Source: Candidatus Stammera capleta | GTDB taxonomy: Bacteria > Pseudomonadota > Gammaproteobacteria > Enterobacterales > Enterobacteriaceae | DNA: 64,000 nucleotides | Reading direction: 5' to 3' | Assembly: GCA_036689465.1 (NCBI GenBank) | Contig: CP144833.1 | Coordinates: 163,093-227,092, forward strand | Part shown: piece after piece, positions 1 to 64,000 of the stretch | How the letters are laid out: the number at the start of each line of letters is the position of its first letter | How positions within the stretch are numbered: position 1 is the stretch's first letter | Notes under the pieces: generated by a model | The model's input: the letters and a program-made list of their open reading frames with translations, nothing else | Told to the model about the DNA's origin: nothing | Database searches by the model: none | Translations under genes and position numbers: made by a program

Positions 1-571
1 AAGCCACAAAATCTACTTTATTTTTACAACCAAAAATTAAATCGGATTTATCTTTTTTAGATAAAAAAGGTAAAGATATAGGAATATTAGGCAAATTTAT
101 CCCTTTATTTTCTCCTAAAAAACCGCTATTTTTAACTTTACAGATTATTTTAATATCAGTTTTATCAATAACTAACATAGAAATTAAACCATCATCTACT
201 AAAATAGTATCTCCTATATTAATATCCTTTACAAAATTTTTATATGATACACTTACTATATTTTTATTACCTATAAATTTTTTATCATAAATAAAACTAA
301 ACAATTGACCTGTTTTTAAAAAAACATCTTTAGAATTCTCTAATTTAGAAGTACGTATTTCAGGGCCTTTAGTATCCAGTAATAAAGATATATATCTTCC
401 GGTAATTTTCATTACTTTTTTAAGATTAATAATATATTTTTTATGTATATCATGATCTCCATGGGAAAAATTTAATCTAGCAACATCCATACCAGCATAT
501 ACTAATTTAGTTAATATTTTTATATTATTTATATTAGGACCTAAAGTACAAACTATTTTAGTTTTTTTCAT
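1..571 (-). CDS. pykF: pyruvate kinase, N-terminal part (gene runs off the left edge)
   Basis: Reverse translation from ATG 571..569 reads MKKTKIVCTLGP..ARLNFSHGDH..LLDTKGPEIRT..GENKGINLP..DLIFGCKNKVDFVA. This is colinear with the E. coli PykF N-terminus. It is absent from the ORF track because no stop lies in the window. Confidence 0.9.
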   Translation of the reverse strand, partial: MKKTKIVCTLGPNINNIKILTKLVYAGMDVARLNFSHGDHDIHKKYIINLKKVMKITGRYISLLLDTKGPEIRTSKLENSKDVFLKTGQLFSFIYDKKFIGNKNIVSVSYKNFVKDINIGDTILVDDGLISMLVIDKTDIKIICKVKNSGFLGENKGINLPNIPISLPFLSKKDKSDLIFGCKNKVDFVA

Positions 572-606
572 ATTATTTATTTATTTTAAATAAAAAATTA
601 TTAAAC

Positions 607-678
607 TGCGTTCTAGTGGAATTGAACCACTGGCTTCCATCACGTCAAAATGGCACTCTACCTCTGAGTTAAGAACGC
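607..678 (-). tRNA. tRNA-Val (anticodon GAC)
   Basis: The reverse complement folds as GCGTTCT-TA-ACTC/GAGT-CCATT[TTGACGT]GATGG-AGTGG[TTCAATT]CCACT-AGAACGC-A. The 5' end resembles E. coli tRNA-Val(GAC). CCA is not encoded. Confidence 0.85.
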
Positions 679-765
679 AAATTAAATACAACATATTATA
701 TAAATATTATTATATACTATAATATAATAAAAATTAAAATATTTTTAACTATTAAAAATATAAAA

Positions 766-2016
766 ATGCAAAAAAATATTATTAAGGAACTTAAAGAAAG
801 AGAATTAATTATACAAATTTCGAATGAAAAAAAAATAATTAAAAAAATTAAAAATAAAAATATATATATATATTGTGGTTTTGATCCTAATAATGATAGT
901 CTTCATTTAGGACATTTAATACCACTTATAACTTTAAAGAGATTTCTAAATTATGGATATAAAATTATAATTCTATTAGGTGGAATAACTTCTATTATAG
1001 GAGATCCTAGTTTTAAAAAAAAAGAAAGGAAAACTAAATCTTTAAATAATATAAATTATTATACAAAAAAAATTTCTTTACAAATAAAAAAAATTTTTAA
1101 AAATTATAAAAATTTACTACTATTAAATAACAAAAAATGATTTACCAATATGAAAATAATTTTTTTCTTAAAAAATATCGGAAAACATTTTAATGTTTAC
1201 CAAATATTAAACAAAGAAGCAATAAAAACAAGAAATATAAAAAATAAGAAAGGAATTACATTTTCAGAAATATCATATAATTTATTACAAGGTTATGATT
1301 TCCTATATCTATATAAAAAATACAATACCTACATACAAATAGGTGGATCAGATCAATGAGGAAATATTATATCTGGTATAGATTTAATTAAAAAAATTTA
1401 TAAAAAAGAAGTTTTTGCTATAACTTTACCATTAATAACTAATAAAAAAGGTGTAAAATTTGGAAAATCAGAAAATAATACTTTATGATTAAATCCTGAT
1501 AAAACTACACCATATCAATTCTATCAATTTTGATTAAATATACCAGATAACAAAGTAAATACATTTCTAAAACAAATTACTTTTTTAAAAATTAAAAAAA
1601 TTAATGATATTATAAAAAAAAAAAAAATTATTGATGTAAAAAAAATTTTAGCTAAAGAAATAACTAAAATTGTACATGGAAAAAAAGAATTTAAAAAATC
1701 TATATATATAGCTAACTTTTTTTTTAAAAAAAAAAACCAAAAAAATAAAAAAGAATTTTATAAAATATTTAAAATAATAAAATCTAAATTATATATACCT
1801 AAAAATATTATCAATTTAAAAGAAATTTTAATAAAATTAAATATTACACATTCTAAATCTCAATCACATAAATTAATTATAAATAAATCTATATATATAA
1901 ATTATAAAAAAATATTAGATCCGGAATATAAAATAAAAAAAAAAGACAAATTATTTAATAACTTTACTATAATTAACAAAGGTAAAAAAAATTTTTTCTT
2001 AATAAAATGAAAATAA
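766..2016 (+). CDS. tyrS: tyrosine--tRNA ligase
   Basis: ORFs 766..1140 and 1150..1359 are in one frame and joined by TGA. The HLGH motif is present, GGSDQ-W(TGA)-GN is at 1357..1359, and KFGKSE is present. Translation continues to TAA at 2014..2016. Confidence 0.93.
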
Positions 2017-2017
2017 A

Positions 2018-2755
2018 TTAATATTTTTCTATAGAAAAATTACTTGTATTAATAAAATATATTTTTTTTAATATATTAATAATATTATTAACCATATTAC
2101 TATTTCCACATATCATAAAATGACTATTATTATTTATATATTTAGAATATTTTTTTTTTAAAAAAAAACTATTTATATAACCATAATAAATATTTAATTG
2201 ATATTTATTAAAATACTTAATTTTTTTTTCTCTACTAATAAAAAAAAATAAATTTAAATAATTTAAACCATATTCTTTCTTCAAATTTATTAATTTATCT
2301 AAAAAATAAATATTTTTAAAATATTTAACTCCATACAGAAAAAAAATCTTTTTAAATTTTTTTTTAATATATTGATAATCACTTTTTAAAATAGACAAAA
2401 AAGGAGATATAGAAGTACCCATACATAACATCCATAATATATTTTTATTATTAATGTTTTTAATAATAAACTTTCCATAAGAATACTTAGATATATATAT
2501 ATTTTTAAAAGACATATTAAATAATAAATTACTAAAATAACTATTTTTTTTCTTTTTTAAAAAAAATTCTAATTCTTTATCACTACAAGAATTTACAAAT
2601 GAATAAAATCTAAATTGAAAACCATATTTAGTTTTTAAACCTAATTTAGTAAATTGACCCCCAAAAAAGGGAGAAATATTATTTTTTAAAAATATAGAAA
2701 AATAATTTTTATTTCATATCTTTATCCTATTAATTTTATTTTTTATTCATTTCAT
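2018..2755 (-). CDS. fpr: ferredoxin/flavodoxin--NADP+ reductase
   Basis: ORF 2018..2515 extends upstream through in-frame TGA to ATG 2755..2753. MKWIKNKINRIKIWNKN..FFGGQFTKLGL..YSFVNS..LEFF..GTSISPFLSIL..MICGNSNM is colinear with E. coli Fpr. Confidence 0.85.
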
Positions 2756-2759
2756 AAAA

Positions 2760-4052
<1,293 letters not shown>

Positions 4053-4260
4053 TTATATCTCCTTAATATTAATATAGTTTAATTATAAAATGCATTTTAA
4101 AAACTATCAAATAAAAATATATTTTAAAACAAATATATTGTTAAATTATTAAAATAAACAAATTTCTATAAATACAGCAAATAAAATAATAAATATAATA
4201 ATTTAATTCTTAAAATTTAATTTACATAAAAATATAAATATGATATCATAGTAATGATAT

Positions 4261-4332
4261 CGCGGGGTAGAGCAGTGGTAGCTCGTCGGGCTCATAACCC
4301 GAAGGACGTTGGTTCAAATCCAACCCCCGCAA
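4261..4332 (+). tRNA. initiator tRNA-fMet (anticodon CAT)
   Basis: CGCGGGG-TA-GAGC..GCTC-TCGGG[CTCATAA]CCCGA..GTTGG[TTCAAAT]CCAAC-CCCCGCA-A. It has the C1:A72 mismatch and the three G:C pairs at the base of the anticodon stem that mark initiator tRNA. Confidence 0.92.
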
Positions 4333-4342
4333 TTATAATTAC

Positions 4343-4732
4343 TTATAAAGAAAAAAATACTTTAATTAAATTATTTATAAAATATATAATTAATATACCT
4401 TTTAAAAACCCTACTATTAAACTTAAAAATACATTTAAAAAATAAATTATTGCTAAAAAAAAATTTCTTATTAAAGAAAATAAAAAACTTTCCAAAAAAT
4501 AAATTATTAATATAAAAAAAAATAATGACATAAAAAACAAAATTTTTTTTTTAAAAAATAAAATAAAATATTGATTTAAAAAAAATAAAAAATAATTATT
4601 TAACAGAAAATAAAAAATATACAAAAAAAATAAAGAAAATAATTCCCTTAAAAAACCTCTTTTAAAACTATAAAAAACAGAAAAAAATATAATAAAATAA
4701 CTAATCATATAAATAATTCTAGTAAAATTCAT
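4343..4732 (-). CDS. cvpA: colicin V production / CvpA-family inner membrane protein
   Basis: The 129-aa hydrophobic ORF contains SFKRGFLRELFSL and GFLKGILIIY, matching E. coli CvpA SLIRGFVREALSL and GALRGVLIV. Confidence 0.65.
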   Translation of the reverse strand: MNFTRIIYMISYFIIFFSVFYSFKRGFLRELFSLFFLYIFYFLLNNYFLFFLNQYFILFFKKKILFFMSLFFFILIIYFLESFLFSLIRNFFLAIIYFLNVFLSLIVGFLKGILIIYFINNLIKVFFSL

Positions 4733-4778
4733 AAGTATTCTATATTAGAATAAAAAATTAATAATAAATTTTAAAGAT

Positions 4779-5531
4779 TTAAAATTCTATTTTATATAAA
4801 TATAAACCATATGGTTTAACTGAAAATGATCTGCATAAATTTTTATCTCTAGAAGATAAAATATGTTTTATCCAATTTATAGGATATTTTCCAATACCTA
4901 CTAATAATAAACTACTAACAATATTACGAACCATACGATACAAAAAAGAATTAGCTTTAATATCAAATATAATATATTTTTTTTTTTTAAATATATTTAA
5001 ATGCATAATATTTTTATATGTATTTTTAGATTCACATCCTGAAGAACGAAAAGAAGTAAAATCATGCTTACCTAATAAATAATAAGATGCTTGTAACATA
5101 AAATCAATATTAATATTACCTCTATAATACATAACTAAATTATTTAAAAAACTTGATCTAATACAAGAATTTAAAATAATATATAAATATCTTCTGGAAT
5201 TAACATTATAACGTGCATGAAAATTATTTTTCACATATTTCATTCATTTAAATGTAATATCATAAGGTAAATTAAAGTTAGCAATTAATAATCATTCATT
5301 TTCATTTTTATATATGTAAGTATCAAAATGAAACATTTGACCTAAACTATGTACACCAGAATCTGTTCTACTAGAACATATAATATTAACTTTATGATTG
5401 GTAATTTTAGATAAACATTTTTCAATTATTTCTTGTATACTTAAACTATTATGTAATTGTTTTTGTCAACCAATATAATTCATTCCATTATATTCTACAC
5501 AAACTAATAATCTATATATTCTATTTAACAT
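4779..5531 (-). CDS. truA: tRNA pseudouridine(38-40) synthase
   Basis: ORF 4779..5243 extends through TGAs to ATG 5531..5529 (in frame, 288 nt upstream). [47 protein letters not shown] is colinear with TruA. Confidence 0.92.
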
Positions 5532-5853
5532 AAAATTTATTTTTATTACGTAAAAAATATAATTTAGATTTATTAAAAAAATTTTTTTTTTTTATTAATA
5601 TAGAATGTATAATAGGAGAATGAATAAAAAATATTTTTTCTATACCTTCACCATAAGAAAATCTCCTTAATGTTATAGAAGTATTTAAACCTTTATTTTT
5701 AATAGAAATAATTATACCTATAAAATTTTGTAATCTTTTTCTAGAACTTTCTACAACCCAAATTTTAACTTCTACTAAATAACCTGATCTTAAAAATGGA
5801 ATATTTTTATTTAAATATTTTTCTTCCACAAAATTTACTAATTTATTTTTCAT
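5521..5853 (-). CDS. rplS: 50S ribosomal protein L19
   Basis: The intact ORF reads ..FLRSGYLVEVKIWVVESSRKRLQNF.G..I..KN.GL..S.TLRR.S.GEGIE. It ends in TAG. Confidence 0.97.
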   Translation of the reverse strand: MKNKLVNFVEEKYLNKNIPFLRSGYLVEVKIWVVESSRKRLQNFIGIIISIKNKGLNTSITLRRFSYGEGIEKIFFIHSPIIHSILIKKKNFFNKSKLYFLRNKNKFYVK

Positions 5854-5859
5854 ATATTT

Positions 5860-6588
5860 TTAAATATTTAATATTTTTTTAAAAAATTTTATTATTTTTT
5901 TATCTGTAAAAAAATTATTTAATAAATAAGGTTTATTAATTAAAGTTTTTATAAAAGATTGTTTTAATCTCCATAAATTAATATTTTTGTGATTACCTGA
6001 TAAAAGAATTTCAGGAACACAAAAATTATTAAACTTATATGGTTTAGTATAATTAGGATAACCTAATAATCCTTTAAAATTAAAAGAATCATTTCTGCAG
6101 GAATTAATATTATTTATAATTCCAGGAATATTTCTTATTATAAGATCTATTAATACTAGAACAGAAATTTCACCACAACTCAATATAAAATCTCCTATAG
6201 AAATTTCCATATCAATATAATTATCAATAATTCTTTGATCTATACCACTATAACGACTACATATAAATATCAAAGAATCATAATTTAATAATTGATTAAT
6301 TAAATCAACATTAATAATTTCTCCTTGAGGAGATAAATGTATTACAAAAGATTTTTTATATAAACTTCTAATTTTTTTAATAATATAATATAAAGGTTTA
6401 GGCTGAATCAATAAACCAGGACCACCACCATAAATTTTATCATCTACACCATAATTATCTTCTTTAAAATCCATTAAATTTCAAATATTAAAATTAATAA
6501 TTTTTTTTTTAATACCTTTATATATTAAACCATTTTTAAATGGAGAAGTAAAAAAATCAGGATTTATAGTAATTATATCAAAATTCAT
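5860..6588 (-). CDS. trmD: tRNA (guanine37-N1)-methyltransferase
   Basis: ORF 5860..6474 extends through one TGA to ATG 6588..6586. MNFDIITINPDFF.., YGGGPGLL and LLSGNHKNI..WR are TrmD motifs. Confidence 0.93.
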
Positions 6589-6618
6589 TTCATTATTTAA
6601 ACTAAAATTTATATACAA

Positions 6619-6879
6619 CTATTTATTTAAACTAATATCTTTATATTTCTTAAATATAAATAAAACCCTCTTAGATAAAACTGCTCCTTTACTTATTCAT
6701 AAATTAATATTTATAACATCTATAAATATATCTTTTGAAGAATCTAAATACCCTAAAGGATTATAAAAACCTAATTTTTGAATAAATTTACTATTACGAA
6801 ATCTACGTTTATCAGCTACAACAATATGATAAAAAGGTTTTTTTTTTCTTCCATAACGAGCTAAACGTATTACTACCAT
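6619..6879 (-). CDS. rpsP: 30S ribosomal protein S16
   Basis: [25 protein letters not shown] is followed by an in-frame TGA, then ISKGAVLS... to TAG at 6619..6621 (87 codons). Confidence 0.93.
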
Positions 6880-6940
6880 AAAAACCTCAATTTAAATACA
6901 TATAAAATTACTTTTTTAAAAAACTAATTAAATTATATAA

Positions 6941-7026
6941 TAGTGGGAAAGGGATTCGAACCCTTGATACTATGAAAGTATACACATCTTCCAAACGTGC
7001 TCTTTAAACCACTCAGACACCCCACT
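6941..7026 (-). tRNA. tRNA-Ser (anticodon GGA)
   Basis: The reverse complement reads AGTGGGG-TG-TCT..AGA-CACGT[TTGGAAG]ATGTG, a long variable arm ATACT-TTCAT-AGTAT, then AAGGG[TTCGAAT]CCCTT-TCCCACT-A. Confidence 0.85.
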
Positions 7027-7112
7027 ATAAATTTATTTATATATACAATTATATACTAAAAAATAATAATATTTTGACATTTAAAAATATTTTTATTATA
7101 CTAAAAATATAT

Positions 7113-7185
7113 TCCTCTGTAGTTCAGTAGGTAGAACGGCGGACTGTTAATCCGTATGTCACTGGTTCGATCCCAGTCAGAGGAG
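7113..7185 (+). tRNA. tRNA-Asn (anticodon GTT)
   Basis: TCCTCTG-TA-GTTC..GAAC-GCGGA[CTGTTAA]TCCGT-ACTGG[TTCGATC]CCAGT-CAGAGGA-G. Confidence 0.92.
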
Positions 7186-7190
7186 TAAAT

Positions 7191-9611
7191 TTATATATCT
7201 ATATTAGATGTAATAACAAAATTATCTTCAATAAACTTTTTTCTTAATTTAATATTATCACCCATTAAAATTTTAAATAAATTATCAGTTTTATCATTAT
7301 TATTAATAGTAATTTTAGATAATATTCTTTTTTCAGGATTCATAGTAGATTCTCATAATTGAATAGGATTCATTTCTCCTAATCCTTTATAACGTTGTAT
7401 TAATATTTTTTTTTTATCTTTTTCTAAAATATAATTTATTAAAGAACCTAAATTAAAAAAATTTTTTTTTTTACCATTTACAATAATATATTTTATATAA
7501 AATTCATTAAAAAATGATATTTTTTTACCTAATTTCAAAAAAGAAAAATAATTATTTTGTAAAAAAAAATTATTAACACAAATAGTTTCTTTATTAAAAT
7601 TATGTAAATAAAAAAACTTTATTTTTAAAAAAATATTTTTATCAAAAACTAATTTAAAAAATATTTTTTTCCTAAAAATAGAATCATCTTTATTTAAAAA
7701 AACAATAAAATTATTAAGTCATTTATTTAAATTAACTATTGAAAAATCAGATATTTTTTTAAAAAACATAAGTTTATTTAAAATAAAATACGATAAATTA
7801 TTCTTATATTTAAATAAATAATTCAATATATTTATATATTTGTAAGATAAATGAATTAACATTTTATTATCTAATAAAATAGAATTATCATATTTATATA
7901 ACTCAATATCTTTAAAAGATAAATTAATTTTATATTTTATAAGATCACAATAATTTTTAATATATAATTCTTTTTTACCTTCATTAATTTTATATAAAGG
8001 AGGACGAGCAATATATAAATAACCTTCTTTTATTAAAGAAGGCATATATCTATAAAAAAAAGTTAATAACAAAGTACGTATATGAGCACCATCTACATCT
8101 GCATCAGTCATAATTATTATATTATGATATCTCAATTTATTTAAATTAAAATTCTTATTACCAATACCACATCCTAAAACTGAAACCAAAATATTTATTT
8201 CTTTAGAAGATAAAATTTTTTCTCAATTAGTTTTCTCAACATTAATAATTTTACCCTTTAAAGGTAAAACAGCTTGATTAACACGATTCCTACCTTGTTT
8301 AGCAGATCCTCCTGCAGAATCTCCTTCAACTAGAAAAATCTCAGAATAAGCGGGATTTTTTTCCTGACAATCAGCCAATTTACTAGCTGTAATATTTAAA
8401 TCTAAAATATTTTTTTTTCTTGATAATTCTCGAGATCTTTTAATCGATTCCCTTATATTATAAGAATTTATTATTTTATTAATAATTAATTTTGCATCAT
8501 GATTATGATTTATTAAAAAAAAAAACAAATTTTTATTAACTAATGATTCAACTACATATTTTACTTCTGAAGATACTAACTTTCCTTTAGTTTGAGAAGA
8601 AAATTTTGGATCAAACATTTTTATATTAATAATAGCAAACAATCCTACTCTAGTATCTTCACCTATCACATTAATTTTTTTTTTTGTACTATATTTTTTT
8701 TTATCTATATAAATATTGATACTACGAGTGATAGCAGATTTAAAACCTATTAAATGAGTTCCACCATCTACCTGAGGAATATTATTAGTAAAACATAAAA
8801 TTTTATTTTCTGTAGTATTTATCCATTGACATACTATTTCTAAATAAATATTTTTTTTTTTTTTTTTAAGAAAAAAAATATTTTTATGAAGTATATTTTT
8901 GTCTTTTATTAAATAAGATAAAAAAGATTTTATACCACCATAATTTATAAACTTATTTATATAATCAATTCTATTATCAATTAATTTAATATATAAACCA
9001 GAATTTAAAAAAGATAATTCATTTAATCTATTAAATATAATATTTAATTTAAATTGATTAAAATTTAAAAAAATTTTTTTATCAGGCCAAAATCTTATAT
9101 AAGTTCCGCTAATATTAGTCTTACCAATAACTTTAATATTTTTTTGGGGAAATCCAAATTTATAAATTTGATAATAAATTTTATTATCTCTATATATTTT
9201 TAATTCTAATTTTTCCGATAATGCATTTACAACTGAAATACCCACACCATGCAATCCACCAGAAAATTTATATGAACTATTATCAAACTTACTACCAGAA
9301 TGTAGTACAGTCATAATTAATTCAGCACTAGATATATTAGTATCACTATGTATATCTGTAGGTATACCTCTACCATCATCAAAAATTGATACAGAATTAT
9401 CTTTATATAAGGTTACAAAAATTTTTTTACAAAAACCGGCTAAACATTCATCTATAGAATTATCTATTACTTCAAAAACCATATGATGTAAACCTGTACC
9501 ATCACTAGTATCACCAATATACATACCAGGACGTTTACGAACAGCCTCTAAACCTTTTAAAATTTTAATACTTGAAGAATTATAAAAATTAGATAACATA
9601 TTTATACTCAT
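7191..9611 (-). CDS. gyrB: DNA gyrase subunit B
   Basis: ORFs 8223..9611, 7719..8189 and 7353..7538 are all in one frame relative to TAA at 7191 (807 codons). The ends are [16 protein letters not shown].. and ..NIDI*. It contains an in-frame A17 tract (sense) at 8851..8867. Confidence 0.97.
8851..8867 (-). repeat. A17 (sense) homopolymer inside gyrB, in frame
   Basis: The ORF-track translation ..[11 protein letters not shown].. fixes the tract at 17 nt. Confidence 0.85.
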
Positions 9612-9628
9612 TTAAAATTAAATATTAT

Positions 9629-10762
9629 TTATAATTGTATTGGCATAATCATATAATTAACATATTTATCATTAATGTTTAAAATTTTTACAATAGAATT
9701 ATTATCTTTAAAATAAATACGTATTTGAGATGAATTTTTTATAGTATTCAAAATATCTAAAATAAACTTAATATTTAAATTTAAATTAATATTACTACCT
9801 GAATATTCAATTAATATTTTTTCTTTTGTTTCATTATTATTAGAATCATCAGAAGATAATATAAGACAATTATTCTTAAAAAATAAACAAACATAATTAG
9901 AAATATTATTACTTATAATTAAAGAACGTAATAAAGCATTTTTAAATATTATTAAATCTAAATCTACACAAAAATAATCTTCAAAAGACAAAAAAATATT
10001 AGAATAATCTGGGAAAGAACCATTTATTAAACTTCCATAAATAACATAATTATTAAAAATTATTCTAATCATATTAAAATTTACTTCAAAAATAACTTCT
10101 TTATCATCTAAAAAATCAAAAAATTTAAATAATTCTACCACTAATTTTTTAGAAATTATTAAAGAAAAATTTTTTTTTTTACTTAATAATTTAAAATATT
10201 TTATAGACAATTTATAAATAGAAATACGATAACTATCTGTAGTTACAAAAAAAAAAAAACCATTCTTATATTCTATTAACATACCATTTAAATAATAATA
10301 TATATCTTGATCGCCCATAGAAAAATGTATTGAAAATATTATTTTTTTTAAAATATAACTAGAAATAGAAAATTTATTACAAAAAGAAAAATTTTTATTT
10401 ATAATAGGAAACTGTAATACAGGTAAAGTATTTAATAAAGAAATACTATTTAAACAACATAATCTTAATCTATTTTTATACAAATTTAAAAAAATTATAT
10501 CTTCATTTAAATAAGTACGAAATAATTCATATAAATTGCGCAAATTAACAGTAAAAGAACCAATAGAAAAAATATTTTTTTTTGATAATTTTATTTTACA
10601 ATTAATTTCTATATCTAAATCAGTAACTTTTAAACTTAGAGCGTTAAAATCTATTTTAACTAAAACATATGTCAAAATAATATTTTTATTAGAAATATTA
10701 ATATATGTATTTAACTTACTTAAAATATTAAATATTTTTTTTTTTTTTATAAAGAATTTCAT
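9629..10762 (-). CDS. dnaN: DNA polymerase III beta sliding clamp
   Basis: The intact 377-aa ORF lies directly upstream of gyrB and ends ..MIMPIQL (E. coli ..MPMRL). Confidence 0.9.
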   Translation of the reverse strand: MKFFIKKKKIFNILSKLNTYINISNKNIILTYVLVKIDFNALSLKVTDLDIEINCKIKLSKKNIFSIGSFTVNLRNLYELFRTYLNEDIIFLNLYKNRLRLCCLNSISLLNTLPVLQFPIINKNFSFCNKFSISSYILKKIIFSIHFSMGDQDIYYYLNGMLIEYKNGFFFFVTTDSYRISIYKLSIKYFKLLSKKKNFSLIISKKLVVELFKFFDFLDDKEVIFEVNFNMIRIIFNNYVIYGSLINGSFPDYSNIFLSFEDYFCVDLDLIIFKNALLRSLIISNNISNYVCLFFKNNCLILSSDDSNNNETKEKILIEYSGSNINLNLNIKFILDILNTIKNSSQIRIYFKDNNSIVKILNINDKYVNYMIMPIQL

Positions 10763-11673
10763 ATTTAGATAACAAAATTAATACAATTAAATTATTAAAA
10801 TTAACAACATTACTAGTAAAAATATTATTTTTATTATCTTTTACAAAAATATATTCTATATATTAAAAACTTAATTTAAATAAACTATAACAAATTAATT
10901 TTTACTAATAAATAAATATATAACTAAGAAAATATAAAATTAATAAATATATTTAAATATAAAGAATATAAAAATATAATTCTATAAAAATTAAATATTT
11001 TCTTATATATAAAATATATTTTAATATATTAAATTAATCTATTTTTTTTTAGAAAGTATATAATATATCTTTTACAAAATCAATATTTATATTATTTCCA
11101 TAATTTAAATACTTTAAATATATAAATAAATTTATATAATTATTATAAAACAAAATATATTATTTTATTAAAATTATAAATATAATATATATTTTTTTAA
11201 AAAAAGATAAAATTTATACTTTTAATTTTTTAAAAAATATACTTAATATTTTAATTATTATTAATATTTTTATTTAAATTTTAAATACATTTATTAAATA
11301 TAAATAATAATTTAATATTAAATTTTATTTAATTATTAAATATATAAATATTACCAACAGTATTTATTAAAATAAAAAATCATAAAAATAAAATTAATAA
11401 ATAAATTAACAAATTTATCATAAAAATTTTTTTAATAATTATTAAATATATAATAAAAAAATATAATATTAATTATATATAAAATTAAATAAATATTATC
11501 AATAAAAATATATAAATTTAAACCATATATTTATTTTAAATAAACTATATTTAAATTTATTAAAATATTTTATCTATAGATTTACTAATGAAATAAAACT
11601 TACATTTAATATAAATAAATATAATAGTATAATTATATATAAATAATATTAATTACGAATAAAAATAAAATAT
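10763..11673. other. 0.9-kb non-coding, almost pure A/T spacer in the slot normally occupied by dnaA; candidate replication-origin region
   Basis: There is no ORF and very few G or C. It lies between divergent dnaN (-) and rpmH (+), where Enterobacterales carry dnaA and its promoter. Confidence 0.5.
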
Positions 11674-11808
11674 ATGAAAAGAACATATCAACCATCAAAA
11701 ATAAAAAAAAAACGTACTCATGGATTTAAAAAAAGAATGTCAACAAAAAATGGTAGAAAAATATTATCATATAGAAGAAAAAAAAAAAGAAAAAAAATAT
11801 CTATATAA
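11674..11808 (+). CDS. rpmH: 50S ribosomal protein L34
   Basis: [44 protein letters not shown] (44 aa). Confidence 0.95.
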
Positions 11809-11830
11809 AAAATTTTCTTTACCTAAATTA

Positions 11831-12130
11831 ATGAAAATAAAAATTAAAAAAATATATATATATAAAAATAAAATATATAATTTTTTATCAATTAAAAGTA
11901 AAATCAATAAATTACATTATCCTAGAATAGGAATAATAATTCCTAAAAAAAAAATTAAATATGCAGTACAAAGAAATAAAATAAGAAGAATAATACATGA
12001 AACATTTCGTTTACAACAACATAAAATTAAAAATAATGACTATTTATTAATAATTAAAAAATATATTCTAAATATTAAAAAAAAATTTTTATTTTTAATT
12101 GAAAAAGTATGAAAAAAATATTACAAATAA
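11831..12130 (+). CDS. rnpA: RNase P protein component (start uncertain: 11831, or 11720/11750 inside rpmH)
   Basis: The ORF 11720..12112 frame continues through one TGA to TAA at 12128..12130. HYPRIGIIIPKKKIKYAVQRNKIRRIIHETFRLQQHKI is the RnpA core. Confidence 0.85.
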
Positions 12131-12154
12131 AATAATTAAATATTTAATAAAACA

Positions 12155-13540
12155 ATGAATTCATTTAAAAAAATAATAATAATATTTATGATATTATTAA
12201 GTTCTTTAGCACAAGGAAAAAAAAATAAATACAAAAATAATTACATATATATAAAAAATAATGTTTTATTAATCAAAATAAATAAATTTAATGGTAATAT
12301 AAATAAAATTAAATTATTAAAATATAAAGATACTAAATCAATAAAAAACTTAAATAGTAAAATAGATACCAATATATATAAAATTAATTTAAATAAATAT
12401 AATAAAAAAAATATATTTTTTAAAAATATATATATATATAAAAATAAAGATTATATTAAAATAATATGAAATACAAAAGATAATAATACTATTTATAATA
12501 AATATTTTATATTAAATAAAAATTCATATAAATGATATTTAAACTTTAAAATAAAAAATAATTCTCAAAAAAATATCAGTTATAAAATATATAATAAAAT
12601 AATTAATAAAAATAATAATATTACAAATAATGTTTCATATTTAGATGAAAATAATAAATTTGAAAAAAATAATATACATAATATAAAAAATATTAAATCA
12701 TTTCCTCATAAAATTATTTGAACAACAATATCAGAAAAATATTTTTCTACTATTTTAATACCAATAAAAAACAATTATATAAATAACTTTAATATACAAA
12801 AAAAAAATAATGATACTATAGTAAAATATATAAATATTATAAAAATTAAACCTAAAGAAAATAAAACCATTAAATTCAAATTATGAACAGGACCTAATTT
12901 AACTAAAAATTTTAATAATTTATCAAAAAATTTAGATTTAAATATAGATTATGGGAAATTATGATTTATTTCTAAACCAATATTAAAAATATTAATTTAT
13001 ATAAATAAATTTGTAAATAACTGAGGAATTTGCATAATTATTATAACAATAATATCTAAAATACTTATGTATCCTATAAACAAATGACAATCAGAAATAT
13101 TAAATAAAATTAATTATATTTATCCTAAAATAGAAAAAATTAAAATTAAATACAAAAATAAAAAAAATAAAATAAACCAAAAAATTATTAATTTATATAA
13201 AAAATATAATGTAAATCCAATAACAGGATTTATGCTTATTTTAATACAAATACCATTATTTATATCTATATATAATGTAATTTCTCAAACAACAGAATTT
13301 AAAAACTCAAAATTTATATTTTGAATACAAGATCTATCTTCATATGACCAATACTATATATTACCACTTATAATGGGTTTATCAATGTTATTACTACAAA
13401 AAAAAAATAACGATAATAAAAATATATTTTTAACACCATTAATATTTGTAATATTATCATTATATTTTCCTAGTGGAGTAATATTATATTACACAATTAA
13501 TAACTTAATAACTTTTATACAACAAAATATATATAATTAA
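12155..13540 (+). CDS. yidC: membrane protein insertase YidC
   Basis: ORF 12155..12469 continues in the same frame through many TGAs. The C-terminal part reads ..MYPINKWQS..KYNVNPITGFMLILIQIPLFISIY..ILPLIMG..PSGVILYYTINNLIT. Confidence 0.9.
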
Positions 13541-13543
13541 AAT

Positions 13544-14944
13544 ATGATCAAAAATTTTTATGAAACCATATTAGCTCAATCAACTCCTATTGGATATGGA
13601 GGTATAGGTATAATTAGAATATCAGGTAAAAATTCTAAAAATATAGCCCAAAAAATATTAAATAAAAAATTATCTCCAAGAATTGCTAAATATACTTCTA
13701 TAAAAAATAAAAATGGAAAAATAATAGATTTTGGTATTGCAATATATTATAAATCTCCAGATTCATTTACAGGAGAAGATGTTTTAGAAATTCAATGTCA
13801 CGGAGGTCAAAAAATTATTAACTTAATTATTAAATCCATAATAAATTTAAAAATTAAAAATACAAGAATAGCAGAACCAGGAGAATTTACTGAAAGAGCT
13901 TATTGAAATAATAAAATAGATTTAATACAAGCAGAAACTATAAATAATTTAATATATTCTAATTCTGAAGAAAATATTTTTTCAGCAATCAAATCATTAA
14001 AAGGAGATTTTTCTAAAAAAATTAAAAAATTAATTAAAATAATTAATAATTTAATTTGTAAAATAGAAAAAAAAATTAGTTTTTCAGATAAAGAAATCAA
14101 TTCATTACAAATAATAAAAATTAAAGAAAATATAAATTTCATATACAAAAAAATTAAAAATATATATAAAAAATCTCAAAAAAGTTTTTTTATTAATAAT
14201 AAAATAAATATTTCTATAATAGGTAAACCTAATGTTGGTAAATCAAGTTTAATGAATTTATTAACCAACAAAAAAACCTCTATAGTAACTAATATACCTG
14301 GAACTACTAGAGATATAATTAAAAAATACCTAAATAATAATAACTTTAAAATACAAATAAATGACACTGCGGGAATACATAATACTAATAATAAAATAGA
14401 AAAAATAGGAATTAAAAAAACATGAAAATTAATTGATAAATCTCAAATAATTATTTTTATAGATAATGCATTTAATACATCAGAAAAAAAAATATATAAA
14501 ATATATAAAAAAAAAATACAAAAAAAAATTAAAAAAAAAAAAAAAATATTATATTTAATACGCAATAAAATAGATTTATCAAAAGAAAAAAAAAAAATAA
14601 TAAAAAAAAAAAAATATATTATTATAAATATGTCTATAAAAAAAAAATATGGAGTTAAAATAATTAAATCAGAAATAAATAAACAAATCAAAAAAATTAA
14701 TAAAAAAAATATATTTTTAGTACAACAAAGACATTTAAGTTTAATTAAAAAAATTTTAAAAGAAATTAAAAATTCTAAAAAAATAATTAAAAAAGATACA
14801 AATAAAAAAATAACTAATTTAGATATAATATATCAAAATTTATTTAACAGTCAAAAATTATTTAACGAAATATTAGGAACAAAAAAATTTACATCAAAAA
14901 AAATTATTTATAATATATTTAAAAAATTTTGTATAGGTAAATAA
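13544..14944 (+). CDS. mnmE: tRNA modification GTPase MnmE (TrmE)
   Basis: ORFs 13544..13906 and 14630..14944 are in the same frame (467 codons). It has the G1 motif GKPNVGKSSL, DTAGI, and the diagnostic C-terminal FCIGK. Confidence 0.93.
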
Positions 14945-14957
14945 ATTTATTATTGAT

Positions 14958-15920
14958 ATGAATATAAAAAAAAAAATAATAATTACAAAAAAAAAATCTA
15001 ATATAAGAATAGATATTTTTATAAAAAAAAAAATTAAAAATGTTTCTAGAAATAAAATACAAAAATTTATAAAAAAAAAAGGTATTTTAATAAATAATAA
15101 AATAATAAAAAAATCTAATTACAAAACTAAATTAAATGACTTAATAATTATTATTAACATAAAAAAAAAAATAATATATAAATCCAATAATAATATTATA
15201 TTAAATAAAATATATGAAGATAATAATATATTAATAATTAATAAACAAAATAATATTATCGTTCATCCAGGATGTGGAAATAAAAATAATACATTAATGA
15301 ATGCATTAATGTATTATTATCCCATAATATATAAAAATGTACCTAGATGTGGAATAATTCATAGATTAGATAAAAATACTACAGGATTATTAATAATAGC
15401 TAAAGACATAAAAACATATGAAAAATTAATTAATAATATGAAAAAAAAAAAAATTTTTAAATCATATATAACTTTAGTATGAGGTAAAGTAAAATCTAAT
15501 GGAATAATAAATAAACCCATATTAAGACATAAATATCAAAGAAAAATAATGTCTATAAATAAAAATGGTAAAAAAGCGATAACACATTTTAAAATAATAG
15601 AAAAATATTCCTTTTGTACATTATTAAAAATAAATTTAGAAACCGGTAGAACACATCAAATTAGAGTACATATGAATTATATAAAACATCCTATTATAGG
15701 AGAAAAAATATATACAAGAAAAAATATTTCAAAACAATTTAACATACCTAAAATAATAAAAAAAAAAATATGTAATTTCAAAAGACAAGCACTACATGCT
15801 CATTCATTAAGATTTAAACATCCTAACAATAAAAAAAAAATCACCCTTTATTCACATCTACCTAAAGATTTATGAAACTTAATTTTCAAATGTAGATTAT
15901 ACAGTAAATTTAAAAATTAA
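14958..15920 (+). CDS. rluD: 23S rRNA pseudouridine synthase RluD-type (S4 domain plus RluA-family core)
   Basis: ORFs 14958..15482 and 15549..15875 are in frame. GIIHRLDKNTTGLLIIAK, ETGRTHQIRVHM and RQALHAHSL are colinear with E. coli RluD. Confidence 0.85.
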
Positions 15921-16332
15921 ATTTTAATCATCTTTCTAAAATAAATACTGCAGAAATAGTATGTATATTATATTTGGAATAAAATAATTTATAAAAAATT
16001 AAATTATTATTAATAAAATTACGTGCAGCACAAGTAGTAAATCTTTCATCAGAAAAAAAAATTTTTAAACCAAATTTATTAATTAAACAAAATGCAAATT
16101 TTTTTATATATTTAGAAATTAATTTACTATTATTATTTTCTAAATCATAAGGATATCCTATTACAGCTGTTTTAATTAACCAAATATTGATTATTTTTTT
16201 TATATCTATTCAATTTATAGGAATACCATTTTTAGCATTTAAACAAACTAAAGGATTAGCGGTTCTGGTGTATCTTTGTCCTATAGCTACTCCTATATTT
16301 TTCATACCAAAATCAAAAGAAATAATAAACAT
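15910..16332 (-). CDS. ruvX: putative pre-16S rRNA nuclease / Holliday-junction-resolvase-like YqgF
   Basis: Hand translation from ATG 16332 gives [54 protein letters not shown], colinear with E. coli YqgF. There are two in-frame TGAs. Confidence 0.85.
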
Positions 16333-16726
16333 ATATTATATTACACATAACAAGTTCTTTAAATTTTATTTTAAACAAATAAATTTAATACTAAAATAGC
16401 ATTTTAAAATAAAAAACTAATAATTTCAAAATATTATTTAATTTTCATTATCTAAAATATTATAGATATAATTTTTATAAAAAATAACATATAAAAATTA
16501 TTTAAATTAAATACAAAAATTAATTTTATTCTTATAAATATAAGAATATTTTTTAAAAAAAATAAACATTTAAAATACTTAAATTAATATTAATACACAA
16601 AAAAAATAAAATTAACAATACTATATATATTTAAAAAGTTAATAATGAAAAAAAATAAAATTAAATATATAATAACATATAAATGTATTAACTCAAAAAC
16701 ATAAAATTTAACTTATAAATAATAAA

Positions 16727-17719
16727 ATGGAAAAAATAATATTTTACAGTTCTCAAAAATATGAAATAAAATATTTTAATAAAATAAATAAAAAATATAA
16801 ATTTAAAATTACTTATACAAAAAAAAAATTAAATTTACATACAGTAAATAAAGTTAAAGGATTTAAATATATTTGTATATTTGTAAATGATAATCTTAAA
16901 GATATAAAAATAATAAAAAAATTAAAAAAATTTAAAGTAAAATTAATCGCTTTAAGATGTACAGGATTTAATAATGTTAATTTAGAGTTATTAAAAAAAA
17001 ATAACATAAAAATAATAAATGTTAAATCTTATTCACCTGAATCCATAGCAGAATATACATTAGGATTAATTTTAAATTTAAGTAGAAAAATATATTTATC
17101 TTATCAAAATACTAAAAATAAAAACTTCAAACTTAATAATTTAGTAGGTTATAACTTAAAAAATAAAACTGTAGGAATTATAGGAACAGGTAAAATAGGT
17201 AAAATAGTAATAAAATTATTAAAAAATTTTCAAACTAAAATATTAGCATTTGATATTATTAAAAATAATGAAATATTAAAATATGGTGCAAAATATACAT
17301 CAATAAAAAATATATATAAATATTCAGATATAATTAGCTTACATTGTCCATATAATGAAGAAAATCACCATATGATAAATAAAAAAGTTATAAAAAAAAT
17401 GAAAAATAAAGTAATGATTATAAATACTAGTAGAGGTGAATTAATTAATACCAAAGATATAATAAATGCAATAAAAAAAAAGCAAATTTCTTCTTTAGGT
17501 ATGGATGTATATTATCAAGAAGAAAAATATTTTTTTAAAAATTATTCTAATAAAATAATTAAAGATAATAATTTAAATATACTTTTATCATATCCAAATG
17601 TTTTAATAACAGGACACCAAGCTTTTTTAACTAAAGAAGCACTAATAAATATATCAAAAATTACTTTAAATAATATATATAAAATATCACAAAATTTAAA
17701 ATGTGATGATTATATTTAA
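16727..17719 (+). CDS. ldhA: fermentative D-lactate dehydrogenase (2-hydroxyacid dehydrogenase family)
   Basis: The intact 330-aa ORF is colinear with E. coli LdhA: ICIFVNDN, IALRCTGFNNV, GIIGTGKIG, ISLHCP, MIINTSRG, GMDVY, TGHQAFLT. Confidence 0.9.
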   Translation: MEKIIFYSSQKYEIKYFNKINKKYKFKITYTKKKLNLHTVNKVKGFKYICIFVNDNLKDIKIIKKLKKFKVKLIALRCTGFNNVNLELLKKNNIKIINVKSYSPESIAEYTLGLILNLSRKIYLSYQNTKNKNFKLNNLVGYNLKNKTVGIIGTGKIGKIVIKLLKNFQTKILAFDIIKNNEILKYGAKYTSIKNIYKYSDIISLHCPYNEENHHMINKKVIKKMKNKVMIINTSRGELINTKDIINAIKKKQISSLGMDVYYQEEKYFFKNYSNKIIKDNNLNILLSYPNVLITGHQAFLTKEALINISKITLNNIYKISQNLKCDDYI

Positions 17720-17727
17720 ATATAAAT

Positions 17728-19077
17728 ATGTATCAACAAGGATTCAAAACAAAAATTAAAAATGATTATTTTCCAAAAGGAATAAATAAAAAAATTATTA
17801 AAATAATATCTCAAAAAAGGAAAGAACCAATATGAATGTTAGAAATAAGATTAAAAGCATACAAAATATGAAAAAAAATGAAAGAACCTCATTGATTAAA
17901 TGGAAAATATAATAAAATAAAATATAAAAAAATAAAATATTTTTCTAAACCACAAGAAAAATCTTATATTAAGAAAAACATTAAAAAAACATTCAATAAA
18001 TTAGGTGTATTAAGAAAAAATAGTAATCTAGGTGTAGATGCTATATTTGATTCTGTATCAATTAAAACAACATACAAAAAAAAATTATATAATAAATATG
18101 GTATAATATTTTGTTCTTTTAATGAAGCAATACAAAATTATCCTAAATTAGTTAAAAAATACATTTGTAAGGTAATACCTATAAATGACAACTTTTTTTC
18201 TACTTTAAATACAGCAGTATTATCAGACGGAACATTTATATATATCCCTAAAAATACAAAATGCCCAATAAATTTATCATCTTATTTTAGGATAAATGCA
18301 AATGTTAGCCAATTCGAAAGAACTTTAATAATATTAAAAAAAAATAGTTCTTTAGAATATATTGAAGGATGTTCAGCATCAATAAAAAAATATAACCAAT
18401 TACATGCTGGTGTAGTAGAAATAATTTTAAGTCAAAATTCTAAAATTAAATATTCTACTGTTCAAAATTGATTTCCTGGTAATCCGAAAGGAGGAGTATT
18501 TAATTTTGTTACTAAAAGAGCATTATGTAAAGGAAATAAAAGTCAAATATCTTGAATACAATTAGAAACAGGATCTGCAATAACATGAAAATATCCTAGT
18601 ACAATACTTTTAGGTAATAACTCAAAAGGAAGTTTTTTTTCTATATCATTAACTAAATTAAAACAACAAGCAGATACAGGAACTAAAATGATACATATAG
18701 GTAAAAAAACAAAATCATTTATTTTAGCTAAAAGTATAGCAACAGATAAAAGTATTAATACTCATAGAAGTTTGGTAAAAATAAATAGAAAATCTAAAAA
18801 ATCAAAAAATTTCACTAAATGTTCTTCATTGATGATAGGAAATAATTGTTGTATATTTACTCAACCATATATTAAATCTCAAAACAAATATTCATATATA
18901 GAACACGAAGCTAGTACTACATATATAAAAAAAGAACAAATATTTTTTCTTATGCAAAGAGGAATAAAAAAAAATTATGCATTATCAATGATAATTAATG
19001 GATTTTGTCAAAATATTTTAAATAAATTACCACCAGAATTTATTTTAGAATCTAAAACAATATTTAACATTTTTTAA
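17728..19077 (+). CDS. sufB: Fe-S cluster assembly scaffold SufB
   Basis: ATG 17728 is in frame with ORF 18688..19077 through several TGAs. ..DGTFIYIPKN..RTLIIL...S.LEYIEGCSA..HAGVVEI..YSTVQNW..ITWKYPS..QADTGTKMIH. Confidence 0.93.
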
Positions 19078-19092
19078 AAAAATATATTTTAT

Positions 19093-19844
19093 ATGTATAT
19101 ATTAAAAATTAAAAAACTACAAGTTAAAATAAAAAAAAAATATATTCTTAATAATATAAATTTAAAAATAAAATACGGAGAAACTCATGTACTTATTGGA
19201 CCAAACGGTTCAGGAAAAAGCAGTTTATCTTTAGTTTTAGCAGGTCATAAAAAATACGAAATAATTAAAGGAAAAATATTTTTAGATAATATAAATATTA
19301 ATAAATTAACTATAGATAAAAGATCTAAAAAAGGATTATTTATATCATTACAAAATAGTATAGAAATACCAGGATTAAATAATCAATATTTTTTATTTCA
19401 AGCTTATAACTCTAAAAGAATTTATAATAAAAAAAAAGAAATAAATCTAATAAAATTCAAAAAAAAAATATTTAAATATTTAAAAAAAATAAATTTTTCT
19501 AAAAAATTTTTACAAAGATCTCTTAATGTAGGTTTTTCAGGGGGGGAAAAAAAAAAGAATGACATATTACAAATATTAATTTTAAAACCTAAATTAATTA
19601 TATTAGATGAAATAGATTCAGGATTAGATGTTAATACATTTCAAAAAATTATTAAAATAATCAATAAATTAAAAAAAAAAAAAAAAGTTTTCTAATAATA
19701 ACTCATAATTTTAAAATATTTGATTATATTAAAATTAATAAAGTACATATTTTAAATAAAGGAGAAATAATTGCATCAGGAAAAAAAAATATTATTAAAA
19801 TAGTTAAAAAAAAGGGTTACAAATATTTCAAAAAACAAAAATAA
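19093..19844 (+). CDS. sufC: Fe-S cluster assembly ATPase SufC, interrupted by a frameshift inside an A16 tract
   Basis: ORF 19093..19695 carries Walker A GPNGSGKSS, signature FSGGEKKK and Walker B LIILDEIDSGLD, then stops (..KKKKKVF*). The H-loop and C-terminus, SFLIITHNFKIFDYIKINKVHILNKGEIIASG..KKKGYKYF, follow in the other frame from 19686 to TAA at 19842..19844. Confidence 0.85.
19671..19686 (+). repeat. A16 homopolymer at the sufC frame break
   Basis: TTA followed by five AAA codons in the ORF-track translation fixes the run at 16 A. One extra A would restore KKKKKSFLIITHN. Confidence 0.85.
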
Positions 19845-19862
19845 TTTTAATAAAAATTATTT

Positions 19863-20864
19863 ATGAAAATAAATAAAAGTAAAAATAAATATGAAAAAAA
19901 AATAAAATATATTATTAATAAAGTAACTAAAAAAATTTTACAAATAAAATCTAACAAAATATTTATTTTAGGTAGAAAAATTATATTATACAAAAATATA
20001 AACAAATTATTATCTATAAAATTACCCAAAAGTAAATATTACTTTATAAAAAAAAAAATAAAAAAAAAAAATATTAATTTACCTATACATTTAATTATAA
20101 TTAAAAAAAAAAAAAACGATTTTTTTAATATAAATATATCCATTAATAAAAATATATATATAAATATTATAGAAGAAAAAATAAATATCAGTAAAAATAA
20201 GTACTTTAATTTATTTTTAAATATAATAATACGTAAAAAATCTTACTTATATTATTTAAGAATAATAAATAATAATTTAAAAACTAAATTTTATTATGTA
20301 GATAATATTCAAGTAAATACTAAATCTAAATTTAAAAATAATATTTTCTTTATAAAATTTAAAAAAATTAATCTTATTAGTAATATAAAATTAAAAAAAA
20401 AATCTATTTTAGATATAAATAATATATCTATATTGCAAAAAAATTATTTAAAATTTAAAATAAATGTATTACATTGTTCTTCAAATACACAAAGCTATCA
20501 AAAATATAATAATATTATTTTAGAAAAAAGTATAATGAATTTTTCTGGATGAATAAAAATATTTAAACAATCATATTTTTCTAAAGCAAAAATAAAAAAT
20601 AATAACTTATGTATTTGTAAAAAATCAATTATAAATACTTCTCCAAAATTAAAAATAGAAAATAAAAATGCAAAATGCAAACATAATGTTAAAATAAATA
20701 ATTTAAATAAAGAAATAATATTTTATTTATTAACAAGAGGAATAAAATTTCAAAAAATAAAAAAAATATTAATTTTAAAATTTATTAAAAAAATATTAAA
20801 AAATAAAAATAATATACATATATATAAAAAAATATATTATATGTATAAAAAAATATTCAAATAA
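19863..20864 (+). CDS. sufD: Fe-S cluster assembly protein SufD
   Basis: ORF 19863..20552 continues through TGA. The C-terminal part, HCSSNTQSYQKY..FSGWIKI....AK....NL..S....I.T.P.L.I.....KC.H...I..L..E..FYL..RGI, fits SufD, and it sits between sufC and sufS. Confidence 0.8.
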
Positions 20865-20867
20865 TAT

Positions 20868-22100
20868 ATGAACTATAAAATAAAAAAAATAAAATTAGAC
20901 TTTCCTATATTAAGGAAAAAAATTAATAGAAATAAAATGGTTTATTTAGATAATGCATCTACATCTCAGAAACCTAAAATTGTAATTAATTCTTTAAATA
21001 AACTTTACAAAAATAATTATTCTTCTGTTAATAGAAGTATATATACACTAAGTAATAAAAATTCTAATAAAATAGAAAAAATAAGAATTAAAATAGCTAA
21101 ATTCATAAAAGCTACATCACCAGAAGAAATTATTTTTACTCAAAATACTACCGAAGGTATTAATTTAATAGCAAATGTACTAAGTAAAAAACATATATGT
21201 TCTAAAAATAATATTATAATTTCTATTTCAGAACATCATGCTAATTTCGTAACATGATATATAATTTGTAAAAATATAGGATGTGAATTAAAAATTATTG
21301 ATATAGATAAAGACGGAAATATTAATATAAATAAATTAAAAAAAATAATAAATAAAAATACTAAAATTATATCACTTACTCATATATCTAATGTATTAGG
21401 AATAATAAATCCAATAGAAAAAATTATTCAACTAATTAAAAAATTTAATATTATTACTATAATAGATGGATCTCAATCTATAGTACATAAACATATAAAT
21501 GTTAAAAAAATTAATTGTGATTTCTATATATTTTCTGGTCATAAAATGTATGCTCCAACAGGAACAGGTGTAATATATTGTAAAAAAAATATAATTCAAA
21601 ACCTAGATCCTTGAAAATTAGGCGGGGGAATAATAGCTAATATAAATATAAAAAACAATAATATCAACAACATAAAATTCATTAATTCACCATGAAAATT
21701 TGAATCTGGAACATATAATTTAGAATCAATTATAGGATTAGGAAAAGCTATTGATTACATTAAATCTATAGGATTAAAAAATATTATTAAACATGAAAAA
21801 AAAATTATTAACTATACCTTAAAAAAATTAAAATCAATACCAAATATTAAAATATATGGTACATTACCTAAAGTAGGTTTAATATCATTTAATATAAAAA
21901 AATTTCATTGTTATGATATAGGTATGTTATTAGACCAATATGGTATATCTATAAGAACAGGTAATCAATGTAGTATACCTTTAATGAAATTTTACAATAT
22001 ACCTGGAGTATGTAGAATATCTATAGCTATGTATACTTCTAAAAAAGATATAAATACTTTTATATATACACTAAAAAAAATTATCCAGAAAATTAAATAA
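20868..22100 (+). CDS. sufS: cysteine desulfurase SufS
   Basis: ORF 20868..21257 continues through TGAs (411 codons). LDNASTSQKP, SEHHAN, the PLP-lysine region FSGHKMYAPTGTGV and RTGNQCS are present. Confidence 0.93.
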
Positions 22101-22102
22101 CC

Positions 22103-22534
22103 ATGAAAAAATTACCAAATAAAAAAAAATTAATAAACAATTTTAAAATATGTTGAAATAATGAAGAAAAATTAATGTATTTAATAGATTTAGGTAAAAG
22201 TCTACCATTAAATAATAAAAATATACGTAATAAAGAAAATTTTATTTATAAATGTAATAGTAATATATGAATAAAAATTAAAAAAAATAACAATATTATA
22301 AAAATTAATGGAGATAGCAATACACTAATTATAAAAGGATTATTAGCAATAATAATTATTATATATAATAAAAATAATAATATAAAAAAAATAAATAATA
22401 AAATATATAATTTTTTAAATAAAATTAATTTATTAAAACAATTTACCTTAAATAAATTAACTAATTTAAATACTATACTTCTGTATATTAAAAAAAAAAT
22501 TTTAAATATTCAAAATAAAGATAATAAAAAATAA
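22103..22534 (+). CDS. sufE: cysteine desulfuration protein SufE
   Basis: MKKLPNKKKLINNFKICWNNEEKLMYLIDLG...C.SNIWIKI...GDSNTLIIKGLLAII is colinear with E. coli SufE, including the active-site Cys. Confidence 0.88.
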
Positions 22535-22592
22535 TAATATAATAAATATAAATATGAATAATATTTAATTTATAATTTAAAATTAAAAATAT

Positions 22593-24104
22593 ATGTTATG
22601 AAATTTAATTAAAATTAGTTTATCAACTTTTTTATCTAAAATAATAGGATTTTTAAGAGATATGGTTATAGCAAATGTTTTCGGTATAAATATAGAAACC
22701 GATTCATTTTATACTGCATTTAGATTACCTAATATGTTAAGAAAAATATTTGCAGAAGGAGCATTTTCATACGTTTTTATTCCCATATTAACAGAATATA
22801 AACAAAAAAAATCAAAAAAAAAAATCAATGAATTAGTATCAACAGTATATTATATGTTGTTAACAATACTTGTAATAATAACAACATTAGGAATAATATT
22901 TTCTACTAGAATTATAAAAACCATATCTCCAGGATTTATAAAAAATGAAAATAAATTCCAATTAACAGTAAATATACTAAAAATTACTTTTCCTTATATA
23001 ATATTAATATCTTTGTCATCATATTTAACATCTATATTAAATATATGAAATATATTTATATCTCCTACATTTATACCAATAATATTAAATACAACAATAA
23101 TATTATGTAGTTTATTTATTATAAAATATTTTCATAAACCTATATATGGATTATCTTTATCTATTATAATAGGAGGAATATTGCAATTAATATATCAAAA
23201 AATTAATATTAAAAATACACCTTTAAAAATTAAAATAAATAATATTAATATATTCCATCCGGAAATTAAAAGAATATTAATAAATATATGTCCTATTATT
23301 TTAAGTATGTTGTTATATCAAATATCTCAGGTAATTAACAGCAGCATTATATCTTATTTACAAGAAGGAACAATATCTTGAATATATTATGCAGATAGAT
23401 TAATAGAATTACCATTAAGTATTATAGGTGCTACTGTAAGTAGTATTTTATTAACTAAATTGTCTAATAGTTATCATAAAAAAGACAATAAAAAATTTAA
23501 TAAAACAATAAATAAATACATAAAAATTACATTATTATTAAGTATACCTATATCTATATTACTTATATTGTTATCAAAAATAATCATAATAACTTTATTT
23601 AAATATGGTAAATTTACTACTATAGATGTTTTAATGACATCACAAATATTAATTTCCTATGCATTAGGATTAACAGGATTAATATTTATTAAAATTATTA
23701 CTCCATGTTTTTATTCACAATATAATAATAAAATACCAATTAAAATAGCGTTATTAAATTTAATTATTACACAAATAATGAATATTTTTACTATTAAAAT
23801 ATTTAAACATGCGGGATTAGCATTATCAATAAGTATATCTTCATATATAAATTCAATAATATTATATTTACAACTTAGAAAAAAAAAAATTATTAACTAT
23901 AAATACAATTGAAAAATATTTATAATTAAAATTTTTTTATCAAGTTTAATAATGTGAATTATTTTTGAATTATTATTTAGAAATACATATAATAATTTCA
24001 TCAACCTAAACTTTAAATTTAGATTAATGAAACTATTATTAATATTAACTACTAGTAGTATTACTTATATATCTAGTTTATTTTTACTAGGAATAAAAAT
24101 TTAA
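22593..24104 (+). CDS. murJ: lipid II flippase MurJ (MviN)
   Basis: ATG 22593 and ORFs 22662.., 23181.. and 23460.. are all in one frame (504 codons). GFLRDMVIANVFG...TDSFYTAFRLPNMLRKIFAEGAFS..F.PIL. Confidence 0.92.
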
Positions 24105-24116
24105 TAATTAAAATAT

Positions 24117-24362
24117 TTACATAACCGTCTTTTTTAATGATTTAACACAATCTATAGATGACTGTACAGTATCTATTTTTTCTGCTAATTCATCTGAAAT
24201 TTCAATATTAAATTCTTCTTCTAATGCCATAATTAGTTCTATAATATCTAAAGAATCTGCTCCTAAATCATTAATAAAAAATTTATCATTTTCTACTTCA
24301 TTTAATTTAACTCCTAATTGATCACTAATAATTTCTTTAATACGTTCCTCTAGACTTGACAT
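24117..24362 (-). CDS. acpP: acyl carrier protein
   Basis: The 81-aa intact ORF carries the phosphopantetheine site motif [20 protein letters not shown]. Confidence 0.95.
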
Positions 24363-24467
24363 ATATAATTATTCCTTTACTTTGAATTAAAATTAAACCT
24401 ATTGATATTATACATTATTTTAAAATTAACTATATAAATTAAATAAAACAAACTTAAAAATAAAACT

Positions 24468-24617
24468 TTATTTTTTTTTACTAATTATAGGAATATGATG
24501 ATATAATGAAAATTTACCAGTTTTTTTATTGAAAAACAAATTAGGTAATTTTAAACTTTTTTGAGATCTACGATGTCCTCTTCTGGATCTACTTTTTTTA
24601 CTTTTTTGTACAGCCAT
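24468..24617 (-). CDS. rpmF: 50S ribosomal protein L32
   Basis: Hand translation gives MAVQKSKKSRSRRGHRRSQKSLKLPNLFFNKKTGKFSLYHHIPIISKKK*. Confidence 0.88.
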   Translation of the reverse strand: MAVQKSKKSRSRRGHRRSQKSLKLPNLFFNKKTGKFSLYHHIPIISKKK

Positions 24618-24633
24618 AAAAACTCCTAAAAAA

Positions 24634-25551
24634 TTAAATATTAATTTTATTGATCTTTTCTAATATTAATAATAACTTTTTATCTAAATGAACAAAAAAT
24701 TTTTTTTTAATATTTAAAAAAGGATGCAAAAAACTTATATAATAAGCATGCAAAAATAATCTATTAACTTTTATTTTAGAAAAAAGCAATTTATCTAAAT
24801 TTTTATTACCATAAATACGATCAAAAACAATTGGAAAACCTAAATATTTTACATGTAATCTTATTTGATGATTTCTTCCTGTTAAGGTTTGAATACTAAG
24901 TAAAGTATAATTACTAATATATTTTAAAAATTTAAAAATAGTTTTGGATACTTTTTTTTTACCATTTTGTACACATACAAAATCTTTAACTATTTTTTTA
25001 GTAAAAGGTCAAATACCATGAACTAAAACAAAATATTTTTTAATTACTCTACTAAATTTAAAATCATTTTGCAAATTACATAAAATTTTTCTATTTTTAG
25101 CTAATAACAATATTCCAGAACAATCTTTATCTATACGATGAATTAATTCTAAATATTTTTGATAATATATATTATTTCTAAAAACATCAATAATATTAAT
25201 ACCTATACCTGTACCACCATGAACAGATATTCCATAAGGTTTATTAATAACTAACAAATAATTATCTTCATATATAATCATTTTTTTAAATTTTAAAATA
25301 TTTTTTTTACTAATATATATATATTTAGTAATATTTAATTTTATTAATGGTATACGAATAACATCGTTAATTTTTAATTTATATTTAGGTAAAATACGTT
25401 TTTTATTAACTCTAATATTACCTTTACGTAATAAAACATATATTTTATTTTTAGATATATGTTTAATTTTTTTAAATAAAAAATTATCAATTCTTTGATT
25501 TATAGAATCATTATCAACAGTAATAAAACTTAAAAAAAATTTATTTTTCAT
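24634..25551 (-). CDS. rluC: 23S rRNA pseudouridine synthase RluC
   Basis: ORF 25009..25608 continues through TGA to TAA at 24634. The likely start is the internal MKNKFF.. at 25551. INQRIDNFL, GNIRVNKKRI, HRIDKDCSGILLLAK and TGRNHQIRLH are present. It is divergent from rne, as in E. coli. Confidence 0.88.
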
Positions 25552-25691
25552 ATAAATATTATAATTATCTTTTATTAAAAAACATAAAATAAAATATATT
25601 AAATACATTTTTAAAAATATGTAATAATAAATATTTAAAATTAAGTAAATATATTAATATACTTAAAATATTTGGAAATTGAGAAGTAAAA

Positions 25692-27425
25692 ATGAAAAGA
25701 ATGTTGATAAACGCTACACAAAAAGAAGAATTACGTATAGCATTAGTAGATGGACAAAAATTATATGATTTAAATATAGAAAACACTAAATATACACAAA
25801 AAAAATTGAATATTTATAAAGGAAAAATTACCCGAATAGAACTTAGTTTAGAAGCGGTATTTATAAATTATGGATCAAAAAAAAATGGTTTTTTACCAAT
25901 AAAAGAAATATCAGAAAAATATTTAAATAAAAAAGAAAAAAATATTAAAAATGCATTATATGAAGGAAAAAAAATAATAGTTCAAATACGCAAAGAAGAA
26001 AGAGAAAATAAAGGAGCAGTATTAACAACATTTATTAGTTTAGTAGGTAGTAATATAATACTTTTACCAGATAATCCTAAATCTAGCGGTATATCAAGAA
26101 AAATAGAGGGTAAAGAAAGAAATAAAATAAAATCCAAATTAAAAAAAATACATTTACCTAAAAATATGGGTTTAATAATTAGAACATCAGGTATTGATAA
26201 ATCTCTTGAAAAACTTAAATCTGATATAGAATTAAAATTAAAACACTGAGAATATATTAAAAAAATAGCAAAAAAAAAACAAGCTCCTTCATTAATATAT
26301 CAAGAAAATAATATACTCATTCGTACATTTAGAGATTATTTACATAACGATATAAATGAAATTATAATAGATAATTATAAAATTTATAAATTAGCTATAA
26401 ATAAAATATATGAATTAAAAAGAAATAATTTTATAAAAAAAATAAAATTTTATAAAAATAATATTCCTTTATTTATATATTTTAAAATAGAAACACAAAT
26501 AGAATCAGCTTTTAAAAGAAAATTAAGATTACCTTCAGGAGGATCAATAACCATTGATATTACAGAAGCATTAACATCTATAGATATAAATTCATCAAAA
26601 TCAACAAAAAATAAAGATATAGAAAATACAGCTTTTAATACTAATTTAGAAGCTACTGATGAAATAGCTAGACAATTAAGATTAAGAGATGTAGGAGGGT
26701 TGATAGTTATAGATTTTATAGATATGTCTATATTACAAAATCAAAAAATTATAGAATATAAATTAAAAAAAAATATTAAAAATGATAGAGCTAAAATCCA
26801 AATAGGATATATTTCTAAATTTGGTTTATTAGAAATGTCTAGACAAAGACTAAATCCTTCTCTTAAAGAATCCAGTTATTATATGTGCCCTAGATGTTGT
26901 GGTTCTGGTAATATTAGAGATAACGAATCATTATCATTATCTATATTAAGAATTATCGAAGAAGAATCTCTTAAAAAAAATATTAAAAAAATACATGCTA
27001 TAGTTCCAATAAATATAGCATCATATTTATTAAATAAAAAAAGAGATCATTTATATAATATAGAAAAAAAAAAAAAAAAAAAAATTAAAATTATAATTAT
27101 ACCTAACGAAGAAATAGAAACACCTAACTATTCCATAATAAAAATAAAAAAAAATAAAGAAAAAAAAAAATACAAAAAAAAAAAAATAAATAATATAAAA
27201 AAAAATAATTATTATAAATATAAAAAAATAAACAATTATATAACAGAAAATAAAAAAAATAATAATTTCTTAAATAAAATTAAAAATAAAATTTATGAAA
27301 AAATAAATATTTTCATTAACAAAATTAAAAAAAACATATTTCAAGAAAGAATAAATTATCAAAATGATAATGAATATAAAGATAATAAAAGAAAAAATCT
27401 TAAAAAAATACTTGAAACAATATAA
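25692..27425 (+). CDS. rne: ribonuclease E (catalytic N-terminal half plus Lys/Asn-rich tail)
   Basis: ORFs 25692..26249 and 26700..27425 are in frame (578 codons). MKRMLINATQKEELRIALVDGQKLYDL, IVIDFIDM and the Zn-link CPRCCGSG are present. It contains an in-frame A21 tract. Confidence 0.93.
27064..27084 (+). repeat. A21 homopolymer inside rne, in frame
   Basis: The ORF-track translation ..NIEKKKKKKIKII.. fixes the tract at 21 nt. Confidence 0.85.
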
Positions 27426-27461
27426 AAAATAAATAAAAATAAATAATTTCTTTTTAAAAAA

Positions 27462-29921
<2,460 letters not shown>

Positions 29922-29924
29922 TAC

Positions 29925-30683
29925 ATGACAAAAAAATATAATTTAAAATTCAATATTAAACAAAAAATTTATTATATATATGGAAATAATTTATATAAAA
30001 AAAATAAATATAAATTATTAATTAAAAAATATCTTCAATATAAAATAAATAACTATACCATAATTAATATTATGGTACATAAAAAAATAAAATGAGAATA
30101 TATACAAGAAAAAATATTTCTTAAAAATTGTTTTTTTAAAAACAAAATAATTATATTAAACTTTATAGAAAAAATAGAACAATTAAGTAATTTAATAAAA
30201 AATAATATTTTAAATATTTTTTTTTCAAAAAAATACAAGAATATATATATTATATTAAATGTAGAATTTACATATTTTTTATCATTATCAGAAATTTATA
30301 TATTTAAAAAACTAAACATAAGATTTATAAAATGCAATAAAAACAAATATGTTAAAAAAAATACTTTAAATAAAATTATAGAAAAAAAAAACCAAAATAT
30401 TATATTAATACAAAATTGAATAAAATCTTTCAAAAAAAAAAATATATACAAAAATTATACTATTTTTAAAAAAATTCAAAAAAATAATTTAGATAAACTA
30501 ATTATATTAAATATATTATTTAAATTTATAATTAAATATATTAATAAATTCAATAATAAAAAAATTATTAAAATATTTAAAATAATTAAAAAATGTGAAA
30601 TAAATATTAAAAAAGGAAAAAATATTTCTTGAATTACTTTTAATATTTTAAATATATATATATTAAGATATATACTATTATAG
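29925..30683 (+). CDS. holA: probable DNA polymerase III delta subunit (short, highly diverged)
   Basis: It lies directly after leuS, as in the E. coli leuS-lptE-holA order. The N-terminus ..IYYIYGNNLYKKNKYKLLIKKYL resembles HolA YLLLGNDPLLLQE... Overall similarity is weak. Confidence 0.45.
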
Positions 30684-31295
30684 TAAAAAAAAATTTTTAA
30701 TACCTAATAAAATCATTTGTATTCCAAATGAAAACAAAATAATAGAAAATATTTTATTAAAAAAAATAATTATTATATCAGAAAAATAATTTCTTAATAA
30801 AAAAACTAATTCAAATAATAACCAACAAAAAAAACAAAAAAATATTATAGAAATAATAGAAAAAAAATATTCTATAAAACTTTTACAACTAATACTATAA
30901 GTTATTAACATAGATATAGAACTAGGTCCAGCCATTAAAGGAAAAGAAATAGGAGTAAGTAATTTTATATAACTAATATTTTTATTTATAAAAATTTTAT
31001 TTTTTTCAGAATTATCTGTAGTAAGAATATTTAAGGAACTAAAAGAAATTAAAAAACCTCCAGTAATTTGGAGTATATTAACATTTAAATCAAATAAATT
31101 CAAAAACTTTTTACCTCATATAAAAGAAAATAATAATATAAAACATGTTATTACATTAATACAAATATTAAATTTTTTTTTTTCTTTTTCTATAATACTA
31201 TCTATTGAAGCTATAAATATAGGTATTAATCCTATAGGATTAATTAACATAAATAGTTTCATTAATAATTTTATATATTGACAATAATTAATCAT
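30678..31295 (-). CDS. MarC/YhgN-family (UPF0056) inner membrane protein
   Basis: ORF 30678..31103 extends through TGA to ATG 31295. FMLINPIGLIPIF and PISFPLMAGPSSIS are family motifs. Confidence 0.75.
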
Positions 31296-31319
31296 AAAAT
31301 GAAATTAATTTTAAATATT

Positions 31320-33176
31320 TTAAATTAATAATTTATTAACTATATTACTAAAATTTTTCTTTTTTTTTTCTAAACTAGATAAAAAAATATTTTTATTAGC
31401 ATAAATAGTTACTTTATTTTTAGCACGAGTTATAGCTGTATAAATCAATTCTCTATTTAATAAATAAGAAAAATAATTAGGTATTATTAATAATATATGA
31501 TTATATTCAGAACCTTGAGATTTATGTACAGTAATTACTCAAGTACTGTTTAAATTACTTAAATGAATATTATAAACATATCTATTATTTTTATTAAAAT
31601 CCAAAAACAATAATTTAATTTTTTTTTTAAAAAAAATAAAAAAACCTAAATCACCATTAGATAACTTCAAATCATTATTATTTTTAGTTATAATAAATGG
31701 TTCACCCATATAATGATAACAATTTAAATTAGGAAAATATGTTATATTTTTTACTAAATTATATTTTAAAAAAAAATAATTAATATATCTATTTAAATAA
31801 TGAACTCCATAAAAAGTTTTTTTTACAACAGAAATAATCTGAAATTTATTAAATTTATTTCAAATTTTATTTAAATCAAATTTAAAATTTACAAAATTTA
31901 TATATTTAGTATAATATTTTATACAAAAATTCAATAAAAAATTTAAATCATACTTATCCGAATCATAAAAATTAAAATTATTTTGAAAATTATTTTTATA
32001 TAAAAAATTATCAATACTCTTTACATAACCTAATTTAACAAAATTAGTAAATTTATATAAATAAATATTTTTATCTAAACGATAATTTTTTTTTAAGAAA
32101 GTAACATTATTTATATAAGATAAATAAATATTATATTTTTTTTTAAAAACAGAATATTTTAAAAATATCTTTTTAAAAATTTTATACTGTAAATTATAAA
32201 AATTAACATATAAATTACATATCACATTAAAAAAAGAACCGGGTTCAATAGAATCTATTTGATTGCTATCTCCTAAAAAAATAATTTTTTTAACATATTT
32301 TATAGAAGAAAATAAATAAAATGCTAATGAAATATCAATCATAGATGATTCATCTATTATTAAAATATCAGTATTAATAATATTATTATTAATAATATTT
32401 TTATTATAATTAAAACCTAAAAATTTATGTATAGTAATAGATTTATAAGGTAATATTTTTCTAAAAGAAGAATTTATATTTAAATAACCAAAATTTTTTT
32501 TCAAAGAAAAAGTAATATTTGAAGAGGATTTTCCTGTAAAAGAAATAATTTTAATATAACTATTATTTTTATATTTAAATATTTTATACAAAATTAAAAT
32601 TAACATAGAAATTAAAGTAGTTTTACCTGTTCCTGGTCCACCCGAAATAATAGAAAACTTATTGACTATAGAACCCATAATAGAAATTTTTTGATATATA
32701 TTTAAATTATATTTCTTAAAATATTTAAATATTTTTTTATTATTAATATAATTATTATCTTTTTTAAAAAAATTTAAATTAATATAATTAACTACATACT
32801 CTTCATGCACTCAAAATTTATATAAATAAATACAATTATTATAAAAAATTAAAGGTGTAATTATAGAATAATAATATTTACTTAAAATATTTCATTTAAA
32901 TAAAATATCTATACAATTATTTAATGATAAATACTTAGAAAAAAAATAATCTAAAAAACTTAATACATAATTAGAAAATATACTTCTACTAAATATTTTC
33001 GATAAAGGAAGACATACATGTATTTTACTTGTTAAACTAATTAACATAGTAAACATCATAATTATATCAGATTCAAAACTATTATAATCAAATATTTTAG
33101 AAAAATATAAATCTATTAAATTTATTTCTTTTTTTTTAACACATTTTAATATAAAATATTCTATTTCACGAAACAT
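31320..33176 (-). CDS. recD: exodeoxyribonuclease V alpha subunit
   Basis: ORFs 32892..33176 and 31860..32810 plus a C-terminal piece are in one frame (619 codons). Walker A GGPGTGKTT, IIDESSMID and C-terminal YTAITRAK are present. Confidence 0.9.
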
Positions 33177-33178
33177 AA

Positions 33179-36100
33179 TTAATTTTTAAAAAAATTATTT
33201 AATCTACTAATTAACAAATAACTAGGTTTAGTATAGAAAATACCAGTAACAGAATTATTATTATTATCTAATAATAAACCACGTAAAAATATATAATATA
33301 TTCCACCAAAATTATCATTATAATGATATTTTTTAATATTCAATTGTAAATAATTATGTAAAGCTAATGTATATAATTGATATTGTATATCATAACGATA
33401 TAATTTCATAGTTTTATATAATTTTTTATTAATATAATCCAAATAATTATCACCTAATCAATTAGTTTTATAATCAACTATATAATATTTATTATTATAA
33501 ACAAATAATAAATCTATTACTCCGTTTAAAAAACCAGTAAAATAATTTTCTTTAAATTTTATATCTTGACTATATTTAGAAATATAGTCATATTTTTTAA
33601 TAATTTTATTAAATTTAATATAGCTAAATTTTTTTTTAATAGGTAAAAAAAAATCAAATTCTTTATAAAAAAGAAAAATTTTTTTATTATTTAAATTAAT
33701 ACTATTAAATAATTTAACATTTAAAAGATTAAATAATATTCTTTTAATAAAAAAAAATCATTTTTTAGCAATATTAAATTTTAACATATAATACAAAATT
33801 TTATCATTATTTAATAAATTTGAAAAATTAACTTTTTCTAAAAATTTATGAAAAAAAAACCCTATTTTTTTACCTTTAAATTTATTTTTATATATTTGCA
33901 ACCTATTATTATTAATATTTAATAAATTATTTTTTGAAGGTTTATTATCAATAAATTTAGAAAAATTCAATATATATTTTATATTTTTAGAAAAAATATA
34001 TTTTTTTTTATTTTTTTTTTTTTTAAAAAAATAAAAATCTTTATCTAAAAAACGCAAAAAATTTAAAAAATAAAAATATATATATTTAAATTTAAAGTAA
34101 TTATTTATTATATTTTTAATTTTATGAAAACTATATTCTTTATTAGAATTTATTAATTTACCTAAATATGTAAAACAAAATTTTTTATTTTTATTATTTA
34201 ATATTTCATATAAAAAAATATTACATTGATATATAGATCTAGTAATTGCAACATAAAATAAACGCATTTCTTCAGAATTAATCTCTTCTTTATTTAAAGA
34301 AAAATTTTTTTTTAACTTATATAAATCTATATTTAATTTATAATTCCTTCTATTATGAAACACAAAATAATCATTATTCATTTTAAAATTTAACATAAAA
34401 GGTAATCAAATAATATTATATTGTAAACCTTTAGATTTATGTATCGTAGAAATTTTTATACCATTATTATAATTTAAAGATCTAATATAATATTTTTTTT
34501 TATTAGAATCATTTAAAATTTTATCATTTAATCAATAAATTAATAATGATTTATCTTTTATAACTAAAGATTTTTCTTCTAAAATTTCGCCAATGTGAAA
34601 AATATTATTTTTAAAAAATTCTCTATTTTTATTAATTTTAAATTTATTTTTTTTATCTTTTAAAATATATTTAATCATTACTAAAATACCATTTTTATCT
34701 CAAATATTTCTATAAAAGAAAAAAATATTAATTCATCTATTTAAAATACATTGATTATTAATAATATTTTTAATAAAAATAAAATCAAAATCAAAAAAAG
34801 ATGTAGATAAAGCACTACTTAAAGATGTAATAGATTCAGGATTTATTATAGATTTCAATAAAAAAAATATTTCTTTAGCTTCATTAGTATGAAAAACATT
34901 ACTTTTTTCTAAAATAGTATCAGTAGGTAAATTATATTTTTTAAAAACATTAAAAATTAATTCTATTTCATAATTAGTATGAACTAACACAGCTATATCT
35001 GAAGGAATTATTAATCTTTTATTTATACCATTAAATAAAAAATTTTTTTTACTATTTAATAAATAACATAATTTTAAAGAACAAATTTTTGCAATATTAT
35101 ATTTTCATTTCTTATCATCAATATTTTTCAAAACAAAAAAATTTATAGAAAAATCTTTATTATTATTTTTAATTAAAAAAAAATTATTTTTATAAGAATA
35201 ATCAACATTAAAATATTTTATTTCTTTTAAAGAAAATGGATTATTAATCCTACTAAATAAATAATTCATACTTTTAATAAAATATATTGAAGAGCGTCAA
35301 TTAATATTTAAAGTATATAAAAAATCAATATTTTTTTTAGATTTTATGTAATTAAAAATATTAGCTCCTCTAAATGTATAAATAGATTGTTTAGGATCAC
35401 CTATTAATACTAATTTAGTATCTAAACTAGAAAAATTCTTTATATATATATGATTAAAAATATTAAATTGCAAAAAATCAGTATCTTGAAATTCATCAAT
35501 TAATAATATTGGAAAATTTTCTCTAATTAAATTAGTAAATAAAAATTTTTTATCTTGTATTAAAATTTTATTTAAATTAATTATTAAATCATTGAAACTT
35601 ATATACATTTTATTTTTTTTAATCTTATTAAGATTAATATGAATATATTTAATACAAAATAAAACAATAAAATTACGAAAATCTTGTATTTTTAAAAAAA
35701 TTTTATCTACATAATGGAAAAAAAAAGAAAATTTTAAAAGTTTTATATTGCTAATTTTTTTTATTAAATAACTAAAACCAATTTTTTTTAAATAATAAGG
35801 TATAAAAAAATCTTTTGTTTCTTTTGTACACCATACTTTAATTTCTAAAAATAATTTATTTATATAAGTTAAATTAAATAATTTTTTATTTAAAAAATAA
35901 TTATAAATATTAATATAATTAAGTAAAAAAAATTTTTTAAATTTATTTATAAAAAATATAATTTTATTATAACAATCTTCTATAGAAAAATATTTATTAA
36001 GTAAATTATAAGAAAAATAATTTAAATTTCATATAGGTAATAAAAAGTTAAATAATTTAATAGGATTAATTCATAAACTTAAAATTATTTTAATTAAATT

Positions 36101-36619
36101 AATAGATAAAGAAACAAAATATTTACGTCAAAATAAAACTATTATTTCATAAATTAAATTATTTTCATGATCTATAATAACACTATTACAATCAATACTT
36201 GATTCAATAAAATTAGAATAAAGAATTTTCTTACAAAAACTATGTATAGTGAATACAGAAATATGATCTATAAAATATTCATAATAAATCAATAAATCTA
36301 TTATATTAGAAATATTTTTAACACTTAAATAAATATCTTTAATTGAATCATTAATATGATAACCTTTAATACAAGACAAACGCAAATCTTTGATATTATT
36401 TAAAATTCTATTTTTAATTTCTCAAGAAGCTAGATCTGTAAAAGTAACAATTAAAATATTATTTATTGTTAAATTTAAAAAATTTTTTTCTATATTTATA
36501 CCTAATAATAAACGTAAATATAATAAAGATATTAAATGAGTTTTACCAGTTCCAGCGGAAGCTTCTATTAAATTATTTTTACCTAAATATAAATTTAAAA
36601 AACTATCCATTTTATACAT
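33179..36619 (-). CDS. recB: exodeoxyribonuclease V beta subunit
   Basis: Six ORF-track pieces are all in frame relative to the stop at 33179 (1147 codons). LIEASAGTGKTHLISLLYLRLLLG, LLIDEFQDTD and VAITRS are present. Confidence 0.92.
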
Positions 36620-36623
36620 AAAA

Positions 36624-39600
36624 TTAAATATTGAAAATTAAATAATTAAACATAATTAATAATCATTCTTCTGACCTATTAATAATAAAATCAAAATCAA
36701 TTTTTAAATTAAATTTTTTTATATAATTATATATATATATATCATTTAATTCTCCAAAAATAAAAAAATTACCATATAAAAAATTATATAAATTATGTTT
36801 AATTTTATTAATTATAAAATTACTTTTTTTTTTTTTATTTATTAAATTATAAGCATTTCATACCCAAAAATGACTAAATTTAGGTAAAAAAAATATATTT
36901 TTCACATTTAAATAATAATAAAAAAATATATATTTATATAAATAAAATTGAGATAATTCTTTATTTATAGGAGGAAAACTTCATACACCATTATAACCAT
37001 AAATATTACTATATTTATTACCACCTAATAAACAATAAACTAAATGTTCAATTCAAAATAATAAAGCATCTATTAAATTTAAATTTTTAGGTAATCATTT
37101 AATCACACCATATTTAGCACATAAGTTAATAGTACCATATAAATTAAAATCTAAAATTTTTAAAAAAAAATTATATTTTTTGATATTTAAAAAAAAATTT
37201 TTAATTTTATTTATCAAAAAAATAACTTTATCTTTTTCTTTTTCTCATAAAATTTTACCAAAAGTACTAATAGGAAATAAATTTAAAGATTGTAAATAAT
37301 ATATCATATTATTATTTATAACTTTATATTTAAAAAAATAATTTATTATATCAAATCTAAAAAAATAAAATTTTTTTACATTTAATTGAAAAAAATTTTC
37401 GTAATTTATTTTCTCCTGAAATATAAAATAATTTATTTTTAAAAAATAACACATAAAATATTTAATAGGATTAGATAAAAATAAAAAAAAATTACCTAAA
37501 AAAACATTTTTTTTTCTTTTAATTTTTATAAAAAAATTATAATTTTTAAATATATTTTTTTTAAAAAAAACAAAGTCATAAAATATTTTTTCTTTATTTT
37601 TTAATAACACATTACTTTCTTCTAAATAATTTATAATATTTTTTACTAAAATAGAAGGAAAATATTTTATGTGATCTAAAAAAGAAAAATTTAAATAACT
37701 AATATAAATCTTTTCTTGTGCTGATAATAATAATTTCATAAAAATATATTTATCGTAATCTAATTTATTTTTATCTCCTATTCTAGGATTAAAATACATT
37801 AAATCAAAACTATAATTTAATTTATATTTTGGATAAATACTATCATTTAAACCTAAAAAACATATTACTTTAAAAGGAATTCCATGTAATGTTACAAAAG
37901 AAGAAAAATTTAAATTACTTAATGAATATAATTTACTTTTTTTTTTATTTAAAAAATAAATAAAAATTTTCGTAAACAAATCAACATTAATTTTTTTTTC
38001 AAAAAAAATAAAATTATATTTCTGAGACAAATTAAATCATATTTTATAATTTAAAAAAAAGTTTTCCTTAATAATTTCTTTGGGGAAAAAATCATTTAAA
38101 AAATTTTTACTGATTTCAATTCAATTACTAAAAAAATAATTTATATTAATAATTTTTTTTCAATTTAATATTTTAAATATAAAATCAGATAACTTACCTA
38201 TTAAAGAATAAAAAAAATTATTACTAATAGTTGGATAAGGTGTTAATTTATTTCAAAAACAATATTTTTCATTTATTGCATAACCTAATAATATACGTTT
38301 AATACTATTTAATAAATTTAAATAATTAAATTCATATAAATTATCATTTACTAATAAATTATTAATATTAACACAAATACCATCATTTTTAATAAAATTA
38401 GAAATTATATTAAATTCCTCAATACTAATATTAAATTTATCTAAAAAAACTTTATTTTTTAAAAAATATAGAATCGTACTAAAATTAAATTTAATATTTG
38501 AAATATTTAATAAATTTAAAAATAAATTCAATATTTTATTATCAAAAGAAAAATTTTTTTCCATAATATGGAATGGCAAATATTTTTTACATATATCATC
38601 TGAAAAAACAGTTTTTATATACGGATAATATTTATTTAAATCACTTACTATCACAATAATATCATTAACATAATATTTTTTTTTTTGAATTAAATTTAAT
38701 AAAAATAATTTTAATTTTAATAATTCATCAATATAACCATTAGAATTATTAATAATTATAGAATTATCATTTTTCTGTTGAATTATTTTTTTTTTTAAAA
38801 TAACTGGACTTCTAAAATTTAAAATATCATTTTTAATGATATTTAATATATTTTTTTTAGAAAATTTTACAAAACAATTTATTTCAATAAAATTTAATTC
38901 ATTAAATAAAAATAAATATTCAGCTAAAAAATTACAATTATTAAGTAATAAAGAATTTTTTTTATGTAAAATAAAATTTATACCCTTAATATTTTTTTTT
39001 AAAATAAAAATATTTTTTTTACTAAAATAAAAACGATCAAATCAAAATTTAGAACTAGGATTAATAATAAAATAATGTATATTAATACATTTAGATAATA
39101 TATTTAAGGTATTTAAATATATTTGAGGTAAATAAGATACATTAAAAATAAATAAATCAGAAATTTCTTTTTTTAAAATATTTAAATATTTTTTTTTTTT
39201 TAAACTTAAAAATTTATGATATATTTTACATCTATTTCAAGTAAAATTAAATTTTTTATCATAAAAATAAATAATTTTTCTTCATAAAATTGATTGTCAT
39301 AACTGATGAATATTATTTCTTAAATTATCTACAAAAGTAAATTTTTCTCATTTATATAATCAATCTACACGATACATTAAATATTTATCATATATATCAG
39401 ATATTCTACAAGATAAACTAAATAATTTATAATAATCATTAGAATCATATAAATATTTTTTAAGTACAAAAAATTCTTTTAAATTTAATAATTTAGGTAA
39501 TATATTCATAATTACAAAAACCAAATTATTTTTTTCAAAAAAATATTTTTTAGGTATTTCAGGAATTAAAATTCTGTAAATATTTCATATAAATTTAGCC

Positions 39601-39791
39601 GGTAAAATAAATTTAAAATTAGCGCAAATACCTAATTTTTTAGATAAAAACATCTTTAAAAAAAAAGATAGATTATTATCTGGTATTAAAATTGTATTAG
39701 ACAATATTGTTTTTCTTTTATTTTTTTTTAATTTATAAAGTAATACATATTGTAATACTTCCAAATCATTGGACTGATATAATATAAACAT
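36624..39791 (-). CDS. recC: exodeoxyribonuclease V gamma subunit
   Basis: ORFs 39585..39791, 38253..38654 and 37245..38030 are in frame (1056 codons). The N-terminus MFILYQSNDLEVL.....GICANFKFILPAKFIW matches E. coli RecC. Confidence 0.9.
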
Positions 39792-39799
39792 ATATATAT

Positions 39800-40274
39800 A
39801 TATTATAAAAAAAAAAAATAAATAAATAAAGAAAATATAATATAATTAATTATTTTAATACGAAAGAAAAATCATAGAGGAAATCTCGTTTTTATATTTA
39901 AAGGTCAAAAAAAATATATTCCTCGACAAGTAAATATATCAGCTACTATATGACTCACATATCCTAATAACATACCTATAATTATATCTAAATTAAAATT
40001 TAGATAAAAAAAATTCAAATAAAACAAAAAAAAGAAAAAAAAAACTAAAAAAAATAAACTATGTGTAAATTTTCTATGTTTAAAAATTTTCAAAAAAAAA
40101 AAAAAATATATTAAAATTTAAAAAAGACTTAGGATGATCTAAATCTGGCAATAAACAAGTTATTAAACTAGAAAAAATTATATGTCATAAATCTAAATAA
40201 ATAAAAAGATTAAATATTTTGATAAATAACAAAACAAAAAAAAAAGAAAAAAACAAATGATTCCTAAAATTCAC
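39800..40274 (-). pseudogene. ydjM: YdjM-like membrane-bound metal-dependent hydrolase (DUF457), frameshifted in a T15 (sense) tract; 3' end approximate
   Basis: The N-terminal part, from GTG 40274, reads NFRNHLFFS..WHIIFSSLITCLLPDLDHPKSF in one frame. The C-terminal part is ORF 39905..40093, (L)KIFKHRKFTHS..GMLLGYVSHIVADIFT.RGI.FFW, in another frame. The two meet at the 40092..40106 homopolymer. The stop position after the TGA at 39905 is not resolved by hand. Confidence 0.55.
40092..40106 (-). repeat. T15 (sense strand) homopolymer at the ydjM-like frame break
   Basis: The run of 15 A on the + strand follows c40091. The ORF-track start TTG at 40093..40091 anchors the position. Confidence 0.7.
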
Positions 40275-40355
40275 AATATACCTTCAAATATAAAAATTTA
40301 AAAAATTAATTTTAAAATAATAATAATTATATAATAGTAATTATAAAATAATAAT

Positions 40356-42149
40356 ATGGTAATTAAAATGATAAAAATAAAATATTTAAGAAAAATATAT
40401 TTATTTAAAAAAAACATTTCTTTAAAAAAAATTATAAAAAAAATTAAAAAAAATAAAAAAAAAATATATATAGGAGGTTATATAAATAAAAAAATTATTG
40501 ATTTAAATTATAAAATTAAAAAAAATATAAATATTAACTTTATAAGTATAAATTCATATATAGGAAAAAAAATTATATTTATTATATTCAAATATATAAT
40601 AAAATTATCTTTAAAAAAAATTTTAATAAAATTTAATTTAATAAAAGTTAAAAAAGAAAAAAAAAAATATTGTTATATTATTACTTATAATGAAAAAATA
40701 TGCTCATATAAAAAAAAAAAAATAAAAAATAAAATAACAAATATTATAAAAAATAAAAACTTTATAATTAAATTTAATAAAAAAATTTTTAAAAAAATAA
40801 AAATATTAAAAATTAATTTATTTAAAAAATATTTATATTTTTTTAAAATTGATTTAGTATTAATAAAACAATCACCTAAAAAAAAAATTAAAATAATATA
40901 TTTTAAAATAAAAAAAAATAATAAATTTTTACTAAATTATTTAAATAAAAAAAAAAATATTCAAAATAAATATGATCATAGAATAATTAATAAACAGATA
41001 AATTTATATCATATAAATAAAGAAACTCCAGGAATGATATTTTGACACGAAAATGGATTTTTATTATTAGAAAATATTAAAAAATTACTAAGAAAAAAAA
41101 ATTATCAATATAATTATATTGAGGTACAAAGCGCATATTTAATAAATAAAAATATGTGAAAAAAAAGTGGTCATTGAAAAAACTATAATAATTTTATTTT
41201 TAGTACAACATCAGAAAAAAAAAAATTATGTATTAAACCAATGAATTGTTTAGGTCATATTGATATATATAAACAAAAAAAAATATCATATAAAAATTTA
41301 CCTATAAGATTATCAGAATTTGGTATATGTCATAGAAATGAATATTCTGGATCATTATATGGATTAATGAGAACTAGATCATTTACACAAGACGATGCTC
41401 ATATATTTTGTACAAAAAAACAAATAAAAAAAGAAATTTCTCAATGTATTAATTTAATACAAGACATATATAAAATATTTAAATTTAAAAAAAATATTAA
41501 AATATTTATTTCAACAAAACCTAAAAAATATTCAGGAAGTATAAAAACATGAAAAAAAACAGAAAATAAACTAATTAATATTTTAAAAAAAAAAAAAATT
41601 AATTTTAAAATAAAAAAAGGAGAAGGAGCTTTTTATGGACCTAAAATAGAATTTATATTAAAAGATTCTTATAATAAAGAATGACAATGTGGAACAATAC
41701 AATTAGATTTTTACTTACCTAAGAAATTAAAAATAAATTATTTAAATAAAAAAAATAAAAAAAAAAAAATTTTTATTATACATAGAGCAATATTGGGTTC
41801 TTTAGAAAGATTTATAGGTATAATAATAGAAAAAAATAATGGTTGACTACCTATATGACTAACACCAATACAAGTTGTAGTAATAAATATTTCTACTAAA
41901 CATGAATTATATTGTTTAAATATTATAAAAATATTAAAAAAAAATCATATCAGATATATAAAAGATTTTAGAAATAAAAAAATAAATTCTAAAATTAAAA
42001 AACATACTTTACAAAAAATACCTTACATGATAGTATGCGGCGATAAAGAAGTTCTTAACAATACTATTAACGTGAGAAAATATAATAAATTTTATACAAC
42101 AAATATAAATAAGTTAATTAAAAAAATTAAAAAAAAAAATAAATATTAA
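40356..42149 (+). CDS. thrS: threonine--tRNA ligase
   Basis: ORFs 40356..41045 and 41241..41552 are in frame (598 codons). ETPGMIFW(TGA)[43 protein letters not shown] and [13 protein letters not shown] are present. Confidence 0.93.
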
Positions 42150-42150
42150 A

Positions 42151-42161
42151 AGGAGAAAATT
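42151..42161 (+). promoter_or_regulatory. Shine-Dalgarno AGGAG plus non-canonical ATT initiation codon of infC
   Basis: The thrS TAA at 42147..42149 is followed by aAGGAGaaaATTATT. No ATG, GTG or TTG lies in the infC frame before conserved IF3 residues. Confidence 0.7.
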
Positions 42162-42692
42162 ATTAAAATTTACAAAAAAATATATACTAAAAAACTACAC
42201 AGAACAAATTATGAAATAAAATCACCAACTATTAAAATAGTTGGAGATAATTTTAAAAATATTAAAATAATTAAAACTAGTGAAGCTATTAAATTAGCTA
42301 AAAAAAATAATTTAGACTTGGTAGAAATTAATTCAAATAATAAACCACCTATATGTAAAATATTAAATTACGGTAAATTTTTATATAAAAAAAATAAAAG
42401 AATTAAAAAAAATAAAATAATTAATATTAAAGAAATAAAATTTAGACCTAATACTAATATAAATGATTTTAATATAAAAATTAAAAATATTAAACGTTTA
42501 ATTAAAAAAGGGAATAAAATTAAAATAATTATGAGATTTAAAGGAAGAGAAATAATACACAAAAATATAGCATTAAATATGCTTAATAATATTAAAAAAA
42601 AATTATCTAAAATATCACAACTCATATTTTTCTCTAAAAAAACTGAAAACAGACAAATTATTATGATTCTTAATCCTCAAAAAAAAAAATAA
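42159..42692 (+). CDS. infC: translation initiation factor IF-3 (ATT start)
   Basis: The ORF 42318..42692 frame extends upstream to the thrS stop. ..[18 protein letters not shown]......[33 protein letters not shown] is colinear with E. coli IF3. Confidence 0.9.
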
Positions 42693-42696
42693 TATT

Positions 42697-42894
42697 ATGC
42701 CAAAAATTAAAACTATTCATGCAGTAGTTAAAAGAATTAAAAAACTTGCTTCAGGAAAATTAAAATTTAAACAAACAAATTTACGTCATATATTAACTAA
42801 AAAAAAAAAAAAAAGAAAAAGACATTTACGTAATAAAAAAATAGTTAATAAAATAAATACTAAAATAATAATTAGAAGTATTCCATATTTATAA
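42697..42894 (+). CDS. rpmI: 50S ribosomal protein L35
   Basis: [35 protein letters not shown]. Confidence 0.95.
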
Positions 42895-42902
42895 GAGGAA
42901 AA

Positions 42903-43250
42903 ATGGTAAGAGTTAAAAGGGGTAAAATTTCTCATAAAAAACATAAAAAAATCATTAAATTATCTAAAGGATATTATAGTTCTAGATCTAGAACATATAG
43001 ATCAGCATATCAAGCAACTATTAAATCAGCACAATATGCATATAGAGATAGAAAACAAAAAAAAAGAAATTTTAGAAAATTATGAATAATACAGATTAAC
43101 GCTAAAGTAAGAGAATATGGTATATCTTATAGTAAATTTATAAAAAAATTAAATGATATGTCAATAAAAATTAACAGAAAAATACTTACTGATTTAATAA
43201 ATAATCATTCTACATCATTTAATAAATTAATGGCATTAATAAAAAAATAA
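42903..43250 (+). CDS. rplT: 50S ribosomal protein L20
   Basis: [34 protein letters not shown]...K...[17 protein letters not shown](TGA)I..INA. Confidence 0.95.
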
Positions 43251-43262
43251 TATTTTTAAAAC

Positions 43263-44231
43263 ATGTTTGATTTTAAAAAAATAAAAATAAAATTTAATAA
43301 AGAAATTAAAAAAGTTAAAAATAATCAAAATATACAAAAATTAAATATAAAATATTTAAGTAAAAAAGGTAAAATTACTAATTTAATAAAATTAATTAAA
43401 AATGTTCCTGATAATTTAAAACCAAAATATGGAAAAAATATTAATTATATTAAAAATTATATTAAAAAAAAAATTAATTATTTAAAAAAAAAATATATAT
43501 ATAAAAAAAAAAAAATATACATAGATTTATCTCTACCAGGAAGATTTTATTTCACAAAAGGAAATAAACATCCTATAACTAAAACAATCCAAAAAATAGA
43601 ATATTTTTTTCATAAACTAGGATTCAAAAACATTTATAGTAAAGAAATAGAAGATGTATATTATAACTTTGATTCATTAAATATTGATAAATATCATCCC
43701 TCAAGATCTATACAAGATACTTTTTGAATAAATAATAAAAAATTATTAAGAACTCAAACATCATGTATACAAACAAGATGCTTAAAACAAATTAAACCAC
43801 CTATAAAAATAATAACTTCAGGATGTGTTTTTAGAAAAGATTATGATAATACTCATACACCTATGTTTCATCAACTAGAATGTTTTGTTATAGAAAAAAA
43901 TATAAATATTACTAATTTAAAATATATTATTAATGAATTTATTAATTATTTTTTTAGAAAAAAAAAACAAATTAAATTAATTCCTGCATTTTTTCCATTT
44001 ACAGAACCTTCATTAGAAGTTTATATTAAATATAATAATAAAAAATGGCTAGAAGTTTTAGGATGTGGATTAATACATCCCAAAATATTAAAAAATTTTA
44101 AAATTAATCCTAAAGAATTTTCCGGATTAGCTTTAGGTATGGGTATAGAGAGATTATTAATGATTAAATATAATATAAGTGATATAAGATTACTATATAA
44201 TAATAACATAGAATTTTTAGATCAATTTTAA
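43263..44231 (+). CDS. pheS: phenylalanine--tRNA ligase alpha subunit
   Basis: ORFs 43263..43727 and 43863..44231 are in frame (323 codons). HPSRSIQDTFW, MFHQLE, FPFTEPS.E and GCG.IHP are present. Confidence 0.93.
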
Positions 44232-44235
44232 AATA

Positions 44236-46461
44236 ATGAAATTTTTTGAAGATTGAATTAGAGAATATTATAAAAGTAATTATAATATTTCAAATATAAT
44301 AAATACATTAAATAAAAATGGTTTTGAAGTAAGTAATTTCAACATTAATAATATAAATAAAAAATATATTCTTAAAAAAATATTAATTCATAAAAATATA
44401 AACAAAAAAATATCAAAAATTAAAATATATAATAATATTTCTTTATATATTAATAACATTAAAGAAAATTTAAAAAATAAAATTATTTTAATAAAGAAAA
44501 AATATATAAAAAAAAAAATTATCTTTTTATACTATAAAATTAAAATACAAAATAATTATATATTTATATTATATACAAAAAAAAAAAAAAATAAAAAAAA
44601 ATTAATAAAAAGATATAATTATTTAGAAATTAATATACCTTATAATAGATTTGATTGTAATAATGTATACGGTTTAGCAAGAGAATTATCGATATTAAAT
44701 AAAAATAAATGTGTAAAAAAAAAAAATAAAATAAAAGATAAAATAAAAAATAATTATTACATAAAAATTAAAAATATTAATAAAAAACATATTTTAAATT
44801 ATAAATATTTAATAATAAAAAAAATTAATTTAAATAAATTTAAAACACCAGAATTAATTAAAAAAAGACTTAAAAAATTAGATATAAAAAATAAAAATAA
44901 AATTATAGATGTAATATGATATATATTAATAGAATCAGGTCAAAAAATAATTTGTTTGAATTTAAATAAAATTATTAAATACAACAAAAAAAAACATATA
45001 TATAAAAAAAATAAAAATAAAATTTATTTAAAAATTAATAACATAAACAAATTTATAATTAAAAAAAAAACAAATAAAATACTTCTCATAGCACCATTAT
45101 ATAATATTAAATATATTAAAAAACTAAAAAAAAATAATTTTAATTCAATAAATAAATATTTAAATAATATTGATAAAAATACACAAATTTTTTTTTTAGA
45201 AAAAATTTCATATATATTAACAAAAATATGTGGAGGAAAAACTAGTAATATCATTACTAAAAAAAAAAAACAAAAAAAAAAAAAATATATAAATTTAATT
45301 TATAAAGATATAAATAATAAAATAGGTATAATTATTAATAAAAAATATATTATACGTATATTAAAAAAAATAAAATGTAAATTAAAAATTAAAAAAAAAA
45401 AAATTTATGTAAAACCACCTTCATGAAGATATGATCTAAAAATTAAAGAAGATCTAATTGAAGAAATAATTAAAATATATGGATATAATAATATTCCTAG
45501 TAAAACATGAAATACAAAATTAATATTTAATCAAGAAAATTATTATCAATTTACAATAAATAAAATTAAAAATTATTTTACAAATATAGGATATCAAGAA
45601 GTAATAAACTTTCATTTTTCTAATTTTAGAGATAAAAATATATTCAAGGACAATCATAGATATATTGAAATTATTAATCCTATATCTAAAGATATGACAT
45701 TAATGAGAACATCATTAATTCCTGGATTAATAAAAAATATATGCATAAATAATGCAAGACAAAAAAAAAATATTAAATTTTTTGAAATAGGTACATGTTA
45801 TAAAAAAAATAAGAATAAAATAAAACAAGAAATTTTTTTTTCTGCAATTATATACGGATATAAAAATAAAGAAAATTGATTTATTAAAAAAAAAAGTTTA
45901 TTTGATTATTTTGATATTAAAGGAGATTTAGAAATTTTTTTAAAAAAAATAAATAAATATTATTTATATGATATAAAAAAATCTAAATATAGATTATTGG
46001 ATAATAATGAAAACACAAAAATATTTTTCAAAAAAAAAAATATAGGATTTATAGGTAAATTAAATAAAAAAATACAAAATTATTATTCACTTAAATATCC
46101 TATATATTTATTCGAAATAAAAATTAAAAATATTTTTTTTTCAATAAATAAAAAAATTAAAAATATATCTAAATATCCTAGTATTACCAGAGATATAACT
46201 ATTATAATACCAAATTATATTTGAATAACAAAAATTATTAATAAATGTTATTTAATAAATATAAATAAAATAAAAAAAATAAATATTATTAAAACATATA
46301 TAAATAAAAAGTTAAAAAAAGAAAAAAAAAAAAATATAACTTTAAGAATATTAATACAAGATAATTATAAAACATTAGAAAATTATGAAATAAATAAAAT
46401 AATTGATCAATGTAAAAAAATGATAAAAAAAAAGTTTTTTGCATCTATTATAGATAAATAA
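44236..46461 (+). CDS. pheT: phenylalanine--tRNA ligase beta subunit
   Basis: MKFFEDW(TGA)IREY... ORFs 44956.., 45694.. and 45997.. are all in frame with ATG 44236 (742 codons). The gene is very Lys/Ile-rich. Confidence 0.88.
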
Positions 46462-46752
46462 ATGAATTATAATAAAAAAGATATAGTAAATTATATTAAA
46501 AAAAGAAGTAAAATAAGTAAAAAAAACATTAATTTAATTATTGATATTTTTTTAAAAAATATAATATATTATATAAAAAACAAAAAAATTATTAAAATAA
46601 AAAATTTTGGAATTTTTTTTTTAAAAAAAACACAAAAAAAAAAATGAATACATCCTAAAAACAAAAAATTATATATTATATATCCTCAAAAAAAACTTAA
46701 ATTTAAAATTAGTAAAATATTTAAAAAAAAAATTAATAAATTATTTAAATAA
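46462..46752 (+). CDS. ihfA: integration host factor alpha subunit (HU/IHF family)
   Basis: It lies immediately after pheT, as in E. coli. ..IKIKNFGIFFLKKTQKKKW(TGA)IHPKNKK..I...KKLKFK is the beta-arm region. Confidence 0.8.
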
Positions 46753-46781
46753 TATTAAATTAAAGATAAAATATAAAAAAA

Positions 46782-47501
46782 ATGAAAATTAAAAAAAAAT
46801 ATATAAAAACAAAAGATAAAAATTTACTACCTATATATTTATATAAACCTAAAAAATTTTTATCAAGTAAAAAAATTATAATAGTAATAGAAGAAATATT
46901 CGGAGTTAATAAAAATATTAAAAAAATATGTAAAAAAATATCTAAATATAATTATTTATCTGTAACACCCGAATTATTATTTAGAATTAAAAACATAAAT
47001 TTTAAACAAAATATTAATAATTTAAGAGAACAAGTAAATACTTTATCAGATAAAAATATTATTAGTGATCTTATAGATATGATAAATTGATTAAAAAAAA
47101 AATACAAAACTAATAAAATTGGTATGACAGGTTTCTGTTGAGGTGGTAGAATAACTTGATTATTTTCATATTTTCAAATATTACACATTAAAACAGCAGT
47201 AATATGATATGGAAGATTAATGGATATAAGAAATAATAATCATCCTATACATCCTTTAGATATAGGTAGTAAAATAAAAATACCAGTACTAGGTTTATAT
47301 GGTGAAAAAGATAAAAGTATACCTATAAATACAGTTGAAAAAATGATTAAAAAAATTACTCTTAATAATAAAAAAAACAAAATTATAATTTATAAAAAAG
47401 CTCAACACGGATTTTTTGCAGATTATAGATTAACATACAATAAAAAAATAGCTAAAAAAGCTTGAAAAAAAATGATTAACTGATTTAAAAAAAATATATA
47501 A
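46782..47501 (+). CDS. ysgA: dienelactone hydrolase family protein (YsgA-like carboxymethylenebutenolidase)
   Basis: ORFs 46782..47090 and 47220..47465 are in frame. IIVIEEIFGVNKNIKKICKK, MTGFCW(TGA)GGRITW, VLGLYGEKD and the catalytic His in QHGFFADYR are colinear with E. coli YsgA. Confidence 0.85.
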
Positions 47502-47522
47502 ATTTATATGGTAAAATAAATT

Positions 47523-48248
47523 ATGAAAAAATATTCATATTATTACTATGATAATAGTATAAATACAATTTATTCTTATATTAATAACGTGTATGGATGA
47601 ATGTCTTGTGGTTTATTATTAACGTCATTTACAGCATGATATACTACTAAAATACCATTTTTATTAGAAATAATATTTTTTAGCAAATTATTTTTGTTTA
47701 CAATATTAATAACTCAATTAATAGTTGTATTTATATTATCTAATATGGTAAATAAATTACCCGCCAATTTTGCTATAGCTTTATTTATGTTTTATTCTGT
47801 TTTGACTGGATTATCAATTTCTAGTATATTTTTAATATATACGTATATATCAATAGCTACAACATTTTTAACAACTAGTATTATGTTTGGAATAATGAGT
47901 ATATGAGGTTATAGTACAAAACAAGATTTAACTAAAATAGGTAATTTAGCATTAATGTCATTAATAGGAATTATATTATCTACAATATTAAACTTTTTTT
48001 TAAAAAATAATTATTTGGAATATATAATATCATATATAGGTATATTATCTTTCTCTATATTAATAGCTTGAGATACACAAAAATTAAAAGAAATAGGACA
48101 TTATATTACTAATGAATACGATGAACAATTTAGAAAATACTCTATATTAGGAGCTCTTATATTATATTTAGATTTTATAAACTTATATTTATTAATATTA
48201 AAATTAATAGGAGTAAAATATGAAAATGAAGAAAAAAAAGATCAATAA
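47523..48248 (+). CDS. ybhL: Bax-inhibitor-1/YccA-family inner membrane protein
   Basis: ..YINNVYGW(TGA)MSCGLLLTSFTAW.. , LFMFYSVLTGLSISSIF, YDTQKLK-like AWDTQKLKE and RKYSILGALILYLDFINL are colinear with E. coli YbhL. Confidence 0.85.
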
Positions 48249-48383
48249 GTAAAATTAATAAAATTTTTTAAAATAAATATAAATTTTAAATTTTTATATC
48301 TTTTAAAAAAAATAAATAATTCTTAAAATTAAATTAATATTAAATTTATAAAAATTAAATAAGTTACTTATATAAAGTAAACA

Positions 48384-48908
48384 TTACTTATTTTTTTTTA
48401 TACAAGAAGTAATTATTTTTTTAGCTTCATAAACATCACCTCAACCTTTATTTTTAACTCATTTATTTTTTTCTAAAGATTTATAATTTTCGAAAAAATA
48501 ATTTATTTTATTTAACAAATTCTTATCTATATCATAGATATCTTGAATATTGTTATATTCATTACTAACATTATAATTAGGAACAGCCAATATTTTATAA
48601 TCTTCTCCAGATTCATCAATCAAATTTAAAATACCTACAGGACGACTATGAATTACTGATTTTGGTATTAAAGGATAAAAAGATATTACTAAAACATCTA
48701 AAGGATCATTATCCTTTGATAATGTATTATTTATATAACCGTAATTACATGGATAATACATAGGTACATTTATAAATCTATCAACAAATAAAACTTCATA
48801 ATCAATATTATATTCATATTTTACTGGATAAGAGCCTAAAGATATTTCAATAATACTATAAATATCATCTGGAACATTTTTACCAACAGGAATATTCTTT
48901 AAATTCAT
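48384..48908 (-). CDS. ppa: inorganic pyrophosphatase
   Basis: ORF 48459..48929 continues through two TGAs to TAA at 48384. The likely start is MNLKNIPVGK at 48908. YPCNYGYINNTLS.DNDPLDVLV and ..KW VKNKGW are present (175 codons). Confidence 0.93.
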
Positions 48909-48988
48909 ATAATACACCTTTAAAAACAACTTTAATTTAATAAATAATTAATTTATAATAAATTATTATAATATAATAAATATAAAAT

Positions 48989-50323
48989 ATGAATATTAAA
49001 AAAATAAATAAAAAAATTATTCAAACATATAATTTAATTAAAAAAAATATTAAAGCAAATATACAAATTAAAGTATTAACAAATAAAGAAACTAATTTGA
49101 AAATTAAAAATCAAAAATTAGAAAATATAAATTATATAAAAAATAGAAAAATATATATTACTATATATAAAAATTATAAAAAAATTAATATAATATGTAA
49201 TAATTTTAAAAAAAAATATATTTTAAAATATATAAAATATATTAATAATAATATAAAATATATCTCTACAGATAAATATAATCAATTACCAGATTATAAC
49301 CTATATAACAAAAAATATGAATCAAATTTAGGTATAATATTTAATGATAATATATCTATAATAGATATGATTCAAATTTCTAAAAATATAGAAAAAAATA
49401 CTTTAAATTTAAGTAAAAATTTAATTAGTGAAGGAATCACATTTAATAAAACTCTAACTAATATATGAATATATAATGATTATAAAAAAATTAAAAATTT
49501 CTCTTCTAAATTATATCTAATAATAGTAGATGTAATAATAAAAAATAAATATTTTATGGAACAAGATTATATATATATATATAGTCATAAATTATTAGAT
49601 ATAATAAATAAATATCATTATTTAAGTAAAAAAATATTTGAAAAAATTAATAAAAAATTGAATATTAAAAAAATATATACCAAAAAAACATCAATAATAT
49701 TTAATAATGAAACAAGTACAGAAATATTTCAGTATTTAAGTAAAATTATTAATGGTTATAATATATATAACCAAAATTCATGTATGATAAATAAAATAAA
49801 TAAAAAAATATTACCCAAATGAATGAATATTATAGAAGATCCTTTTATTTATAAAGGTATAGGGTCAAAACCATTCGATTTAGAAGGATTAAATACTTAT
49901 AAATATAATGTAGTTAAAAAAGGTAAATTAAAAACATGAATATTAGATACATACTCATCTAGAAAATTAAATATAAAAAATACATGTAATTCCGGGGGAA
50001 TACATAATTGACGTTTTATAAATAAAAAAAATATCAGTTTTAAAAAAATAATTAAAAAAATGAATAATGGATTAATAATTGATAAATTATTAGGACAAGG
50101 AGTAAATATTACAACAGGAACATTTTCTAAAGGAGCTTCAGGATTTAAAATAAAAAATGGTAAAATAAAACATTTTATAAATGAAATAACAATATCAGGA
50201 AATTTAAAAAAAATATTTAAAAATATAATTTATATGAGTAATGATATTAATACTAACTCTAATATTAGAGCTGGTTCTATTCTTATATATGATATACAAA
50301 TAACAGGAAAAAATTGTAAATAA
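48989..50323 (+). CDS. pmbA: metalloprotease PmbA (TldE)
   Basis: Three ORF pieces are in frame (445 codons). The C-terminus GQGVNITTGTFSKGASGFKIKNGKI...NEITISGNLKK...NI....ND......I..GSIL matches E. coli PmbA. Confidence 0.85.
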
Positions 50324-50459
50324 AATTTTATATATTACGCTAAAAAACTTTATCTTTTATAAGATATTATATTTATAAATAAAATTTTTAAAAATATTAA
50401 TTATAATTCAATATTTTTTAAAAAAATATATAAGTTTAAATTTTTTTGTTGTATAAAAT

Positions 50460-51551
50460 TTAATTATTATTAATTAATAAATTCACACAATTCAATAATT
50501 TTAAAATTTTAGTTAAATAATTTATAACAGATGTTTTACTTTCTTTTAACCACATTCTAGGATCATAAAATTTTTTATTAGGTTTATCATCACCCTTAGG
50601 GTTTCCTAACTGGGAATTTAGATAATCCTTATATATAAGATAATAATCTAATACACCTTTTCAAGAAGATCATTGAACATCAGTATCTAAATTAATTTTT
50701 ACTACACCGTAATCAATAGATTGTCTAATAATTTCTTTACTACTACCCGAACCACCATGAAAAACAAAATTTAAAGGATTATCTTGATCTATAGAAAAAA
50801 TCCTTTTAACTAATATTTGTGATTTTAATAAAATATCAGGTAATAAACATATATTTTTTGATTTATATACTCCATGAACATTACCAAAAGAAGCTGCTAT
50901 AGTAAAATAATTACTTATTTTAATTAATCTTTTATAAGCATATAATACATCTTCAGGAGTAGTATATAAATATTTACGGGATAAAAAACTATTATCTAAC
51001 CCATCTTCTTCTCCACCTGTACAACCTAATTCTATTTCTAAATTAATATTTAGATTATTAAATTTTCTTAAATAAAAACAACATAAATCTATATTATTTT
51101 TAATTTTACACTTAGATAAATCTATCATATGAGAACTAAATAAAGGTTTTCCATAACTTAAATAAAAATCTTTATTATAATCTAATAAACCATCTAATCA
51201 AGGTAAATAATCTTTAGTACAATGATCAGTATGTAAAATTACTGGAACATTATAATAAATAGAAGCTTCATGAACATATTTAGCTCCTAATACAGAACCA
51301 TGAATAGCTGACTGAATGTTATTCTTAAAACTCAAAGAATTACCTACAAAAAAAGAAGAACCTGAAAAAGAAAATTGAATTATAATTATAGTATTTAATT
51401 TTCTAGCAGATTCTAAAACAGAATTAATAGAATTTGTATCTATACAATTAATTGCTGGTAAAGCTATTTTTTTTTTTTTAATAAAATTAAAAACTTTATT
51501 AATATTTTTACCAAATAAAACACCGGGTTTAATAAAACTTAAATAATTCAT
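50460..51551 (-). CDS. fbaA: fructose-bisphosphate aldolase class II
   Basis: ORFs 51198..51551 and 50670..51128 plus a C-terminal piece are in frame (364 codons). ..VILHTDHC.., ELGCTGGEEDG, FGNVHGVYK, HGGSGS and QW..W..QLGNPKGDDKPNKKFYDPRMW are present. Confidence 0.95.
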
Positions 51552-51578
51552 AATATTATTATATTAATTATTAAAAAT

Positions 51579-52754
51579 TTAAAATAAAATTGATTTTTTT
51601 TTTAAAATAGATATTACTGGAAGTTCTTTTCCTTCTAAAAATTTTAAAAATGATCCTCCTCCAGTTGATATATAAGAAATTTTATCAGAAATACCAAAAT
51701 ATTCCACTGCAGAAATAGTATCTCCACCACCTATAACAGTAAAAATATTATTATTTTTTATTACCTCAGCAATACATGCAGTACCTTGTCTAAAATTAGT
51801 AAACTCAAATACACCTACAGGACCATTTCATAAAATAGTTTTAGCATCTTTTAAAATATTAATCATTAAATTAATAGTTTTATCGCCAAAATCCATTATT
51901 TCTTCATTGCAAAAAATATTATTCACTTCACGTAGATATGATTTAGCATTTTTAGAAAATTTTTTTCCCACTCTACAATCTATAGGAACAAATATATTAT
52001 TATATTTATCAAGTAATTTTTTAGCTTTATCAACATAAGAAAATTCATATAATGATTTACCTATATTATTATTTATAGATATAAAAGTATTAGATATACC
52101 ACCACCAACTATTAAATTATCAGAAATAGATCCTAAATAATTTAAAATATTAAATTTAGTTGATATTTTAGCTCCACCTATTATAGACACTAATGGCCTA
52201 ATAGGATTAGATATAATATTAGATAAAGTATTTATTTCTGAATTAAATAAAAACCCTATACAAGATATAGGGGCAAAATTAATAACCCCATATGTAGAAG
52301 AATGGGATCTATGAGCAGTAGCAAAAGCATCCATTACAAAAATATCACACATATTAGCATATTTTTTAGATAAACATTCATCATTTTTAGTTTCACCAAT
52401 ATTAAAACGAACATTTTCTAACATAAAAATTTTATTTTTATATTTAGAAAAAATGATTTCTTTATTTAAATAATCAGTAATAAATTCTATTGAAACATTA
52501 AGTTTTTTTTCTAAATATTTAGCTATAGGTAACAAAGAATATTTTTTATTATATACACCTTCGATAGGTCTACCTAAATGAGAAGTTAATATAACTATAG
52601 CATTTTTATTAATAGCATATTTTATAGTAGATAAAGAAGAATCTATTCTTTTACTAGATATAATTACCCCATTATGAATAGGAACATTTAAATCTAATCT
52701 AATCATTACTCTTTTATTTAATAAATCAACATTATTAATTTTTAAAATAGACAT
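51579..52754 (-). CDS. pgk: phosphoglycerate kinase
   Basis: ORF 51828..52754 continues past TGA: ..TILW(TGA)[29 protein letters not shown] (392 codons). It lies upstream of fbaA, as in E. coli. Confidence 0.95.
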
Positions 52755-52798
52755 AACATCTCCCCATTTTTTTTGAAAAAAAAATAAACAATTTTTTT

Positions 52799-53317
52799 TT
52801 AAAAATTAAAGCTTAAATTCCATAATCTATAAAACTCTTTTCTATACTTACTAGCTATATTAGGCATAGAATCAAAATAAACAATATTTTCTGCATTAAA
52901 ATTATTTGCAGAAAAAGTATAATTATAAGAACCAGTTTCTACTGATTTAGAATCAATAACTAAAAATTTATTATGCATAATATTATAATTGAAATTCATT
53001 TTTATAGGTATATGTAAATCAATTATTTTTTTTAAAATATACATTCTTTTTTTGGTATTTTTTCCATCTAATAAAATTTTTACTTTAATACCTTTTTTAT
53101 AAATATTAATTATAGAATTTATAATTTTTTTACTACTAAGATTATAAGCAGATAATAAAATTTCTTTTTTAGAATTATTAATATAACTTATAATTTTATC
53201 TTCAATTTTAAACCTTTTATTAGAAGAAAAATAAACAACTATTTTAGGTTTAGAAAATAAATTAAAAGAAAAAAAAATACTTAAAAACATAATTAATAAT
53301 ACACATATTTTTTTCAT
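52799..53317 (-). CDS. secreted phospholipase-D-superfamily endonuclease (Nuc-like, single HKD domain)
   Basis: The intact 172-aa ORF has an N-terminal signal-like segment MKKICVLLIMFLSIFFSFNLFS. It has a perfect HKD motif, H-N-K-FLVI-D-SKSVET-GS-Y-N. Size and layout match the plasmid pKM101 Nuc family. Confidence 0.75.
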   Translation of the reverse strand: MKKICVLLIMFLSIFFSFNLFSKPKIVVYFSSNKRFKIEDKIISYINNSKKEILLSAYNLSSKKIINSIINIYKKGIKVKILLDGKNTKKRMYILKKIIDLHIPIKMNFNYNIMHNKFLVIDSKSVETGSYNYTFSANNFNAENIVYFDSMPNIASKYRKEFYRLWNLSFNF

Positions 53318-53322
53318 AATAT

Positions 53323-53853
53323 TTATTTTAAATAATCAAATTTAAAAATATCTATAATTAATTTGCTTAACCAAATATTAATTCTTTTATTAGTAAATTC
53401 ACATTGATTAATTTCATCTAAAACTAATCCAACAAAATAACATTTATTAATTAAACTAAGAGAATTATGAAAAAAATAATTTTTATTAGGTCAATAACCC
53501 ATTATTAAAGCATTATTTTTTTTCGCTATATCATATAATTTATAAATACCATTACAAAAATGATTACTATAATTTTTTTGATCACCACAACCAAAAAAAC
53601 ATACGATTTTATTTAAAAAATTTATTTTTTTAAATTTATTTAAAAAATTATCTCAATCATATTGCAATTCCCCACAATACCATGTTGATGTACCTAATAT
53701 AAATATATCAAATTTTTTAAAATTCTTTAAAGAAACAGAAGAAATATTAAAAATATTTACGTCAAAATATATACTCATTTTTTCATATATATAATATGCT
53801 ATTTTTTTTGTATTTCCAGTATCACTACCATAAAAAATACCTATCTTGAACAT
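53323..53853 (-). CDS. fldA: flavodoxin (long-chain)
   Basis: ORF 53653..53853 reads MFKIGIFYGSDTGNT...ILGTSTWYCGELQYDW(TGA)DNF.. and continues ..FFGCGDQ..Y...FC......GYW(TGA)P....F (177 codons). Confidence 0.92.
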
Positions 53854-53978
53854 TATATAACCTTAAATAAAATAAATAATTAATAATTTAACTACTAATA
53901 TTATTGTATAATAAATAAATTTATTTAGTAAAATAACTTTAAAATTAATAACTTTTAAAATAAAATATTTATATTTAT

Positions 53979-54767
53979 ATGTTTAAAAAAAAAACTGTCA
54001 TTTTTTTAGATTCTGGTGTAGGTGGATTATCTATTTTAAAAAGCATATATAAATATTTAAAAAATATAAAAATAATTTATTTCATGGATGACTTAAAATT
54101 TCCTTACGGAAATAAAAATTATTTATATATTACAAAAAGAATACATAAAATTATTAAATATTTAAATAAAATTTATCATATTTATACATTAATACTAGCA
54201 TGTAATACTGCTACTATAATTAGTATAAATTATTTAAAAAAAAAATTTAAATTTCCTATTATAGGTACATTTCCTTCTATTAAGAAATCTATTCACAAAA
54301 CAAAAAAAAAAATAATTTTATTAATAGGAACATATTTAACTATTAATTCTTGATATATAAAAAATTTAATTAAAAATAATTCACCTAAAAATATTAAAAT
54401 TATTAAAAAATATTCATCAGAATTAGTATATTTAGCAGAATTAAAAATAAAAAAAAATAAAATAAATTTAAATAAAATAAAAAATATTTTTAAAAAAGAA
54501 AAAAAAATTAAAAATTTAGATACTATTATAATAGGATGTACTCATTATAACTTTTTAACAAAAGAAATAAAAAAAGTTTTTCATAAAAAAATATATCTTA
54601 TAAAAAATTTAATAAAAATTAAAAAAAAATGTTTTGATAATATAAAAAAAAAAAAAAAAAAAAAAAAATATTTTTTTTATAAAAAAAAAAAAAAAAATAA
54701 AAATAACTTTATGAAAAATATCAATAAAATATATAAATTTTCTATATTCAAAAAAATTAAAATTTAA
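53979..54767 (+). CDS. murI: glutamate racemase
   Basis: IFLDSGVGGLSIL, FPYGNK, LACNTA and IIGCTHY are present. The 3' end as drawn reads through the A25/T8/A17 tract in frame, and this part is not anchored by the ORF track. Confidence 0.85.
54644..54697 (+). repeat. compound homopolymer: about A25, TATTTTTTTTAT, about A17, in the 3' part of murI
   Basis: Read directly from lines 54601-54720. Run lengths were counted by hand. Confidence 0.7.
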
Positions 54768-54776
54768 TAATTGAAA

Positions 54777-55427
54777 ATGATTAATAAAAAAAAAAATAAA
54801 AATAATAATAAGTTTAAAAATATATTAAAAATATCTATATTTTTTAGAATTATAGAAATAATAACAAAACTAAATAATACAAATATAATATATTGAAAAA
54901 TATTATACATATTTTTTATAATAAATAAATTAATAGAATACCCTTATATAATAATTACACACATTATATTAATTTATATTTATAAAAAAATATATAATAT
55001 ATCTAATATAAAAAATATTGTATTTATGTCATGTAGTATATTATTATTATCTTTAATAACTAAAGAAATTATCAAAAAAAATATTTATATTTCAAGACCA
55101 TATAAAAGTATTAATATAAAAAAACAAATTAATAAAAAAAATATACCTAAATGAATTATGGATCAATGAAAATATAAAAATAGTAGTTCCTTTCCATCAG
55201 GACATACAATATTTACAAGTTACTGAATAATGTTATTTTGAAAAAAAAAAAAAAAAAATTCAATAATAATATTATTATTAACAGTATTAACTAGTACTAG
55301 AATATTTTTATTACTACATAGAAGTCAAGAAATAATATTTAGTTTCATAATAAATAATATTTCTAAATATATAATTAATAAAACATTATTTATTTATAAA
55401 TATATTAAAACTAGATTTCAAATATAG
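54777..55427 (+). CDS. pgpB: PAP2-family lipid phosphatase (PgpB-like)
   Basis: The three PAP2 motifs are present: KKNIYISRP, FPSGHT and STRIFLLLHRSQE. W.YKNSSSFPSGHTIFTSYW aligns with E. coli PgpB W.KETGFAFPSGHTMFAASW. There are several in-frame TGAs and an in-frame A18 tract. Confidence 0.6.
55241..55258 (+). repeat. A18 homopolymer inside the PgpB-like gene (in frame as read)
   Basis: TTT TGA followed by an A run, then TTCAAT. Both flanking motif blocks are in the same frame by hand count. Confidence 0.6.
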
Positions 55428-56325
55428 AAAAATCATAAGCTATATAAGTATTAGGAAAAATTCTAATACATTCATTTAAAATAATTTTTAAATCTCTATA
55501 ATTATATCTAGAACTAAAATGAGTTAGAATTAATTTTTTAATGAAATATTTTTTAGCAAAATTTGCAGCCTGTATATTAGTAGAATGTCCTCTAATATTA
55601 GCTAAATAAGACATATTATTTTTTAAAGTAGATTCATGAATTAAAACATCAACATTATAAATAAAATTATAATCTTTTTTTAATGGGGAAGTATCACCCA
55701 ATATAACTATATTTTTACCCTTTATTTTTTTACCTAAATAATCTTTACCTTTAATAATTTTACCATTATTTAATTTAATTGTTTTACCTAACTTTAAATA
55801 TTTATATATAGGACCAGGAAAAACACCATCAAAAATTAATTTATCTACATTTAAATGACCTACTTTATCTTTTTCTTTAACATAATATCCATAACATTCT
55901 ACAGTATGATTTAATAAAAAAGAAATAATTTGATATTTTTTATTATTAAATATTTCTCCTTCATTAATTTCAAATATATTTAAAGGGAAATTAATATAAG
56001 AATTACTCATTTTTAAAAACATATTTATATAATATTTAATACCTTTACCACCATAAATTTCTAATTTTTCAGAAACATTATTTATAGATCTACTAGTTAA
56101 TAATCCTGGTAAACCGAAAATATGATCGCCATGCATATGTGTAATAAATATTTTTTTAATTTTACTTAATTTTATAGAAGTACGTAATATTTGATGTTGA
56201 GTAGATTCACCACAATCAAATAATCATACTTCATATATATTATTATTTAAAATTAAAGCTATACTAGTAACATTTCTTTTAATATTTGGGGAACCAGCAT
56301 TTGTACCTAAAAATTGTATTAACAT
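55411..56325 (-). CDS. rbn: ribonuclease Z / RNase BN
   Basis: ORF 55411..56136 extends through TGA to ATG 56325 (305 codons). MLIQFLGTNAGSP...RNVTSIAL....VW(TGA)LFDCGESTQHQ and THMHGDHIFGLPGLL are present. Confidence 0.9.
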
Positions 56326-56515
56326 TATAATTCAAATAAATTAAAATAAATAATATTATTATAACAAAACATAAAAAAAAAATTAAATATTTTATAATTT
56401 ATTATTTTTAAAAAATATAAAATTTAAATATATTTTAAAAATATAATATTAAAAAATAATTAATAATCTGTTAATATTAAAAGTATTAATTTTATAACAT
56501 TATAAAAATTTTAAT

Positions 56516-57429
<914 letters not shown>

Positions 57430-57430
<1 letters not shown>

Positions 57431-59028
57431 TGATTAAAAAAAAAAAAAATTTTATATATAAAATTATTAATCATGATATTAAAAAAAAAAAATATAATAA
57501 AATAGTTACTCGTTTCCCACCTGAACCTAATGGTTATTTACATATAGGGCATGCTAAATCTATATATATAAATTTTAAAATAGCTAAAGATTACAAAGGT
57601 AAATGTAATTTACGTTTTGATGATACTAATCCAAATACAGAAAAAAAAATATATATTAAATCAATTAAAAAAGATATAAAATGATTAGGATATAAATGAC
57701 ATAAAAAAACAAAATATACTTCTAATTACTTTAATATATATTATAAATACGCAAAAATATTAATAAAAAAAAAATTAGCATATGTAGATGAATTATCTAT
57801 ACATGAAATTAAAAAATATAGAGGCACATTAACTACACCTGGCACCAATAGTCCTTATAGAAATAGAAATATAAATAATAATTTATTATTATTTAAAAAA
57901 ATGAAAAAAGGATATTATAAAGAAGGACAAATGTGTTTAAGAGCTAAAATAAATATGAAGTCGAAAAATATTATATTAAGAGATCCTGTATTATATAGAA
58001 TTAAATATAGCAAACATCCTAAAACAAAAAATAAATGATGTATATATCCTATGTATGATTTTGCACATTGTATAGCTGATTCAATAGAAAAAATAACACA
58101 TTCTATATGTACTTTAGAATTTCAAAATAATAGATACTTATATAACTGAATATTAAAACATCTTAATATTAAACATAAACCAAAACAATATGAATTTTCT
58201 AAACTTAATATTAGTTATAATATAACCTCAAAAAGAATAATTAATACATTAATTAAAAAAAAAATTATTCAAGGTTGAAATGATCCTAGATTAATTACTT
58301 TATCAGGTATGAGAAATAAAGGTTATACTCCAAAATCAATAAAAAATTTTTGTAAATCGCTAGGTATAAGTAAACAGGAAAGTACTATAGATATAAATAT
58401 TTTAGAAAAATATTTAAGAAAAGATTTAAATATTACTAGTCCTAGAATTATAGGTATTATAAATCCTTTTAAAATTATATTAACAAACATTAATAAGAAG
58501 TATTTATTAAACATTAAAATACCTAATCATCCTATAAATAAAAAAATGGGAAAAAGGAAAATAATATTTAGTAAAGAAATATACATAGAAAAAAAAGATT
58601 TTAAAAAATTTTTTTTTTTGAAAAAAAAAATAATAAAAAAAAAAATTAGATTAAAATATGTAGGATTAATAAAAGCTAAAAAAATTATCAGAAATAAAAA
58701 AAATAAAATTTTATATTTAAAATGTAAATTTTATAAAGAAAAAAAACATAAAAATATTAATATCATTCATTGAATATCAAAAAAAAATTTGTTAAATACA
58801 AAAATAAAATTCTATTTAAAATTATTTAATTCACCTTATCCAAATAAAAACAACTATTTATCTATTGTAAATAAAAAATCTTTAAAAATTAAAAGAGGAT
58901 ATATAGAAAAAACAATATTAAAAAGCAAACATAAAATATTTCAATTTGAAAGAATTGGATATTTTAAATTAAACAAAATATATAATAAAAAAAAAGTGTA
59001 TTTAAATGAAATAATATCTTTAACATAA
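57430..59028 (+). CDS. glnS: glutamine--tRNA ligase
   Basis: Three ORF pieces are in frame (533 codons). [26 protein letters not shown](TGA)[11 protein letters not shown] and the ..SKR region are present. Confidence 0.93.
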
Positions 59029-59042
59029 AAATTTAAATTTCT

Positions 59043-59498
59043 ATGTATATAAAAAAAAAAAATATTTCTTTTAATATTTTAGATATAGTAAAAATTAAAC
59101 CTTATATAAAAAAAAAAAATGAAAAATATATGAATAATTCACAAATTAAACATTTTAAAAAAATTTTACTTAATTTAAAAAAACAATTAATTATAAATAA
59201 TAAAAAAAAATATCTTCATAATAAAGAAACTATAAATTTTTCAGATCCTATAGATAGAGCTACTCAAGAAGAAGAATTTACATTTAATTTAATTAATAAA
59301 GATAGAAAACAAAAATTAATTAATAAAATAGAAAAAACTATTAAAAAAATTAATGAAAAAAAATTTGGTTATTGTGAAACATGTAATGCAGAAATAGGTA
59401 TAAAAAGATTAGAAGTACAGCCTACTGCCAATTTATGTATAGATTGTAAAATTATGTCAGAAATAAAAGAAAAAAAAAATAATAAATTAAATATTTAG
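59043..59498 (+). CDS. dksA: RNA polymerase-binding transcription factor DksA
   Basis: The intact ORF has [14 protein letters not shown] and the C4 zinc finger CETC..17..CIDC, colinear with E. coli DksA. Confidence 0.92.
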
Positions 59499-59572
59499 AA
59501 TAAAAACTATATACTTTATAAAAAAAATTAAATATAATCTTAAAATTAACTTATTAAGTTTTAAAATAATTT

Positions 59573-60415
59573 ATGAAAAAAATATGATTAGAAAAACTAC
59601 ATACTAATGTAGGACAATTTATAAATATAAACAAAATTATTTATAAAAAAAAGACCAAGTACCAAAAAATATTTATAGTAAATAATAAAAAAATAGGTAA
59701 TATATTAATATTAGATAATATTATACAAACTACAGAATTTGATGAATTTATATATCATGAAATGATATGTTTAATACCTATATTAAGTCATCCTAAACCT
59801 AAAAATATATTAATTATAGGTGGAGGAGATGGGGGTTGTTTAAAACAAATAACAAAATTTAAAGAAATAAAATCTATTACTTTAGTAGAAATTGATAAAA
59901 AAATTATTTCTTGTTCAAAAAAATATTTATTTAAAATACATAAAAATTCATTCAATGATCCTAGAGTAAAAATAATTAATAGTGATGGTATAAAATTTAT
60001 AAAAAATAATAATAAAAAAAAATTTGATATAATAATTATAGATGGAACAGATCCTGTCGGACCAGGAAAAAAATTATTTAGTAAAAATTTTTATTTTAAT
60101 TGCAAAAAATCTCTTTCTAAAAATGGAATTATAGTATCTCAAAGTGGAACTATATTACAAATAAAACAAGCTTTTAAAAATCTAAATAAAATTAAAAAAA
60201 TATTTAAATATAGTGGTTTTTATCAATCATCTGTACCAACATATTATGGTGGAAATATTTTCTTTATATGAGCATCAGAAAAAAATAATTTAAAAAAAAT
60301 TAATGTAAATCAATTATCTTACAGAATAAAATCATATAAATTTAAATATTATAATTTAATGATACACATAAATAGTTTTGTGTTACCTCAATTTATAATT
60401 AACAAAATAAATTAA
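59573..60415 (+). CDS. speE: spermidine synthase
   Basis: ATG 59573 is in frame with ORF 59762..60271. QTTEFDEFIYHEM, IIGGGDGG, DGTDPVGPG and VPTYYGG..FF.W(TGA)A are present. Confidence 0.92.
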
Positions 60416-60442
60416 TATTCATTAAGGTGAAAAATTTAAAAA

Positions 60443-61183
60443 ATGAAATTATACGGATTTAATAATTTAACAAAAAATTTAAATTTTTGTATTTATGATA
60501 TATATTACACAAATTCTAATATAGAAAAAAATAAATATATTTATTATATAAATAAAAAATATAATGCTAATAGATTAACAAAAATTCTTAAAAAAACATG
60601 TGATATTATAGGGGCAAAAATATTAAATATAGCAAAACAAAATTATCGTCCTCAAGGAGCTAGTGTAACAATATTAATAAGTGAAGAAAAAGAAAAAAAA
60701 ATAAAACCAAATACGATATTAATGCATTTAAATAAAAGCCATATTTGTGTACATACTTATCCAGAAAGTAATCCAGAAAGTGAAGTATCTACACTTAGAA
60801 TAGATATAGAAATATCTACTTGTGGTTTAATATCACCACTAAAAGCACTAAATTTTTTTATTAATAAATTAGAATCAGATATATTAACTATAGATTATAA
60901 GATAAGAGGATTTACAAGAGATGTAAATGGTAAAAAAATTTTTATAGATCATAAAATTAATTCTATACAAAATTTTATAAACAAAAAAAATAAAAAAATA
61001 TATGATATGATAGATATTAATATTTATCAAGAAAATATTTTTCATACTAAAATGATACTTAAAAATATTAATTTAAATAATTATATTTTTGATATTAAAG
61101 AAATAAATTTTAAAAAAAAAGATAGTATTATTCACTTATTATGAAAAGAAATGAAAGAAATATATTATGGAAAAAATACTTAA
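60443..61183 (+). CDS. speD: S-adenosylmethionine decarboxylase proenzyme
   Basis: [52 protein letters not shown] and LLW(TGA)KEMKEIYYG are nearly colinear with E. coli SpeD. Confidence 0.95.
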
Positions 61184-61185
61184 AT

Positions 61186-61935
61186 TTATAAAGTTAATAT
61201 TTCATAACTATTATCAGTAACTAAAATAGTATGTTCGTATTGAGCAGATAGATTTCCATCTTTAGTTTTTACTGTTCAACCATCATTCATAATAATTGTA
61301 TCTTCAGATCCCATATTAATCATTGGTTCAATAGTAAATATCATACCAGTTTTAAAAAATAAATTACAATTATTTTTGTAATGCAATATATGTGGTTCTT
61401 CATGAAAATTTCTTCCTATACCATGACCACAATAATTTTTAACTACAGAATAACCCTTTTTATTAACATAATTTTGGATAATTTTACCTATATTTTTAAA
61501 TTTACCACCATTTTTAATACATTTTAAGGATAAATAAAGACTTTTTTTAGTAACTTTACATAATCTAACAGCTATATAATTAGGTTTACCAACTAAAAAC
61601 ATTTTAGATATATCTGCATAATAATTATTTTTACATATAGCTATATCAATATTTATAATATCTCCGTCTAATAATATACAATTATAAGAAGGTATACCAT
61701 GGCAAACAACATCATTAATAGAAGTACAAATAGATTTAGGAAAACCCATATATTTTAATGCTGCTGGATAAGCTTTATGATATTCTACTATACGATTATA
61801 ACAAATATCATTTATTTTACCTGTTGATATACCTGGTTTAATATATTTAGATATATAAAATAAAACTTCAGAAGCTATTTTAGCCGAAATTTTAATATTT
61901 TTAATATCTTTAAAATTTTTAATCATATGTATCAT
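61186..61935 (-). CDS. map: methionine aminopeptidase type I
   Basis: ORF 61276..61935 continues past TGA: ..DGW(TGA)TVKTKDGNLSAQYEHTILVT. VCHGIP, DI..D, GHGIG, FTIEP and EHT are the metal ligand blocks. Confidence 0.92.
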
Positions 61936-62028
61936 AAATTTATTTTTTTATTTATACCGTTATTTTTTTTATATAAAATATATATATATAATATAAAAAA
62001 ATAACACTAAAACAAAGAGGATTTTAAA

Positions 62029-62695
62029 ATGAATTTTTCTATTAAAGAAATGATTGATGTAGGAATACATTTTGGACATCAAACAAAACACTGACATCCT
62101 AAAATGAAACCTTATATTTATACTAAACATAATAAAATACATATTATCAATTTAGATAAAACAATTAAATTATTTTATATAGCATTAAAAGAACTAAAAA
62201 AAATAAATAAAAAAAAAAAAAAAAATATTATTTATAGGCACTAAAAAAGCTGCAAGTAATTTTATTAAAAATACTGCTATAAAATGCAATCAATATTTTA
62301 TTAACAATCGTTGATTAGGTGGAACATTAACTAATTGAAAAACAGTAAAAAAATCCATTAATTTTTTAAAAGAAATAGAACAACAATCTAAAAATGGACT
62401 ATTAGAAAAATTAACTAAAAAAGAAATTTTACAAAAAAAAAGATTATTAAAAAAATTAAAAAATAATTTAGATGGCATAAAAAATATGAATAATTTACCA
62501 GATGCTATATTTGTAGTAGATGCTAATTACGAAAATTTAGCAATAAAAGAAGCTCAACAATTAAAAATAAAAACATTTGCTATAATAGATACTAATACTA
62601 ATCCAGAAGGATTAGATTATATAATTCCTGGTAATGACGATTCTTCAAAATCTATAAAATGATATTGTGATAATATTATAAAATATATTAAATAA
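62029..62695 (+). CDS. rpsB: 30S ribosomal protein S2, interrupted by a frameshift inside an A17 tract
   Basis: The SD AAGAGG and ATG 62029 give [22 protein letters not shown](TGA)HPKMKPYIY...HIINLDKT in frame 1. That frame ends ..KKKKKNIIYRH* at 62242..62244. ILFIGTKKAAS...NRW LGGTLTNW K...IFVVD....AIKEA..L.I..FAI.DTN..P.....IPGNDD continues in the next frame to TAA at 62693..62695. The ORF track lists no + ORF of 60 aa or more here, which an in-frame gene would have produced. Confidence 0.85.
62209..62225 (+). repeat. A17 homopolymer at the rpsB frame break
   Basis: ATAAAT is followed by 17 A, then TATTATTTATAGGCACT. Sixteen A would give KKKKKILFIGTKKAAS, matching E. coli GKILFVGTKRAAS. 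Confidence 0.8.
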
Positions 62696-62702
62696 ATAAT
62701 TT

Positions 62703-63461
62703 ATGAATATAAAAATATTAAAAAAAATTAGAAAAATTACTTCTGTAAGTATTAAAGAATGTCTACAAGCATTAAAAAAAAATAATTTTAATTTAGAAAA
62801 ATCTATTATTTATTTAAAAAAAAAAAAATTACATAAAAATAAAAAACCCAAACAAGGAGGAATATTTGGAAAAATAAAAAATAATAAAGGTATTATAATA
62901 AAAATAAATTGCGAAACTGATTTCGCAATTAAAAATAAAAAAATAATAAATTTTGCTAAAAAAATAATTAATTATTCTCTTAAAAATAAATGTACATCTA
63001 TTGAAAAAATTAATAACGTATTTAAAAAAAAAAGAAAATATTTAATATTAAAATTTAAAGAAAATATAATAATTAAAAAAATACATTGTATAAAAGGAAA
63101 ATATTTATGTAAATACATACATAATAATAATAAAATAGGAACTATATTAAAAATAAAATTAAAAAATAAACATATAAATTTTAAAAAAATTAAAAAAATA
63201 GCTATGCATATAGCAGCTATGAATCCTAAATATATAGATAAAAGTGATATATCATACAATACAGCTAAAAAATATATAAAAAATATTATTTTAATTTCAA
63301 AACAAAAAAATAAAAAAATAATTAAAAAAAAAATAAAAGAAAAAATTAATAACTTAATATTATTAAAACAAAAATTTATTTTTAATAATAAAAAATCAAT
63401 ATCTGATTACATTAAAAAAAATAATATTAAAATAATAAATTTCTATAGACTTCAAATATAA
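62703..63461 (+). CDS. tsf: elongation factor Ts
   Basis: The intact 252-aa ORF follows rpsB. It has an N-terminal UBA-like IRKITSVSIKECLQALKKNNFNLEKSIIYLKKK and later INCETDF..KN and HIAAMNP. Confidence 0.9.
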   Translation: MNIKILKKIRKITSVSIKECLQALKKNNFNLEKSIIYLKKKKLHKNKKPKQGGIFGKIKNNKGIIIKINCETDFAIKNKKIINFAKKIINYSLKNKCTSIEKINNVFKKKRKYLILKFKENIIIKKIHCIKGKYLCKYIHNNNKIGTILKIKLKNKHINFKKIKKIAMHIAAMNPKYIDKSDISYNTAKKYIKNIILISKQKNKKIIKKKIKEKINNLILLKQKFIFNNKKSISDYIKKNNIKIINFYRLQI

Positions 63462-63463
63462 AA

Positions 63464-64000
63464 ATGTATAAACGTATAGTACTAAAAATAAGTGGGGAAT
63501 CACTTGGTAAAAATAATATTATAGATAAAAATATTATGATTTACTTAACTAAAGAAATTATAAAAATATTTAAAAAAAAAATTCAAATTTCTATTATTAT
63601 AGGTGGAGGAAATATATTAAGAGGAAAAGATTTACATTACTTAAAAATAGACCGAGCTATAGCAGATCAAACAGGAATGTTATCCACTATAATAAATGGA
63701 TTAATTTTACATAATTTTTTAAATAAAAAAAATATTAATACTAAAATAATGTCTACTTTTAATATTCATAATATATGTGAACCTTATAATTATATTAAAA
63801 TTAAAGAATATTTAAAAAAAAATAAAATAGTTATAATTACTTCAGGAATAGGAAATCCTTTATTTACTACAGATACAGCAGCTTGTTTAAAAGCAATAGA
63901 AACTAAATCTAATATATTAATAAAAGCTACTAAAGTTAATGGAGTATATAATATTGATCCTAATATAAATAAAAAAGCTAAGTTTTTTAGTAAAATAAGT
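63464..64000 (+). CDS. pyrH: UMP kinase (partial, runs off the right edge)
   Basis: MYKRIVLKISGESLG......IIIGGGNILRG......DR..AD..GML.T..NGL and ITSGIGNPLFTTDTAA.L.A.E are present. It lies after tsf, as in E. coli. Confidence 0.93.
   Translation, partial: MYKRIVLKISGESLGKNNIIDKNIMIYLTKEIIKIFKKKIQISIIIGGGNILRGKDLHYLKIDRAIADQTGMLSTIINGLILHNFLNKKNINTKIMSTFNIHNICEPYNYIKIKEYLKKNKIVIITSGIGNPLFTTDTAACLKAIETKSNILIKATKVNGVYNIDPNINKKAKFFSKIS

Follow-up and report, generated by a model that had tools for sequence, protein, structure and literature searches.

A one-base frameshift in an A16 run divides sufC of Candidatus Stammera capleta, with rescue by slippage as a tentative explanation

The sufC gene of Candidatus Stammera capleta, an extracellular beetle symbiont, is divided by a one-base frameshift that lies inside a run of 16 adenines (A16). 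We analysed a stretch of 64,000 nt from contig CP144833.1 (positions 163,093 to 227,092 of the forward strand), called the window throughout. Its profile score, its motifs and the surrounding operon identify the locus as a sufC orthologue, whose deposited open reading frame (ORF) is not intact. The explanation that we favour, tentatively, is that the frameshift is real and that full-length SufC is still made, the frame being rescued by transcriptional slippage or ribosome sliding at the run.

Genetic code and organization of the suf operon

In Stammera, prfB has been lost and UGA is decoded as Trp (PMC8629427, PMC10540940). Read with genetic code 4, the genes of the window are closely packed and, save for three splits, intact. 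The suf genes stand in the order sufB-sufC-sufD-sufS-sufE, an order also present in lineages L061, L062 and L063, and the four partners of sufC, placed on the code-4 gene map, are as follows:

17728..19077, + strand: sufB, intact under code 4; its open frame, 17683..19077, contains 8 UGA codons for Trp
19863..20864, + strand: sufD, intact under code 4, 333 aa
20868..22100, + strand: sufS, intact under code 4, 410 aa
22103..22534, + strand: sufE, intact, 143 aa

Thus sufC is the sole broken suf gene in the window. SufB, SufD, SufS and SufE are expected to be non-functional without the SufC ATPase, with which the SufBC2D complex is formed. Furthermore, sufS is among the 20 Stammera genes with the lowest omega values (0.009-0.018; bioRxiv 10.1101/2023.12.12.571295).

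The first-pass annotation of this DNA had been made without code 4, which leaves sufC unaffected and changes how neighbouring genes are read. The apparent fragmentation of sufB, sufD and sufS in the table-11 ORF list was rejected, since these genes are intact under code 4 with UGA as Trp. In-frame stops that seemed to follow SGLD in L001 and L004 were rejected as well, these TGA codons being Trp.

Anatomy of the divided sufC gene

The window has a G+C content of 15.6% and carries 177 A-runs and 52 T-runs of at least 9 nt. One of the A-runs lies in the 3' part of sufC, where the features are arranged as follows:

19093..19695, + strand: sufC 0 frame, 200 aa, ending in KKKKKVF and the stop codon TAA at 19693-19695 (translation, profile and motif positions)
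19198..19221, + strand: Walker A motif of SufC, GPNGSGKS (motif position)
19534..19557, + strand: ABC signature of SufC, FSGGEKKK (motif position and alignment with E. coli SufC)
19594..19629, + strand: Walker B (LIILDE) and D-loop (SGLD) of SufC (motif position)
19671..19686, + strand: A16 homopolymer that codes for a lysine run, the site of the frameshift (run scan)
19686..19844, + strand: 3' segment of sufC, 52 codons with the H-loop and C-terminus, ending in TAA at 19842-19844 (translation of the other frame and alignment)
19698..19709, + strand: H-loop ITHN of SufC, accessible only past the frame change (motif position and alignment)

The 0 frame thus holds Walker A, the signature, Walker B and the D-loop, all within 19198-19629 together with the Q-loop. 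Its tail reads INKLKKKKKVF and is followed by TAA TAA TAA. As these stops are TAA, they remain stops under code 4 and the break in sufC stands. The downstream frame opens with AGT at 19686 and runs to the TAA at 19842-19844, with the translation SFLIITHNFKIFDYIKINKVHILNKGEIIASGKKNIIKIVKKKGYKYFKKQK, and the H-loop histidine in it (His205) is the equivalent of E. coli His203. In the deposited sequence this histidine and the C-terminal domain are not in one uninterrupted frame with the motifs upstream. The 200-aa ORF is the P0004 record on the 297,036-bp NCBI chromosome. The first-pass annotation had placed the split inside the A16 run, with the stop of the 0 frame and the extent of the other frame as listed above, and had assigned Walker A, the signature and Walker B to the upstream part and the H-loop to the downstream part; the motif positions and the alignment with E. 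coli SufC confirm this layout. A SufC made in two pieces is unlikely: ahead of the H-loop, the downstream frame offers no start codon (ATG, GTG or TTG) from which a separate C-terminal fragment could be translated.

Restoration of the reading frame

When one A was added to the run (A17), the two parts joined into a SufC of 250 aa. The joined protein scored 287.3 bits against TIGR01978 (sufC) over profile positions 1-242 of 243, compared with 233.8 bits over positions 1-195 of 243 for the truncated 200-aa protein, both being above the cut-off of 212.8 bits. The segment after the run therefore contributes 53 bits of family-specific score. Based on base composition, the chance that a non-coding frame stays open over 52 codons was estimated at about 0.006; this low probability and the additional 53 bits indicate that the downstream frame is not there by chance.

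Residues 4-249 of the A17 protein align without a gap to residues 2-247 of E. coli SufC (PDB 2D3W; 2ZU0), and INKL and SFLIITH, which flank the run, are both aligned without a gap. Compared with the E. coli protein (also PDB 5AWF), the Stammera SufC matches over 246 gapless residues with all ATPase motifs and belongs to an operon of the same sufBCDSE order, whereas a frame change after residue 198 is needed to reach its H-loop. Removal of two A (A14) gave a SufC of 249 aa with one lysine fewer, and a shorter lysine form is natural in other Stammera lineages, such as L023 with K4. The earlier proposal that either 17 or 14 adenines would restore SufC thus holds. The sequence KKKKKSFLIITH, which had been put forward for targeted proteomics, is impractical as a tryptic peptide, because trypsin would cut at each lysine.

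The same site in other Stammera lineages

The sufC site was compared across 17 Stammera loci, consisting of the window, 15 chromosomes from a scan of species-representative genomes, and L061. Against the 15 Candidatus Stammera capleta chromosomes, the repaired SufC showed 58-88% identity; the representative closest to the window is CP145602.1, with about 90% identical DNA. All Stammera lineages examined have a lysine run at this site, where E. coli SufC has RDGKR. The run is 8-17 nt long and in frame in 15 of the 17 loci, and the shift is confined to the window and L061, so that it is not conserved. In L002, L004 and L005 the codon TTA is followed by A to make A17, while the window has TTA + A16, one base short. 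L001 also carries A16 and is in frame owing to its leucine codon CTC.

In L061 (CP144837.1), sufC has A16 and a truncated product of 201 aa (P0010), and L005 (CP043991.1), which is 98.1% identical to it, has A17. Over 20.6 kb these two genomes differ by 382 substitutions and 6 internal indels, and of these indels only the one in the sufC run disrupts the body of a gene. They were sequenced independently and concur at all other long runs over this distance, which counts against a sequencing error as the source of the shifts. In two sister lineages, Logan contigs re-assembled from the raw reads are identical to the NCBI sequences across the A17 of sufC. Since a different assembler returned the same run length, an assembler error is unlikely. 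For the window strain itself, neither exact look-ups in the contig index, with the SufC ORF and with the protein of a neighbouring gene, nor a metagenome scan for a unique flank found an independent sequence, and cluster look-ups place all window proteins on record from NCBI alone.

Comparison with relatives revealed no second stop or indel in either half of sufC. Between the window and its closest relative L001, the H-loop block SFLIITHNFKIF.YIKINK.HILNKG is conserved. Across the 51 codons compared after the run, 8 changes are synonymous and 11 non-synonymous, numbers too small to distinguish constraint from relaxation; the informative part of this comparison is the H-loop block alone.

A recent and true loss of sufC, in which the shift goes unrescued and the 200-aa protein is inactive for want of its H-loop, appears quite unlikely on these comparisons. 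Such a loss would suit the ongoing erosion of Stammera genomes, whose gene content varies among lineages (bioRxiv 10.1101/2023.12.12.571295), as illustrated by pntAB, which is present in L061 and absent from the window; the restriction of the sufC shift to particular lineages would suit it too. However, neither half of the gene bears a further lesion, all four partner genes are intact, sufC is present in 17 of 17 loci, and purifying selection on sufS is very strong.

Frameshifts at other long homopolymers

Each of the three split genes in the window under code 4 is broken at a long homopolymer. Besides sufC, these are:

62029..62695, + strand: rpsB, split at an A17 run (62209-62225), with a 0-frame stop at 62242-62244; shortening of the run to A16 gives an S2 protein of 221 aa
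39803..40340, - strand: gene for a ydjM-like membrane protein, split at a T15 run of the sense strand (40092-40106); T14 or T17 gives 178 or 179 aa

The A16-repaired RpsB covers positions 1-211 of 216 of the Pfam S2 profile, and its spacing is that of the ten closest orthologues inspected (…KIN(Q/K)(E/K)KKK-ILF…). The other Stammera RpsB sequences retrieved, from about 35 lineages, are full length. For the ydjM-like gene, T14 or T17 raised the Pfam YdjM score from 20 to 81 bits. The same pattern as in sufC had been suggested for both genes; both are indeed split, but their runs are one base too long, opposite to sufC. As rpsB is essential, full length in the other lineages and shifted here, either a means of rescue or an error of sequencing has to be assumed for the genome of the window, and simple gene death is not a general explanation, for a gene that cannot be dispensable has a lesion like that of sufC.

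In the other loci, sufB of L028 and rluD of L011 each have A15 where A16 is needed, and an AAA_26-like gene of L011 (14450-14465) would be put in frame by A15 or A18 in place of its A16. The match of the last is weak (26.6 bits against a cut-off of 27), and this frameshift was counted as likely, while the six others were verified within genes. The 17 loci thus hold seven frameshifts, all at runs of 15-17 nt. Four of these runs lack one base, and the other three have one base too many (or lack two). At 12-14 nt, all 182 coding runs keep the frame. At 15-17 nt, 26 runs are in frame and 6-7 are shifted. In the window, A16 runs that are in frame lie at 14531-14546 (mnmE) and 42799-42814 (rpmI), and in-frame A17 runs at 8851-8867 (gyrB) and 54681-54697 (murI). 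Above this length, all scorable runs of 18-25 nt are in frame, namely four in the scan of the 17 loci and the A25 run of the window, which lies in murI and keeps one frame on both sides.

Several further frame switches in the window were rejected as frameshifts, being gene boundaries: those at rpmH/rnpA (11778) and infC/rpmI (42679), the one at 46623-46799 between ihfA and its neighbour, the one at 52792 just upstream of pgk, and the one at 54786 between murI and its neighbour.

This length distribution bears on whether the A16 of the window is the true run. It is quite possible, though we lean slightly the other way, that the true or co-dominant run is an in-frame A17, either miscalled through PCR or cluster stutter or accompanied by alleles of other lengths. 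In the allelic version of this explanation, A16 would be the modal form in a possibly polyploid symbiont population with a mixture of lengths from replication slippage, and the in-frame copies would supply SufC. The Stammera libraries were prepared with NEBNext Ultra II, a PCR-based kit, from 1-3 dissected beetles and read as 2x150 Illumina, and PCR-amplified Illumina libraries are error-prone at homopolymers of 16-17 nt. As with PCR miscalls in short reads, the shifts are confined to long runs (at least 15 nt, with 0 of 182 at 12-14 nt), as an error of majority vote would be, and the sufC shift is a one-base contraction. In both sufC cases an A17 would have been called A16, the direction that stutter favours. 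The apparent breakage of rpsB, an essential ribosomal protein gene, is in itself suspicious for the assembly, and sufC shows no decay.

PCR stutter mostly shortens runs. The over-long runs of rpsB, the ydjM-like gene and L011 14450, 3 of the 7 cases, are therefore not easily obtained from it, and such expansions are unexpected under a contraction-biased error. Likewise, the scorable runs of 18-25 nt are all in frame, where stutter should peak. Unlike typical PCR miscalls, moreover, the long runs agree between independent assemblies and libraries at the other sites described above.

Discussion

The reading that we tentatively prefer, that of a real A16 with rescue, would begin from a live and needed sufC whose genomic lysine-coding run is one base short (TTA + A16 for A17). 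RNA polymerase would slip on the A16 tract and yield transcripts of mixed length, of which those with one extra A (A17) and, less often, those with two fewer (A14) would be back in frame; backward sliding of ribosomes on the AAA repeats may contribute. In A/T runs, transcription errors are dominated by single-base insertions and rise exponentially with run length (PMC5574713), a dominance that fits sufC because this gene needs exactly one insertion. RNA-polymerase slippage and an assembly error had been named at the outset as the competing explanations; both are live, and ribosome sliding, a second route to rescue, had been omitted.

Several lines of sequence evidence argue for rescue. Repair by a single A gives a gapless, full-length SufC, and neither half is otherwise damaged. 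sufB, sufD, sufS and sufE are intact, with sufS strongly constrained, and the same shift from A17 to A16 is present at sufC in a second lineage, CP144837.1. From these observations and the length threshold we infer the true genomic run length, the slippage and the production of SufC.

Other observations count against rescue. A transcriptome-wide study of Buchnera saw no restoration of frame (PMC5574713). The sufC shift occurs in 2 of 17 loci and thus does not bear the mark of long-term maintenance that has been reported for Blochmannia. Among the 182 coding runs of 12-14 nt none is shifted, though rescue by slippage has been documented elsewhere at these lengths, and the sharp onset at 15 nt equally fits a majority-vote sequencing artefact. 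The nature of the libraries and the shortening direction of the sufC shift weigh on the same side.

Rescue might also be mainly translational at a real A16, with ribosomes slipping by -1 at the five AAA codons into AGT TTT CTA; we regard this as unlikely. For tRNA-Lys, A AAA AAA is the classic slippery sequence. In E. coli, ribosomes have been shown to slide where AAA codons are repeated and so to lose frame (Koutmou et al. 2015, PMC4363877). The sufC run is likewise made of repeated AAA codons, and a -1 slide on it would give the correct SufC. Corrective frameshifting in endosymbionts and organelles has also been discussed (PMC5009743). On the other hand, the correction in insect endosymbionts, as relayed in PMC5009743, was measured at the transcript level, and at rpsB and the ydjM-like gene the ribosome would have to shift in the other direction. 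No stimulatory element was apparent either, as the 90 nt downstream of the sufC run fold at -9.2 kcal/mol, no better than shuffled sequences (z = -1.0). As the shift is also not conserved, a dedicated programmed frameshift signal finds no support. Programmed -1 sites of the dnaX type (A AAA AAG) have conserved stimulators and a fixed product ratio, whereas no stimulator is detectable at sufC.

A regulatory or phase-variable switch, in which the run length sets SufC output as in a contingency locus or by programmed slippage, is highly improbable. The lysine run is kept in many Stammera lineages at 8-17 nt, as a switch would have it, but AT mutational bias acting on a basic loop (RDGKR in E. coli) explains the run best, and A-runs of at least 9 nt abound in the window, as counted above. 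The out-of-frame state is rare and has no conserved stimulator, and it is not obvious what a symbiont passed on vertically would gain from turning off Fe-S assembly.

If the tentatively preferred rescue operates, slippage at runs of at least about 15 nt would be so frequent that a one-base change of the template alters protein yield only modestly. One-base changes at such runs would then arise often and meet weak counter-selection, and we propose that the recurrence of long-run frameshifts follows from mutations being both frequent and weakly selected against. That Stammera as a whole is in such a regime, with the frame at coding homopolymers of at least about 15 nt under weak selection and one-base changes near-neutral, is possible, though we would sooner doubt it than assume it.

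On sequence-level grounds, sufC would belong with the genes of Buchnera and Blochmannia that are rescued by slippage. In the poly(A) runs of these symbionts 12-50% of transcripts are frame-corrected, as summarised in PMC5009743 from Tamas et al. 2008. The cases described there for Buchnera aphidicola and Blochmannia pennsylvanicus resemble sufC in combining a one-base shift in a long A-run with an otherwise intact gene in a tiny, AT-rich genome of an insect symbiont, and here too a +1 transcript class would restore the frame. Stammera differs from them in its use of code 4 and its extracellular life in beetles, and the sufC case is known from sequence. The runs of Tamas et al. are reportedly roughly 10 nt, and the sufC run of Stammera is longer (16 nt). 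Wernegreen and colleagues are said to have found, in 2010, ancient homopolymer frameshifts in Blochmannia that selection maintains and that are conserved across species. These also affect needed genes of a reduced symbiont genome, whereas 15 of the 17 Stammera lineages lack the sufC shift, which instead recurs independently.

Candidatus Providencia siddallii, a leech symbiont that is evolving the UGA-to-Trp reassignment, has a few coding sequences frameshifted in poly(A/T) that have been read as slippage-rescued (PMC10540940). It is, like Stammera, a reduced gammaproteobacterial symbiont with code-4 features; it differs in the genes affected (rlmE, murI and znuA) and in that some of the shifts are shared across its lineage, the evidence there being likewise inferential (PMC10540940). 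In the Stammera literature that we searched, no mention of slippage or of homopolymer frameshifts was found.

If the A16 of sufC proves to be an artefact, it would be a caution against inferring gene loss from runs of at least 15 nt in Illumina-only assemblies. Pseudogene calls and core-genome counts for Stammera, which rest on Prokka annotation and on Pseudofinder pseudogenes, may misclassify genes of this kind. If the A16 is real, Stammera would be added to the few symbionts, Buchnera and Blochmannia among them, whose needed genes outlast frameshifts through slippage at the level of expression. It would be the more extreme case, in that the runs measure 15-17 nt, the genes affected include an essential one for a ribosomal protein, sufC is the single broken member of a Fe-S assembly operon that is otherwise intact, and one site is hit independently more than once, and it would help to quantify how much genome decay can be tolerated before function is lost. 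Should the regime of weak selection hold as well, frameshifts would be expected to recur, as they do twice at sufC in separate lineages, and to persist even in rpsB, and in a genome of 0.3 Mb a measurable part of the proteome would rely on the infidelity of polymerase or ribosomes.

Gene order around dnaN and between ruvX and an ldhA-like gene

In the window, dnaN is separated from rpmH by a gene-free and very AT-rich spacer of approximately 875 bp:
9629-10777, minus strand, dnaN, left neighbour of the spacer
10778-11652, spacer
start 11653, plus strand, rpmH, right neighbour of the spacer
The place between dnaN and rpmH is usually occupied by dnaA, which seems to be missing at this locus, and the spacer may be the site of the replication origin. 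recF is likewise absent between dnaN and gyrB (7191-9611) in the window. The open frame of rpmH (L34; 11653-11808) and the open frame containing rnpA (11705-12130) overlap by approximately 100 nt in different frames.

In three other Stammera loci (L061, L062 and L063), the transhydrogenase genes pntA and pntB (4638-7514 in L061) lie between ruvX and an ldhA-like gene, and the same place in the window (16336-16711) holds only a 376-bp spacer, which suggests a lineage-specific loss of pntA/pntB.

UGA as a tryptophan codon

UGA serves as a sense (Trp) codon across the whole window, for example within 17683-19077, 20865-22100 and 36624-39845, with 8 UGA codons in the sufB frame (17683-19077) and 17 in a recC-like gene of 1073 aa. 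This usage matches the known code-4 reassignment of Stammera, and ORF calling with the standard bacterial code (table 11) therefore falsely fragments many genes. In SufC of loci L001 and L004 (both near 10535), a UGA (Trp) codon immediately follows the D-loop motif SGLD, where the remaining Stammera lineages carry I, L or V; Trp adjoining this catalytic motif is an unusual substitution.

Frameshifts and intact frames at long A-runs

Frameshifts at long runs are genus-wide in Stammera, as they were also found in other assemblies, where sufB is a second suf gene affected besides sufC:
L028, 8898-8912, sufB, A15 (A16 needed)
L011, 2524-2538, rluD, A15 (A16 needed)
L011, 14450-14465, weakly assigned AAA_26-like gene, A16 (A15 or A18 needed)

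Compared with RpsB orthologues (P0129-P0137), the rpsB A-run (62209-62225) is uninterrupted in the window lineage only. The relatives encode N-Q-E-K-K-K or similar at this position, which implies CAA and GAA interruptions in their A-runs. The frameshift therefore arose after a recent fusion of shorter A-runs by substitutions to A.

The frame is kept at seven very long coding homopolymers (A16-A25) of the window:
8851-8867, A17 (sense strand), gyrB
14531-14546, A16, mnmE
27064-27084, A21, rne
42799-42814, A16, rpmI
54644-54668, A25, murI
54681-54697, A17, murI
55241-55258, A18, gene next to murI
These in-frame runs are ideal internal controls for read-level stutter. If slippage were as frequent as expected at A16-A25, a large share of the transcripts carrying these runs would be out of frame.

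Follow-up and report, generated by a model that had tools for sequence, protein, structure and literature searches.

Candidatus Stammera capleta is a digestive symbiont of tortoise beetles. Here we describe a genome of this symbiont in which rpsB, the gene for ribosomal protein S2, is split into two reading frames by a run of 17 adenines (A17), in a window—the whole stretch of 64,000 nucleotides that was analysed—with a G+C content of 15.6%. The best explanation, we propose, is that this rpsB would be a functional and selectively maintained S2 gene, and we give about an even chance to the reading that the A17 is real and is rescued by RNA polymerase slippage or by ribosome sliding.

The rpsB gene and its A17 tract

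Direct reading of the sequence places 17 consecutive A residues at positions 62209–62225, without interruption and with a T on either side. With translation table 4, frame 0 runs for 71 codons from the ATG at 62029, starting with MNFSIKEM and ending with LKKINKKKKKNIIYRH before a TAA at 62242–62244; the +1 frame, which has no stop between 62207 and its TAA (62693–62695), begins with IKKKKKILFIGTKKAAS and ends with IPGNDDSSKSIKWYCDNIIKYIK. The features of the locus are as follows.

62015–62021 (+): Shine–Dalgarno-like AAGAGGA before the rpsB ATG, with G62020 8 nt before A62029 (direct reading)
62029–62244 (+): rpsB frame 0, with 65 authentic S2 codons, 6 out-of-frame codons (NIIYRH) and a TAA stop
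62092–62094 (+): TGA codon at the invariant Trp22 of S2 (genetic code 4)
62209–62225 (+): A17 tract encoding a Lys run; a length of 13, 16 or 19 would be in frame
62207–62695 (+): rpsB +1 frame, the remainder of S2 (KKKKK-ILFIGTKK ... IPGNDD ... KYIK), with a TAA stop at 62693–62695
62703–63461 (+): tsf (EF-Ts), which starts 7 nt past the rpsB stop

A list of open reading frames made with translation table 11 shows only pieces of 21 and 46 amino acids from rpsB, because UGA is read as tryptophan here (Trp22 is TGA).

Both parts match the S2 model TIGR01011, the N-terminal fragment over positions 3–64 (E = 2.3e-19) and the +1-frame part over positions 59–216 (E = 1.2e-63); this two-frame S2 signal is far above chance, and it bears out an earlier note on this DNA, made from the sequence alone, which had placed the start of S2 at the ATG at 62029 and its remainder in the next frame up to 62695, followed by tsf. 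The central claim of that note, that rpsB is out of frame across the A17 and that A16 restores S2, also held, given that UGA is read as Trp, which this interpretation requires. Removal of one A gives a protein of 221 amino acids that matches positions 3–216 of the 225 in TIGR01011 in a single stretch, with 289 bits against a cut-off of 76.3, and its junction is gap-free in comparison with 31 relatives (KKINKKKKKILFIGTKK versus KKINQEKKKILFVGTKK). The A16-restored protein keeps every residue that is invariant in an alignment of 32 S2 sequences. A tract of 19 would likewise restore the frame, adding one Lys.

A full-length match over the curated cut-off places the A16-restored protein in the uS2 family (TIGR01011 / PF00318). 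The gene itself departs from the family in one feature, the uninterrupted reading frame, owing to the +1 offset at the A17 (62209–62225). We found no further stop or indel in rpsB, and both the Shine–Dalgarno sequence and the ATG are present; the gene has kept its expression signal. The gene order map–rpsB–tsf–pyrH is also conserved, with map at 61186–61947 (-), tsf at 62703–63461 and an amino-acid kinase (pyrH-like) open reading frame that starts at 63449, and Stammera relatives have the same map–rpsB–tsf order.

The 71-amino-acid S2 fragment is a called protein on record for a 297,036-bp NCBI contig, on which six proteins of the window are matched exactly. As the proteins of the window, including this fragment, are found on the NCBI contig, the A17 tract sits in the deposited assembly. 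A second protein called for this genome as ‘S2’ (P0182) has 69 amino acids, a length that fits a start at the internal Met153 (62486–62695, +); from this length, P0182 would be the product from Met153 of rpsB. The gene therefore shows in protein databases as two small fragments (71 and 69 amino acids) and may be missed in core-genome analyses. The earlier note had named an intact second rpsB copy elsewhere in the genome as something that would refute dependence on slippage; a tblastn search with the restored S2 returned just the two known pieces, and there is no second copy in the window.

Long homopolymers, sufC and the history of the rpsB tract

The window contains 177 A runs and 52 T runs of at least 9 nt. 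We screened all A/T tracts of at least 10 nt, in the window and in approximately 165 kb of loci fetched from relatives, for a change of the open frame. Gene boundaries and tails aside, only two genes in the window are broken at such tracts, rpsB (A17) and sufC (A16). None of the 10–15-nt tracts scored inside reading frames is out of frame (more than 70 in the window and around 220 in the relatives’ loci). Among coding tracts of at least 16 nt, seven are in frame and two out of frame in the window, and eight are in frame and one out of frame in the relatives’ loci. Across the window and the relatives’ approximately 165 kb, the out-of-frame state is an exception, and it occurs only in tracts of at least 16 nt. 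The overall count of 15 in-frame tracts out of 18 indicates that the assemblies usually resolve long tracts, because chance alone would put one third of them in frame; it also means that frame is still under selection, so an out-of-frame rpsB should be costly. The in-frame tracts of the window are listed here.

54644–54668 and 54681–54697 (+): A25 and A17 in the C-terminal tail of murI
27064–27084 (+): A21 in rne
55241–55258 (+): A18 in a PAP2-family gene
8851–8867 (-): T17 (A17 on the coding strand) in gyrB
14531 and 42799: the two in-frame A16 tracts, one in mnmE and one in rpmI

The reading frame of murI continues through both the A25 and the A17, and its product matches the full-length glutamate racemase model. 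In the relatives’ assemblies, A16–A19 tracts are called in frame. Genome-wide homopolymer noise was considered and rejected: the other flags raised by the screen are merely gene boundaries or tails (rpmH/rnpA, infC/rpmI, rplS/truA and the murI tail), and the assembly is therefore not riddled with frameshifts.

The second broken gene, sufC, encodes an Fe–S cluster assembly ATPase and spans 19093–19844 (+), with its H-loop and C terminus (SFLIITHNF...) in a different frame from the rest.

19093–19695 (+): sufC frame 0, with 200 codons ending in KLKKKKKVF and a stop; matches TIGR01978 over positions 1–195 only
19671–19686 (+): A16 tract in sufC; A17 (or A14) is required for frame
19686–19844 (+): downstream frame of sufC, with the H-loop and C terminus, SFLIITHNFKIF...GYKYFKKQK and a stop

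With A17, the SufC protein matches positions 1–242 of the 243 in TIGR01978 in one stretch (287 bits) and aligns gap-free with intact Stammera SufC. The 297,036-bp contig that carries the S2 fragment also has the truncated 200-amino-acid SufC (P0130) among its recorded proteins. In another Stammera genome, CP144837.1, the sufC tract is also A16 and out of frame (positions 10579–10594 of locus L013), whereas CP043991.1, with 98.1% identity to CP144837.1 across 20.6 kb, has an in-frame A17; CP145602.1 is in frame with CTC followed by A16. Other indels between CP144837.1 and CP043991.1 are intergenic or at gene ends, most of them at the 3′ end of rne in short A/T runs.

All of the closest relatives of S2 and SufC are on NCBI chromosomes of Candidatus Stammera capleta of 210–325 kb. 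The protein collection contains around 50 full-length Stammera S2 sequences, and the frameshift is found in this genome alone. The comparison of the tract in sister strains that the earlier note had suggested gives an in-frame tract in all of the other Stammera rpsB genes examined (A10–A13, A16 followed by G, or A18). The same site holds in-frame runs of A10–A13 in loci L002–L004 and L006, and the three closest genomes are all in frame, with A13 in CP144840.1, A12 in CP043991.1 and AAT CAA GAA AAA AAA AAA ATA in CP145602.1. More distant Stammera have, independently, in-frame A18 (CP144813.1 and CP144787.1) or A16 followed by G (CP144790.1). Compared with the closest relatives, the window shows CAA to AAA and GAA to AAA changes that merged the run to 16, and it also has a 17th A. 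This part of S2 is a variable loop rich in Lys that directly precedes the invariant K-I-L-F strand; gain or loss of a single Lys should therefore be harmless, and the in-frame A18 and A16-plus-G tracts of relatives mean that S2 expression already tolerates very slippery tracts there.

We compared the window with its three closest relatives by the Nei–Gojobori method. The ratio dN/dS is 0.10–0.17 downstream of the tract (codons 66–217) and 0.08–0.22 upstream of it (codons 1–60), and intact–intact pairs give 0.05–0.14; a very recent frameshift would look identical by this measure. The rpsB gene is not an old pseudogene, because the part 3′ of the tract is undecayed (dN/dS of 0.10–0.17). This leaves three states for the frameshift: unreal, recent, or neutralised in function.

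Gene loss is visible elsewhere in these genomes. In the window, dnaA is an eroded relic (10731–11129, -) in a 927-bp gap between dnaN (9629–10777) and rnpA (11705–12130); it is 43% identical to residues 319–459 of a relative’s DnaA, has several in-frame stops and has lost its N-terminal two thirds. The closest sequenced relative, CP145602.1, has an intact dnaA of 459 amino acids at the same position. The transhydrogenase genes pntAB lie between ruvX and a 2-hydroxyacid dehydrogenase gene in CP144837.1 and CP043991.1 (4638–7514 of loci L013 and L015) and are missing from that position in the window (16336–16711) and in CP145602.1. In CP144813.1, a 246-kb genome (locus L010, 2423–3883 and 6009–6832), pgk is called only as a 95-amino-acid remnant, and fbaA and pfkA are not called where the window has them, which suggests that glycolysis is eroding in that lineage.

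Explanations for the out-of-frame tract

If the A17 is real and rescued, the Lys-rich loop codons (N-K-K-K-K-K) would have turned into uninterrupted poly(A), and one A would have been gained (A16 to A17) in this lineage only. RNA polymerase would slip on the A17 and produce transcripts of mixed lengths. The frame of rpsB needs a change of -1 (A16), +2 (A19) or -4 (A13), so the in-frame classes would be A16 transcripts together with A13 and A19 transcripts, which would encode one Lys fewer or more in the variable loop. Ribosomes carrying tRNA-Lys may in addition slide on poly(A) into the +1 frame and thereby supply the shift directly. Replication slippage in a polyploid and probably repair-poor symbiont population could also leave minority in-frame copies of the genome that may contribute.

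Several observations count in favour of a real A17. Seven other very long tracts (16–25 nt) are called accurately in the same assembly. The ongoing erosion seen in this lineage, of which the dnaA relic is an instance, also points this way, and sufC, being in the same state, would fit a rescue of rpsB. The otherwise intact gene, its low dN/dS, the long in-frame tracts of other Stammera at this site, the confinement of out-of-frame states to tracts of at least 16 nt and the endosymbiont precedents described below are further points in favour. On the opposite side, a break in this genome alone, with around 50 Stammera S2 proteins intact, looks like the pattern of an error. The anatomy of the gene, its lack of decay, the restriction of the break to this lineage and a second gene in the same condition are seen directly, whereas a modal length of A17 in the genome and a supply of S2 through slippage are inferred, at about even odds. 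The fuller proposition, that A17 is the true predominant allele and that the strain makes all of its S2 and SufC through non-templated correction at A tracts of at least 16 nt, we place a little under even.

The alternative is that the tract length was miscalled by sequencing or assembly: the true tract would be A16 (or A19), rpsB would be an ordinary gene and its expression would be normal. We consider this a serious but tentative reading, with a probability somewhat short of one half. The only break in rpsB falls exactly inside a 17-nt homopolymer, and its close relatives have intact copies, which is the signature of such artefacts; all other Stammera S2 genes are intact and there is no sign of relaxed selection on rpsB. 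Apart from rpsB, breaks were seen in sufC only, here and in CP144837.1; these too fall at tracts of at least 16 nt, and sufC is in frame in the 98.1%-identical genome (CP043991.1 versus CP144837.1). Related Stammera assemblies come from PCR-amplified Illumina libraries, for which a homopolymer of 16 or 17 nt is at the edge of resolution. The paper on related Stammera genomes, which may not cover this one, describes NEBNext Ultra II libraries, MEGAHIT assembly and curation. In surveys of essential genes, many frameshifts at homopolymers have been put down to read errors where the gene is intact in close relatives (PMC6403173).

A miscall has to be set against the seven other coding tracts of 16–25 nt that are in frame in the same assembly and the A16–A19 tracts that are in frame in relatives. 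It would also need an over-call by one (from A16) or an under-call by two (from A19). PCR and polymerase stutter mostly shortens A runs, so either error would be atypical; an under-call by one would mean A18, which is likewise out of frame. Furthermore, the paper on related genomes reports that local assembly errors were removed using reads, although it may not cover this genome. No independent (Logan) assembly of the strain is on record, and the only source of the window’s proteins is NCBI.

Recent true inactivation, by which rpsB has just become a pseudogene and S2 is being lost or comes from a second copy or from the host, is very improbable. A very recent frameshift would leave dN/dS untouched, and other core genes, such as dnaA, are eroding in this lineage. 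However, rpsB is essential in E. coli, it is intact in all other Stammera seen, its dN/dS is around 0.1 and the window holds no second rpsB. Stammera is described as extracellular in beetle foregut organs, so import of a host protein would be unlikely.

The earlier note had allowed for three possibilities. Two of these, a miscall and slippage or frameshifting, stay live; the third, that S2 is made in two pieces, falls, and we regard it as barely credible. In that case a 71-amino-acid N-terminal fragment and a separately initiated C-terminal fragment would assemble on the ribosome. Both fragments are open, and the gene caller gave pieces of 71 and 69 amino acids, but the +1 frame has no ATG, GTG or TTG from 62207 until Met153 (62486), and there is no Shine–Dalgarno sequence or ribosome-binding site inside the A tract. 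A start at Met153 would lose residues 66–152, including the invariant ILF-GTK and RWLGG-LTNW motifs; moreover, no relative has a split rpsB, and the break falls directly before the invariant K-I-L-F strand. Reinitiation was rejected along with this reading, as neither the frame-0 stop nor the tract has a start codon nearby.

A programmed, regulatory ribosomal frameshift of the prfB/dnaX type is just as implausible: although tRNA-Lys can re-pair in whichever frame on a run of poly(A) (PMC4363877), the shift site is not conserved, and all relatives are in frame there. Folding of the 95 nt downstream (62226–62320) was no better than that of shuffled sequences (z = 0.51), giving no sign of a stimulatory RNA structure, and a search of 61700–62800 returned no Rfam match. 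Frame 0 also contains a rare AGG codon (UAU-AGG, 62236–62241). A +1 shift there, which would yield a normal-length S2 with NIIY replacing ILFI, was also rejected, because tRNA-Tyr could not re-pair in the +1 frame and the invariant I-L-F would be lost.

Precedents and implications

Rescue of frameshifted genes by slippage is, as the earlier note had stated, documented for endosymbionts: PMC5009743 gives, in summarising Tamas et al. (2008), 12–50% of transcripts as corrected at poly(A) runs in frameshifted genes of Buchnera and Blochmannia. In Blochmannia vafer, frameshifts have been reported in dnaX, dnaG and pth, which are essential in E. coli (PMC3017870), and the same source quotes approximately 30% full-length transcripts for such genes. 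Stammera resembles these cases in being an extremely AT-rich, vertically inherited insect symbiont, with the break in an otherwise intact and constrained gene. The lesion is likewise a single-base indel in a long A run, and the sequence downstream of the frameshift is not decaying any faster, as would equally be seen after a very recent event. In both settings, genes that E. coli cannot do without are among those hit.

There are also differences. The rpsB tract is 17 nt long compared with up to around 12–13 nt in Buchnera and Blochmannia, and it lies in a core ribosomal protein gene. Unlike some of the Blochmannia cases, the rpsB frameshift is not conserved between strains, as every other Stammera rpsB examined is in frame. 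Members of this kind, for which rpsB is a candidate, are defined by a verified genomic tract length, a mixed mRNA pool that includes in-frame classes and the detection of full-length protein. A transcriptome study of Buchnera found that homopolymer changes were mostly +1 insertions and that no frames were restored (PMC5574713), which is a caution for slippage rescue, although tracts of 17 nt were not at issue there.

At the level of translation, iterated AAA codons make ribosomes slide and lose frame (Koutmou et al. 2015, PMC4363877). The rpsB tract has the same uninterrupted AAA run, on which tRNA-Lys re-pairs in any frame, and this could give a +1 shift. That work concerns a fidelity problem in E. 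coli reporters rather than a route to an essential protein, and sliding may, by analogy, play a part in rpsB. The locus also resembles the artefacts described in PMC6403173 (groEL, rpoB and polA), in which a polynucleotide tract breaks a single essential gene that close relatives have intact; it differs from them in that seven other coding tracts of 16–25 nt are in frame and that the error needed (+1) is atypical. With the programmed frameshifts of prfB and dnaX it shares the need for a frame change at a slippery site to make the full-length protein. Unlike those genes, it shows no conservation, no stimulatory Shine–Dalgarno sequence or structure and no evident regulatory logic, and rpsB is not a member of this class.

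We found no paper on frameshifts, slippage or homopolymers in the Stammera literature. The earlier note overstated the novelty of a core ribosomal protein that depends on slippage, given the dnaX, dnaG and pth precedents in Blochmannia vafer (PMC3017870). Because these essential-gene precedents exist, the ribosomal-protein case is at best a further example of a rescue that has already been described, and not a new principle.

If the tract was miscalled, it would be wrong to count rpsB and sufC in these assemblies as pseudogenes or to leave them out of the core genome, and tracts of at least 16 nt in Stammera assemblies need verification at the level of reads. If the A17 is real, rpsB offers a locus for measuring frame loss at very long A tracts in a genome of 15% G+C, with the in-frame A18 and A10–A13 alleles of sister strains as natural controls. 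Slippage rescue would then reach beyond cell-wall, biosynthetic and replication genes to a core ribosomal protein with high expression, and S2 would be the first such protein for which a dependence on slippage, by polymerase or ribosome, has been shown. Such a dependence would suggest that tracts above around 16 nt are slippery enough for out-of-frame genomes to persist, even in the most constrained genes.
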